From Lophium mytilinum (lineage: Eukaryota): a stretch of 64,000 nt of DNA. The position numbers were made by a program, and so were the translations under genes. The stretch is from assembly GCA_010093605.1 (NCBI GenBank), contig MU004188.1, positions 251,673 through 315,672 on the forward strand, read 5' to 3'. Under the pieces are notes generated by a model, which saw only the letters and a program-made list of their open reading frames with translations, was not told the DNA's origin and did no database searches. Below are positions 1-64,000 of the stretch, piece by piece (positions within the stretch are counted from its first letter, which is position 1; the number at the start of each line of letters is the position of its first letter).

Positions 1-708
<708 letters not shown>

Positions 709-1712
709 TGAGGCAGATGGGACAACGGAGTAACACGAAAAGATGCTGTGCCACGGCCGTGTCTATGAGTGAGGAGTTGGACGGTTGGATTGGGCTACGA
801 GACGAAGCTCCTGATATCCAGGTACAAATATGCTCCTTGATGTCAGCAAGCCTGAACTGTCATAGCGAGTGGTTCTGATCAAACTCAAATAGGTTGATTA
901 GGTTTGCGATAGGTGGAACATTGCCTCTGCTACTTGTAGATAGGTAATACTATTCGATTGCATCCATTTGATGGGTGAAGACCCTCTCGTTTCAGCGTTA
1001 TGGTAATGACCAAACTTTATTCTAACCTCACATGTACCCCACCCCTTAACAAGCGGTTGGACCGTAAAAGGACTCTAGTATGTTGGCAATACTAAGTACT
1101 TATATTGTGAGTCTTATATCTCGAACATCTCCTCTGCGTCGCTGACTTTGTTTCCATCTCATTGCCGTTGAGTTGTCATTCCTCTCACATCGAAGGGGTC
1201 ATGTGCGCAAAACGAAACACCCCCCGAGAGGCTCCTGCCTCTTTTCCACGCTCGAGCTCAGCGGCATGGACTTCCTTTAGGGGCCTGCGCTGGCAGCTGT
1301 GGTAGCTCTAGATCTAACCCTTAGACGTTATCTAGCTCTCCGGACGCTGGTATATCTCTCATCTTGCAATATCAAATCATATACGAGTGGTCACAGTACT
1401 TTATCCCATTCCACCCTGACAAGTAATGCTACCGGAAGTCGCAGCAATACTGACTCGGGATATCTTCATTCGCTAAGTAGTAAGTGGAGGGTGTTGTTAG
1501 TGTAGAAGACCGGCGCCCGCCTCTCATCGGCTTATATTCCTATTCATTCACTACTCCGCTTGCTCGCCGCGTGTATAGAGGGTCCTCTATGTTACGTCCA
1601 CATCGGGCCTCCTACAACATTCCCACCCAAGCCACCACCCTAGCCACCACATCCTGACAACGCGTTTTCGAAACACCGTCTACGCCTACTCGAGGAATCA
1701 TTTTTTGTGCCC

Positions 1713-4700
1713 ATGTTCAGTTTGAAGAGTTTGTTTAAGTAAGTAAGCCACTCAAGCATGCAAGTCGGTCTGCTAACCAAGTCTAGGAAAGAAGAGCCAG
1801 TCGAGTTTGTCGTCGCCGGAGGGCATAGATTCGCCCTCAAACCTAAGCATGTCGCCGAAAGCCCCAGCTTGAGCCAACTCCCGGCTCCGATAATCATCCC
1901 GGATGTCGATAGGGAGACGTTCGCTTTGTTTGCGGAATGGCTGAAGGAGAAGTCACTCCCGAACCGCATTAGCAGTCCGTCGTTGTTCTGCAAGCTGTGG
2001 GTTCTAGCTGGGGCCGCTGAGCTTCCTCGGCTACAGAACGCGGTCATGCGGCGACTGCGTTCGAGTTTCATGTCGGCACATTCCAAGAGGTTGTCCGCTC
2101 GAGCCTTGGACTATGTATCGGCGACCACCGTTCCAGGAGTACCACTTTGGGACTTCGTACTAGAGTGGTGCGTACGAAGAGAGGCCAATGATGGCAAGAT
2201 GAGGGACGTCCCACCGGTATTATTTGCCGAGATGGTCAAGAGGTGGTCTGGGTTTGGATTCGAAACTTTGCGGAACACTAGGAGTCCAATCGAGCTTTAT
2301 CCAGAGGCTTTTGACGTTCAAATGCTTGAGGAACCAGCGCTTCGAAGCATTAGAGACGAAGAGTTCCGTGCAAGAGGAAGACCTTGGAAGCCGCGGACCT
2401 CCTTCGTGCTCAATCGGCGGACGGGAGAGTGTAGGATCATGAAGTGGCCACCAGAGCCCCAAGACCCTATCCTGATTCCTCTTCAGCATGCGCAGCCAAT
2501 ATTGGCATATCCTCCGCCTCAAACTTTTGATGCTCCTTCGCAGCCGCTCCCACAAAGACAGCCAATATATTACCCTCCTCAGTTACAGTACGGTGAACCT
2601 CTACCCACATTCACTCAACCTACAGGACCGCCTATGACATATGGCCCTCAGTTGCAGTACAGGGTACCTCCGCCTGTATTCGCTCCACCCACTGAATCAC
2701 CTGTGACAAATGGGCCTGTGAATGGGCCAAGTCCACAGATAGTACACCCTGGAGATAAGGTCTACTTCACTCCAGTGCGGGCGGATGCCCATTTTCCCAT
2801 GGAACGGAGTGAGCAGCTTCCTACTCTACGCGACGTGTATGATTACACGACGGATGACCCGACGGGGACCAACACTGATCTGTCCGACGACGTTTCTGTG
2901 GTAACAGTGATCGAAGAGCGGCAAGGTTCAGAGCAAAGGGAAGTTGAAACGACGTTGGTAGATATTACAGTTGAGAGTACTAGTACGACCACAAGCCACT
3001 CTTCCTCTGAAGATGAGCCTTCCACTCCGTCACGACGTCCACATTACCCGAGACCCAAGCGACCTTCTGGAGGATCTTCTGGTGTATTGACCCCAAGTTC
3101 GTCGAAAAGGGATGATCGAGTTCAGCGAAGCGATACCAGCTCATTATCGATTCGAACAACGTCTCAAGTTGCAGAGAATCATCGAAGATTCCTTGCTGAG
3201 GATTCGAATGTTGGTCGCCGTCGACACTCGCCTTCTCCGCCGCATCCGTCGATCGTGTGGGAAGAACTCCCGAGAACTCCACCCCGCGCGATATCCACCG
3301 AGCCCTACGCAAATTCACCACATCACTCGGCTACCTTGTCGGGTTCAAAGAAGAGGTCAAGCAGAAAATCTTCTGGCAAGAATCCTAGGGAATCACCTGC
3401 CTTCTCAATAACCGGATCCTCAAGTCAAGCTCTCTCCAGCATCAACAGTCAACCTCCATCACCTCCTTCCACTCCGCCCTCGGGCCGGCACGTTTACGAG
3501 TCCGTCGTATCTGAATCCTTCGAGACTTCTCGTCCGCGCACAGACGATGCATCTGAGACTTCAGGATCTCAAAATATTCCAGATCTAGCGGCTCTAGAGA
3601 TCGAGGACCGCATTCGCGGAGGTGTTCGACACCTGAGATTCAAGAATGTTCCGTACAGCAGAGCAGAGAAAGCGAGAGAAAGCGACTGGCCATCGTCACA
3701 ACCACTGAGGCCTCGGCAATCATCAGGGGATTACAAACAACCCGCCAAAGGTCAACCAGGGAGGAACTCGTCGAAGCCAGATCAGGCGCATAAAGGTTCA
3801 CCGCGTGGGGCTGACCGATCCCCGTCCTCTAAGCCGCAAGGTCCACCACGGAATGTTCGGAACGGATACAATAGAGACGCTCCTGAGACGTATGGCCAAG
3901 CAAAATCCGGTCATCGGTATCCTGGGCCTTCCTTCGACGCACTGCCCGCAAACACACGACCATCCAAAGATAAGAAGGTACCCCGCCAAGATTTCAGCGG
4001 CTCATATCAGGAAGCGGGTGATTTGGACGCAGGCATTCGAGTCTACAAGGGGCCGCTTAGAGGAAACAACGTACTTCAGCCAGACAGCGGGCGGCGAGTG
4101 TCATTCTCGGATATAGATGAAGTGAGGTTCATGAGCCCCATCGTCTCTGACAGTGACCCTGAGGGTTCTGCGACGGCAGGTGCGCAGCAAGACATGGCGA
4201 GAACGACAAGACGATACGACGAGAAGTCGTCAAAAACTTTATCTCAACCATCGAGGCACGGTACCTGGGTAGAGCAGCATGTCGCACAAGGTCTGAACTC
4301 GCATCCTCCAGCTACGGATGACCCTTGGGAAACTCGTTCGTCGGAAGATCCTACACCTAGACAGTTGCTAGGAAGCTACCCAGAGCCTGCAGTGCCCAGC
4401 ATGCCATCGAGCCCTACATCAGATGTGTCAAAGTCCTCAAGATCGTCACTCGATGCCCAGGTCGGAGGAAGAGATTCTCGGCTTGAGATTCCAGAGCCAG
4501 CGACTCAATCCGAATCGCAACCCGGGGAAATAGGCGGACAGAACGACCTGCCTGATCCTAACGGTACTCGTCGAGTCTCTTTCTCTGAGACCGACGAGCT
4601 GAATATCTTCAGTCCACTCTCCTCCGAGACCAACTCCGGGGACGGTGCCACTCAGCCACTTCCTGGTCAGCCGGTTTGGCCTGAGCTCGAGCAACCTGTG

Positions 4701-4871
4701 CCACCTTTGAGACCTCGATGGCCTCAAAACCTAGATCCGGCCCAGCGTCCCTATGCTGACCCCAGTATGATCGGATCGGACGATTCGACACTGGGCCAGC
4801 AGGACGCACCGCTGACATCGAGAGTGCCGGACGGTTTTGAACCGCCGAGCCGCCGTCGTCGAGAGGACTGA
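1713..4871 (+). CDS. Large protein with N-terminal BTB/POZ-like domain and long disordered Pro/Ser-rich tail; intron 1739-1786
   Basis: VEFVVAG...IIIPDVDRETFALFAEWL...CKLWVLA...LPRLQNAVM resembles fungal BTB domains; phase-2 intron GTAAGT..GCTAAC..TAG joins MFSLKSLFK to the 1758 ORF. Confidence 0.65.
2560..2716 (+). repeat. Coding tandem repeat of ~22 aa (PQLQYGEPLPTFTQPTGPPMTYG / PQLQYRVPPPVFAPPTESPVTNG)
   Basis: Visible in translation and DNA (cctcagttacagtac / cctcagttgcagtac). Confidence 0.7.
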
Positions 4872-5180
4872 GAAGTCTTTTTTTTTGTTTTAAAGAGGCG
4901 GCAGAGGCAACGCTGTATCATTACCGGTGTAGGTTTCATTATTATCATGTGTACACTCGTATGATAACGGCTGTTGGACCTTTCTTATCATGTAGCTGTC
5001 AGGCATCCATCCATAATATCACATTCATCATCAAGCAAACTTCAAGAGGGTCTTCAGCACTACAATATTGTGATTGTGTATGCGTATCTTGAACTCTCCC
5101 CTAGAGAGCGTCATTAGGATTTCCAAGAAATCTCAGGCGCTTTTGCTAAAGTCTGCCTCTAGATCCGAGGATCGGGTGAT

Positions 5181-6102
5181 CTAATGATCTCCTCTCGCGA
5201 GCCATTCCTTCGAAGCATCGTAGATCGCCGAGAACGCGGGATCAAGAGCAACGTATCTCTCAAAAGCTTTCTGATCAATCCGCTTTACCATATGAAGGAA
5301 GCCTACAACCACGAAGTCTGCGTATTGAACTAACCAGATGTCAGTATCTCGTAGTCCTCACTCTCGCAACACCATCTCAAGAAACCTACCCTTCTCGCCC
5401 CCAATGAACGGGCCTCCGTTCTTCTTAAGCAGCCCAGCCAATGCCGCCGCCGGCTCCCCCACCTTCCCCCAAGCTTTCTCGCCACCCTTCTCCTTCTCCT
5501 TCTCCGCCAAACTCACACCTCCCATTCGCGCTTTCCGATCCTCTTCGAACCATCCCGCTGACTTCTCCGTGAGGAGATTGCGAGGAACTGCTGTAATTAG
5601 GATAGGGGTCAAGGGCATGAAGGCGTCTCCAACCAATTTCTGTGCTTCGGCTACGAGAGGGGAGGACGGGTTGATTGGCGGGTCCGGGTAACGTTTCTCG
5701 AGCTCCTTGGCGATGGCCTTGGATTCCATGATGTAGGTGTCCTCGTCGAAGCGCATGGTCGGAATAGAGTAGGCGGTGAAGAAGTCGGGGTCGTCGGGAT
5801 CGTTCGGTGGGATCCCGCTTCGAGTTGATGAGCATTGTGTATTGGAGGCTGGGAAAATGTAATGTCATTGAATAAAATGGATAGGACTAACAAGGACTTG
5901 AAGAGGGGCGCGATATCTGGGTATTCAACCCATTCTGTCTTGTAGTCGACTTTCTTGAAGTTGAGAGCGAGGCGGGCTGGGAATGTTAGAGTATGGTGAT
6001 AAGCTGGTGCCTGACCTGAGGGGACATACTCTTCCAAGGGTTCAATGACCAGCACTCAAGCGGTTCCCTGCTAGGAATGTCATAGAGGATTGGGATTGGC
6101 AT
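5181..6102 (-). CDS. Glutathione S-transferase-like protein (GST_N plus C-terminal helical domain), 4 exons
   Basis: MPIPILYDIPSR..CWSLNPWK, ARLALNFKKVDYKTEWVEYPDI, YSIPT..YIMESKAIAKELEKRYP, GPFIGGEK, YADFVVVGFL; ends WLARGDH*. Confidence 0.85.
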
Positions 6103-7093
6103 AGTTGCGAGTATAGTGCTCAATGCTTGAGGTCTTGAAGAATTGATAGAATTGAGACAGTTGAAAATATATAGAATGCAGCAGGATGATCACTCTGTAT
6201 TACCTGATGGCCGCCCGTATGTCCGTTGGACTGCATTACTAATGCACCCAATTAAGCAAGCGGGCTAGTACGTTGAGCTAACCTCACCTGTCCTTCGAAG
6301 GAGGGGGAATCACTTGTCCCGTATCCGTACTCCGCACCTGGACGACAACCTGTGTACAATTACCTGGCACTGTTTGCAGTGCTTCAACATACCTTTAAAC
6401 GGCTGGAAGAAACTGCTTAGACAAAGTCGATAACCCTGTAGGCTACCCCGGACGACGTCACTTTCCACTCAAAAGGCTCTTCGGTATGCTTACATTTGTG
6501 CTAGGTCCGTAGGCGCGTAGGGAAGTGCTCCATTTATATATGACAAAGGCGCGGATGGCATTGTGTCAGCAGCACGACCGTGGCGTTTTGATGTCTTTTG
6601 GCCCCCAACGCCACTAACCCCTTCATCTTATCGTTCCCGGCACCCCCTGGCCTAAAAAAAAACGGCTGTTTTGGCCCCCAACTAAGGGTCTTTCCGCTGT
6701 GAAGTCTCTCTCAGACACATCGGGGTGAAAGGCCGGTCAAGTCTGACCTCCGTAAGGCGGAAGCAACAGACTTGTGACCAACCACACTCATAGCACTCTT
6801 ACCGAGGCTGTGTCTTGCTGCAGGGGCGCACACCATCCAGCAAATCGTGTTTAAGCGGATCCCCGGCATTCAGGGATTGGGCACCTCAAGGCGTTGGTGG
6901 ACGTCCCGAATGGTTGCAGTTTAGGCTGCGTTCATCTATCGCGCCTCCCGCCCCCAACGGCCGGCAAGCTCGGTCGACGCGTATATGCTATGTATATCCG
7001 TGCCCTGGAGGGCTTGCTCTTTCGTGATCCTTTACCTCGCCTTTCCCCAACACCATTCTCCATTTTCGTCTTGATTTGCAGCCAAGCGCGGGA

Positions 7094-9341
7094 ATGGCGT
7101 CGACGCCCCCTCAACTGCCGCCATTGCAACTCGTTCACAGCGCTCAAAGCGACAGCCTTATCGAAAACGGAAGACATGGTCGTGCATCGCCAGTGAGTTC
7201 GGTTGATTCTCACGCCAGCCACGGTCATGGAGACGTAGCGGATGGAATTCCCCTCCAGCGTGTATCGAGTCACAGCCCTACGGAAGCCACGCACGAAGAG
7301 GACTACGTTTCGTTACAGCATCGCCAGAGCCACTATTCAACAGAAGCTCCTCACGATGGAGATGACATTTCATTACGACATCGCTCAACCCATAGCTATG
7401 TAGGAACGCCAGGAGGGGAATCTCATTCGACTTTTCAACGAGTGCGCGGCCAAAGACCAGCCAGCGAGGCTTTCGCGAAAGAGGGAATCGCAAACGCATA
7501 TGAAACATATAATTCTACGGATTCCGAGCCCTTATTCGTCAACGGGGTAGCGAGACGGCAATACAACTACCACGACTCCCGCAAGGAGCTTTTCCGCACC
7601 GGCTTCGTGAGGCTTCTGGTAACCTTCATTTTCAGCCTTCTGATCTGTCTGACCCTCAAGGCGTATGAAGGTTTCAAAACGCCAATCATTCTGAGCAACC
7701 ATGCAGTCAGAATCTTCAACGCCCTTATGCTGGGGTTATCGCTAGGGCTCGGTCTGAACTTGGCATCCTCGCTGAAAAAATACGCCGTTACTCTGCGCTG
7801 GTCGCTGCTGGCCAGACGATTCGTTTCCCTGGAGACCTTCGATTTGATTCTAGGAATAGAGACACTTACTAAGGTGTTGAGGTTGATGATCGAGTCAATG
7901 CCAGGCATACGTTCCGTGCCTTTACTTCGTGAAATTCCTTGGATCAAGAACAAACCAAGAGACGGTCCACTGTACACCCCAATATTCTGCATGCTTTGGC
8001 TTCTTACGAACATCGGCGCTCAGATTCTTGTTGCCGCCCTGAGTCTTTTCTGGCCCGTAGATCCTTCTTCAGCAATGCCTCTCTTCGTCCACGGAAACGT
8101 CTCTGTGTCCGATATGACCAATTGGAACCCAGCCGCGGGCGCGCAAGAGACCAATCAGTCACAGCTAGCAGCTGCAAATGCCTACGGGATTCAAGCTGAG
8201 AACTACCCTGTGGTTTCCATATTGGAGGACAAGAGTAGCGGCGTCGCATCTCAACGAAACACTATCTTGGAAGGCGACGGTTTTCACAAGTACAGGTTTT
8301 TGAACCGTAATCCCGACCATCCGTACGATAATGTTTTAGCGTCTGGCCGCACCATCCGTGCGAGCGCATCTTGCCAACAGCTAGCCGTGAAAGGAAACAC
8401 CCTATACAAGGATGATGATGGCCAGCTCTATGCCAACGCGACGGTAAGTTTTACAGAACCTGGGAGGACTTATTCCATGTGTCTAACAGCGTTAGCTCGA
8501 AAACGGAGATTGGCAAAGGATTGAAGTGCCGCAATGGGTCGAGGGCGGCGTTACCTGGGTTGCATCACATGAAGAATACTGCGGCCCGCGCTGCACAAAC
8601 CTGACTGTGTATCAGACCCCAAATGAAATCGAAGTCTTCTCTGCGGCCTTGTTCCTGTGCAACAGCACATTGGACCACGTCCTAGACGGCGATTCTGATT
8701 TCAGCCATCTTAGCGACGAAGACTGGAAGCATATCAACGGTACTGACGACTTTGCCCGTATCGCAGCCGGCGCGATCGCTTGGACAGGATATACCATGTC
8801 AGGCCATGAGACTTTCCAATGGCAAGGTTACTTGGGTCGCGGTGGGTCAAAATGGAGCCCCCCGCACCCGGTAAACAGAACGGAGATTGAGTCGTTGCTG
8901 TCTCAGTTCACTATCGGAGCCCTCGCCGCGCTTGACGATCACGGCCCTGCATACATCGTCTTGAACCAGAATTCTCGTCCCGTTCAAGGCCAGCAACTAA
9001 ACGTGGACTGGGGCTATATATTAGGGATCCTAGGCAGTATTCTGGCGATTCAATTTGGGGCCCTAGTGCTCCTACTCGCGTTTGCGAATAAGGGCAAGAT
9101 CTTGGATGAGAGTTTCTTCTCTATTGCAATGCTGCTGAGGCCGGTAATGGACCGGCTTGGTGAGTCTGGGAGGGGTTTGAGCGGGAGCGAGATCATGGCG
9201 CATCCTATCGTCAGGAATCACTGGATCAAGTACGGTTATCACGATGAGGCGGAGGGTGTGGACAGAAACGAGCTGCTATTTGCAAGTGATGAAACATCGA
9301 GACCGAGACTAAGGGCATGGCAGCCTGGGATCTACTCTTGA
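7094..9341 (+). CDS. Uncharacterised fungal multi-pass membrane protein; intron 8444-8495
   Basis: ORFs 7076-8524 and 8526-9341 joined in frame by GTAAGT..CTAAC..TAG intron; about 4 hydrophobic segments and a Cys/N-glycan-site-rich luminal region. Confidence 0.75.
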
Positions 9342-9926
9342 GATAAGGGTCGAAGAGAACGTACTTTACATTATTTGACGCGGAGGAAAAGGAGAATGAA
9401 CGATTGGGCATGTAAGCGCACATTTTCCTTCCAGGACCTTGCACATGCAATGCAACTCGGAACTATGGTTGAAACATTCGGCTTGTGAATCTGCCTCATG
9501 TAGTCGAATCAAGGTTTAAGGCCTCCTGCGTGGAATTGTCTAGCGTAATCGCAAATCGCACCTCTCTGGAAGGGTAGATATGAAGAGGGCCAGCAACCAA
9601 CTCACAGTAGAAACAGCAGAGGATACCCCGCCCCTGCCGCCGCTAAACTGAAATAGCTCTATATATCCACCACTCCCACTTTTGCGTATTGAGTGCATGT
9701 CCAACGGAAAGCCCTTCAACAAGTGACTGCTACTAAATGAAGTTATCTCAAACTTACATACGTCACTCACTCTCAGACCTGCAAGATTTCAAGCCTCATA
9801 CTCCTTTCATCTCGCAATCTTACTAGTATACGAAAACGCAACAGCTCTCTCTTTCTCTCTCCCTTCCATATCGTTTCATCCCATTTCATTTTCTCCAACA
9901 TCGAACATTTCAATCCCTCTCCCACA

Positions 9927-10821
9927 ATGTCCCTCCAAGACAAAGTCGCCATCATAACCGGCGGCTCCCGCGGCATCGGCGCCGGCATCGCCATCGAGCT
10001 CGCCCGCCTCGGCGCCAAAATAGTCCTCACCTACGTCTCCCCCCCCGACAAAGCCGCATCTGTAGTCTCCACCATCAAGGCCGGTGGCAGCGACGCCATC
10101 GCCCTCCAAGCCGACTGCATGGACCCGTCCTCGCCGCAGAAGATCGTTAGTGCTGCCATCAAAGCTTTTGGAGAGCAAATCGACATCATCGTCAATAACG
10201 CTGGCGTGGGCGACGAGTTGTACCTCGAGGACTGCACGCTCGAGCATTTCGATAAGGTGTTTTATACGAATGTGCGGTTTCCGATGTTTTTGGTGAAGGA
10301 GTGCTTGAGGTATTTGCCTAGGGGGGGTCGGGTGGTTAATGTGTCGAGTGTTTGCGCGCGGCAAGGTATGTGCTGATCTAACATGTTGAAGAAAATCGAG
10401 GGAACGAGATAGGTAGCTGATGAGAGACGTGTAGGATGGCCCATGCAAACCGCGTATTCAGCCTCGAAGGCGTGCATGGAAAGCTTCGCGAAGACGTGGG
10501 CGGCGGAACTGGGACATAAGTATGGAATAACTGTCAATGCGGTCAACCCGGGCCCTGTGGCTACGGATATGTGGAAGTAAGTGGTTTGCATAAGTTCCAT
10601 TGGTCTCTACCTAAGAAGAGAAGCTGATGGATATCCAACGTAGCGCTACTCCGGTTGATGCAGTTCCTGGCATGCAGAATTATATCGACATAACGCCGGC
10701 GGCTCCAAGGGTTGGCGAGGTTGATGATGTGGCTCAAGTCGTTGCTTTCCTTTGCGAGGAAAGGTCGAGATGGGTCACTGGGTCAACGGTCTGCGCGAAT
10801 GGGGGAGCGTGTTTCGTGTAG
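9927..10821 (+). CDS. Short-chain dehydrogenase/reductase (FabG-like), 3 exons
   Basis: TGGSRGIG, NNAG, VNVSS, YSASK catalytic motif, VNAVNPG; two GT-AG introns. Confidence 0.92.
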
Positions 10822-10972
10822 AGCGTACTCACGGCAGTGGAAAGCGAGTCTGCACCAGGGATGTTCTGGCAAGTTTGAATTTGGTTGCACGAACGACGAC
10901 TGAAGTTTGGAGACTAATGGCAGAGTTGCAAGCACCCTTCAAGTATAAGTCAACTCTCCGCAGGCCCAAAAT

Positions 10973-12023
10973 CTAGTGACTCGACACCTCCTTGGCCCTC
11001 TTGATAGCCGCCTTCGTGGCTTCATCAAGGTCCTCCTTCGGCAAGCCAAGCACCTCATTGCTCACTCCCCGAGTCTTCTCGAAATTGCCGCTGTCATCAG
11101 GATAGAAGACCCGGGTGTACATCATCCTGACGAAGCCGCTCCGATCACCCCCCTTCATCGCCTCGATTCCTGCCGCCCACCGCTCATGGCTCGGCTCATT
11201 GCTAATCTTCCAGTCCTCCAGCTTGTCCCCAGTCACACGCAGAACCGACTCGAGCATGTCCTTCTGCGAGACCGTGAACGAGTTCACATAGACCTGCTTA
11301 TTCTTGAAATGCTCCAAAGACTTCTCCTCATTACCTCCCTCAGGCTTCACAGGCAGGCTCAATAACGCCGCCACCGCCCTCCCCACCTGCGGCCACGTGC
11401 TCGTGCTTTGCTTCGTCGCACCATCATCGAAGAACGTAACCTCCTTCTTCTCAAAGTCGAAGCCGTACGAATTCGGTATGGACAAACTCCACTCGTACCA
11501 AAAGCCGCAAGTAACAGCGACGTAGTTGCTCACCCCAATGGAGGCAAGCTCCTTCTGCGCGCCGGCCAGCTTCCCAAATATGAAGACGTCCTTGCATAGA
11601 CCGGGATGCGCGGAGTCGGGCGCCCATTCGTTGGGGAAGACCCAGGGGACGCCGGCGTCGGCAGCGGCGCGGAAGAGCTTCGATTGTGTGTCCGGGGGTG
11701 CCATGGTGCCCATGGTGATTACGAGGGCGTCCTGGCCTTTGAGTGCGGCGACGAGGGAGGAGGGGTCGTCGTAGTTGACGGGTGCGGCCTTGACGCCGGC
11801 GGGAAGGGTGGCATTGGAGCTGGCGCGAGTGATGGCGGTAACGTTGTGTTTTCCTGTGGCTAGGAGGGAAGAGACCATGTAGGAGCCGCTGTTGCCGGTA
11901 GCCTGGGGTGGGTTAGCTGGAGCTATGGAGGTTTGAGAGTGGCCAAGAAGAAAAGGTGAGGAAGCCATGAGGAGCTGCACTTACGCCGACAATGGCGACG
12001 TTCTTGATGCGGTTGGACGACAT
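10973..12023 (-). CDS. NmrA/isoflavone-reductase-like oxidoreductase (CipA-like), 1 intron
   Basis: MSSNRIKNVAIVG|ATGNSGS, LKGQDALVIT, AGVPWVFPNEW, TCGFWYEWSL. Confidence 0.88.
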
Positions 12024-12939
12024 TTTGAGAACAGAGGAGGCGGCTCGAAGCATAAGCTATTTGAAGCTGTGATGGCTCGAGGGTAATATGGAACGAGAAA
12101 GAGCTGGAATGCTCGAATGAGATATCGAAAGAAGAGATGGAGCGAATTGAGTACTGGATGCAGAAAAAGAAACCTCAGGGAAAGTACCTTCTTATATACA
12201 CATTCTGCTCAGACATTCGGAATTGTTCAGCGACATTGGTCTAACTCTACTTCGCATATTTCGTACATCGGACAACCAGGGACGTTGCAAGGGAGACTGC
12301 ATAGTCTAAACGACGCCTCGCGAACTACTTCTCCATTATCTCTCAGGTGATGCCAGTGACTGGCCCGGAGAAGGGTCGGTTGACGTCGGAGATCTAGATA
12401 GCGCTGGCGAGATCTCAATGAGGAAATCGGCTAACCTGTACTCGTACAACTATATCTTGGCATACTGTCTGGCTTTATGACTTCATGGCGCGTATTGAGA
12501 CATATGTAAACGAGTTTGGGCTAGTGCAGACTGCGAAGTCCCATGCGACAAAGCGGAGTTAAGTTATTGTTACAGATGGAGATAGGAGACGGTTCGGCGG
12601 AGGTATGTACAAACATGTGCAGTATGTACCACGCGGGGCATGAAAGTAGTGGCACGCTCTTCCAAGCACTCCGTCTCTTGTCCACTTATCTGCCACGAAA
12701 CGAGCCTTCCTTTGACCGTAGGCTTGATCTCATCTCTTACACAAAACATCATAATATGTAGCTCATGAAATGACCCCACGGCACGTGACAGCTACTATAT
12801 CCCGTGCGCTCGCGAAGACTCCCTGTCTGTGCTGAGTCTCAACCTTATCGCGACTCGCGACGCGTCCGACGAGTGCATGTCAACCAAATCATAATCCCGC
12901 CCGTCTGGCCTTGCAAACATCAAATATCCATCGTTCATT

Positions 12940-14157
12940 ATGGCTAAAACGAGGGGCCACGCGCTCAAAGAAGCCGCCAACAAACCCAAAACGAGGGGCC
13001 AAACGATCAAAGAAGCCGCCAACAAACCCAGGGAGCGAAATCAGGCCGTGCGCAAGACGTCGAAGCCAAAGAAGTCTGTGAAGACGAAAATGTCCGCGAA
13101 AACGAAGAACCTTGCATTGCACGCTGCTCTAGCAGCCGAAGATACAGCTGCAGACAGCTCTGATACTCGTCAAGCCAAGCCCAAAGATGCCGCTCAAGTT
13201 TCCCGTACCGGGTTCCTGAGCCTTTCCGGCGAACTACGGAATGTCATCTATCAGCAGACTCTTGTATATGACGAAAAGATAGTGGTTGGATGGGGCGATA
13301 CCAAGAAAAAGCGACAATACCAAGATCCCACCGCTGTTCTGCCGACTGGGGTACCTGCCCTCCTCCAAGTCTGTCGCCAAATTCGCGAAGAGGGTCTCTC
13401 GGTCTTCTATAGCGAAAACACCTTCGTCCTGCACTACGAGTTCCGGGCGTGGGAATTGAGGCACTCACCCCGCAACTTCAAACGCTTCATGGACTGGTGT
13501 GCCGTCCTTGGACACAACATCAGATGGTTGAAGAAGATTCGTCTGTGCTTTAGCTGCACAGGCAACACGGTGGAGATGTGGCGAGGAAAATTGGACATAC
13601 TTCCCCTTTTAGAGTTTGCTGTCGATCATTCTGACGTCTCCATTGAGGTTACAGAAGTATGGGTCCCAGACTGCTGGCATGGAGGTAGGGAGTGTATCTG
13701 TGTGCGGCCAGCTCTATCTGGACATTCATGCGTCTGCGAGTTCCGACAAAAGGGTTTGTCTGGATGCTGCTGTACCTCTAGACCTGGGAATACCCAGTTA
13801 TGTCAGCTAGCAGATATGTTCCCAATTTTAAAAAGCCCGGAATGGATTGATGAGATCAGGTCCGGCAATATCGCAAGGCTCCTTGTTTGGCTTGTTACCC
13901 CACCAGGGTTGTCACGGCCTCTGGAAGCTTTTAACCCTACCGTCTGCCAAGTCACCTACGGCTTCCACGCTGCTCACCAGTTGAAAGACAAGGAGAATCT
14001 ACGCTTTCTTTGCCAGAAACTCAGCTTGCCGTACTGCTTTGACTTGAGACGGCAAAGTTTGTATGGAACCAGTTTCGTCAAGAGAGTTGAAGCTAAGTCG
14101 GGAGTCCATACGACCGGGATGGGTGCGTTCTCTAGATGGACCTCATGGAATGCATAG
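12940..14157 (+). CDS. Hypothetical protein: Lys-rich repeat N-terminus plus F-box-like (2EXR-type) motif; paralog A
   Basis: 405-aa single-exon ORF; GFLSLSGELRNVIY and PALLQVCRQIREEGLSVFYSENTF. Confidence 0.75.
   Translation: MAKTRGHALKEAANKPKTRGQTIKEAANKPRERNQAVRKTSKPKKSVKTKMSAKTKNLALHAALAAEDTAADSSDTRQAKPKDAAQVSRTGFLSLSGELRNVIYQQTLVYDEKIVVGWGDTKKKRQYQDPTAVLPTGVPALLQVCRQIREEGLSVFYSENTFVLHYEFRAWELRHSPRNFKRFMDWCAVLGHNIRWLKKIRLCFSCTGNTVEMWRGKLDILPLLEFAVDHSDVSIEVTEVWVPDCWHGGRECICVRPALSGHSCVCEFRQKGLSGCCCTSRPGNTQLCQLADMFPILKSPEWIDEIRSGNIARLLVWLVTPPGLSRPLEAFNPTVCQVTYGFHAAHQLKDKENLRFLCQKLSLPYCFDLRRQSLYGTSFVKRVEAKSGVHTTGMGAFSRWTSWNA
12946..13029 (+). repeat. 42-nt coding tandem repeat x2 (KTRGxxxKEAANKP)
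   Basis: aaaacgaggggcca...caaagaagccgccaacaaaccc twice. Confidence 0.9.
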
Positions 14158-14574
14158 CGTTGACGACAACGGCCTGCTATGTTTGTGGTCTCGAATGGCC
14201 TCTTCCTTTTCTATGGCTGTTTACCTCTCAATCTTTTCCTTTCGACGGCGTCTTAGAGGATGAAGCGTTTCCCCTCTGAGGCTCTCTAAAGTAAATATCA
14301 TAATGAGAAGGACCATTCCATCCCTTTCATTCAAAACCCTGCGTTAACCTATGTGTATCTACTTTTTATTTTAATGCACAGAATCCCCTTTGTGCTGAAC
14401 TTGTAGGATGTTGTTCACATCTCCGCATTGGGTAGACTATGAAGAACGATACATTGACAGTAGACTCCATTTATTGTGAGTGTTGGCAAACTCGCACGAC
14501 AGACTTGCTGAATCCTCCCGAGGTCGGCCTCCTTATACCCTGATACCATGTTTTCAAACCGAAGCCAACTCAAT

Positions 14575-14895
14575 CCCTTGGGCTAGAATCATACCGTTAC
14601 TATTTGACGTTATTCTCTGGGCTGATATAGGATATTCTCCAATAGTATGCCAAAATCGAGTTCAAATCGCACGGACTGGCTTCACTTCATACATCTCAAC
14701 ACCGTCAAGTACACCCTAAATCTACGGTCCGATATGGAGTGACCTCCAATAGCATGCCAGAATCGAATTCAAATCGCACGGACTGGCCCCCGTTTATACA
14801 TCTTAACACTGCTAAATTTGACCCAATCCGTTGGGCTAAATTGAAGCGTCGCGAATTGGACATTGTTCTCTGGGCTAATCTAGGATGTGATCCAT
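14575..14895. repeat. Degenerate intergenic direct repeats in A-B-B'-A' order
   Basis: ctccaatag(t/c)atgcca(a/g)aatcga(g/a)ttcaaatcgcacggactggc at ~14637 and ~14744; ttctctgggct(g/a)at(a/c)taggat at ~14613 and ~14866. Confidence 0.75.
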
Positions 14896-15010
14896 CAAAT
14901 ATCGGTATAGTACTAGGCCACAAGCTTAGGCACCCGAATATCACTGTTCGAGTGTCACTTTTGCAAGCTGGACACCGCTGTTAAGGGCGGCCCCATCGCG
15001 AGAATACCTC

Positions 15011-15050
15011 TTGAAAGAGGAAGCTCAGATTGAAAGAGGAAGCTCAGATT
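15011..15050. repeat. Perfect 19-bp tandem duplication
   Basis: ttgaaagaggaagctcaga x2; an 11-bp x3 repeat (gtcttagcgtg) also lies at 15231-15261. Confidence 0.9.
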
Positions 15051-15518
15051 ACGCGGTCTAGATCTTGACGTGACGCCTATCTTGTGGTCTTCCCATGAGC
15101 GAGCTCCTGCCAGTGGCAATCAGGTGTGCACAGAGTTATGGCTTGTCACGGTATCCGTGCAACTTTGTATTCGGGGATTCCATATCACGTGATACGACTT
15201 GGCGGAATCGGAACTTCTGATTCGAGGCCTGTCTTAGCGTGGTCTTAGCGTGGTCTAAGCGAGAGCTCTATGTTTACCAACCTCAGCCTTAGCTTCAGCA
15301 GACTACCTCTAAGTAACAGCTACAGCAGTCCTAAGACCGATGCTACCAAGTAGCCTCCACTAATAAGTGACATCGTTTAGAGTAGCTCGACAACTTTTAC
15401 AGGTCCTCTTGCAGAGAGATCTCTGCCGCCTGCGCACGCAACCACATAGCAGGCAGCCAAAGGCAACACCGCCGTCCACGATTTCAACTAGCACTGATCC
15501 TTGTGCAATCACTCCGCA

Positions 15519-16691
15519 ATGGCGAGAACGAGGAAGCCGATGACGAAAAAGAAGATGGGGTTGCCGGTTATCTCGAAATACAAGACGAGAGCTACCAGGA
15601 CCTCGAAATCTGCGCAGGCTACTAAACCCGCCGCAAAGACGAAGAAGTTGGACGCTACCAAGAAACGCAAGGCCAGAGCTGCAGCGACCTCGAAATCTGC
15701 GAAGGCTACCAAGGCCGCCTCAAAGACGAAGAAGCTGGATGCTACCAAGAATCGCAAGACCAGAGCTGCAAAGACCTCGAAATCCGCTCAGGCTTCTAAA
15801 CCCGCCGGCACTGGTTTCCTGAGTCTCTCTGGCGAGCTGCGGAACATGATCTACGAGCAAGTCCTCATATTCTCCGAGAAGATCCTAGTGGGCTACGGCA
15901 ACAACAAGAAGCCGCGAAAGCAGCGAGTCCGCGGCGCGCCTCGCCCCCCAACTGGAGTTCCCGCGCTCCTTCAAGTGTGCCGCCAGATCCGCCAAGAGGG
16001 CCTCTCCATCTTCTACAGCGCGAACACGTTCGCGCTCCATGAAGACAACGATGTCATACGGCGGGATCCCGGGTTCGAGCTCAAATTCTCCGGATCGAAG
16101 TGGTATGTTACTGGGCGCCCTGCGACCGGACGCTTCGAGCGCTGGTGCGCCAGCCTAGGCGACAGTTTGAGATGGCTCCGCAGCATCCACCTATGCTATC
16201 GCTTTCGGAAGACGGGCTACTCGGGCTACTGGACGGTCCGATACTCAGGCGACTTTTTCCAGTGGGTCAAGTTTGCGGTCCAGCATCCGGACGTAGCTAT
16301 TACTATCGCTTCGGAAGACACTTATTGCGGCTGCGTCGAGGGGAAAGGCCCTGCATCGCACTTGACTACGCTGGCAGACAAGATCCCCATCTTGGACGAG
16401 CCGGCCTGGGTGGAGGGGATCAGGGCTGGGAACATCACTAGTTTCGTTGGTCTTACGGCTAGGAAGACACACGACTTTGGGAATTGGGAAGAGTCGTGGG
16501 AGGTCAGAGTCATTGAAGTCGCATACAGGTCGCAAGCTCAAGAGGAGATGGACGAAGATGATTGGCAGGACATCTGCGACGACCTGAGCTTGGGGTACGA
16601 GTTCGAGGTGCAACGGAAGAGCGCCCGAGGAAAGGGTCAATATGGCATGATTGTGGAGGCCAAGCCGGAGGTGATCGTAATAGACGACTAA
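15519..16691 (+). CDS. Hypothetical protein: histone-H1-like Lys/Ala/Thr repeat tail plus F-box-like motif; paralog B
   Basis: GFLSLSGELRNMIY and PTGVPALLQVCRQIRQEGLSIFYSANTF, colinear with paralog A. Confidence 0.75.
   Translation: MARTRKPMTKKKMGLPVISKYKTRATRTSKSAQATKPAAKTKKLDATKKRKARAAATSKSAKATKAASKTKKLDATKNRKTRAAKTSKSAQASKPAGTGFLSLSGELRNMIYEQVLIFSEKILVGYGNNKKPRKQRVRGAPRPPTGVPALLQVCRQIRQEGLSIFYSANTFALHEDNDVIRRDPGFELKFSGSKWYVTGRPATGRFERWCASLGDSLRWLRSIHLCYRFRKTGYSGYWTVRYSGDFFQWVKFAVQHPDVAITIASEDTYCGCVEGKGPASHLTTLADKIPILDEPAWVEGIRAGNITSFVGLTARKTHDFGNWEESWEVRVIEVAYRSQAQEEMDEDDWQDICDDLSLGYEFEVQRKSARGKGQYGMIVEAKPEVIVIDD
15588..15805 (+). repeat. 87-nt (29-aa) coding tandem repeat x2.5
   Basis: RAxxTSKSAxATKxAxKTKKLDATKxRKx repeated. 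Confidence 0.85.
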
Positions 16692-18168
16692 TGGCTCCGG
16701 GCTGGGTAAAACTTTCGAAGGTTTGCAATGGACTTGGCGTATCAAGGGTGTCTGATTTGGGCCTTTTCTGAATGATATCGGTTGGGCAAAACTCTCGGTG
16801 TCTTCTTTCGGTTACCTTCTAGTCCGTCTCTCCTGCCTTTAAGCAATGATTGACGAATAATGTTTGTTTACTCACGTGTAATGCAGCCCACTCCTTAGCC
16901 CGAACGGTCAAATCCCGTGAGGCATCAAAGAAATGTTAGAAGCAGGTATGGGTGGGCGAACGACACACTTTTCAAGAGCACATGGCCTCCTGTTTCAATT
17001 TTCATACTCTCACCAATCACTATGACGTGCCTTCCGCCTGTCTCTACTTCTTTGAGGGCGCCATTTTTCGGTTCTAATTCCTGGTTCTTTAATCAAGCAG
17101 TGTATTTGGTATCACTGGAGAGACAAGTGTTGATTGTGACAAATGCATCATTCATTGAGACACCCTAAGAGGACCTGATATCACCCAGGAAGTCGTGTTT
17201 CGAGATGCATCAAAGCACCCTCGGAGATGGTCGACTATGCGTCCATGCATCTCCTCCGGAGGACCGTATCATTCACCGCCTATAGATTGATATCTTAGCC
17301 CTCCCATGTGCACCCCACAGACCTATTGTCTTCTATGCTCGCTTGTCTATCGCACACGATGCAGCTGAAGGACACTCCTGAGTTTGACTTTCGCTCAGCC
17401 TCTTCGAGCCAATCACTATACAGGCTCGCTGCCAGACCCTTCCAAGATGTTGATTTGGGTGAATCAGGCCACTTTGTACCTATTCTTCTAAGCATCAATG
17501 AAAATGCCCAGGAAGCCGCCCAGCATATTTATATCGGATGTGCTGATGTCATAAAGATGACCTTTAGCTCAGCATTGTTTTTCGCCTCTATGCCAACTTG
17601 AGCTCTGCAACCTCTTATTGATTCTGGAGGGCCCGTGCGCGGCGCAGTACCTCGAATCGAGCAAGGATTAATTCGCCCAGGTCTCTCTATGCTCTGGGTC
17701 AGGACTGTTTCTATGTGATCTGGTGTCTTTATTTACCTTTTGAAGGGTGAGATCATAGTCGACTTGCGCCTGGAGGCTTTCGCGAACGCCCTTGGCGGAG
17801 ATGGTGTCGAAATCGCTATTCGCAAGGATGGTATCAATCATGGCGGAATATGAAGCCTCAACATCTGGCAGTGCGGCTATAAACCTCAGATGTTAGCGAT
17901 GAGATCCGATTTAGCTGCCGGTTTAGAGCTGCTGGCCATCCCGGCGAAAGAAGCATCCATTGGCGAAAGATGAGGATGCCTGGACATTTGAAATGGACGA
18001 GAGAGAGAAAGTGTCCGGGATAGCGATATCTGCGGGGGTAATCGTCAGTCTGGCTGATGAATACAATGCCGCCATGTAAAGATTTTCAGGTGTTTGAAGG
18101 ACGTACCAAGGCTATTTCTGAATCCCGTTCTCCGCAAATAGACTTGCGGTATAGAACGGTGCCGCATG

Positions 18169-19765
18169 TCATTGGAAGGCTCGTGACTCACCGAGATCAG
18201 GCTCGTGGCCGTTCATTGTGGAAACAAAATCTCGGCCAAGATCTAGGTCCTGTTCGGTGGGTGGAATGTGCTGCCCAGGCGAACTCGGATGGTTGCCGGC
18301 GGTATCAATACTCCCAGTCTGAGATAACACAGGTTAGCTGAATCGCAATTTTGATAGTTGCTCAGTGAACATACTTCGACTACCTTATCGCCTTCCACAC
18401 GGACTTCGTGATCCCGTAGTCGCCGCATGAGCTCGAGAAATGTACTGTTCTGGAACTTCTCGCTCGTGTTGTCAGCCACGCTTTCCAACAACTTTCCAGC
18501 GGTCTGCGCCATCTGATCCTGTTCGTTCCGAATCTGTTCTTCAGACCTCGGTTGTTGCTCCTGCTCTTGCTGGAAAGGTTGCTGGGCATTACGACCGTGT
18601 GTTATATACCCTGCAGCCTCCAGATCCGCCCAAAGATTCGGCCAATTGTTATCGAGGGAAGTTGCTAAGTCCGCGGGAAACATCGACATAAGTCTTCCGT
18701 TGATTTTCTGAATCAAGGCAGCTGCACGTGTCTCGATCTCCTCGGGAATGGCGTCGGCATGTTGTCCGTTGGCGACGATATCCAGCGTGTCAATACACCA
18801 CTTGGCCTCGCTGATATCATTGAACAAGGTTCCCTCCTGTTCAGTCTGCTCAAGGTGGCTCAAATAGGTTGCCGCTTCCATAGTTGCTCCAGTGCTAATT
18901 AAACTCCGTAGCTTCATCGTGAGATATACGGCTATGACCGTTGTTAGCGTACTTTCTAGTGGAGTAGAAGTCAATCTTACGGTATCTCTTGTCCTTGATC
19001 CCCAACAAGATTGGGTCCGTTTCCGTAGGTAGTTGTGAAGACACCTTTTCCACAGCCGCCTCTTCTTGGAGCATCTCCGCCTGAGCCTCCGCAAAGGCCC
19101 GCTCAAAAGCGGATTCGTCGAATTGTCCCACATCGGCTTTTTGTTTCCCTTCCGCGACCGACATGTTCTGCTCCTGCATGGGACCCCCAAAAGCCGACTG
19201 TCCGAAGGTCGACCCTGCAAACCCACCCATCCCATACCCTGGCATCCCGCCATACATGTTCATATTTTGCGCCGGGGATTGGTAACTCTGCTGTGCTACT
19301 CCTGGCGCCTGCTGGCTCATGAAGTCCTGGTGCCATGACGATTGAGCTGCCGGTGCCTGTGCCTGTGGTCTAAAATGTTGGTTCTGCTGGGGTTGTGGAG
19401 AGGAAATTTGTAGACGCTGGAAGTCGGAAGCCCAGCCTCCGGCCTGGGGTTGTGGCGAGAATCGCGGTTGAAGTTGTGCGTGAGAAAGGTGGGGAGGAAG
19501 ATGCTGGAAATCAGGATGAAGCGGTGGCGCGTGTCCAGCTTGAAAGGCGTCGAACTCGGGGTCTAGGAGGCCGACATTCTGGTTGGAGGTAGAGCGGAAG
19601 GACTGTATTGCGATTTAGCTTTAGGGGAGGTAGGAGGAGTATGATACTGACCTGTGAAGGCGATTGCCGTGAAATCAAGCGGTCTTGCTGCAGAGTCCTG
19701 TCTACGGCTGTATGTTTCTGGAAGTTCTGGAGTGGATTTGCAGGCCCGCAGAGTGCGTCCGCCAT
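18169..19765 (-). CDS. PEX20: Peroxin 20, PTS2 co-receptor; 4 predicted exons
   Basis: N-terminal MADALCGPANPLQNF (ubiquitinated Cys), WHQDF WxxxF motif, Pex7-binding box KFQNSTFLELMRRLRDHEVRVEGDK; no TPR domain; 3' end approximate. Confidence 0.85.
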
Positions 19766-20079
19766 GGTGAATGGAATTCAAGGGTATCAAAGGTAGGAGG
19801 TTGAAGTGCCCAGGTGGTGGAGAGAGGAAGAAACGTCGCCATCGGGTACCTATGTCCTGTGATGCATGACGGGCCGAGGATGTATTCTTGTGAGATCGTG
19901 GCACGTGCTGAAAGTTACGCAGTAGGTATCATTACCGCATTTGTCGGGTGCGAAATAGCGTAGAATCCTTGGCGAACTTTTTCGAGCTCCGCATCACGTC
20001 TTCGAAGAGCTCTAACACAGATTAAAAGCTACGGTCTTCAAACTTCTACAGCAGATTCTTACTTTGTAGTTAACTTCGC

Positions 20080-20685
20080 CCCTTCAGTTCCAGCCTCTAA
20101 TATATAAAGGGAGAGGAGTTATTCTAGTACGAAGTTGGCCTAGAAAACTGCCAAGATGCGCTAGATTAGCGCGACCTAGAGCATTTGCAACTTCGTCGCG
20201 TCCGATTCTCTCCTGCAGGCTTGTACCCCAAATAAAACACCTAAAACTAAATCTTAAAACCTGAAACTTCTGTAAAGACCTTCTTATACCTAGGTAAATA
20301 CTATACAAGTACTACACACGGTGCTGAAGAATGTGTTGTGGAGCGAGTACATAGGATTTTGTAATGCGGAGCTCGAAAAAGTCCGCCAAGGATTCTACGC
20401 TATTTCGCACCCGACAAATTCCCTTGTCGCATTTGGCTCTACAATATCGATAAGAATACGACCAATCGAAAGCTTCCTAGTGATATCTGATGTGAAATAC
20501 CGAAGCAACACAGGCCCTCTAGGTTTTTCGTACATCAGGCTAGTACCGCTTGAGGTCCTGCAGTACATTATAAGAGATCGGAAAAGGTCAATCTTAACAA
20601 AGATGGAAGCTTTGCGGGCCACCTCAAACGGTGTCGGACTGCGGCTTTTTGTTAGGATAAATCAACAACTGTAGGATTAGAATGA
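20080..20685 (+). pseudogene. TpA-rich degraded segment, possible RIP-mutated gene or TE relic
   Basis: Dense TA dinucleotides; one + frame reads protein-like but is interrupted by repeated stops. Confidence 0.3.
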
Positions 20686-20971
20686 GGTCATTCACTTCTT
20701 GAATTCCTTTTTAAAGATAGACCGAAGGCCATCAAACACGAGCCCGTGCAGGTTTATACCTACACATTTCTAAAATACATGTCCCAAATCTCAAGATCCA
20801 TTTCCAGCCCTCCACGCCCTGAATTCACTTTCAAACCGGCCAAGCATTGGAGAATGACGAGTAAATTCCTTGAAATTTATATCTGGCTGATTGAAACCGG
20901 CCTTGCTCGCAGTGCTAGATAGATATTCAAGGCATACCAGACAGCAGCAGGTCAGCTACAAAATCGACCAT

Positions 20972-21751
20972 TCATGATTGCGTTATTATTCCCGTGATGA
21001 AGCTGACCATGTCGTCCACGCCCTGGGGTTCATTGACCCAATGCCCTCCTTCCGAATAGATTGAGATGTCAACCTTCATTCCTAGTTCCTTCAGCGTAGC
21101 TCCCAGAGCCCTTCCGTTGACCACAGGCACTACAGCGTCATCTTCAGAGTGTGATAGATATACCGGCGTTTGAAGAGCAGCCGGTCCATCGACCCCCTTT
21201 TTGGAAGGAAGTAGTTGCTGGATGGCTTCGATGCGTGTTTCAGGTGAGCAGGTTCTTTCCGCAATGCTCTGAATCTCAGGCTGAAATGGAAGCCAGCTAG
21301 AGAGGCCGATGAATCCGCCCAGTCGAACCCCATTTTGGAATAGGGCATGAATGGCTGTTGCACAGCCTTGACTGATGCCCCCGAGAAAGATTCGATCCAT
21401 AGGAACTTCGGCCGATTCATCCTTCAGGACTCGTAGTATGAACTCCACGCTCTCATGCAGGCCCTGTTTCTGTACTTCTTGGTGTTCGTTTGGCCGCTGG
21501 ACGGACGACATGTCGAACCATTGGCACATTTCCTCGTCATCAACTTCTGCGTGCCGCATAGCTGCACATGGGAAGACCCATTTGAAGCCAGGCAGAATAT
21601 GAGTGAGAAAGCGATCATCGCTGTCCTGGCTTTCGAAGAACTCGCTCTCAAACTCGGTGGCCGTGCTGCCGCGACCGTGGAGAAAGATGACGGTGTGTGT
21701 ATGTGTCGCGGTCGGAGCCACGACGCGGATATTGGGCTGGCTGGTCGCCAT
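20972..21751 (-). CDS. Phospholipase/carboxylesterase (acyl-protein thioesterase 1-like alpha/beta hydrolase)
   Basis: IFLHGRG, QWFD, GGISQG nucleophile elbow, DAVVP, GGHW. Confidence 0.9.
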   Translation of the reverse strand: MATSQPNIRVVAPTATHTHTVIFLHGRGSTATEFESEFFESQDSDDRFLTHILPGFKWVFPCAAMRHAEVDDEEMCQWFDMSSVQRPNEHQEVQKQGLHESVEFILRVLKDESAEVPMDRIFLGGISQGCATAIHALFQNGVRLGGFIGLSSWLPFQPEIQSIAERTCSPETRIEAIQQLLPSKKGVDGPAALQTPVYLSHSEDDAVVPVVNGRALGATLKELGMKVDISIYSEGGHWVNEPQGVDDMVSFITGIITQS

Positions 21752-22533
21752 ATTTTGAACGTAGTGAGGAGGTAGACGTGTTTTGGTGAATTTTAGAGGG
21801 TGTTATGAGTTCGAGGGTTGGTATGTGAAAGTAAGTGAGAGGGTAAGAGCGTCAGTCCAAAAGGCTGCCCGCGAAAGTGCGCTTTGATGTGTAGAAGTGG
21901 TGACCAATAGAGCTAGCAAGTTCTGATGTTCAACCATGGACAGCAAGCAACATCAGGAACTGATTCTATTCGCGTTAGGCGAAACCTTCCGTGATTGAAG
22001 TGGGGCATACAGTCACACCCCAAGGTACACACCGTGGAGACAGAGACCTGGGATAAAGAGTATGAAGTGTCCGTGTGGCTCACTGGAAATTTTCGTACTA
22101 ATCATCGAAATACCGCAGGATTATGGCTATAATCTTGGAGACAAGTTCGACCACCCTTTCGTACCATTTGGCGTGCTTCTATGGACCTTGCAGAGTTCAA
22201 AAACGATGTACACATCGATACAGTGAAAAGTAAGCCACGTATTGGATGACTGGAAACCTCCCAACTGGGCTATTCCTCACAGTGGTGTTGAGAGAACAAG
22301 AGTTTAGCCCGTGAAATGTTAGTTCTGTGTACCGAGTTCCATATAACACAGCAATGTATCCCTAGGTGTAATTAGTTGTAGTGATGTTGGAGGCGACGGT
22401 GATGAATATGTCAGACATGAGGTCGCAAGATCTAATCTGATTTCGAGACTAGCCCAAGGACAGTGCGCAACTATCCCATTGCAACTCCCCCGATGCCAAA
22501 TAACACAACAATCCCCCAATAATTCCCACAGCC

Positions 22534-23927
22534 ATGGCAAGTTCGCGTGCTCCGCTCCTGCCGTCTGGACTCACCTCACTAACACTTTACCAGGCGCAAG
22601 TAATCTCAAACTCGGGTCACGATGACATGATAGTACGCCCTCTCCCTCTCCCCCAACCACCCACCCCTCCAGCTCGAATTGCACACCTTCGCTCGACACC
22701 ATGGCCCTCATACCCAACATGCAGAGGCGGCGCTCTGCCACCGTGGAGGAGGACTCCCTGATCATGAAACTGAACGAAATGCAGCACGATGCCGTTCTGG
22801 ACTACTACGGGCGCCGACTAGCAACATGCTCATCGGACAAGACAATCAAGATATTTGAGGTAGAGGGGGAATCGCATAGACTCACCGAGACATTGAAAGG
22901 GTACGCAGCCCCCTCTATACCCCACTTTCATGCCCTCCACGAAGCCGACCTCTAACTCCGCTCAACCACAGTCACGAAGGCGCCGTATGGTGCGTATCAT
23001 GGGTCCGTCCCCCCCTCCTCCCTCCTCCCACACCTCACACTAACACCCCTTCTCCCCAGGCCCACCCCAAATACGGCTCCATCCTCGCCTCGGCCTCCTA
23101 CGACGGCAAAGTCTTCATCTGGCGCGAGCAAAACTCCGCCTGGCAGCGCATCTTCGACTTCTCGCTGCACACGGCCTCGGTCAACCTCGTCGCGTGGGCG
23201 CCCCACGAAGCCGGCTGCCTGCTCGCCTGCGCCTCCTCGGACAGCAACGTCAGCGTGCTCGAGTTCAAGAACAACGCGTGGGAGCACCAGCTCATCCAGG
23301 CGCACGGGACCGGCGTCAATGCCGTCAGCTGGGCGCCGGCGATTGCGCCGGGCGCGATGCTCGCGGGGAGCGGCGCTGGAGGAGCCTCCGCGGGCGGGTT
23401 GAGGAGGTTCGTGACCGGGGGAAGCGATTGCATGGTTAAGGTTTGGGAGTTCAAGTATGTGTGCCCGGTTTGCTAGAGCTGTGGAGGGGAGAATGCTGAT
23501 ACGTGAGAATAGCCCGGAGACGAACAGTTACGCGCAGCTGGGGGAGAATCTTGTCGGCCATAACGATTGGGTGCGCGATGTGGCGTGGTCGCCTACGGTT
23601 CTGTCGAAGGCGTATATCGCATCGGCGTCCCAGGACAAGACGGTGCGTATCTGGACAAGCTCGAACCCGGATCTACGTAAGTGCTCTGTTTGCATCTCTC
23701 ATTGGCATCATTGGGCCTCTGCTGCTCCAATCTTCGGGTCGATTTGCTTACTGACCTCACTAGGCGAATGGAAATCTACCGTCCTCAACGTCGAAGCCGT
23801 CGCCTGGCGCGTTAGCTGGAGCCTCAGCGGCAACGTCCTCGCCGTCAGCACGGGCGACAACAGGGTCAGTCTATGGAAGGAGCGGCTGAGTGGCGGATGG
23901 GAGTGCGTGAAGACGATCGAGGAGTAG
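22534..23927 (+). CDS. SEC13: Sec13 WD40 protein (COPII / Nup84 complex / SEACAT), 7 exons
   Basis: [79 protein letters not shown]. Confidence 0.96.
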
Positions 23928-25250
23928 TGGCGAGGCCTGGCCTTGTGTATTTTATCAAGGAGCAGCTTTGAGTAAGCAATTGGAGTCTAGGTATCCAAAA
24001 GTCTGGAGGCATCTGGAGGGCTGGCGGCATGAGTTTGAATGCAGTTGGTAGGGGGCCTCGTCGATGGCGATAAGCAGGGGGAGATATTGGTACTGGTCTG
24101 CATCAGCGATGACGAGGGTGAGCCAAACCATTAGACAATTTTTAAGGTTACTTGAATCGAGCTTGGATTCGGTTCCTACTCTATTAATATTGGGGTAATT
24201 TGGTGAAGACGTTTAGTGAGCCATGATGCCTACAATAGAGCATCCTGCCAGGATACGGAAGAAGCCACCAATAAGCATACCCATTCTTTCCAACGCCACC
24301 ATAGACAGCATCTTCTCCATATTTGATCAATATAAGTACGCTTTCAGAGGGCACTACGTTTGCTCACTCACTCAATCACATCAAGCACATCATCATCACG
24401 CGAACACAAGCACCCAACAATTGCAAATGATTTTTCATCTCATCAACTTAGCTACGAACAAACCGAACCCTCATCTATATACTCGCAGAAGGAAACATGT
24501 CGCCTTCTTCCTATTCGCCAAAGGTATCGTTCGGGTGATGCCAAACTACCTACCAACGAGATTCGGTATCCAGTTCCCGGTGGGAGCGACACACGACCAA
24601 GCTAGTTGAGGCGGGGTGGGTGGGTATATATACCATGCCAGAGCCACCGCTATGCAAAAGAAGACAGGAAACACAAGATAAGAGGAGCCAAGTAAAGCAA
24701 AAGCAAATGCAACAATCGCAGTCGTAAAGTCGGATCGAGGAGTAAGCATGTGTGCAAAAAGGGACAACGCATATGAAACCGAAGTGAGAAGCCAACAGGA
24801 AAGGAAATGGGGTATAGAGTTCGTTCGTCCAACCGTTCCAAATTCCAAGCCATGAGGTAAGTGCTGTGTTGTTGACGTAGCGAGGAACGCGGTTGAGTTG
24901 ACCAAGCGCCGCCGTGATGATTAGGGTTGGGGATTGAGATGCAGATGCTGCGCAGCAGACTTAAGGAATGGCTGTGGTGAGCTCAAGGCGTCCGATGAAC
25001 TTTGGTAAAGGAATGTCGGAGATCGTAGATCTTGAAGGAAATTCGTGAAGATAGGGTGCTTTTCTGTCGCAGACGGAACGCAGGAATTAGGTAACCGGAG
25101 GATGACGAGAAGTGATGTGGAGTCGAGTCGAGGAAGAGGTCGTATGAGGTCGTCGAGACGTCGCAAGAGTTTGTCGAAAGTACAGCGGAAGTCGTCGAGA
25201 GCGTGCAGATCGACCACAATCGTGTGCGTCGCGCAGACGATGGCAGGCCA

Positions 25251-26918
25251 TCAAGCCTCCTTCGGAGCAGTCTTGGCTTGGACGTTCCAGAGGATGAAAG
25301 GACCAGAGTAGAGTTCGTCGTCCTCTTCCCACTCTTCATCGGCCTCTTGTTCAACAGCCCACCACCTGCCCAGGCACAGCTTCCCGCCAGGCAGCACGAC
25401 GCCCTCGTACCCCCATAGCGCTCCTTGGTCCACGTTGCCAAAGCTGTCGGTGTAGTACTTGATGAAGCTCATGCGCTTCCAGCCCTCAATATTCTCCTGC
25501 GCGGGGACATCGCTCATCCAGCCCGAGGCGTAGAATGTGCCGTCATCCTTGCCTTCGCCCTCGATGGAGATTGGCTGCGGCTTGCGCGGTGGGGTCGTGG
25601 AGCGAGTGCGGTGCTGGGCACGGGTGCGCGCCTCCTTCGGGGTCGGGTGCGCTTTGAGGATAGAAGAGAACATATTGAGCATGTTAGGAGGGAGAGTGGA
25701 GGACTTCAGGATGGGCTTCTTGTCGCCATCCGTGGAAGAGTCGTCAGAGTCCGTGGAGCGCATGCCTACCGGATCGAGGTGGAGGGACTGGATGGGGCAT
25801 TCTCCAGTGCTACCGTCGACATTCTTGTCAATGAAGATCGTGTTCTTCTTCTTCTTGTTGGTGCCGTCGGTGATAGCGCGGATCGCGATAACCTCCTGGG
25901 GCTCGAGGTAGGCTGTGCACACGGTTAGCGATGGCGAGAGAGTGGAGAGGAAGAGAAGAAGCTTACCATAAGTTCCTCGCCAGTCGTTTCCGATGTGCTG
26001 GTCATGGTTCTTAAGCTTGCGGTCCCAAGCAGAAGGCTTCTGCACCGCGCTCAGCTCCTTGTAGGCCTCGTACAAGGCGTGGCTCTCGTCCTTGTGCATC
26101 ATGTGGTGTCGGAAGAAGTTCATGAGGTGCAGGATGAACTCCATGTTGATGAGCTGGCGGTCGAGCCCAATGAAGATGGGTTGCTCGATCGCGTTGGCGT
26201 AGGCCATCTGCTGACTGTGCTCAAAATTGTAGACCTCGTTCCAGATGCGGCTGTTGTCAAACAAGACGTGCGAGTACATCAGCTGGATGGCGGCAAGAGT
26301 CCAGTTGTAGCTGCCTGCGACGCCAGTGCCGCTAGTGTACCGTGGGAGAGAGACTTCGTTGATCTTGGACAGAGTGGTGCTGGTCTCGATGAACCTGGAG
26401 AGCTCGTCGAGATTGCGACAGGTGCGGCGACCATGCTCGTCGTAGAGGACTTGGCCACTGAAGGACTCTTCAATTGAAGTTGTTAGCAAAGGTCGCGCAA
26501 GTGAGGGATCGCATGACCGCAAGCGGCGACGAGAATGGAGGACATACCATTGATGAGCTCGGTGATGACGGCCATCGACTTGACTTCTCTCTTGCCGTGG
26601 CCATACTTGAACGAGATGCTACTCATGCGTCGGAGCCACTTGCGGCGGCGCTGGTACTTCTTCCTCAGCACTTCGTTGTCGTGACGTCCGGGCTCCAGCG
26701 CGAATCGGGACCTGAAGCGACGGTTCCAGAAGGATCCGCCATCGGACTGGACAGCATTGCGGGTCTCCTGGCAAGTGGCGGCGAAAGCGCAGAGGTCCTT
26801 GTCGCTGTCGATGTAGTGGGCAATCTCTTGGTTGAGCTGCGACGGCAAGGTCAGTCAGGTGTGCGGCAGGAAAGGGGGTGAGCGGACTGACCTCGATGGG
26901 AAGAAGATTGAAGGCCAT
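25251..26918 (-). CDS. F-box domain protein with conserved fungal C-terminal domain, 4 exons
   Basis: MAFNLLPIE|LNQEIAHYI..DLCAFAATC..FWNRRF F-box; C-terminal WGYEGVVLPGGKLCLGRWW..YSGPFILW. Confidence 0.8.
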
Positions 26919-28291
26919 GATGCGAAGCTATTGCGCAGCAACGGAGTCGCGGTGGTGTATGAAATGTATGAATCGGTAAGGAAATAGGTGTGAGGCCACA
27001 GCAGATGCGATCAACGCAGGAGCGTGGTGTGAATAGATTGATACTGGTAAGATGCAAAAAGGGACGGGTTGGTCAAGAGGCAGGTGATGAAAAGAAGATG
27101 GTGAACAGAAGATTGAGGACGGACGATGGAGGTCGAGAGGATGAAGAGAAAGGAAAGAAGGGCGGCGAAAAAATTCTTATAAGTGAGAAGCTAGATTTAT
27201 AGCCGGTGGCTGGGGATCGTGGATTTACTCGGTGGTTGTGACTTTGGCCGCCTCGCCAAGCCTTCCCACCGCAGAACACGTCGTCCACTCACGACGCCTT
27301 CGCAGCGCTTGCATGCGATGGTGCTGCAGATCCTGATCGATTGATCGAATGCACCCTTTCGTATGATCCTGTATAGGGCTTGAAAGGCACGATTGAGGCA
27401 GCGCTCGAATGAGATTCCGTCGTGTCTTGCGAAAAGTGAAAGTCGCATACCTAGCACGGAGGTAACACTGTACGCAGCTGATATTCGAGACAGAAAGACC
27501 TATGGAAGCATGATATATACACGGCTAAGAAGAGCTCAAGCATGCTTAAGTTAATAGGAGTCACCTTCCCTCCATATCGCACCAGAAGACTCATGGCGGA
27601 GGAGGATTGCGACAGACGAATTTTGGAGTACAAACCCGCATCTGCGAATGCATTATACCTGACTTCTGCACCGCAGCTATCGATAACAAGAAGAACCTTC
27701 TGCCAAACTTTTGGAAAGGTCGGCTTGTTGTGTGCGGAGTCATAATGAAGTGTCTTCAGCCCCTTTCCAGGTCAGACGCAGGGAAGTCTTGGCACCCCCA
27801 AATGCAAGACTCTTCATGTCTCCTATACAGCCATGGAACATGTTTGCAGATGTATTTAAAACGACTACCTGCCACAAGCAGTTAAGAGAACCATCCGCAT
27901 GATTCTCCAGTAAAGGGGAGCTTAGGTCGTCGTGGCGCAACCGAACGCGAGGGCAGCGGCATCTGGACACGGTGCGCAATTGGGCGCTATTGCGTCGCGC
28001 ACATGTAACAGTAGCCTTTCTCGATCGCGTATATAAGGAGATGTGTACAAGTCCAAAGAGATGATTTCTTGCGTCTTCATATACGATGATTTGACATTGA
28101 ATTGAGGAAATATGAGACGTAACTCATCTTCGCATGTCTCAGCCATAGCACATATTCCTACCTCATGCGTCCTGTGCTGAGACCGAGGCCACATCAGATA
28201 TAAAGGGGTGAACGAGGCGTGCTTAAGATATATGTATGATTTCAAGTGATTCCGGATTGTCTACCTACCATACAAAGGTACATACACCCAC

Positions 28292-29862
28292 CTAAACCAA
28301 CAGTCCCATGACCATACAAGCAGCCAGCACCCACCACTGCACCCTCTCTCTCACACCCGCACCAGGCTTCGTGGAGCTCGCAGCCGCCTGCCCCGTGCCC
28401 GTCGCCGTGCCCGTCGTGGTCGGCGACGCGGTGCTCGAAGGCTGCACGTTTACAGCGCCGCCGTCTGCCCTCGTGATCACGTACACCTCGCCCGTGGCAT
28501 CCGAGCTCATGAAAAGACGGCCCTTAGTATCCCACGCCAGCCCGACAGGGCGGAAGCAGGCATCTGGGCACTTGGAGTTGTCTTGATTAGCCACAATGTC
28601 GACGGCGGCGGTGGTGCTATTCGAGGGCTCAAGGGGGGAACCGTTGGCAAATGTAATGAGTGAGAGCTTGTAGCCGACTGGGGCGGCGCGGTCCCTGGCG
28701 AGGTGTGAGTATGTCCTAATACTAAGTCAAAGAAAGGCTGCTTACCAGCTCCCATGGAACGTGACCCACGCCTCGCTCCCGTTGGCGTTGAACTTGAGAT
28801 CCAATGGCGCCTGATGCGCCTGGAACGTCAATCGCGGCGGGATGCGCTCCTTCTGGCAAATTGTGTCGTTGAGAGTGCTGTTCTGGTTGCCAATCGCGAA
28901 CTGCGTGCCAACTTCAATTCCCTCGTTCTGCGGAATCGTGCTGACGTTCCAAGCGGCGAAGCAAGACGGGTATCCGTAGTTCTGGCCCTGAGGGGCATAC
29001 TCGGTGCCATTGAGGTAGCCGTGGAAGTTCATCTCCTCCCCAGGGTTGTCTGTATGGATGTTCTTGCCCTCGCGCTCCATCTCGTCGACGCTGTTCTCCA
29101 CAGACCAGATGCCACCCGTGAGCGGCTCCTCCGCAACGCCAACAGAATTGCGCAGGCCCCACCCCAGTCGGAGCCCGTTGGTATTGAAGTCATACGCGCC
29201 AGTCGAGTTGGTGAGGTTGAACGCCTTGATTTGGCTGCGTCCGGTGTTGATGTCTTCCGCCTCGAGATCGAGGTTCGACGTGCTGCCACGGCTTACTAGC
29301 AACAAATTATCCACCTGCTTCGAGACGAGTAAGGTGCGCGTAGTGTGATCCGAAGTGCTCATCCCCGTGACAATCTGGCGGGGCTTCGACGTGTTCTTGC
29401 TGTTGGCGGCATCATAGTCCCACGCGTAAACGATGTCCGCAGAGGACGCGTAGAGGGTCTTTCCGTCACTAGAGAGCTCGATTCCATGGTTGAGCTAAGA
29501 AATCGCGATCAGCATTCGAGGCCATGGCGGAGAATTTCATTAGCCTGGTGGCTGGCTCCACTTACGGTTTTATCCTTAATCACAACAGTCGGCTTTCCAG
29601 CAGTCACGCAGGACCCGCCGTTGTCGGTCAAGGGAAGGCTGACGATGCCAGTGTTTCGCTGTACGACGAGAAGATGGCCGCTGGTGTCGAATATGATACC
29701 GCGCGGGCTCGTCAGGCCAGTGGCCACGACTTTGACATCCCAGCCGGGTGCTACGGATGGCGCGGCGTTCTTGGGGGAGAGGGTGGTTGAGCACGTCTGC
29801 ATGGATTGCGCGCTCGCGATCGCATAGAAGCAAGACGCGACGAGGCTGTACGAATACTTCAT
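28292..29862 (-). CDS. Secreted PQQ-dependent glucose/sorbosone dehydrogenase-like beta-propeller (AA12-like), probable GPI anchor; 3 exons
   Basis: Signal peptide; GLTSPRGIIFD, LNHGIELS, HTTRTLL, GWGLRNSVG, DNPGEEMNF, FHGSW, CFRPVGLAWD; Ser/Thr linker plus hydrophobic C-terminus. Confidence 0.88.
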
Positions 29863-31788
29863 GGCTAGGTAGAGACAGTCAAAAACGCGTGTAAACAGCG
29901 AGATCCAGGCTTCGTGAACGAAGTCAGACTCCTGAATTTCCGAGGGGCGGCTAAGCCGTGTAGAGAATGAAGGCTAGCAAACCAGCCAGTTGCCCGTTCC
30001 GTCTGTCATGATGAAGCCAAGCATCCGTACGAAGCTAATTTCGTGCCGTTTACCCTCCGGTGGTGGCAACAGGGCGCGTGTGAGATGGTCGACTGCGTCA
30101 TCGTGGGGAGTAAGGAGGGTGAAACAAAGGCTTTTCTAGTGGAGCCTGTTGGCAGTTGCGGCATAAACATCATGTTTCACGAAGCACAAACACGCTCAAC
30201 CATCACCGGGCCACCCTAGCCAACCATTGTTCACCACCGTCTGAGGTGGCCCAGAGAGCTATCAGGCATGCCAAAACTGGTATTTCATGAATAGCAACAT
30301 CAACCCGGAGGACCTCAAGCGGTGCCAAACAAGCGTGCAAGAGCGCAGAGATGGATTCAGAGAGTGCCAATCTCTATTGCCACCCAATCACCACGCTGTC
30401 TTATATATATGTGCACCCGTCCAGCCGTCTGCCACCGCTTGGAGTGCTTCCACAAATTTCCACATACCCCAAAGCCATCTCATCTGAATTTTCAAAAACG
30501 CATTGAAGCACCACAAACAGCGACAAACAAGTGTATGCCACCGTTTCTAAGCCCATCGTGCCTACAATGCTAGCTTACCACATCCCACCCTCTCCCAACC
30601 GGTCTCTGTTATGACAACAACGCGTCCTCTCACCCACACGCGCCCAAAAAATCAAAATGGCCAAAAAGGGTGATTCCAAACCCCCGCACCTGCATGCCAG
30701 CCCATTGCCTTGAATTAGGCTAGGATATCTATAATCGGTTCGAGCGATCGGATCCACCGTCACGAGTAAGCAGCCAGGGATGGGGCCTGGATCCGAGGTC
30801 TGAAAGAAGTGGTGTCTTCCGAACCACATGCTCATGGGTCTGACTGGCGGCAACATAAAGGTTTCAGCAGCGGTTTGTGGCGAGAGGATTTGGGGTATGA
30901 GTTTTGGGGACTAATAGTTGAGGGATGAGGGTCAAGGGCATCGAATTTTGTTTGCAAATATTGATCATTGAGTAGTTTTGGAGCAGGCGACGGCCTTAGC
31001 AAGGGCTCTTCACGGTGTCATTATATAGCAATGCAATTCAACTTATTTTTATAATAGGGAGCAAATCTTGCGTTGATATATATGCTAGTAGCTCTAACAG
31101 TCGTTATTTTTTCCACCCCTCCCTCACTCGCTCGAGGCAATCAAAGGACCCAACATCTCCAAGCACTCAACCAAACACCCAGATTTTGTACAGGTGAATA
31201 TCGCCGCTATTCTTCGGTGGCGTGCGTCTGACATTTCTATTCAAAAAAAAGAAGAGAAGAACTCAAGACACCCAGCACACAATCGCCAAAAGTTAATTCC
31301 CATGACAAGAAGAAAGGTAGTCTGACGTGTAGGTCCCAATCCAATCGAGTTGTCACAAACCTTGCCATGCCAATGCCATGCCATGCAATCCCTTTTGTGT
31401 GTGTGCTGCGCCGCCGCGGCCTTCGAAGTGTTTCTGTTCCAGGGAGAAATGAAAAAGGTTCGAACCAAACAAACGATCCGTTGCTCTCGATGCGAAACAC
31501 AGGAAAATGCAAGCCGCTCAAATGCAAAATAAAATAGAAAAGCACGCAAAGGCGAACGTGCCAAAAGGAAAAGAACAAAATACAAAAAGTCCCAAAGTCA
31601 CACTGAAAGCCCATCACGAATGGAAAGCTCGTTCAATGGAATGCCGCTGTGAAAGGGAAAAAAGTCCCATAGTAAACCCTTTTTGCCCACCCTTCACTTT
31701 TCCAAGGCGCTCCTTTTTCGTGGCTGGCAATGGTCGCTGGATACATGTGCCAGCATGCTCTTGATGCATAAAACATCGTAGCCGAAAT

Positions 31789-34700
31789 CTACATGACCGT
31801 CATTAATTTTATTTGCGTGGCTAAGTCGTTCTCTGTCTGGAACATTTTGCTGAACGGTGGCTCTTTCGGACTCGTGCTGGGACTTAGATGAAGCCCTTCC
31901 GCCTCTCGAAGCGCATCTTTGACTTTGCGCATTAGTGTGTGCACATATGGAACAATGTGCCGCAAAGTTGCCGTGTCGAAAGGAACCTTCTTAGTGGGTG
32001 CAACCGGCTGCAGTTGTGTGTTTGGTTCATGAACACTTTTCCGCTGTTGCAAAGCTTCAATCACAGATCGCGCCTTTGCTTCCGAGTCCTTGCGTGGCCG
32101 GGTGATGGGTAGCTTGAACGCTGGAGGCGTCGATTGGCTGTGGTTGAGCTCGACGTGGTTTTCGTTGGTGCTTGGTAAAGGCGACGATATCGGACCACCG
32201 AAAATGTCGTGGTTAGGTGGAAGAATCGACTTTCGTCGTGGGCGTGTGTTGTGAGGTATTGGGTGGACGGCATCTTCTTTCGCTGATAGGCTGGTCTTGC
32301 GTCGCCCTCGTCCGTTACTGGGACTAGGCCCTGACACGTCATCAAACGCATCCAGGTCAAACCCCGGAGACGACGGCGGCGAGAGCCCTTGAGGGGCCTG
32401 GGCTTCTTCTGCTTCCTGGTCGGCGAGTTCAATCATTGCATCCACCTCTTCCCACATGCTGGCATTTGGTCCTTCCACCACTCCCAGCATGACGGCCCGA
32501 CCACGCTTCTCTTTTAGCTCTTCGATCAACAAGCCCCATTCTCTTAGTAGTCCGATGTTTGCGAGGACGTTGCTCTGCTGTTCCTGGATCGTCTTCGGGA
32601 CAATCATCGACATGCTGCTGTCAATCCGGGGCGCATTTCCGTTGGCGCGGCCTGAGGGAGATTCGCTGATGTCAGTGAACTCGAAATCATCATTCCAGTC
32701 TTCAGTGACGCCCTTGCTTCCAACGCCCCATGTTCCAAACTTGTTGGTGACAACTGTGGTACGCTTGCCAGCGACGTCTGGAACAACTGGCACACTCTGG
32801 CTGCGGGCATGCAAGGCACTTGGTGCCCGACGACCAACAGACCTGCTGCCTCGACCATCGGTGTCTTTCTTCCCATGCACGGTTTTGGGACGTGGCGGTG
32901 TACGATTGCCTGGGCTTTTATCAGTGGGCTGCTGCTCTGACCAATCGAAGATCGTGCTCCTTGCATCTCGTTCAGCGTGGTCGATGTGCAAATGCTGTGG
33001 TGTTGCGAAGGTTGGGCTTGATGCGTGATCCAATAGGCGGGGGCGTCTGAAAGATAAAGGCAGGGCGGTGTGAGTGGCCGGCATGCGATCAAGATCGTCG
33101 TCCCACCCGTCGCTTGCCTCGTCGTCTTCCTCGAATGACCATCTGTTTTCCTCTTCCTCGGCGCCGTTGTCCCACTCCAGCGTACCCAAGCTAAGCGGCT
33201 TAGGCATATCTGGGGGGGACGATGGAATGTGGGAAGGAAATAACGGGTTCCCATTCATGCGCGCAGTCGTCGGTGACTCAGTCTCCATCCTGTCCGCTAT
33301 GATTGTTCGCACCGGCGTAGATACGCTTTCGTCTTCCTCGGTGATGCTATGATTGCCTGTGATGCTGGACACGGTCTGGTCGTGGAACGTTCCTTTTGGG
33401 AGCAAGTCTCGTAGGGCTGTGACTTTGCTTTTGGAGACCTGCGGCGGTGATTCGTCAAAGATAGTCTCGATGCGGGGTCCACGTGCTCCCGATGTGCTCT
33501 GGGTGGCGCCGGTAGTAGTGGTGCGCAAGGAGTCAAAAACGGTGTCGCTCTGGAAATCGGTTTCGTCTTCATCGCCAGATCCCATACCACGAGCCTCATT
33601 GTCCGATCCAATTAATGTCGAGGCTTGCTCGGAGGGAGCGACCGAGTTGCGAGAAGGGCGGGCACCACCTTGTACCAGGGTGGGCGAGCGAGGGACGTGG
33701 CCCGAAGTTCGCCGTGAGCTGTGTAGCTCTCCTGAGGCCGATGGGCTGTTGTGCTGTGGGGTGCCATTTGAGCGAGGCAGTGGTGGTAGAGGCGATGAAT
33801 CGAAACGTTGTCCACTATAGCCCGAGTCACCCCCGTGCGATGTGTATATTTCCCGGCGGAGAAGAAGAGGGTCCGACAAGTCTCGTCGCTTGGATGGCCT
33901 CTCTGCTTGCCCGTGAGACGTGACGCTCTGCCTGCTGCCCATGGCATTCAGAGGTGCTGAGACTACTCGCTTGCTCGACTTTCTTGTCAACTTGGTGCCT
34001 GGGGTTTTGAGTGGTTGTTGCTTTCTCGAGAGCAAATCGCTGATCGAGAAGGATCGCCGCGGACGGGCCACCTGCGCGGCTTCCTCGGCCATGATTTGCT
34101 TAGAAGACTTCTCTGGCTGAGTATTGGAGGCGCCTTCATTCCCAGTGACAAACAAGGCCATGTCGGCGGGCGTTCCGGGCCTACTTACGATATACACACT
34201 ATCACCGTCCTGGCTGGAAGAGTCGTCAACTTCTATAGAGCATGCTGAAACCGACTTGGCTAATAGCAGGGTCGGTCTGTGCGTGTCATCGGGGAAAATG
34301 CGCTTGATGGCCTTGGGAGTGCCAGACGGGGTCCGCTTTTTGGATAGCGTCTTCTCTTTTGATACCTTTGCACTGAAGAATTGTGTGTACTGCACTCCAT
34401 AGTCTGGCAGCGAGGTGTGCTGTGGCTCCTCGGACGAGGAGTCGTCCTCGATCGGCAGTTCTGTCAAGCTGGAGCGGCGCAAGAGAGTTGCAGAGCGTTG
34501 ATGGCTCGTGGCGGGGCGGCGAAGGGAGGGCATGCGGGAGCCGGAGGAGTGCGAAGGAGCATCGCGAGCGCCTCGCACGGATGAGGAACGTTTGACGAGC
34601 TTGTTCGGAGGCAAGGGAGAGGGCGAGCGTTTGCCAACTATAGGTGCGGTGGAACCATCGTGGGAGAAAGCCATGGAGCCGTTCGAGGCTGAAACCGAAG

Positions 34701-35372
34701 GCGACATGGGGCCTGGACTCGAGTTGCGGCTCGAGTTTTGCGAGGTGGAGATGGTGGAGAGGCGCTTCTTCAGCCAGCTCGGGCGGGAGCGAAGGGTCGC
34801 GGTGGGATCGAAGTCGTTCAGGTCGTGATCGCCCGAGGGGGCATGGCCATCATTCGTAGCATCGTGGAACTGGGCGACCGCATCGCCGCTCGTCATCCTC
34901 CTCGCAAGCTTGCGCTGTGTCAAGCGCCCATCGTGACTGCGGCGCGTTGCTATGCGAGTCGAGCCCGAGGTAGTGACGGGCAAGGGCGAGCTGAAGGAGA
35001 AGGCAGAGTTGGTCGCCGTGGTGGTGTGGCTGGCGGAAGGCATTGGGCGGACGTCCAGCACCTGGGCCGGGTTCGTCTTCCTCTTGTTCTCCGCGTCGTA
35101 GGGAGGGTCGAGTCGGCCAAAGGCGAGTCCCACGGCGGAAGCACCAACTGCCACTGTCGTTGCACAGAGCTATCACAGGACGGGTCAGCTCAGCGGCGGT
35201 GGGACTCGGATGCGCGTGCGTGGGAATTGGGCAAGGAGAGGGCGCCGCCAGATGCCAGAAATGGGTGAAGCATCCACGACAGCACAACAGCACAACACAC
35301 GCAGCGTGCAGGAAACATGGAGCCGGACAGCGTGGTGGGGGGGAGGCGGCTTACCGTTGGAACCGTTTTCAT
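31789..35372 (-). CDS. Large, mostly disordered conserved fungal protein (~1130 aa); predicted first exon MKTVPT, intron 35354-35170
   Basis: 1121-codon ORF with blocks NKLVKR, RRPATSHQRS, RPKTVHGK, KFGTWG..TEDWNDDFEF; GTAAGC..CTGAC..TAG intron joins an upstream ATG in frame. Confidence 0.75.
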
Positions 35373-35902
35373 TCTCGCTGGAGACCCAGCCGCCGCGACA
35401 TGCAAGGCACAATCGAGAGGAGACTCGTGACGACGCGGTGCGTGGTCGTGGGCATTATGGCATCCTCAGGGAGGTGGTGAGGGTTCGACTCGGGGCTGGA
35501 CGGCGGGAGAGAGGGCACGCAGGCACGCTTTCGCCGGAGTGACAGCCGGAGAGTCGTCGGGGGTCTCTTGGGCAGGATTCAGGCGGGGATGAGGGAGTGG
35601 AGAGCAGAAACAGGAGCGTTCTCGATGGCCGGCCTGCCCCAGATGGTGAACTGCCAAACGAGCGACGACGCTGCAAAAGAGGCCGCTAAGCAGCCAGGGC
35701 CCCAGCCTGTGGACGAGCTTGGCGTGAAGCCGGCGCGCTGGAATGCTCCGTCAACATGAGCATCCTCGCAGCATCTTACCACTGTCTCGCCCGTGTCTGC
35801 ACTGGAGCGTCATTAGCAGCGGGGCCTGTGGTGTGCGGCCCTTTTGCTCCAGGTATACGACAGCAGCGTCACACGGCCGCCTTTTGCGATATCAACAGCC
35901 CA

Positions 35903-35985
35903 GACACCGACATGCACAGCACCGACATTCACAGTAACGGCATTCACCAGCATTGACATTCACCAGCACTGGCAGCACAGTAGCA
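35903..35985. repeat. Imperfect 15-16-nt tandem repeat (gacattcaccagca-like, ~5 copies) in divergent promoter region
   Basis: ccgacatgcacagca ccgacattcacagta acggcattcaccagca ttgacattcaccagca. Confidence 0.6.
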
Positions 35986-37417
35986 ATCTCGCAGTACATA
36001 GTAGTCGCAGTAGCAGTCCTCGCCCTCGCAGCATGGACCTAGTAGCAGGACTCAGCAGCATCGGCTGCAGCATCCGCACGCTGCCCCTCATCGTGTTGCA
36101 CTTGGGGGCGCTGATACGTGATTCCCCCGAGCATCTTGTATATGTCAGTAGGTAATCCGGCCCACACCGGCGCGACGTCAGGGCGGGCGAATGCTCGCAT
36201 CGCCAAACACATTGGCCAGCCCGTCAGACGAGCAGCGTGCCTGTCCCTGCTGGCTCTGGTGGCGGTAGAGCTCTGAGCCGTGGTCGGCAGCCCCAAAGCG
36301 CGTGAGGTGAGCAGCCTCTGGCAAATGGCAGCGCCCAGGCGTGTTTTGCTTTTGCCATCCGACACGACCAGGAGCCTGGACGAGAGGCGTCACTCTCTCG
36401 CGGCGGACAGCCGTCGGGCTGAGGTCAATTCAACACCACGTTACCAATGGCCGGGGGAGGAGGCCCTCCTCGTCGCCCTGGCGGCATCCATCCTGGCTCG
36501 CAGCTCCCCCGGCGCGTCTAGCAGGCGGTCCTGGGCAAACCACACCGGGGTGCCAGGTTCATCGGAACGGCAGAGGCAGAGCGGGCTAGATGCGGCGCGG
36601 CGGACGTGTATCAAACCGCAGCCTTCCCTGATTCCTGGCCGGCAGCCGCTCTGTGCCTCAACGCCTGCTGGGAGCGCTGTTTCGAGGACGGGGGCGCTGC
36701 GGATGTCGCAGACGCTGGCGATATCAGTGCTGGCGCGGTTGAGAGGCCGCACAGAAGAGGGCATTGGCTCTGTTGTGGGCTCCAGACGCGGTTCCACCGC
36801 TGCAGAGGGCGCCGTCTTGCGGGCACATCCTTGCTGTGTATCGTTCTCGGCTGGGAGATGCACGATGGCCAGGTGGAGATGGCCGGCATAGCGCGTTTGG
36901 CCCGCAGATTGCTCAGCCTGCTGAGGGCCGCGGTTTGATGTGCACCGGCACGCCTGCACAGCGCTCGGCGTGAGGGGATCGGGGGCGATCTGTACTGTGA
37001 TGTGACCAAAGGAGCAGAACCATGAAGTGTTTGAGCAGGCAACCTGATGCAACTTGATACACGCGTGATTGGCCAGTGTGGCGCTTCTTCAGCCCTTCTG
37101 GAAGCTTGGAGCCGGACATGTTCTGCACAACGAGACGCCCTTACAGCTCGTCGAGTACGTACCGGGTACATATAGCGAGATTTGCCCTCCACCGCAGCTG
37201 GCAGCAGTCCCTCACTGGCGGTCGGCGCGCGCGGGATTGCTAGTGGTGGCGTGCTTTTTCGGAGCCACCTCCAGATTGAACCTATGCGTGCTGCGGAGGG
37301 AGGTGGTGATCAGCCCCACCCTTGCGGTTCGTTCGCCAAAATCCAAAATTATCACGCCCACGCCCACGCCCACCCAGCCTACGCGATTGTAGCACGACCA
37401 GACACCACACAGACACC

Positions 37418-39915
37418 ATGGAGGCTGAAATCAGGGCCCAAATCCCTAATATCGACCCTATCCTGTCAGACTATTCCGTCGGCTACCTGACCCATGCCTC
37501 CAACTCCTTCCTCTCTGATGCAGACCCTAACGCGCCCTCGCCACTAGCTGAGGCCGCCTCCACCATCTCCGCCATCCTACTGTCCGCATCCGGAGATCTG
37601 TCAAAAGAGAATGAAGTGACCATCCAGGGCCTGGTGGACAAGTTCATCTCACGCCTGAGCGCCACTAATGGCGCCAACGGCGAGAAGAGGCAGATGGCCC
37701 CGTCGGCGAAGAGGCTTGACCAGGCCATCCACGTGGGCTCCTCCCGCAACATCTCCTCCACGCTGGGCCTGACCGGCGGCGGCGTGGACCTCGAGTCTGC
37801 CAATGCCAAAAAGGTAGAGTCGCGGGTTGACCGCAAGAAGCTGGAGAAGGCCGAGCGGAAAATCCGCGCCAAGCAGGACAAGAAGGAGATGAAAAATGTC
37901 GAATATGAGGCTTCCCGCCTGCTCAACATCCCCGATGAGACCCAGTCCTACGAGGAGTTCTTCATGCTGGTCAACCCGCTGCAACTCGGCGCGGACTCGC
38001 AGACCAAGAGCAAGGACGTCAAGATTGACGGCATCGATCTCTCGATTGGCGGTCTGCGAATTTTGAATGACACCAACCTTACTCTGGCGTATGGCCGCAG
38101 GTATGGTCTCGTAGGTCAGAACGGTATTGGTAAATCTACGCTACTCCGCGCTCTCAGCCGCAGAGAGGTCGCAATCCCCACTCACATATCAATTCTGCAC
38201 GTTGAACAGGAGGTTGGTAGCGTTCGCCCACGTTGCACGCATTGCACACTAACATGATATCAGATCACTGGTGATGACACCCCAGCTTTGCAAGCGGTCC
38301 TCGATGCCGATGTTTGGCGGAAGCATCTGCTCAAGGAGCAAGACGTAAGACTCTTCCACTCGTAGTGTGGATATATCTAATGAATCAGAAAATCACACGC
38401 GAGCTTTCTGAACTCGAGGCGGAACGGGCCACCATGGCCGACACAGCAGCAGAAGCCGCTAAGCTAGACCATCAAAGAGAGGGGCTAGATATCACTCTGA
38501 GTGATATCCACTCTAAGCTCTCTGAGATGGAGTCCGACAAGGCAGAGCCTCGTGCGGCAAGTATCCTGGCCGGTCTGGGTTTCTCACCGGAGAGGCAGCA
38601 ATTTGCTACAAAGACCTTCTCGGGTGGTTGGAGAATGCGATTGGCATTAGCCAGAGCCCTCTTCTGCGAGCCCGATCTACTATTGCTCGACGGTAGGTTT
38701 GCTCTTCCAGATCCTTAAGGAAGTAACTAACATCGTACCAGAACCGTCCAACATGTTGGACGTCCCCTCCATCACCTTCTTGTCTAATTACCTGCAAACT
38801 TACCCCAGCACTGTACTTGTAGTATCTCACGACCGAGCATTCTTAAACGAAGTTGCTACTGATATCATTCACCAACACTCCGAGCGATTAGATTACTACA
38901 AGGGCGCTAACTTTGGTACGCCACCTCCCCTACCGATATTTCTCAACGCTAACATTATCAGACATGTTCTATGCTACCAAAGAGGAACGTCGTAAGACGG
39001 CCGTGCGGGAATATGAGAACCAAATGGCCCAGCGTGCCCATCTTCAAGGTACGTGCTGCCAGAATAGCTCATGCACGTTGCTAATTTTGTCTAGCTTTCA
39101 TTGACAAGTTCCGCTACAATGCTGCCAAGTCGTCTGAAGCCCAATCCAGGATTAAGAAGCTGGAGAAGATGCCAGTATTGGACAAACCAGAGAACGAGTA
39201 CACGGTACACTTCAAGTTCCCCGAAGTTGAGAAGCTGTCTCCTCCTATCATCCAGATGAGCGGTGTGACGTTTGGATACACTCCTGGGAATGTCCTGCTT
39301 AAGAATGTCGATCTCGACGTTCAGCTTGACTCGCGTATTGGTATAGTAGGACCCAACGGCGCAGGTAAAACGACGGCGCTCAAGCTGCTTATCGGCGCTC
39401 TGGCGCCCAGCACGGGCTTGATCTCGCAGAATCCTCGCCTCAGACTGGGATTCTTCGCGCAGCACCACGTCGACGCGCTGGACCTGAACGCCAGCGCCGT
39501 CGGGTTTATGGCGGCTAAGTTCCCGGGCAAGTCGGACGAAGAGTACCGGCGACATCTCGGGGCGTTCGGTATCACGGGCATGACGGGGCTGCAGAAGATG
39601 GAGCTGTTGTCTGGAGGGCAGAAGTCACGTGTGGCGTTTGCCTGTCTCTCACTCACGAACCCGCACATCCTCGTGCTGGACGAGCCGTCGAATCACCTGG
39701 ACATCGAGGCGATGGACGCCTTGTCAGACGCGCTGAACGCCTTCCAAGGCGGTGTGCTGATGGTCAGTCACGACGTAACCATGCTGCAGAACGTCTGTAC
39801 CAGTTTGTGGGTATGTGACCACGGGACTATCGAGCACTTTGACGGGACGGTGAAGGACTACAAGCGCCGCATCACGGCGCAGGCAAACGAGGCTGGTGTG
39901 GTGCAGGCGCACTGA
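37418..39915 (+). CDS. GCN20: ABC-F protein Gcn20 (ABCF3), Gcn2 activator; 6 exons
   Basis: Two ABC domains (GQNGIGKST, FSGGWRMR, GPNGAGKTT, LSGGQKSR), no TM segments; N-terminal IDPILSDYSVGYL. Confidence 0.94.
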
Positions 39916-40724
39916 GCGCGCGTAGAAAATAAGTAGATGAAACGGCAAAGAGTATGGCTGCACTGATTCGCTCCGCATTTGAGTGAATGTCCTTGTGTGA
40001 TTAGCTCGCATATCGGGCGGCAGTGACGCTCTACGCCCCATGCCCTTGGCGGCACGAGCCAGCCGGGAAGAGCGTCTGGGACAGCCTTCTTGTTGACCTC
40101 CTCCAGCTCGCGACATCATTCAAGACCACCACCGCCCGCGCCAACACCATTCCGTACAGCTCTGCTCCCGCTGCCTCCTCCGCTTTCAATGCTGCGTGGC
40201 CCCCGCTGAGGCCGCCGACCCTGCCAATTGACCGCCAGGAGCACTTCGCCCCTGCATCGCGACCACCACCTCACGTTCACCGCACAACCGTCATCTTGTC
40301 GCAGCCAAACTCCCGCGACGGCTTGTCCGTACCCGTCACTCCTTTAAGTTCTCGTCCAGCGTCCCGCGACTGCGATTCTGCGCGCCCGCCATACTCGGTC
40401 GATCCTCCCGCCACCGAACATACCGCGCTGACCACCGCCGGCGAATCACCCTATCCCCCTCCCTTCTCATCCCTCTATTTCCCTACCGAAGGCGCCGCCC
40501 ACGATCCCAACAAGCCTTTTGTTACCAGCGGTGCCAGCGAGTCTCTCCCGGCCTTCACTCCTGCTCCGCCCTTCACCGAGTCATCGTCTTCAGCTGCCGC
40601 TGCCGCTGTCAAAGCTGCGCTTCCCCGCGACACCAAGGATAGTTCCAGCCGCGACCTCGACGACGGAGAGCCTCCTCCACCGTACAGCGAAGGATCAAGC
40701 CCACTCGACTCGTTCACCTACGTT

Positions 40725-42000
40725 ATGGCGTCCACAGGGGGCCCCGCGAGTATTATAACTCAAGTGTCGCAAGGAGGCGGACCGCCAATAAACACGCTTG
40801 GAGGTAGGGCAAGCACAAATGAATATTGGAACCATAGCTGACGAACTCATAGGCGGATCTGACGAGAACATCACCTTGGAACTACGGTAGGAACCACTGC
40901 CACATTCCTCGTTGAATAATACTAAATCAGCCAGTGGAACGCGGTTCACTCTCTCTCGGGATGAACTCCTCACCCTCCCCGAATTCGTGCTTCTCTCACT
41001 CTTCCCGAATGGTCTCTTACCAGATGGGCACATGAATTCATATCATGATGGCGATGTGTACCCGGTAGATGTTGGTACTTCCAATTCTAGTCCCGATCCT
41101 ACTCCTCCCCAATCTCGCCCCAACTCCATCCACATGATCCTCAAGCACCTCTCCAATCCCGCATTATATCTATCTGACAACATATACTCTTCCCAGTACG
41201 ATCCAAACTCGCTGCAGTACATGCTCGAATTCTTCCGGCACGTTGCACAAACTATCCCCACCTCACCCCCTTCCCCCTCCACTCTCGCCGGCACCACGCT
41301 CGGCAGCTCCGAAAACCACGCTGAAGCAGTCCCTATCGAGCCTATGCATGGGTCGGCACGCGACATGCTCCAAGACCGCGCTGGCATTATTGTGTTGCGG
41401 GAAGATTTGGACTTCTACGCGATCCCGCCACGACGAGACATCGAGCAGACGGAGATGATTGAAGTCAAGCGTGCCGCTGGCAAGGCATTGCTGAAGCAAG
41501 ACGGCATCTTCTCTGGGCTTCGAAAGAGCGAGGAGCCGGGAACCACAGAGCAGCATCTCATCGAGATGTTGACCGCTGGGTATGTTTCACCGAATACAAA
41601 ATCTCACTAGTGAGCGTAACATGAGCTAATCTCATACTTCTAGCGGTTTCAACCACGACGATAGATGGGGCCACCGCGCAGGCGAGCCCAACAAAGCCGT
41701 CATCTGCAGCATCGCGCTCGCCCGTCTCCGGACAGACATCAAAGGCAACGACCTATCTAATAGCAACGCCGTGGGCATGGCGCAGAAGCTGCTCCTCTTC
41801 TGGCGGAAACCCGCGAGGCGGTGCTGGTGGGAGGGCGTCGAGCTGAACGACGTCGAGGGCGTGGACGGCCCGCTGAAGGTGTGGATCCGGAGGGTCTGGA
41901 CGCTGGAGATGGTATGCAACGATAACCCTCACCCCTTCACATCTAAGAAACATCAAAACTAACGCGGCAGTGTTGACAGAGCGTCATTGGGCTACGCTAA
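40725..42000 (+). CDS. WHI2: Whi2-like BTB/KCTD growth regulator (AUG-initiated form; probable upstream non-AUG extension from 40296); 6 exons
   Basis: ITLELR|GTRFTLSRDELLTLPEFVLLSLFPNG, IIVLREDLDFY, EQHLIEML, QKLLLFWRKPARRCWW, KVWIRRVWTLEM|SVIGLR*. Confidence 0.9.
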
Positions 42001-43773
42001 TAGCCCACCCCCGACGGGTCCTCTCAAAACCATCAATTTTTCTTTCTTTCTTTTGTAAAAGGCTATGGGTATCTTTCTATACAAGCAAGCTTCGAATTCG
42101 ACCGATGCGGTCGAGAGCTGAGGCAGTCTATACCATTTCCCTCCACTAGTCCTCCCTTGTTTTACATGTTTTCAAAGTATTCTGTGTGTCATCCATCCTA
42201 AATTACTTTCTTGGTCTAGCTTAGCACGGGGGGGTTTCAGTAAATGCTTGTTTTTTTCCGGAGATTAAATCGACATTTCCCATGTTGGGTTTTTGATGGG
42301 TCCTGCTTCTTGGGTTCACTTAAAAGATGGGTCGCTGGCTTTGTTGTTGTGTTGTGGCTACGAGTCATTCAAAGGAATCTGGGTTTTGGCAGGATGGCTA
42401 AGGTTTGATATCTTCGGGGTTGCAGAGACGGGTGAGGTGGTGGGGTCTGCATGGCATCGAGCGAGAACGCGCGGTAGGATAGTTTTTAGTATGTATGGGT
42501 GAGTGGGTGAGTGTGTGGGTCAGTAGGTATTGTTAGTGTGCGCTACTGGGTAGGAAGAATGGCAGGGGTGGAGAAGTATATAATGTAGATTGGAATGGAG
42601 CGTGTAGACTGTATACCCATCCTATCCTTTGAGGTCAAACTGATTGTGACGGTGCTAGTACTTCCAGCGTTCTCCTACCGCCGCCGCAGCAGTAGCGTCT
42701 GAGGAAGTAAGGGCGTGCAGCGACTTCTACGGTGGCACAAGTACTCGTTACAGCGCGTTGTGGACACAGCGCGCGCATTGCACATGTGAGGTATATTCTA
42801 TTCTCTACTTCGTTTAGATGTCGTGTACATCTGGGGTGGGCCTGATGCCAGCTGTCATGGCACCCTGCGAGCAGCTCGCCTGGCGGCGGTGTTTGATAAG
42901 GGCGGCTGGGGGGTCCGTCGGCTTGATGAGAGGGTTACGCGCTTGTACGAGGATGCTGGGGCGTGCGGGATATGATGGCGCTATGAGGCATTTTTTTGGG
43001 AAGGGAAGTTGGCGACCGATGGGATTTGGGGAGTCTCGATGGCTGGAAGAGGGGGGATTGAGGGGGTGAGGAGAATGATGGTATTTTGGAGATCTGGGGT
43101 ATGGAAGTCGTGCGTTGTTTCGGGTTGTGGGAAGAGAGTGGATCGCGGAGTTTGACTGATGAAAGGACGGTTTGGCTGCGGAAGCATCCCGGACACATTT
43201 TCAATCATTCTGAGCAAATGATTCGTGTGGTCGGACGGTTTTATGATGGTACCTGACTAGTGTCTTATAGATATACGTATAGAGAGTACAAATACTCCCC
43301 GAATTGCTTCAAGTTCGTGAACATAGCTCGGCGATTTTGGAACTGATTGCAGCCAAGAAATCCGGACTGAACTCTACCAGAGTTAGGAGCATAGAGAAGG
43401 ATATGTCTTAGTAAGGATGGTTGCAGCTGTCCGATCGGATTTCGGTGCTGACGTCTGACAGTTTGGCGGAAAGGTGACAGGCCCAATTGAGGTTGATCCA
43501 AAGACAAGAATTGAGAGAGAAACCGCTGGCAATTGAGAATTCCTGATGAGAGGTAAGAGGAAGAAAGAAATTGCGAAGAGAAACGAAGCTGAGTTGTAAT
43601 TACTATGGTGTTGAGACCTCGGCGGAGGATTGGCAGTCCACGGGGGCGATTTCTTCGGGGTCGTTGGTGGGACCGTCTGGTGGAAAATTTGGCGGGGTCT
43701 AAATCTACAAAAAGCCGGACAAGCCCTTCAATACATTTCACCCTCATCTTCTCCACTCCTCCGACTCCTTTAA

Positions 43774-45385
<1,612 letters not shown>

Positions 45386-46161
45386 TTTCTCCTTTTCTTT
45401 CGAGCATGTGTGAATGTTTCAACACGAGGTCATGAACTGGGAATGATATCCAAAAGTTTATAATTGTCTTCAACGGCATTTTCTCATCCTACCAAGGGGG
45501 TGCATAAACCGTCTTTTCTTCACAAAAGATGGGTGGGGTTTTGGGTGTTTTCCTGGGAGCGGGTTTCTGGCGTTGCATCCCTAGCGGCCTTTCAACCATG
45601 GCCGTGTAGATGAGATGATCCTATTTTCTTCAAAGACTTGAAGCGCAGATGGGATGGTGAGAGGCGAGTTGGTGACGAGACGGTCGTAAAGAATTATATA
45701 GCAAGGGCTTGTGAGGCAGGTCTGGTGGAGATGAATAGAGCTGGGTCTTGTGCCCGTAATACCTCTACTTTTGTGCTCTTGGAGAGCTGTCCTTGTGAAC
45801 TAAGAGTATATGGTCTGGCGTGACCTTGTGACATTGAAATTCCTGTGTTCTTGAAGAATGCTCCGATCTTTGAAATTTATATTGTCTCGTGCTTCGAAAT
45901 CCACCGGACCAATTCTTGTAAGGAATGTATGTTGGGACTTGGAAAACCTATCTTCTCTGACAATTACGTCTACATACATGAGATGTTTTTTCGCAGAATA
46001 GACGGCCCTGACGCAGTTGGAGGAAATATGCGCCTTTCCCTATTCAGAGCTAGCGGCTGGGCGCCCTCTAAGCGAAAATCGCCCACCATGAGACTTCGAC
46101 GAACTTTACGATTTGGCCTAACTCCCCTCTACACCAGACCGTCCCGCCACACACGTCCAAG

Positions 46162-47052
46162 ATGAGGTACATCCAGTCGGAAGAGCTGCTGGACATTCCA
46201 GAGGGTGGTAAGTTCTGGCGACACCGAAGTGAGGGGCGATTGGACAAGGCGCTGACCATGAATATAGTCAAGATCGGTATCAAGCGGAGGATCGTAACTG
46301 TCGAGGGACCACGAGGTACGGCCTATCCAATTCGCACACTGGAGGACGGGATTCACTGTTGTCGATATTGGGACATACGTTGGAATGCCTGGATGAGAAA
46401 TTGCGGCTAATCTTGGATTTTCGAATTGGCACAGGCAAACTCACAAAGGACCTCTCCCACCTCAGCGTTTCCTTCAGCAAAGTCGCCTCCCTACCCAACA
46501 CGATCAAAATCGAGCTGTTCCATGGCGTGCGCAAATCGGTGGCCTCGCTGCGCACCGTCCGCACCCTGATCAACAACCTCATCATCGGCGTCACCAAGGG
46601 CTACCTGTACAAGATGCGCTACGTCTACGCCCATTTCCCCATCAACGTCAACGTTGAGAAGAAGGACGACGGCATCACCGAGGTGGAGATCCGCAACTTT
46701 ATCGGCGAGAAGATCACCCGGCGGGTGCGCATGCACGAGGGCGTTGATGTCGCCATGAGCGCCAATGTCAAGGATCAGCTGGAGCTGAGCGGGAACAGCT
46801 TGGACAATGTCAGCCAGAGTGCGGCGAGCATTCAGCAGATTTGCAAGGTGCGGAATAAGGAGTGAGTTGGCCATTTTCCTCCACTTATACTCTGCACGTT
46901 ACCTTGTCGGGATACCTCGCACAGAGAGCTCGCTTTTTGGGATATCGCAGTCAACGGATTGAACGGCTTGCTAACAAATCGTTCTCCCTAGTATTCGAAA
47001 GTTCTTGGACGGTCTCTACGTGTCAGAGAGGGGCAACATCGTCCAGGACTGA
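46162..47052 (+). CDS. RPL9: 60S ribosomal protein L9 (uL6), 4 exons
   Basis: VTVEGPRG, GVTKGYLYKMRYVYAHFPIN, EIRNFIGEK, KDIRKFLDGLYVS. Confidence 0.97.
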
Positions 47053-48006
47053 GCGGGATCCTTCCTAATCACCGTGCATGCATTGTTTTGGGGGACCTAG
47101 CTTTTCCTTTTGCGTTGGCGATAGGCGGGGTTCGAAAATACAAACTTCACACCAATCCAAGGGAGTCGATGTTCTCACAAAAATGCGGACAAGCTGAACG
47201 ATTCAAGGCGGCTACGCTTCAACTGCTGTATTCTAGCTACCGACGTGAAGATAGCTGGATCGGAATTATACCTCGTCTAACCCACATGACAGATGTTGGA
47301 TGGTGCTCGAGTGGAATGTATTGCTGTGGTTCGACATTACTAACCTGGAGTTCTTGAAGGGGGGATTAGCAGTGTCTTCATGAATGCGTAAGGCCTAAGC
47401 CATGTATATTCCGATCCGTCAATCAACTCGCCCAAATGTACCTGAAGTATGTGTATCTCAGTTCTATTTCATCTGGGATACTGATGCTTAACCTATCATT
47501 ATAGAGACTGGAGAACAGTTACCCCCTAGTTGACTCCCTTCCTCCCTCTTTGCAAAAGTCACGTGCTCATCACCTTTCTCTCCCACTTCCCAACCTCCAC
47601 CAACTATAAAATCCTCTTTCTCTCCCCCAACTTCACAGCAAAACAAAGAGGGAGCTCATTGGGTTGATAGATTCCTCGAAACCTTCCCACCGGTTCAGTG
47701 GATCCACAGGGTGGAGGGAAACTTTCAATGGAGTATGCAAATTGGGCAAAGGCGACTCATGGTCTCGTGGAAGGGCATCAAAATCAAAGAGCGTTCGAAC
47801 CCCATTGGAAGGAGTGAAAGAAGACTATAAGAAGCGCAATAGTGGGATCAAAGCTGGGCGAGATGGCCGTTTAGGAAGACTTGATGATGAGCCGCTACAA
47901 CGGGTGGAGCTGGTGGAGATATCAAAAGGAAAGAATGGTAAGTATCAAGTTTATATGGTGATGCGGAGCATTAAGAGAGCGCAAATTTCTTGATATGGAG
48001 GCGAGA

Positions 48007-48249
48007 TTGTTGATTGCAGGCCGTAGCGTCTGATATCAGGTGGAAGGCTAGCTAACATACAAGAATGGACCCAAGTTTGCTACCGTGATTGCTTGCTGTG
48101 GTGATTGTCCTAATCCAACAGAGATACCCCGAACTTGTTGAATACAGGCCGTAGCATTTGATATTGGGCTGAAGACGAGCTAACATACAGGATTTCACCC
48201 AAGATTGCTACCAGCAGTGATTGTTGTAGGTGATTGTCATATTCCAACA
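48007..48249. repeat. Imperfect tandem duplication, period ~128 bp
   Basis: caggccgtagc...agctaacataca...cccaag.ttgctacc...ggtgattgtc..tccaaca at 48007-48120 and 48135-48249. Confidence 0.85.
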
Positions 48250-48917
48250 TCATTTTCTCCTGATGTTTTCCTTGCGTCTGATTCCCCATACGTTCATGAC
48301 TTTTTAATTACCATGGATTGTCTTCACAGGAGAACGGGCCCCCGAGTAGTGTTTGGTTGTTGAGCTTGCGGCACGATGTTGCTCCAATGGGGCTAACATA
48401 ACGACATATCAGTCTCCTCCTTCTCGTTGGCAACAATCTGACTGGAACATTCTTATCATTTGAGCCCTAGCATAATAACGGCACCAAGGAATGATGAAAC
48501 CCGTGGCTGCAGAAATGAGTTCACTATTCTAGAATACAGTGCCCTCTTAGGGATAATAACGGTTTGCATTGTTTCAGCATAGATCTCTCGTAACTCCCTA
48601 TTTACAGTCTTATAGACTTCTCCCCTCTTTAATCAACCTGACCTCAAAGAAATCATGTTTTTGTTGCTAGATCCCTCTTGAATGGGTATTAAAAAGGGTA
48701 CTTTCAAAGAGTACGACACACTGAGCCAAATGGTGACTATATCAAAGACGACACTATGCACGCAATTGCTGAGGCTAATAAGTTACATGTCCGCATACCA
48801 GTATTCGGAACATTGCTAGGATTTGACCTCATGCTTGCTATGAGTTCAGGTATGGTTGTCCCCATCGAAAAGCTATGAGCTATCTAACCGTCAAGGTCAT
48901 TAACAGTCTTCAGCCTC

Positions 48918-50643
48918 TCACACCCTCAAATCGACAACCTTAACCATAATAACCGACTTCTCCCAAACCATAAAAGTCTTCTTATACTTCATGCCTCCCT
49001 CCGGATTCCACAACGGTGCGCCATCAACAGAAACAACATCGAAATTCCAGAACAGCCTAGCAAGCATTATCCGCATTTCCATATAAGCCAGACCTTTCCC
49101 AATGCAATTCCGCGGACCCAAGGAAAATGGCGCTGCCGCCTTCTTCACGTCACTGTCGTAGGCCGTACCGATCCACCGCTCCGGTACAAATTCATCCGGA
49201 TTCCTGAAGTTGGCTGGATCGTGGCACGCAGACCACTGTCCCACAGACACCGTCGTGCCTCCCGGAACCCAAAAGCCATCTATGGTATCTCCGCCAGGCG
49301 GAACTGAACGCGGGGGTCCTGCAGGCACAGGCGGATGGATGCGCAGCGTTTCCTCAATACAAGCATTCAGGTACGGAAGGTCGAACACCGCTTTGAACGT
49401 GATAGCATCCTCAGTACTAAACGCCTCGCGAATCTCTGTCGTCAATTTCTCGTAGCAGGATGGTTTCCAGATCAAGCGAGCGATAAGACCGGATAACGCA
49501 GTTCCTGTGGTCTCGCTACCAGCGACGATGAACAGGCCCGAGTTCGCGATGATCTCGTCCTGCTTCAGGGGAAACTTTTCTTGCTGCCGGAGGATATACC
49601 AAATGAAATCGCGGTGGTCGACTTCCTTCGCCTCGAGCCGCTTCAGGACTTTCTCGCGCGTGTGCTCGACGTGATACGCGTTTGCTTTCCCCATGCCTTT
49701 GATCCGGCTCTGTAAGAACGCTTGGAGCCACGTCCCAGTGCCTGCAATGCGCCTCGTCGCTTGTATCATCATGCCGTCCTTGACCGTTTGGAAAAGCATG
49801 TGCACCCATTCCTGATACTCCCCTCTGTCTAAGCACCCGAAGCTCTGTCCGAAGGCCAGGTCTCCCATGGTGTCGAAGGTGAAGTAATTGAACCAGTCGC
49901 AAATGTTAAAAGTCTCCTCCTTCCTTGCGAGTTTCCGCATGTTAGACACTACCTTGCTCATGTAGTCTTGCACAATCGGCTCCTGGTCCATCAGCGCCTG
50001 CTGCGAAAACGAGTGGCTCAGTGCACGCCGCTGGCGTCCGTGGTCGGCGTCGTCGGGGACATACTGGAGTGTTGTTGTGCTGCCGACTTTCACGGGTCCG
50101 GTGTGGAGCGGTGATTTCTTCATGTTTTGGTGGCCTTGGCGGAAGCCATAGACGTCGTGCATGGACTGGGCCGAGCTGAAAGTAAGCTCGTTGGGGCCAA
50201 GGCGGAAGACGGGGCCATATTTCTCATGATAGCTCTTGTTGTCGAAAGGAAAGCGGCCCCGGAGGAGGGACTTAAGGTGGCAATAAAGTTAGCAAATCTT
50301 TCAGAACCAGAATGAGGAAAACGATATCGACTTCTTGAAACAATCGTTGCGTGAGACACTTCTTCGATGGATTCCAAGACACCACTATGGTTGTCTCGGA
50401 ATACTTCCTGAGTAGTTTTTCAACCAAACAAATTGCTAGGAAACTTTTTCTCTGTATCGGGGGCTTACGTACGAATGCTGCCGGAAGGCCGGAGACCGAG
50501 TTCCAAAACGGGCCTGGATATTTCGCGAGAGGGTGGAAATAGCGTCTGTAGACAATGAAACCAAAGAGATAAAGTGCAAGAATGCTAGCTACTGCAGTTT
50601 TGATGTGGGGTATACGCCCTGACTCATTCGAAAGGAGAGCCAT
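48918..50643 (-). CDS. Cytochrome P450 monooxygenase (Tri11/CYP65-like); single 202-nt intron 50472-50271
   Basis: TM anchor, HPLAKYPGP, AGSETT, EETLR, PERW, FSLGPRNCIG heme motif. Confidence 0.93.
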
Positions 50644-51146
50644 GCTTGAAGGATTTTGGCATCTGAATATGGTTGGCCACCAGTAGCTTTATCGAAAATC
50701 CAAAGCAAGGCCTTAAACTTGAGCTAGAACCAGAAGTGCGTAAGTGTATTGCGGGGAACCCGTGCTGTGAACTTGTCCGGGGAAGCATACCCGCAGCGGT
50801 TGCACTAATCCCGACATGTCAACTTTCGCCCACCTGCCACACCTCTGCACCTGATTTTGGTGATAAAGCAGAGGCTATGCAATGCTACTTAGAGCTGACA
50901 TTTCTCCGATAGACTGCTGTAAGCTTTCAGACTACAGCAAACGTACACAAACTTCTCCCTTTGGCAATCCAAGATTCCTGGATACATGTTGAGGTCTCGA
51001 CGGCGCCTATGGGCTGGCCGCTGTACCTGTGTGGACTGGAGCCCTTATCTAATTACGATACCATTCTGGTCTCTGCTCGTTTCACCGGTTGGCGGTATCC
51101 GGCCATGACCTCCGGCATCACTTTCAATGTTTTCACTAGGAAGATG

Positions 51147-51500
51147 TCACCAGCGCTTCGCTAGTTGACCATACATAGGCCAATGTGGGGCCGTGACCTC
51201 TCCCATGTCCCCAAGCTCTTGATAGGCAAAACCCAAGTTGAAGTAGCGGAGCCGCAAGACCTTTTTGTGATGCTCGAGTGGGCGGAGAAAGTCCATTTTC
51301 AAGCTCTTAAAGAGCATGTCTAAAACTGTTTCCACGTTTATACCGCATCCTACCATTGACAATGCGGCATTGCCGAGGACAGTTGTGGCCTTGGAGTCAA
51401 AGAACCAGTTGACGTGCGACCAGAAGTATTTGCCGAGAAGGCGGTGGAATCCATATCTGAGGGACATTGAGGTAGAAAGACTTAGGTACCGAAACCCAGA
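51147..51500 (-). pseudogene. Possible TPR-containing gene fragment
   Basis: LRYFNLGFAYQELGDM resembles a TPR helix; no coherent full gene seen. Confidence 0.25.
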
Positions 51501-52411
51501 CGTGGGATAGGGGTGGCACCGTGAATCAAGACCACTTTGCCCTTCAGCGATCCCATGGGGATTGTAGCCTACACGTAATAGATTATTCCGCATACAAAGA
51601 TACGTTGCTTGACATCGTGAGAAGCTGCCTTGAACTATCCCTGAGCCTACTGCTGTGTCAGGTAGCTTGAATAATGAAAACCTTGGTAGCGGGCTGGCCC
51701 CGTAAATTGTGAATTTGGATTTATTTGCCATGATACCCCACATGACTATTCCACAGCGTACTGACAAATGAAAACAATGGGGACTCCTTTGCGAAAAAAC
51801 AAAGCTAAACCCTTTAAACTTTTGTTGTTGGAGACCGTAGCAAGAACACGGTGACTTTTCTGTAGTAAACGCTGAAACCGCGTCTCAACGGAGAAAATCA
51901 TCAAGGTTGTTTGTCACGAAAGCCATCCATCAAGCAAATTTCGAGGAATGCTAATGCTAAATAGCCTCGTCATGCTCGCAGCCAGCGTCGAGACAGGTTA
52001 TCGTGGGATAAGGGGAAGACGCGTCATTTAGAAATACCCTTCTGCGTTGGCTAAGTATTGGAACTACTGATACCAATATAGCCATGTTACATAGCTTCAG
52101 CATGTTCTAATTCGAAAACTGCTAGCGAATTCGAGTGGAAGGTCTCGATGGGCAGTGGAGTTGATGGGCTGGCTGATTAACGAGAGAGTTCCTGGTACTT
52201 CGTAGACGACGTTGGAAGAGAGTTCGAAGCTGGGACCACCACGCTCCTCAGACCAACGATCTACGACTCAGCATACTATCTGCTTTATTCTAACGCATGA
52301 CCTTCCAAGCTCCAGCTGCCTGCTCTGTAACTCAAGTATGCGATTTTAGCCATTGTGTACCGTTATGACCCGCCCTTCGCCCAGCGTGCCTCTCACACCT
52401 ACCTCAACAAA

Positions 52412-55033
52412 ATGCCTCCCCCGCTACCCCCCTCCTCTACCCTCCACACGATCCTCCTAGTCACCAAATCGCGCTCCCTCGGACCTCGCTTGGTCTTCCA
52501 CTACCCGCCAGCCTCTCCCTCCGCCGCGTCTCTAGCTGCGAACACCCCAGCTGCCTGGTATGGCACCGCGACCTCGACAAGCGACGATACCGACAGCACC
52601 TCTAGCGATTGGGACAGCAGCACCGAAGACGGCGCTGGTGATGACGAGGAAGTCGGAAGTCGTGCTAGCGGGAGTGGGCGCGCTGGTGGGTCTCGAAGCG
52701 TCCACAGCCATCGCACGCGGTTAACAGCCGGCGGGTTCAGGGCGTTAGAGGGCTTCGATGAGGACGACGACGGACTGGGAGATGACATGAACGGGGATAG
52801 CTCGAGGAAAGGCAATGGGATAGGCCGAGAAGGCAAAGCCGGGGGTAGGGCGGAGTGGGAGACTGTGCTGGGGTTCAAGATGGATGCGCTAGAGAAAATG
52901 CTGACCCCAGGCAAGTCATTCAATAAGAGGCGGTTCGAGCTGGGTGTAGAGGGGATCGTGTTCGTGGGTGCACCCATGTTTGTGAGGGAGGACGGAGGGT
53001 GGAAGAAAGGGAGGCGGTATGGGAATAAGGATATGCGCACGAAACTCGGCCAGGATGCGGTTGATAAAGCTAACGATTCGAAGGGTTACGACCAGGACGA
53101 GGGCGTGGATCTCGACGAGCCCGATTCTGAGAAGTTCGTGTACCCGGAGGGCTTCGAACCGGGATACGGGCATGGCTTGATGTCTGGAGCTGCATCTGGG
53201 GCAGTGTCCGAGGCGGGTTCGGATACCAGAAGTCAATCGACCAACGGGTCAACGCCTGATATGACTATGTTCAATATCGTCTTTGTGCTTAACCCTCCTG
53301 CATTGGAGTACCAGCTGCGAGTGAAGGAGATGTACGACAACGTGGTCAGAAAGTACGCAAAGGCCCTCAAATACGAGCAAGCAAAGTTTGATTACGTCTG
53401 GAAGGAATCCAAAAAGATAATGGCGATGAAAACAAGAGCTGTAGAGAATGGTAAGACGACAGTGGACATTCCTATTTGTAGGTTTGAAACTAATCACACT
53501 TTCTCTCTAGGAGACCCAATGTCATTAGCATGGCATAAGATCATAGCCAGCTCTCCTCTTGCGAAGTCTATTGCAACTATATACGATTCGATTTCCAACG
53601 ACAAGATAGCTCATGTTCACCTGGACGCTACCTTTGACACATCGTTCCAAATACCTCAGGCTGTGTCTACTCCATATATTCCCACCGCGATGGAACCACA
53701 AATGCCTGGCTTATGGCTAACGACCGCCAACATCGTCAATGAAGATGAGCCCGACCTCAACTTCACCCAGCATTACGCACTTCTACTCCTTGAAGACATT
53801 GAAACGCTTGTGAAAGAGCTTGAAGGAGACGCAAAGGATAACGCTATTGCCTTCTACATTCGTAGCGTTACTCCTACGAAGTCTCTCCATAAGCTTTCCA
53901 TAGCTCATTCGATTCCATCGCAGGATATTCAATACATCGCCGGTCACCTCGTGTATTGGCGCAGAGCACGCCTGATTCCTCCTCTCCATCAAAGAGATAC
54001 CTACATTGTTTCGCCGAATGCTGACATGCGAGCCCTGAAACAGGCTGTCTCAGCATACGCCACACGATTCTCAGCTCTACCATCTTTGCCAGAAATGTTG
54101 CATAAACTCTCAGGCCCACCTAGACCGTATGCCCACCATATTCCGAGTCCAGATCACCGACAGGTGTATATGGATATCCTGGCATGGCTCATGCGAGGAG
54201 GCTGGGTCACGCAACTGAGAACATTTGCGTGGGTTCGAGTGCCGGCAGAGATCAAAGCTCAGGTAGCTGCAATTATGGAGCGTGAAGCGTCTATGAAGAA
54301 AGCAGCAGAGATGGAGGCTACGCGACATAACGAAGACAACGACTCGATCGCTTCAGTGGGCGACTCTGTCCTATCTGGCGGCGAGACTGGACATGTGAAG
54401 AAGAGCTCTCTGCTCAGCGGGAACTGGCCAGCAACGCCACTCCGTCGATCGCCTCATAGTGAAGAGACGGAGGCCATGGACGCGTCAACCATCCTATCTC
54501 CGCGTTTGCAGCCTTATAGATCCCCGGCGCGCCCTTCGTCTGATGCTGGAAGTACGAGCAGCCGCATCACTACTGTCCCTGCAACTTCAAATGCACCTGT
54601 TGCCACCTCACCGCAATCGCAAAATCATCCACACCGCCCCTCACCGCTCCACTTCAACGCAGCAATACGTGAGTTGTCACCTTCATCCTCACGGCCCTCA
54701 GCACCTCCTAGTATCGTCTCGCCAACTATGGCGGGGCCCTTTTCGCCCTCGCAAGAGACAGCCGTGGAGTCAGCATCCTCAAAGTTCGAACCTAGTCTCA
54801 TTCTCTCGCCTCAAAAAGCAAATGAGATTGAAGCACGGTGGCTGGAACAAATCTGCGCGTCCTTTCGCGACCCGGACCTCCGAGAGATGTGGCCGACATT
54901 GCTCAAGTATTTCGATGGGAAACACGCGCTGGATGATGTTGCGTTGCGTGAGGGCTTGAAACGAAAGAGGATCGGGGCACTTATTGGGATGATTAGGGAA
55001 GGGGGATGGCTGTTGACGGTGAGGCATTGGTGA
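52412..55033 (+). CDS. NPR3: Nitrogen permease regulator 3 (SEACIT/GATOR1 subunit); intron 53451-53510
   Basis: ILLVTKSRSLGPRLVFHYPP, MFNIVFVLNPP, KALKYEQAK..YVWKES, HLVYWRRAR, WLMRGGWVTQL, YFDGKHAL, LLTVRHW*. Confidence 0.93.
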   Translation: MPPPLPPSSTLHTILLVTKSRSLGPRLVFHYPPASPSAASLAANTPAAWYGTATSTSDDTDSTSSDWDSSTEDGAGDDEEVGSRASGSGRAGGSRSVHSHRTRLTAGGFRALEGFDEDDDGLGDDMNGDSSRKGNGIGREGKAGGRAEWETVLGFKMDALEKMLTPGKSFNKRRFELGVEGIVFVGAPMFVREDGGWKKGRRYGNKDMRTKLGQDAVDKANDSKGYDQDEGVDLDEPDSEKFVYPEGFEPGYGHGLMSGAASGAVSEAGSDTRSQSTNGSTPDMTMFNIVFVLNPPALEYQLRVKEMYDNVVRKYAKALKYEQAKFDYVWKESKKIMAMKTRAVENGKTTVDIPICRFETNHTFSLGDPMSLAWHKIIASSPLAKSIATIYDSISNDKIAHVHLDATFDTSFQIPQAVSTPYIPTAMEPQMPGLWLTTANIVNEDEPDLNFTQHYALLLLEDIETLVKELEGDAKDNAIAFYIRSVTPTKSLHKLSIAHSIPSQDIQYIAGHLVYWRRARLIPPLHQRDTYIVSPNADMRALKQAVSAYATRFSALPSLPEMLHKLSGPPRPYAHHIPSPDHRQVYMDILAWLMRGGWVTQLRTFAWVRVPAEIKAQVAAIMEREASMKKAAEMEATRHNEDNDSIASVGDSVLSGGETGHVKKSSLLSGNWPATPLRRSPHSEETEAMDASTILSPRLQPYRSPARPSSDAGSTSSRITTVPATSNAPVATSPQSQNHPHRPSPLHFNAAIRELSPSSSRPSAPPSIVSPTMAGPFSPSQETAVESASSKFEPSLILSPQKANEIEARWLEQICASFRDPDLREMWPTLLKYFDGKHALDDVALREGLKRKRIGALIGMIREGGWLLTVRHW

Positions 55034-55608
55034 TTCAAGGTGTTTGAGATCGGGCACGTCTGATTGAGACTCCTTGAAAAGTTCTCTCTTTGATATAGAT
55101 GTTTAGTAGGATACCCATGATGCTGCTAAAAGCAGTCGAAATGTTTCACACTTCAGACATTCACATTGCCCAAGGAACAATTAATCTATGGAATCAATGC
55201 GGACTATAGCTATTCCAGATATCGAGTTGTTCTGCGATTGTGATATCCATTCGAATGAAGCTACTCCGTCCCTTCGCCGCCCTTGCCCCTCGCTGGAGAT
55301 AACAGGGCGTCCTAGAGTATAGATGCCATCAAGGTGATCGTGTCCCACAGACTCAGATGCATGAACAAGACATTCTCGAGATGACAGGCCGCTAACAGAC
55401 CCTGCGTCGAGCGGTCAAATCACAGCAGGAGTTGTCGATCTCCAAATCGGATCAGATCTGCAACCCCGGGCGCCACTCCCGCACTGACCAAACTCTAACG
55501 AAAGCGCAGCAAAAGTTGTAGCCATCAGACCACCACGAACAGCACTCCTCGAGCAACGCTACCAGCTACTCTGCCTTCAGAGAGCATTGCTAGAATACAC
55601 TTGCGATC

Positions 55609-56665
55609 ATGAGTTCTTTCGGCGGCCCTGGAGGAGGTCAGAAGGTCTTCAAGCCCACCCCGTATGTGTTTGTCCAGCAAGCATCCCACCCACCCCTCCA
55701 CCATGGCAGTCCATCACCACCCTCTCGCGTTGATCGCAGCCTCTTCCGGCTCAGTTGATGATTCCAAGTCGACATCGGAACAATTCAGCTGACCTCGTCC
55801 CCCATCGCAGACCTGAACGCGGATCCTTCCCACTCGATCACGACGGTCCGTACCTCCCCTCCTCATCCCAGAGACCACCCTTCTCCCTTGCCGTGCCCAA
55901 CAAAAGCCACCTCTTCACACCCTCTGAGACATGAATGATAGCAGACGGCAGCTGATACGACCCATTCCATAGGCGAGTGCAAGGCGATGATGACCTCCTA
56001 CCTACGCTGCCTGCGTTCGCACCGGGGGATGAACGACCCGGAATGCCGGGGGCTGTCCAAGTCCTATCTGCAATGCCGCATGGAACGGTACGTACCGATG
56101 CCACCTCTTTATCGCTCGCGTCGCTCTCGAGCTCCCACTGCCAACCGCTGGAAAGACCAACCAGCCCGCCACCCCCTTGCGTCCTCTTTGCCTGTGATAC
56201 CACCCTGTCACAATTAACCTTTTGGCATTCCACATCTGTCAAGTCTCAGCCGCAGCCCTTGCTGCCTCTCATCACTGCACCCTCAGCAAACCCGTCTCTG
56301 GTGGATGGGAAGGCTTGGGCGTGGATAGAGGCTGTAGGGAGGTTATCCCTTGCGTCCAGCAGACTTGAAACAAACCTTCCGTTGCACCGCTGCCGCTGCC
56401 GTGTGATCACTCGCTCGGCTTGTGCCGAGCACAGTCCACGTCCGCTACGCTCCACAATTAGCTCTTTTGTCTTCAGTATCTTCCGTCTGCACTGCTAACG
56501 CTAAGCCTCCTGGACAGCAACCTCATGGCGCCTGACTCAATGAAGAATCTCGGGTTCCAGGATCTGGATGCCGCGACCACACAGGACAAATCGCCGACTA
56601 CCACCTCGCAGCCCGGAAGTAGCAATACCGATGCGACCACACAGCCAACCTCCTCGTCGTCGTAG
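55609..56665 (+). CDS. COX19: Cytochrome c oxidase assembly protein Cox19 (twin CX9C), 4 exons; intron 3 56088-56517
   Basis: Spliced MSSFGGPGG..KPTP|PERGSFPLDHD|GECKAMMTSYLRC..ECRGLSKSYLQCRMER|NLMAPDSMKNLGF. Confidence 0.93.
56236..56436 (+). ncRNA. Candidate intronic box H/ACA snoRNA
   Basis: Long hairpin closed by TCAAGTCT/AGACTTGA, followed by AAACAA (ANANNA; ACA at 56370); second stem GCTCGGC/GCCGAGC followed by ACA at 56431; ends uncertain. Confidence 0.55.
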
Positions 56666-57574
56666 CGAAAGTCGCCGCCATGCACGATCGGAATGCCGCC
56701 CTGAAGCAGCATCTGCGCCGTACCCAGCGCCGGCTCCCTCGGGCGGGTAGGAGAACGAGCCGCCTACCCACTCCCTTCTCACGTTGCCCACAGACTCCAC
56801 CTCCACCTCGCATTCCTCAAGACCTCCCCACTCCGCGCCCCCCACCTCTCTTCAGCACAAAGAACACAGCCACGTCACATGTCTCCGTGTTACGGTACTA
56901 GTCGCCACCGCCCGCAACTTCCCTCCGCGTCCCACCGTGTCCCCTACCCACTGCTGTCGAGCAGTCCTGTCAATGAGTCACCGCGGCCGATTTTGCGCGA
57001 CGCGCCGTGAAGTACGCTGTGGTGGGTTTAAAAATAGCTTCTTCCCAAGGCGTACGAGAGTGGGTCTGGGCGCTGTGTCTAACGTTGTACGCTCAGCGTC
57101 CGCCGTTTCGGAAGGGCGTACCGTTGGCGTTGTTATCGATAGTAGGTGCCTCCCCCCAACCTCGCGGGATGTGCCGCTCGTGGTGGGTGTGCTCGATGAT
57201 GGACGCCTCAATCTACAATCAAAGACAGATCTTCAGGGGAGTGATCGAACGTGTTGGGATGAGGGCTGATGTATCAATATCTGTATACTATCTATCTGCA
57301 AAGAAAAAAAAGTGTATTGCAAGAAAGGCAACATATCTGCGTCTTTCGAAAATCTTAACTCCTAATGTTTGCAAGCATTACCCTACTCACCCCCCCTCCT
57401 CCCCACCCCCCGAAAAATTCTCCGACATCCCACCAAACGCCGCCAGCCTGACAGCTGCCGTCCCCCCCTCCCTTCCAGCGACCACGGCATCCCAACACCG
57501 CACCTGTCAACTGTCAGAACGCAAAAAAAAAAGCGGCGACCCACCTTAGCCCGTCTGCCGTGCCGTCCCCTCCC

Positions 57575-57676
57575 CTAGTAGATTCCCTGACCGACACTTT
57601 GTCGAACTTACGTGTATTCTACTATACGACAGCTTCAGGCAGTGTAGCCGGTGGGGTCTGTAACCCCTGCACAAAC
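57575..57676 (+). ncRNA. Candidate box H/ACA snoRNA
   Basis: Hairpin TAGTAGA/TCTACTA with internal loop, ATACGA H box, hairpin GCAG/CTGC, then ACA at 57671. Confidence 0.35.
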
Positions 57677-59051
57677 CCCCCCTGCCCGTCTGCCATGCTT
57701 GCGATCTTGCGTCGACGCCGTGGCCAGGATCTGGCAGCCCGCCCTCATGACGGAATGTAGTGCGCTGGCGCCTAGTAACGAGGGAAAGGGCCAGAGGTCG
57801 GAGGGCCGGGGACCGGTCGGTCCGCGGTGGGGAGGGGGGGGGCCGCCGGTGGTGCTGGGATGGCAGTGGTATGAGCAAGAGTGCTTTGGTGGGCTGGTTA
57901 CGATAGCTTGATGTGTGAGTTGTTTGCATAGGTGACAACGAGAGACTGGTTCAAGGCATCAGTGTGGGAGGTTGCTTTCATTCGAGTAAGTAACGTTGAG
58001 GTTATCATGCATGCATGCGATGAGTAGATGCAAGCGCGGCTCATCGCAACAACATCGGGAACAGGCACTCTCCCCTCAGAGACAGACATCGAACGCAAGA
58101 CAGCGGAGTCAACAAGTAGCACACGACATGAGTGGAGTAGAGTAAAGGCTTCAGTGGTAGATAGAATAGGTAGAACTCAATAGACGCGCAATAACCCCCC
58201 AAGAAACCCAGAAAAAACAAACCCCACAAAATGAAGATCCCCGTGCATACAAAAGCCCACTCGTATGCAGAAAAAGAAATTCCCACGAAACAAACCATAT
58301 GACCGAAATCAGCGGAAAGAAAAGAAAGAGAAGGGAAAGAAAACCCCTCACAGGGCAAAGCCAGCCCACCGATCCTGCTAAGCCCGAGATGAGTGAAACA
58401 ACAACCCCAAATTAGATAAAGAGTCAGAAGAGAATAGAAAGGGAATATGAAAGCCGACAAAAGAATCCTACAACGAGGAGTGAACGCCGGCCGCGGACTA
58501 GGACGACTCCTCGATGAAGCAAGGGGTCGACCAATGTCCCGGATATGCCCAGTGACAAACGCCGAGGTGCGCCAAGAGGGTGCTGAGGCTAACTCCTAGT
58601 GATGAAAGGAAAAGGAAAAGAAAGGAAAGGAAATGGATGGATGGATGGGTATGATGCAACGGATGCAAGTGTGCGAAGAGTCCCTCGCCTCCAAAAGCCT
58701 GGTATCCAGCCAGGCTATGCGGCGAAGATGATGAAAGGAAAGCGTGGGAGAGGGAAAGCCATGCAAGCATGCAGATTTGAGCAGAGAACAAGTTCCGTGA
58801 TGAAAATTGTTGCTTTCGTCCATGTCCCAAAAGAGATATCGGGAGGTTGTCATTGATATTCAAGAACACAATATGGCGGACAGCCTGACTCTCAGTCTCT
58901 TGTGCCTTCCCTACTCTAAAAATGGATCCTGATGCAAATGTGTGCGGGGTATCGTCGGGGTATCATGGCGCAAAATCGCATAAGCAAGAATGAGTGGCGT
59001 CGATGCGTGTAGCAGCGGATAAGATCGATGTATGTGAGATGAGTGCAGGAA

Positions 59052-60660
59052 TCAACCCATCTCCATGCCGTTGTATTCGTCTTCCTCCTTCAGACTGAAT
59101 GATCCGCCGCTGCTACCGCCTTGGTGATTCATCCAGAACTGGTCGCCGTTGCCCCCCGAGTTGTGCCCACTACCGCCGCTCTGCATGCCAGGGCTCAAGC
59201 TTTGTGGAGAGATTTGATGGATAGGCTCGCCAGCAATGTTGGTGTGCTTCGGTACACGTAGACCTGAACCAGGACCCCGAGAATACTTGAATGTGCTAGT
59301 ACCATTCTTCTCGACAGCATCGACAAGCTCGGTTCGCATGCGGCGTTCTTCTTCCGTCTCATCGGTGGGCCACTCTTGACCAGTCAACTGCTTCAGTTGA
59401 GCGCTCATCTCATCCGTCTCCTGGAGCTTCTTGTAAAGGAACCACATCAAGTCTCGAGTCCAGCTGACAGCGCCGTTGAGAATGTCTCCCTTGTTCGGGC
59501 CTTTGTCTTTCTCCTCGATCGGGAGCCCTTGCGTGATGTTTCCGGCGGCTCGTCTGCCACTTCCACCGGCTAGGAGTGAAGTAGCATGCGGCGGTGACAT
59601 TCCCGTTGCAGTGAGAGAGGGTGATAGTGGTCCGTTATTGCTGATGTGCTTACGGACTTTCTCGTCATCAAGGCGATGGGCTGGTACTAGTCTCGATAGA
59701 TCGTGGATTCTCTCGTTGATGTTGTCTCGTCGACGACGTTCGACAAGGTTATGTGACTCGCGTCGTCTACGCTTCTTCGCATCCTGTGATTGGCCAATGT
59801 CAACCTTAGTGGGCAGGGAAGCATGTTTTCCTGTACCGAGTACCTCAGAGATCTGCTGGTGATGGAGAGAGCCAGTGTGAGGTGACTGGTTTGGAGAGTC
59901 GATCCAAGAGTGAGCGCTGCCTGGGGTGTTGTCCCACTGGCTAGAGATGGATTTCTGGTGTCTGTGGCTCATGGCGTTTGCCATGATGGGCTGAGACGGA
60001 AAGCTGCCAGAGTCTGGAGTGCCAAGATGGAGTCCTCCTAGTGCTGGTGTCTTCGGCGACATGGGGCTTCGAGTATCGGAGCCGTTACGACTCATACCGC
60101 CAGGCATCTTAGCTCGAGCACGGGCGTTGATATCGAGCGATCCGTTCTGCATGCTTGGCGTTGGCATGCCTTGTTGGAAAGCCACTCGTTGCGGAGCTGA
60201 CTGGTACTGCGAGAAGTCGAAGTTGTTTTGCATGAAGGGAGACTGGATTGGTTGGTCGTCCGGGGTATGTGAGTAGATTTGCATATTCGGATGGCTCATC
60301 GACACACCGCCATTCGAAGTAGCAGGGTAGTAGCCGCCTTGGTTCTGGCCCATATTGTCTTGGTTTCCGTAATCGTTGAAACCTGATGGGCCAACGAGGT
60401 CGGCAAGTTCGTCGTCGGGAATACCTGCGTTTCCCTGCAGGTAGCTGGAACTCATGTTTGAGGTGCCATACTGTTGGCCTATAGAAAAGCTCCCGCTCAT
60501 GGTCAAGTCGGATGGATTAATGGCGCCGATATTGTCATGCGAGTTCCCGAACTGCTGACCAGGGAACTGCGGGTGCATGTCCAATCCGTTCTGGCCCATG
60601 AACCTCATCTCATCAAACTCCTCCTTGATGAATGGCTGGGGTGATCCGTTGCCGGTCATG
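59052..60660 (-). CDS. bHLH transcription factor, Rtg3/MiT-TFE-like; start may lie further upstream (ATG ~60998 via intron 60985-60772)
   Basis: KKRRRRESHNLVERRRRDNINERIHDLSRLVP...PNKGDILNGAVSW split HLH; N-terminal PFIKEE. Confidence 0.88.
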
Positions 60661-63600
60661 TTGATCCTGTTGGAGAACGAATACGGTTCGTCCGAAGGGT
60701 TGCCTAGACGAAGATCCCGCTTCGTGGACTTGGTGGGCCAATTGTAAGAATGATATGTGTTGATTGCGTCAGCTTGAGAGACGGTCAGCAGGACTCCTTC
60801 ACGCAACATGTTGAAGACGTTGATGCTTGTGTTGAGAAAAGGATGAAGGGGGTTGATGCAGACAGTGGTGTTGGGTCTTGATATGTATGGGATGGGCTGC
60901 AAGTGGACGGAAATAGACCTCGGGCGACTGTCGCATGACAATTCACTCTTCGGTACAGGGAAGGGATGCACGGAATAAAGACTTACAGGCCACTGGCATA
61001 ACTAGTTGAGGGTTGCAACAGCCCTTGGAATGTGGGCGTTAGACCCTGCCGCTGGGTCCCTGTGGACGATCTGAAACGATCTGTTCTTTGACCCAACCGA
61101 GTGACTACGGAATGCACGGTAGCAAGAGAGAGGGTGATTGCAGCACGAGACCGGTTCGTGACCATATAAGGGTTCGCAGAAGCAGTTTGTGTGGGTGTGC
61201 GGGCAGGCGGGCCGTGGCTCGCTTGGTGACAGGCAAAGGCTTTGTCTTCGGGTGGTGCTCGAGTTTGCTCTAAATCTGCATAAGAGACGTTAGGCCCGCA
61301 TTCTCTGTGCCCTTTTGCGCTCTGCACCGCGCTCCCAGAGAAGAAGTCAAGCTCACCAGACACAATTGTCTCAGCGGGCTGTGGTGCTCGTGCAATCTGG
61401 CCGACAAAATTGTTTCCACTGCACGCTTCACGAGGCAAATGGGCAAGGACTCCCAAGACACAGTCTGGCCGGCTGTACTGAAGGGCGCGGGAGAGAGCGA
61501 CTCTGGCAGAGGCGTGGTGCTACCGTCGAGGCGGGAGCTGCTCTCGGGGCCGGATGACGTTGAGCCGGTGGAGGTCGCGCAGAGGTAGGCAGACAAGGTA
61601 ATGCCGTGTGTCCCGTCAGGTGCGTTGCTCGTGGCTGCGGATCTGAGACGGTCTGGATAGGCAAATCTGTTAGCTGGGGTTCTGCACACAGAGATTCAAT
61701 GTCCAACGGCGCAAAGGCTGGTTGCATGTGAAGTGGCGCACAATACCACGGACAACGGGGAGCAGGGCGGACGGCGCAGCGCCTTTGGCGTGGTGGTTGG
61801 GTGCTACAGCGAGCGGGCCGGCGAGCGGTCGGTAGGGGCGTTACACGGGCGTGAGATAGTGCCTGTGAGGCTATTTTGGCCGTCGAGCGGTGAATTGAAA
61901 GCGTGCGCAACGCTCAAGCTCCAGGGCTCGCGCAGATGCGGCAGGTGAAGCAGTGAAAAGCAGCAGCGGACTCACCTCGAGGACAGCAAGCAAGACACGA
62001 TGCAGGCGCGGAGGGCAGGCCGACGGAGGATTGGCCGCTGAGGGGGGCCGGCGGCTAGGTGCTTCTGGCTGTCGGAGGAAGCAAACGAGACGAGTCGTCG
62101 GTGGTGTCGGGAGGGGTGGGTAGGACAGGTTTGCCGACTTCTTTGAGGTGGTTGACGCTGTCTTCGGGGCAGGGTGGTGGAGCGCTGGCCGGCGATGTGG
62201 TTCAATGGAGGGGCCCTGGGCTGTCTGTGTCACTCTCTGGGGTGGAAATATGTGACGATGGCGGGGGAGGGTCCGGGGTGTGCTCTCGGTGCTCGATCTG
62301 GCCTTGTCACTGCGGGTGAGGAGGATGCGCGCCGAGCCGGGATTGAGGTGCTTCCGTCGACAGAGTGAGAGTTGGGTAGGAGGGTACAGGAGGCTGAAGA
62401 GAGGGTTGCGGAAAAGGAGCTGGGAGAGCGGCGAGGTTTGTTCAGGCCAGCGTACGCAGCGAGGCGGTGGAGGAGTCGTGTGGGATGCTGGTGCTAAGAG
62501 AGCCCCGGCGACGAATGAGAGGCGGGCCGAGCACCGCAGTCTTTTTTCACGATGCGGCGCGAGCTGAGGGCACAAAGGCCGCCCGGGGTGCGACTGGCAA
62601 TGGCTGCCGCAGTGCCGTGGCTGCCGATGAGGGCTTCGCAGGCTGAATGGATATGCGCGGGTGCTTGGTGCTTGGGGCCTGGTGCGGAGGGCGCGGCTGT
62701 GACGTACGGGAGGATTATGCTTCAGAGTCGTCTGGATGCTGATGGGATGGGACGGACGGTAGGGAGTGATTATTCTATGCGGATGCGGAAGCTGATGCGA
62801 ACTGGCAGCACAAGAGGCGCTGGCCACGGCGAGGACATGGGCAGTTGATATAGCAGCCGCGCTGTGGCTCATTCACTGCTGCGAGGCCTCCACACCACGC
62901 AGGGCGGCCTCTTTGGTCACTTGCGGCGTGGATGGGTGCCCGAAGAGTCCGAAGAAGGGCAGGTCTCAGAACGCGCCGTGAGTCACCCTGGACTAGAGAT
63001 GGCAGCCGCGACAGCCTCCATTCTGCTTTCCCTGTGCATACCATTGCAGTATGGTGCAATATGGCGCCAGCAGAGAGGTTTAGGCCCGGCAGTGACTGCG
63101 TAATGCGCCTGAGACGGCCCGCTATTCTAGCTTACAGGCCACGACCCCGGCCTCAATTCACTCCCGACCGCGACGCCATCGTGAGCCCTGGGCCTTCACC
63201 ACCACACCTCCCGAACCTCCCACCCACCTCACTGCCACCCTCCACACCCTCTCGAACCCCCCGCCAGGCCAATCGACGCCTCGCACCCGCCACACGCGCC
63301 CCGACCTCCGCTGCCACTCCGCTGCCACACCCCGTGGCGAGCCCTCAGCCTCTTGGCGGCCTCCCCAAGTCGCACCTCGACCTAATCACAAGCCGCCTGC
63401 ACCGACCCTGCTGTCTAAGACCTGTCTTGCCGCTGCCATTGGACACCTGCCTCTGCTTCCAGGCGGAGATCATCTGCACGAAATCCTCCGTCCCGTCGCA
63501 AACCCACTGCTCGACCGCCGCTCTGCACCCTCCGTCCTGCACCACCGCCGCGCATCTGGGAGAGTAGGAACCACAGCTGCAGACGGCCCGTCTTCCGAAC

Positions 63601-64000
63601 CAGCATTATATCTGTGCGCCTCCAGCGGCTTCAGCAAAAGTCGCTCTGATCTACCCCACAGCCCTCTGTGCCAGCCGGCTTGGAGCAGGCTCCCTTCCTT
63701 GTGCCAGACCGTCGCCTCATCGCCGCCTGATAGCCGTGTCTTATCTCCAAACCGTACCCGGCAACATACTGCGGCATGGCGTCGGCCAACTTCCGCGACT
63801 CGATGAACTCGCTGGGCTGGAGTAGGAGAGACCCAGACATTCCCGTCAACACTTCGTCGCAGTCAACGCCCATTCTCAACAGGCTGCAGAGCCTCAACCC
63901 CTTTGGTTCCGGTGGCTATGTTAGGCTGCCGACCGCGGGAGAAGGGCCTGGCGCGCCGCTGCCAGCGCCGACAAGGAGGGAGGAGGAGGAAGGCTGGTTT

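Follow-up and report, generated by a model that had tools for sequence, protein, structure and literature searches.

Where does the Whi2 protein of Lophium mytilinum begin? The window analysed here, a stretch of 64,000 nucleotides (GenBank assembly GCA_010093605.1, contig MU004188.1, positions 251,673 to 315,672 of the forward strand), carries a gene whose homologues are named general stress response protein Whi2 or WHI2-like protein P4H10.16c, one cluster member being named as similar to S. cerevisiae YOR043W WHI2. Its annotated start is an ATG, and the sequence-only reading had proposed that a TTG codon (UUG in the mRNA) lying well upstream also serves as a start, giving Whi2 an N-terminal extension with PY motifs. 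Whi2, a partner of Psr1/2, restrains TORC1 at low amino acids. As described in the available text of PMC6987382, filamentous fungi need the protein for cell fusion, conidiation and fertility. Our results indicate that in this fungus, and in filamentous ascomycetes generally, a front part of Whi2 that is preceded by no AUG and spans 143 residues here very probably starts at a conserved UUG. Our literature searches found no earlier description of a UUG-started Whi2 extension.

The AUG-free stretch ahead of the annotated start

On the + strand, the ATGs between 39900 and 40900 lie at 39937, 39954, 39987, 40040, 40189, 40725 and 40819, which bears out the earlier statement that 40192-40724 is free of ATG in all frames. 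The WHI2 frame is open through this region, as had been claimed, but not from 40023: it is open already from 40005, behind a TAG at 40002-40004. The proposed start codon has A at -3 and is followed by Ser, as described, and the distance from it to the ATG at 40725 is 429 nt, or 143 codons. The translation quoted earlier for the extension and the short upstream reading frame MLRGPR, which stops at the TGA at 40207-40209, both proved correct when translated again. Once joined, the WHI2 exons (Table 1) read in one frame for 921 nt up to their only stop, at the end, and predict a protein of 306 aa for the short form and of 449 aa for the long one. Neither the extension nor the exon translations gave a match to a Pfam family.

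The ATG-free stretch is rich in C (228 of 533 nt). ATG was absent from 4.2% of 5000 dinucleotide-preserving shuffles, and frame 0 met no stop for 143 codons in 5.9%; the other two frames of the real stretch hold just 2 and 1 stops. Because of this C-richness, the single-sequence evidence is weak, barely past chance (P about 0.04 and 0.06), and the case for the extension rests on comparative and transcript evidence.

Table 1. Features at and upstream of WHI2, in window coordinates
Feature	Position	Strand	Remarks
Last exon of the upstream ABCF-type ATPase gene, stop TGA 39913-39915	39085..39915	+	Pfam ABC_tran, ABC_tran_Xtn
WHI2 mRNA 5' leader before the proposed start	40149..40295	+	X1 contig begins at 40149 beside adapter letters
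uORF MLRGPR, 6 codons	40189..40209	+	Only AUG of the leader; 107 nt upstream of the TTG
Proposed non-AUG start TTG (UUG), context gtcatcTTGtcg	40296..40298	+	Codon and context conserved in relatives
N-terminal extension of Whi2, 143 codons	40296..40724	+	ATG-free in all frames; predicted disordered
Second in-frame TTG (ggcTTGtcc), possible additional start	40323..40325	+	TTG here and in Pleosporales-type loci
Conserved motif SPYPPPFSSLYFP	40446..40484	+	PPPFSS invariant in alignment A1, nearly so in A2
PPPPY, PPxY-type, long form only	40671..40685	+	13 codons before the internal Met
Internal ATG, annotated short-form start, context tacgttATGgcg	40725..40727	+	ATG in 61/61 distinct loci
WHI2 exons	40725-40803, 40853-40886, 40935-41070, 41197-41579, 41644-41911, 41980-42000 (stop TAA)	+	cDNA joints

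Transcripts and the upstream neighbour

Two sets of sequencing-run contigs, X1 from the same organism and X2 from a related one, come from runs whose RNA status is a guess in the run records; we have taken them as cDNA because the contigs skip GT..AG introns. The X1 contig is colinear with the genome over 40149-40801 and then skips five GT..AG introns. The extension thus lies in the mature mRNA, since this contig runs unspliced through it and into spliced coding exons. A relative carries a 3-nt in-frame insertion after 40645. The X2 contig begins at about 40128-40135. The 5' ends of the two contigs, some 150 nt upstream of the TTG, give a weak hint of where transcription starts. On the other side, the X1 contig of the ABCF gene ends at 39947 beside adapter letters, the ABCF gene and WHI2 being separate transcripts; we read no meaning into the lack of X1 coverage over 39948-40148.

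These data bear on a public gene model that gives the extension an upstream AUG by splicing. The NCBI model P0001 (1227 aa, 100% identity) reads ...EAGV and then PNSRDG..., fusing the ABCF gene to WHI2 via an intron from about 39901 to 40302, and the model has company: by our own count, 58 of 120 among the matches listed are ABC_tran-bearing models of more than 1100 aa, that is, fusions of the same kind. However, the X1 contig crosses the acceptor of the model (40302/40303) with no joint, the two genes are joined in no contig, and the fusion leaves out the conserved TTG together with the next two codons. In other genomes, moreover, the gene is fused to different neighbours or is named peroxin 20 or dipeptidyl-peptidase III, an outcome typical of gene predictors faced with a coding stretch without an ATG. 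We therefore regard a spliced upstream AUG as highly improbable here, and the earlier remark that no splice route leads from an upstream ATG agrees with the X1 contig, in whose colinear part no upstream AUG exon is joined. The WHI2 locus is mis-modelled in many public genomes, and a start-codon rule would fix these models.

Conservation of the extension and of its probable start codon

Among the 80 orthologous loci fetched, none offers an ATG in frame ahead of the internal one. The window and 72 of these loci gave 61 distinct upstream translations, and in none of them does an in-frame Met follow the nearest upstream stop before the internal Met is reached; the other 8 loci were missed by the first search pattern and show the same layout. 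Likewise, 48 additional proteins, from Sordariomycetes and Leotiomycetes, all have an extension without internal Met. Could the stretch nevertheless be an untranslated 5' leader, conserved and kept clear of AUG by some function at the RNA or DNA level? C-rich leaders can be open by chance, as the shuffles illustrate, and leaders in general are AUG-poor. Against this: (i) the median dN/dS of the extension is 0.213 (123 pairs, all below 1, the pairs not being independent), as compared with 1.80 and 2.28 in the shifted frames, on a protein alignment built in frame 0; (ii) third codon positions hold 58% of the differences; (iii) all loci that no contig end truncates keep the frame open for at least 120 codons; (iv) the amino-acid motifs persist over five classes of Pezizomycotina while the codons vary; and (v) the RNA after the TTG has no excess of structure, the 111 nt from 40290 giving z +1.46 against shuffles, with no hairpin found that could aid non-AUG initiation. 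An untranslated leader is thus barely credible. The extension is under protein-coding selection, as the conservation check proposed with the original idea had anticipated. In addition, the PY-bearing N-terminal region seems to be ancient within the Whi2 family and no add-on, since Saccharomycotina-type homologues have it as well. When protein representatives were searched with the exon 3 reading frame, most of the returns were fragments and fusions, and this search served only for picking distant homologues.

The probable start codon itself, a near-cognate codon, is conserved at exactly the proposed site and in a strong context, with a few lineages deviating. In 40 curated loci, the codon homologous to 40296 is TTG in 30, GTG in 8 and CTG in 2, and never ATG; the preceding bases follow CACC, with C at -4 in 38/40, A at -3 in 34/40, C at -2 in 34/40 and C at -1 in 28/40, although these loci were picked for having NTG at the aligned place, so that the counts lean towards the claim. 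The automatic alignment has TTG in this column in 30 of 61 rows and GTG in 3, being in register at the start codon in just those 33 rows, the remainder having been aligned by eye from codon printouts. For comparison, TTG is used in none of the 52 rows and none of the 57 rows of two other conserved Leu columns. Of 39 loci, 16 have an in-frame stop in the 20 codons before the site and none has one in the 20 codons after it, and amino-acid conservation sets in within about 4 codons upstream of the TTG. Gene callers point to the same place: JGI gene calls of relatives start with L or V at the site, and calls on Logan assemblies start with M exactly there, at least one of them (P0017) matching TTG loci.

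The exceptions are of several kinds. One locus (L020) has CTT at the site and an ACG as the first codon after a stop; two (L064 and L072) have TTC, with an ACG two codons upstream; another (L012) reaches PPPF after just 33 open codons; and in several Chaetothyriales-type loci an in-frame stop separates the expected position from a different TTG. Some NCBI models (P0047, P0089, P0118 and P0119) begin with Met 8-22 codons upstream of the site, Diplodia and Alectoria being among the sources of such models, and some lineages may have real upstream AUGs.

A near-cognate codon could also serve the extension in a manner other than the one we favour, with initiation spread over several codons (ATC 40293, TTG 40323, CTG 40221) or with the long form as the sole relevant product. 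We consider this improbable. As for spread starts, ATC 40293 and TTG 40323 are both in frame with a purine at -3, the latter being kept in Pleosporales-type loci, and Chaetothyriales-type loci retain an ACG two codons upstream of the site. Yet the codon at 40296 alone has stayed an NTG from class to class, and the place of TTG 40323 lacks TTG in Lecanoromycete-type loci, which read DGSSV. The long form as sole product is weighed below, with the evidence on the internal ATG.

Two proposed forms of Whi2

The extension contains 3 ATGs in 22,467 nt (58 loci), all in one lineage, where 193 would be expected by base composition and 88 out of frame by codon shuffling. The internal ATG is invariant and well placed, with G at -3 in 59 and G at +4 in 60 of the 61 distinct loci. 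AUG has been purged from the extension, the near-cognate codon and its context are conserved, and no AUG can serve the extension. The proposal of two isoforms gains indirect support from this pattern, ATG being purged from all three frames and the internal Met kept in good context; that UUG 40296 is the codon used and that both forms accumulate is what we infer from it. We put at roughly 0.8 the probability that a UUG start gives a long form of 449 aa and that leaky scanning to the AUG gives a short form of 306 aa.

On this reading, the WHI2 mRNA would start near 40149 and be unspliced upstream of 40803. Scanning ribosomes would first meet the 6-codon uORF at 40189, in weak context, and then the UUG at 40296, in strong context, where a minority would initiate with initiator Met-tRNA and produce the 449-aa Whi2, whose first 143 residues would form a disordered region with conserved short motifs, including PPPPY. 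The other ribosomes would scan 429 AUG-free nt and start at AUG 40725, giving the 306-aa form without those motifs. A short uORF of 2-13 codons is also present in many Dothideomycete loci, 105-137 nt before the start codon. UUG is a weak start: according to the available text of PMC5487733, near-cognate codons of N. crassa cpc-1 give less than 1% of the reporter activity of the main AUG in vivo.

If instead the long form were the sole relevant product, the apparently ancestral N-terminal PY region would be easily accommodated, and the avoidance of AUG could just prevent junk translation or mRNA decay. The invariant internal Met and its good context argue otherwise, as does N. crassa, where WHI-2 is described as a protein of 297 aa and a Pccg-1 whi-2-gfp allele complements the deletion (PMC6987382, available text). 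From this description and this complementation we take the short form to be functional in N. crassa, the reading frame in the construct being presumed. Phosphosites S103 to S111 of A. nidulans WHI2 (AN10545; PMC8399174, available text) were considered as possible peptides of the extension and set aside: as judged via a related protein, their numbering fits the short form, and they therefore say nothing about the extension.

What the long form would add is a set of linear motifs. In the AlphaFold model of a close homologue (mean pLDDT 53.7), the part before residue 167 has no secondary structure and a pLDDT mostly below 50, and PPPPY falls in the predicted disordered region. EPPPPY is invariant in alignment A1 and becomes EPPPAY in Sordariomycetes and Leotiomycetes; across 45 proteins the E, PPP and Y of EPPP(P/A)Y are invariant. 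The description of the extension as carrying PY motifs stands for PPPPY and fails for RPPY (40383-40394), which is no strict PPxY in this species and sits, by eye, about where Sordariomycetes and Leotiomycetes have a true PPxY (SPPPQYP). The PPxY of the long form might bind WW domains of an Rsp5/Nedd4-type ligase; our literature search found no paper linking Whi2 to a PY motif. The ratio of long to short form might also respond to the translation state of the cell. A fuller scheme, in which the uORF and the weak UUG set this ratio via eIF2 phosphorylation and eIF1/eIF5 stringency, so that amino-acid starvation tunes the amount of Rsp5-engageable Whi2 and hence TORC1 restraint in filamentous ascomycetes and perhaps some budding-yeast relatives, is doubtful and offered tentatively.

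If the extension is real, part of Whi2 is absent from the gene models published so far and from the short protein with which experiments have been done. The family would gain 140-200 residues with invariant motifs, the 297-aa N. crassa protein would be one of two forms, AUG-started constructs and knock-ins would omit a conserved part, and the PPxY motif would hint at a link to a ubiquitin ligase. WHI2 would also join cpc-1 as a second fungal gene of the starvation response with a deeply conserved non-AUG start.

Dual isoforms made by a non-AUG start and leaky scanning are known from yeast GRS1 (UUG) and ALA1 (ACG) and from human PTEN-L (CUG), in which the short form comes from the main AUG and the weak upstream start adds a less abundant long form that has an additional function. 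The extensions of these proteins are targeting or secretion signals, whereas that of Whi2 carries a PPxY and other linear motifs. A further parallel is N. crassa cpc-1, the GCN4 homologue, whose N-terminal extension starts from conserved near-cognate codons (PMC5487733, available text); the whi-2 identifier NCU10518 is absent from the main text of that paper. The two cases show differences, as far as the available text of PMC5487733 goes: (i) cpc-1 has several candidate codons (AUC, ACG, AUU, CUG), whereas one NUG codon dominates in WHI2; (ii) the cpc-1 extension bypasses a long inhibitory uORF2, whereas the uORF of WHI2 is tiny; (iii) the whole WHI2 extension is AUG-free in all frames; and (iv) the cpc-1 start is known from in vitro, reporter and ribosome-profiling data, and that of WHI2 from sequence and transcripts.

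A parallel also exists in human KCTD11, a BTB protein set beside yeast Whi2 in a review (PMC6566181, available text), where an upstream AUU start adds 39 residues. Like Whi2, KCTD11 was long annotated from its first AUG, and thus as a truncated protein. Its extension, however, completes the BTB domain, whereas that of Whi2 is a predicted disordered region ahead of the putative fold, and the two non-AUG starts are probably independent.

Transcript and gene models of WHI2

Comparative data and transcripts strongly support the core of the sequence-only reading, a probable non-AUG start of WHI2 in Lophium mytilinum beside an AUG-started short form. The coding exons joined from the cDNA contig amount to 921 nt, or 306 codons and a stop (the short form), while initiation at the proposed UUG would give a long form of 449 aa.

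Features of the WHI2 locus in the window
Feature	Position	Strand	Remark
ABCF-type ATPase gene, end (stop TGA)	39913-39915	+	gene upstream of WHI2
WHI2 frame, upstream limiting stop TAG	40002-40004	+	frame open from there to ATG 40725
uORF MLRGPR, 6 codons	40189-40209	+	only ATG inside transcribed leader
Proposed start TTG	40296	+	context gtcatcTTGtcg; 143 codons upstream of ATG 40725
WHI2 homologue, annotated ATG	40725	+	directly after ABCF gene in order
WHI2 coding exons	40725-40803, 40853-40886, 40935-41070, 41197-41579, 41644-41911, 41980-42000	+	cDNA contig of X1, a sequencing run of the same organism

In the window sequence no frame holds an ATG from 40192 to 40724, and the ATG-free stretch and the placement of the TTG had been described correctly; the open WHI2 frame also stands, although it is limited by the upstream TAG and does not begin at 40023. 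In this one sequence, taken alone, the ATG-free open frame is real yet not decisive, because 4.2% of dinucleotide-preserving shuffles are free of ATG and in 5.9% the frame stays open. The C content of the stretch is 43%.

A protein search with positions 40140-40803, which cover the extension and exon 1, returned 248 proteins at E ≤0.01, the best 120 of which were listed. The best match (P0001) is a 100% identical, 1227-aa Lophium mytilinum model in which ABCF is fused to Whi2; its junction reads ...EAGV then PNSRDG..., and an intron from ~39901 to 40302 is therefore implied. Such fusions (>1100 aa, with ABC_tran domains) account for 58 of the best 120 of the 248 matches and come from many Dothideomycetes; unfused matches go by names such as general stress response protein Whi2 or WHI2-like protein. 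The 39901-40302 intron is absent from the cDNA contigs. Those of X1 match the stretch at 100% identity and skip GT..AG introns, and are therefore cDNA-derived: one, over the ABCF gene, stops at 39947 with adapter letters adjoining, and a second starts at 40149 beside adapter letters, is colinear with the genome to 40801 and then skips five introns. The latter crosses the acceptor of the fused model (40302/40303) without a joint, and no contig joining ABCF to WHI2 was found among the cDNA contigs. Being unspliced over 40149-40801, it bears out the earlier statement that no splice route leads in from an upstream ATG. A contig from a related organism (X2; ~91% identical over 40135-40805, with an in-frame 3-nt insertion after 40645) starts at ~40128-40135, and the similar 5' ends in X1 and X2 are a weak hint of transcription starting ~150 nt upstream of the TTG.

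The six-codon uORF noted earlier is present. In Lophium and many Dothideomycete-type metagenome loci (among L001-L059) the start codon is preceded, at a distance of 105-137 nt, by a short uORF (2-13 codons), which has six codons in eight distinct loci and in Lophium; in one Lecanoromycete-type lineage the distance is 97-108 nt. The position is kept, the peptide is not. Speculatively, the uORF may couple UUG use to re-initiation and eIF2 status.

Some side observations concern the neighbouring gene and the models. Judging by the many fused models, the head-to-tail pairing of ABCF and WHI2 seems conserved across Dothideomycetes. The ABCF neighbour (39085-39915) carries the JGI label subfamily F member 3, the family of yeast GCN20, and both it and WHI2 (40149-42000) are related to amino-acid starvation signalling. 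Other WHI2 homologues are labelled peroxin 20 or dipeptidyl-peptidase III, names probably left over from similar mis-modelling. Intron 3 (41071-41196; 126 nt, in frame and stop-free) is skipped in all three runs and translated in many public models, P0001 included; its 3' part is alike in several species (HLSNPALYLSD..SQ), a likeness that falls on the branch site and acceptor but could also point to a retained-intron isoform.

Conservation of the extension as protein

Scanning metagenome contigs with A1, an alignment of the extension, matched 506 stretches, of which 141 were confirmed as relatives and 80 kept as loci (8 of the 80 end at a contig end inside the extension and are covered only that far). 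The PPPPY-then-internal-Met motif fits 72 loci, which with the window give 61 distinct upstream translations; in none of these 61 is there an in-frame Met from the nearest upstream stop to the internal Met, and the 8 remaining loci, with a looser pattern, share this layout. For 123 pairs at 70-93% nucleotide identity, which share ancestry and were aligned on the frame-0 translation, dN/dS has a median of 0.213 (interquartile range 0.153-0.246) and stays <1 in every pair, against 1.80 and 2.28 in the shifted frames, and third codon positions hold 58% of the differences. A search with a Xylariaceae homologue located the region in Sordariomycetes (Xylaria, Trichoderma, Fusarium, Colletotrichum, Podospora and others) and Leotiomycetes (Botrytis, Sclerotinia, Monilinia), with no Met inside the extension in the 48 proteins inspected. 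By the organism names on protein matches the extension occurs in Dothideomycetes, Lecanoromycetes, Eurotiomycetes, Sordariomycetes and Leotiomycetes; lineage labels of the metagenome loci rest only on likeness to named proteins. The extension is conserved as protein in five classes, and the proposed dN/dS<1 holds in the WHI2 frame only; on comparative grounds the extension is to be taken as coding, no relative examined having an AUG for it.

Proposed start codon and the two probable forms

In the automatic alignment of 61 rows, the column of TTG 40296 holds TTG in 30 and GTG in 3, with 16 rows gapped (5 at contig ends) and 12 out of register. Eight loci were added by eye from codon printouts (L011 with CTG, six Capnodiales-type loci with GTG or CTG before DSDGSSV, and L053 with the second of two adjacent TTGs), bringing the curated set to 40, in which the start-site codon is TTG in 30, GTG in 8, CTG in 2 and never ATG. 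The near-cognate codon is therefore conserved as had been anticipated, apart from exceptions in a few lineages. The start context is C at -4 in 38/40, A at -3 in 34/40 (G in 5), C at -2 in 34/40 and C at -1 in 28/40, counts biased towards the claim since the 40 loci were picked for having NTG; the resulting consensus, CACC, is the preferred fungal start context.

Several further results bear on the site, the first two of them as independent controls in its favour: (i) at two other well-conserved Leu columns TTG occurs in 0/52 and 0/57 rows. (ii) An in-frame stop lies within 20 codons upstream of the start codon in 16/39 loci (2-6 codons off in seven) and within 20 codons downstream in 0/39. 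(iii) Amino-acid conservation anchored at the start codon is visible only from codon -4 onward. (iv) Gene calls by prokaryote-type start rules agree with the site: several transcript-derived proteins begin with M exactly at its residue, and JGI calls begin there with L or V; protein P0017 corresponds to loci L003, L008 and L009, which carry TTG at this position. CTG is also unused at the same Leu columns (alignment columns 282 and 363; 0/52 and 0/57), and the extension may avoid NUG codons.

The exceptions are L020 (CTT at the site, with ACG as the first codon after a stop), L064 and L072 (TTC at the site and ACG two codons before it), several Chaetothyriales-type loci that use a TTG elsewhere, L062 and L071, whose open stretch is much shorter, and L012, with only 33 codons open before the PPPF motif. 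In some NCBI models, known as protein models alone, the first residue is a Met that lies 8-22 codons ahead of the site. A second in-frame TTG (40323-40325, DG-L-SV), found in the window and Pleosporales-type loci and absent in Lecanoromycete-type ones, may act as a secondary start.

Over the final 300-390 nt that lead up to the internal ATG (58 loci, 22,467 nt in all), 3 ATGs occur, all of them one out-of-frame ATG of a single lineage (L067, L070, L076), against 193 expected by base composition and 88 expected out of frame by codon shuffling. A 135-nt exon 3 piece of 55 loci holds 268 ATGs, so ATG avoidance is not a general trait of the gene. All 61 of 61 rows have the internal ATG, preceded by G at -3 in 59 and followed by G at +4 in 60. 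Leaky scanning past a weak start to the following AUG would require just such a removal of ATG from every frame in between. The Neurospora crassa WHI-2 protein is given as 297 aa, and a Pccg-1 whi-2-gfp allele is reported to complement the deletion (PMC6987382); if this construct carried the annotated ORF, the short form is active.

The PPxY motif and the reach of the layout

The extension is rich in Ser, Pro and Ala and has no Pfam family match. An AlphaFold model of P0003, a close homologue (45-sequence alignment; mean pLDDT 53.7), shows it without secondary structure up to residue 166, with pLDDT mostly <50. The conserved islands of the extension are PPPFSSLYFP, PAF.PAPPF, ETKAALP.DTK and DDGEPPPPY(S/T)EGSSPL.SFTYVM, and the PY motif ascribed to the extension is found in the last of these, as a PPxY 13 codons before the internal Met and therefore in the long form only. 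Sordariomycetes and Leotiomycetes have EPPPAY at this place and a second PPxY (SPPPQYP) further upstream. PPxY motifs bind WW domains of Rsp5/Nedd4 ligases, and we infer that the one in WHI2 would do so.

In the open-access literature searched in full text, Whi2 with non-AUG turned up only human KCTD11 work, Whi2 was linked to neither Rsp5 nor a PY motif (co-mention only in separate contexts), and near-cognate starts in filamentous fungi led to the cpc-1 work and general reviews; the main text of the cpc-1 paper (PMC5487733) does not name NCU10518. Within this main-text literature the UUG start of WHI2 appears undescribed. It would be deep, being in five classes, and clean, with one dominant NUG in a CACC context and an AUG-free extension, in a well-studied regulator for which the short form is the accepted protein.

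The layout may be older than Pezizomycotina or extend beyond it, since distant yeast-like homologues (P0226, P0231, P0237, P0240, P0247, P0191) share PPPPY, a Met within ~10 residues and then IITQV, with 130-200 Met-free residues in front. One distant cluster, named for a Geotrichum protein described as similar to Saccharomyces cerevisiae WHI2, contains an annotated form of 423 aa as well as an ORF call of 564 aa.
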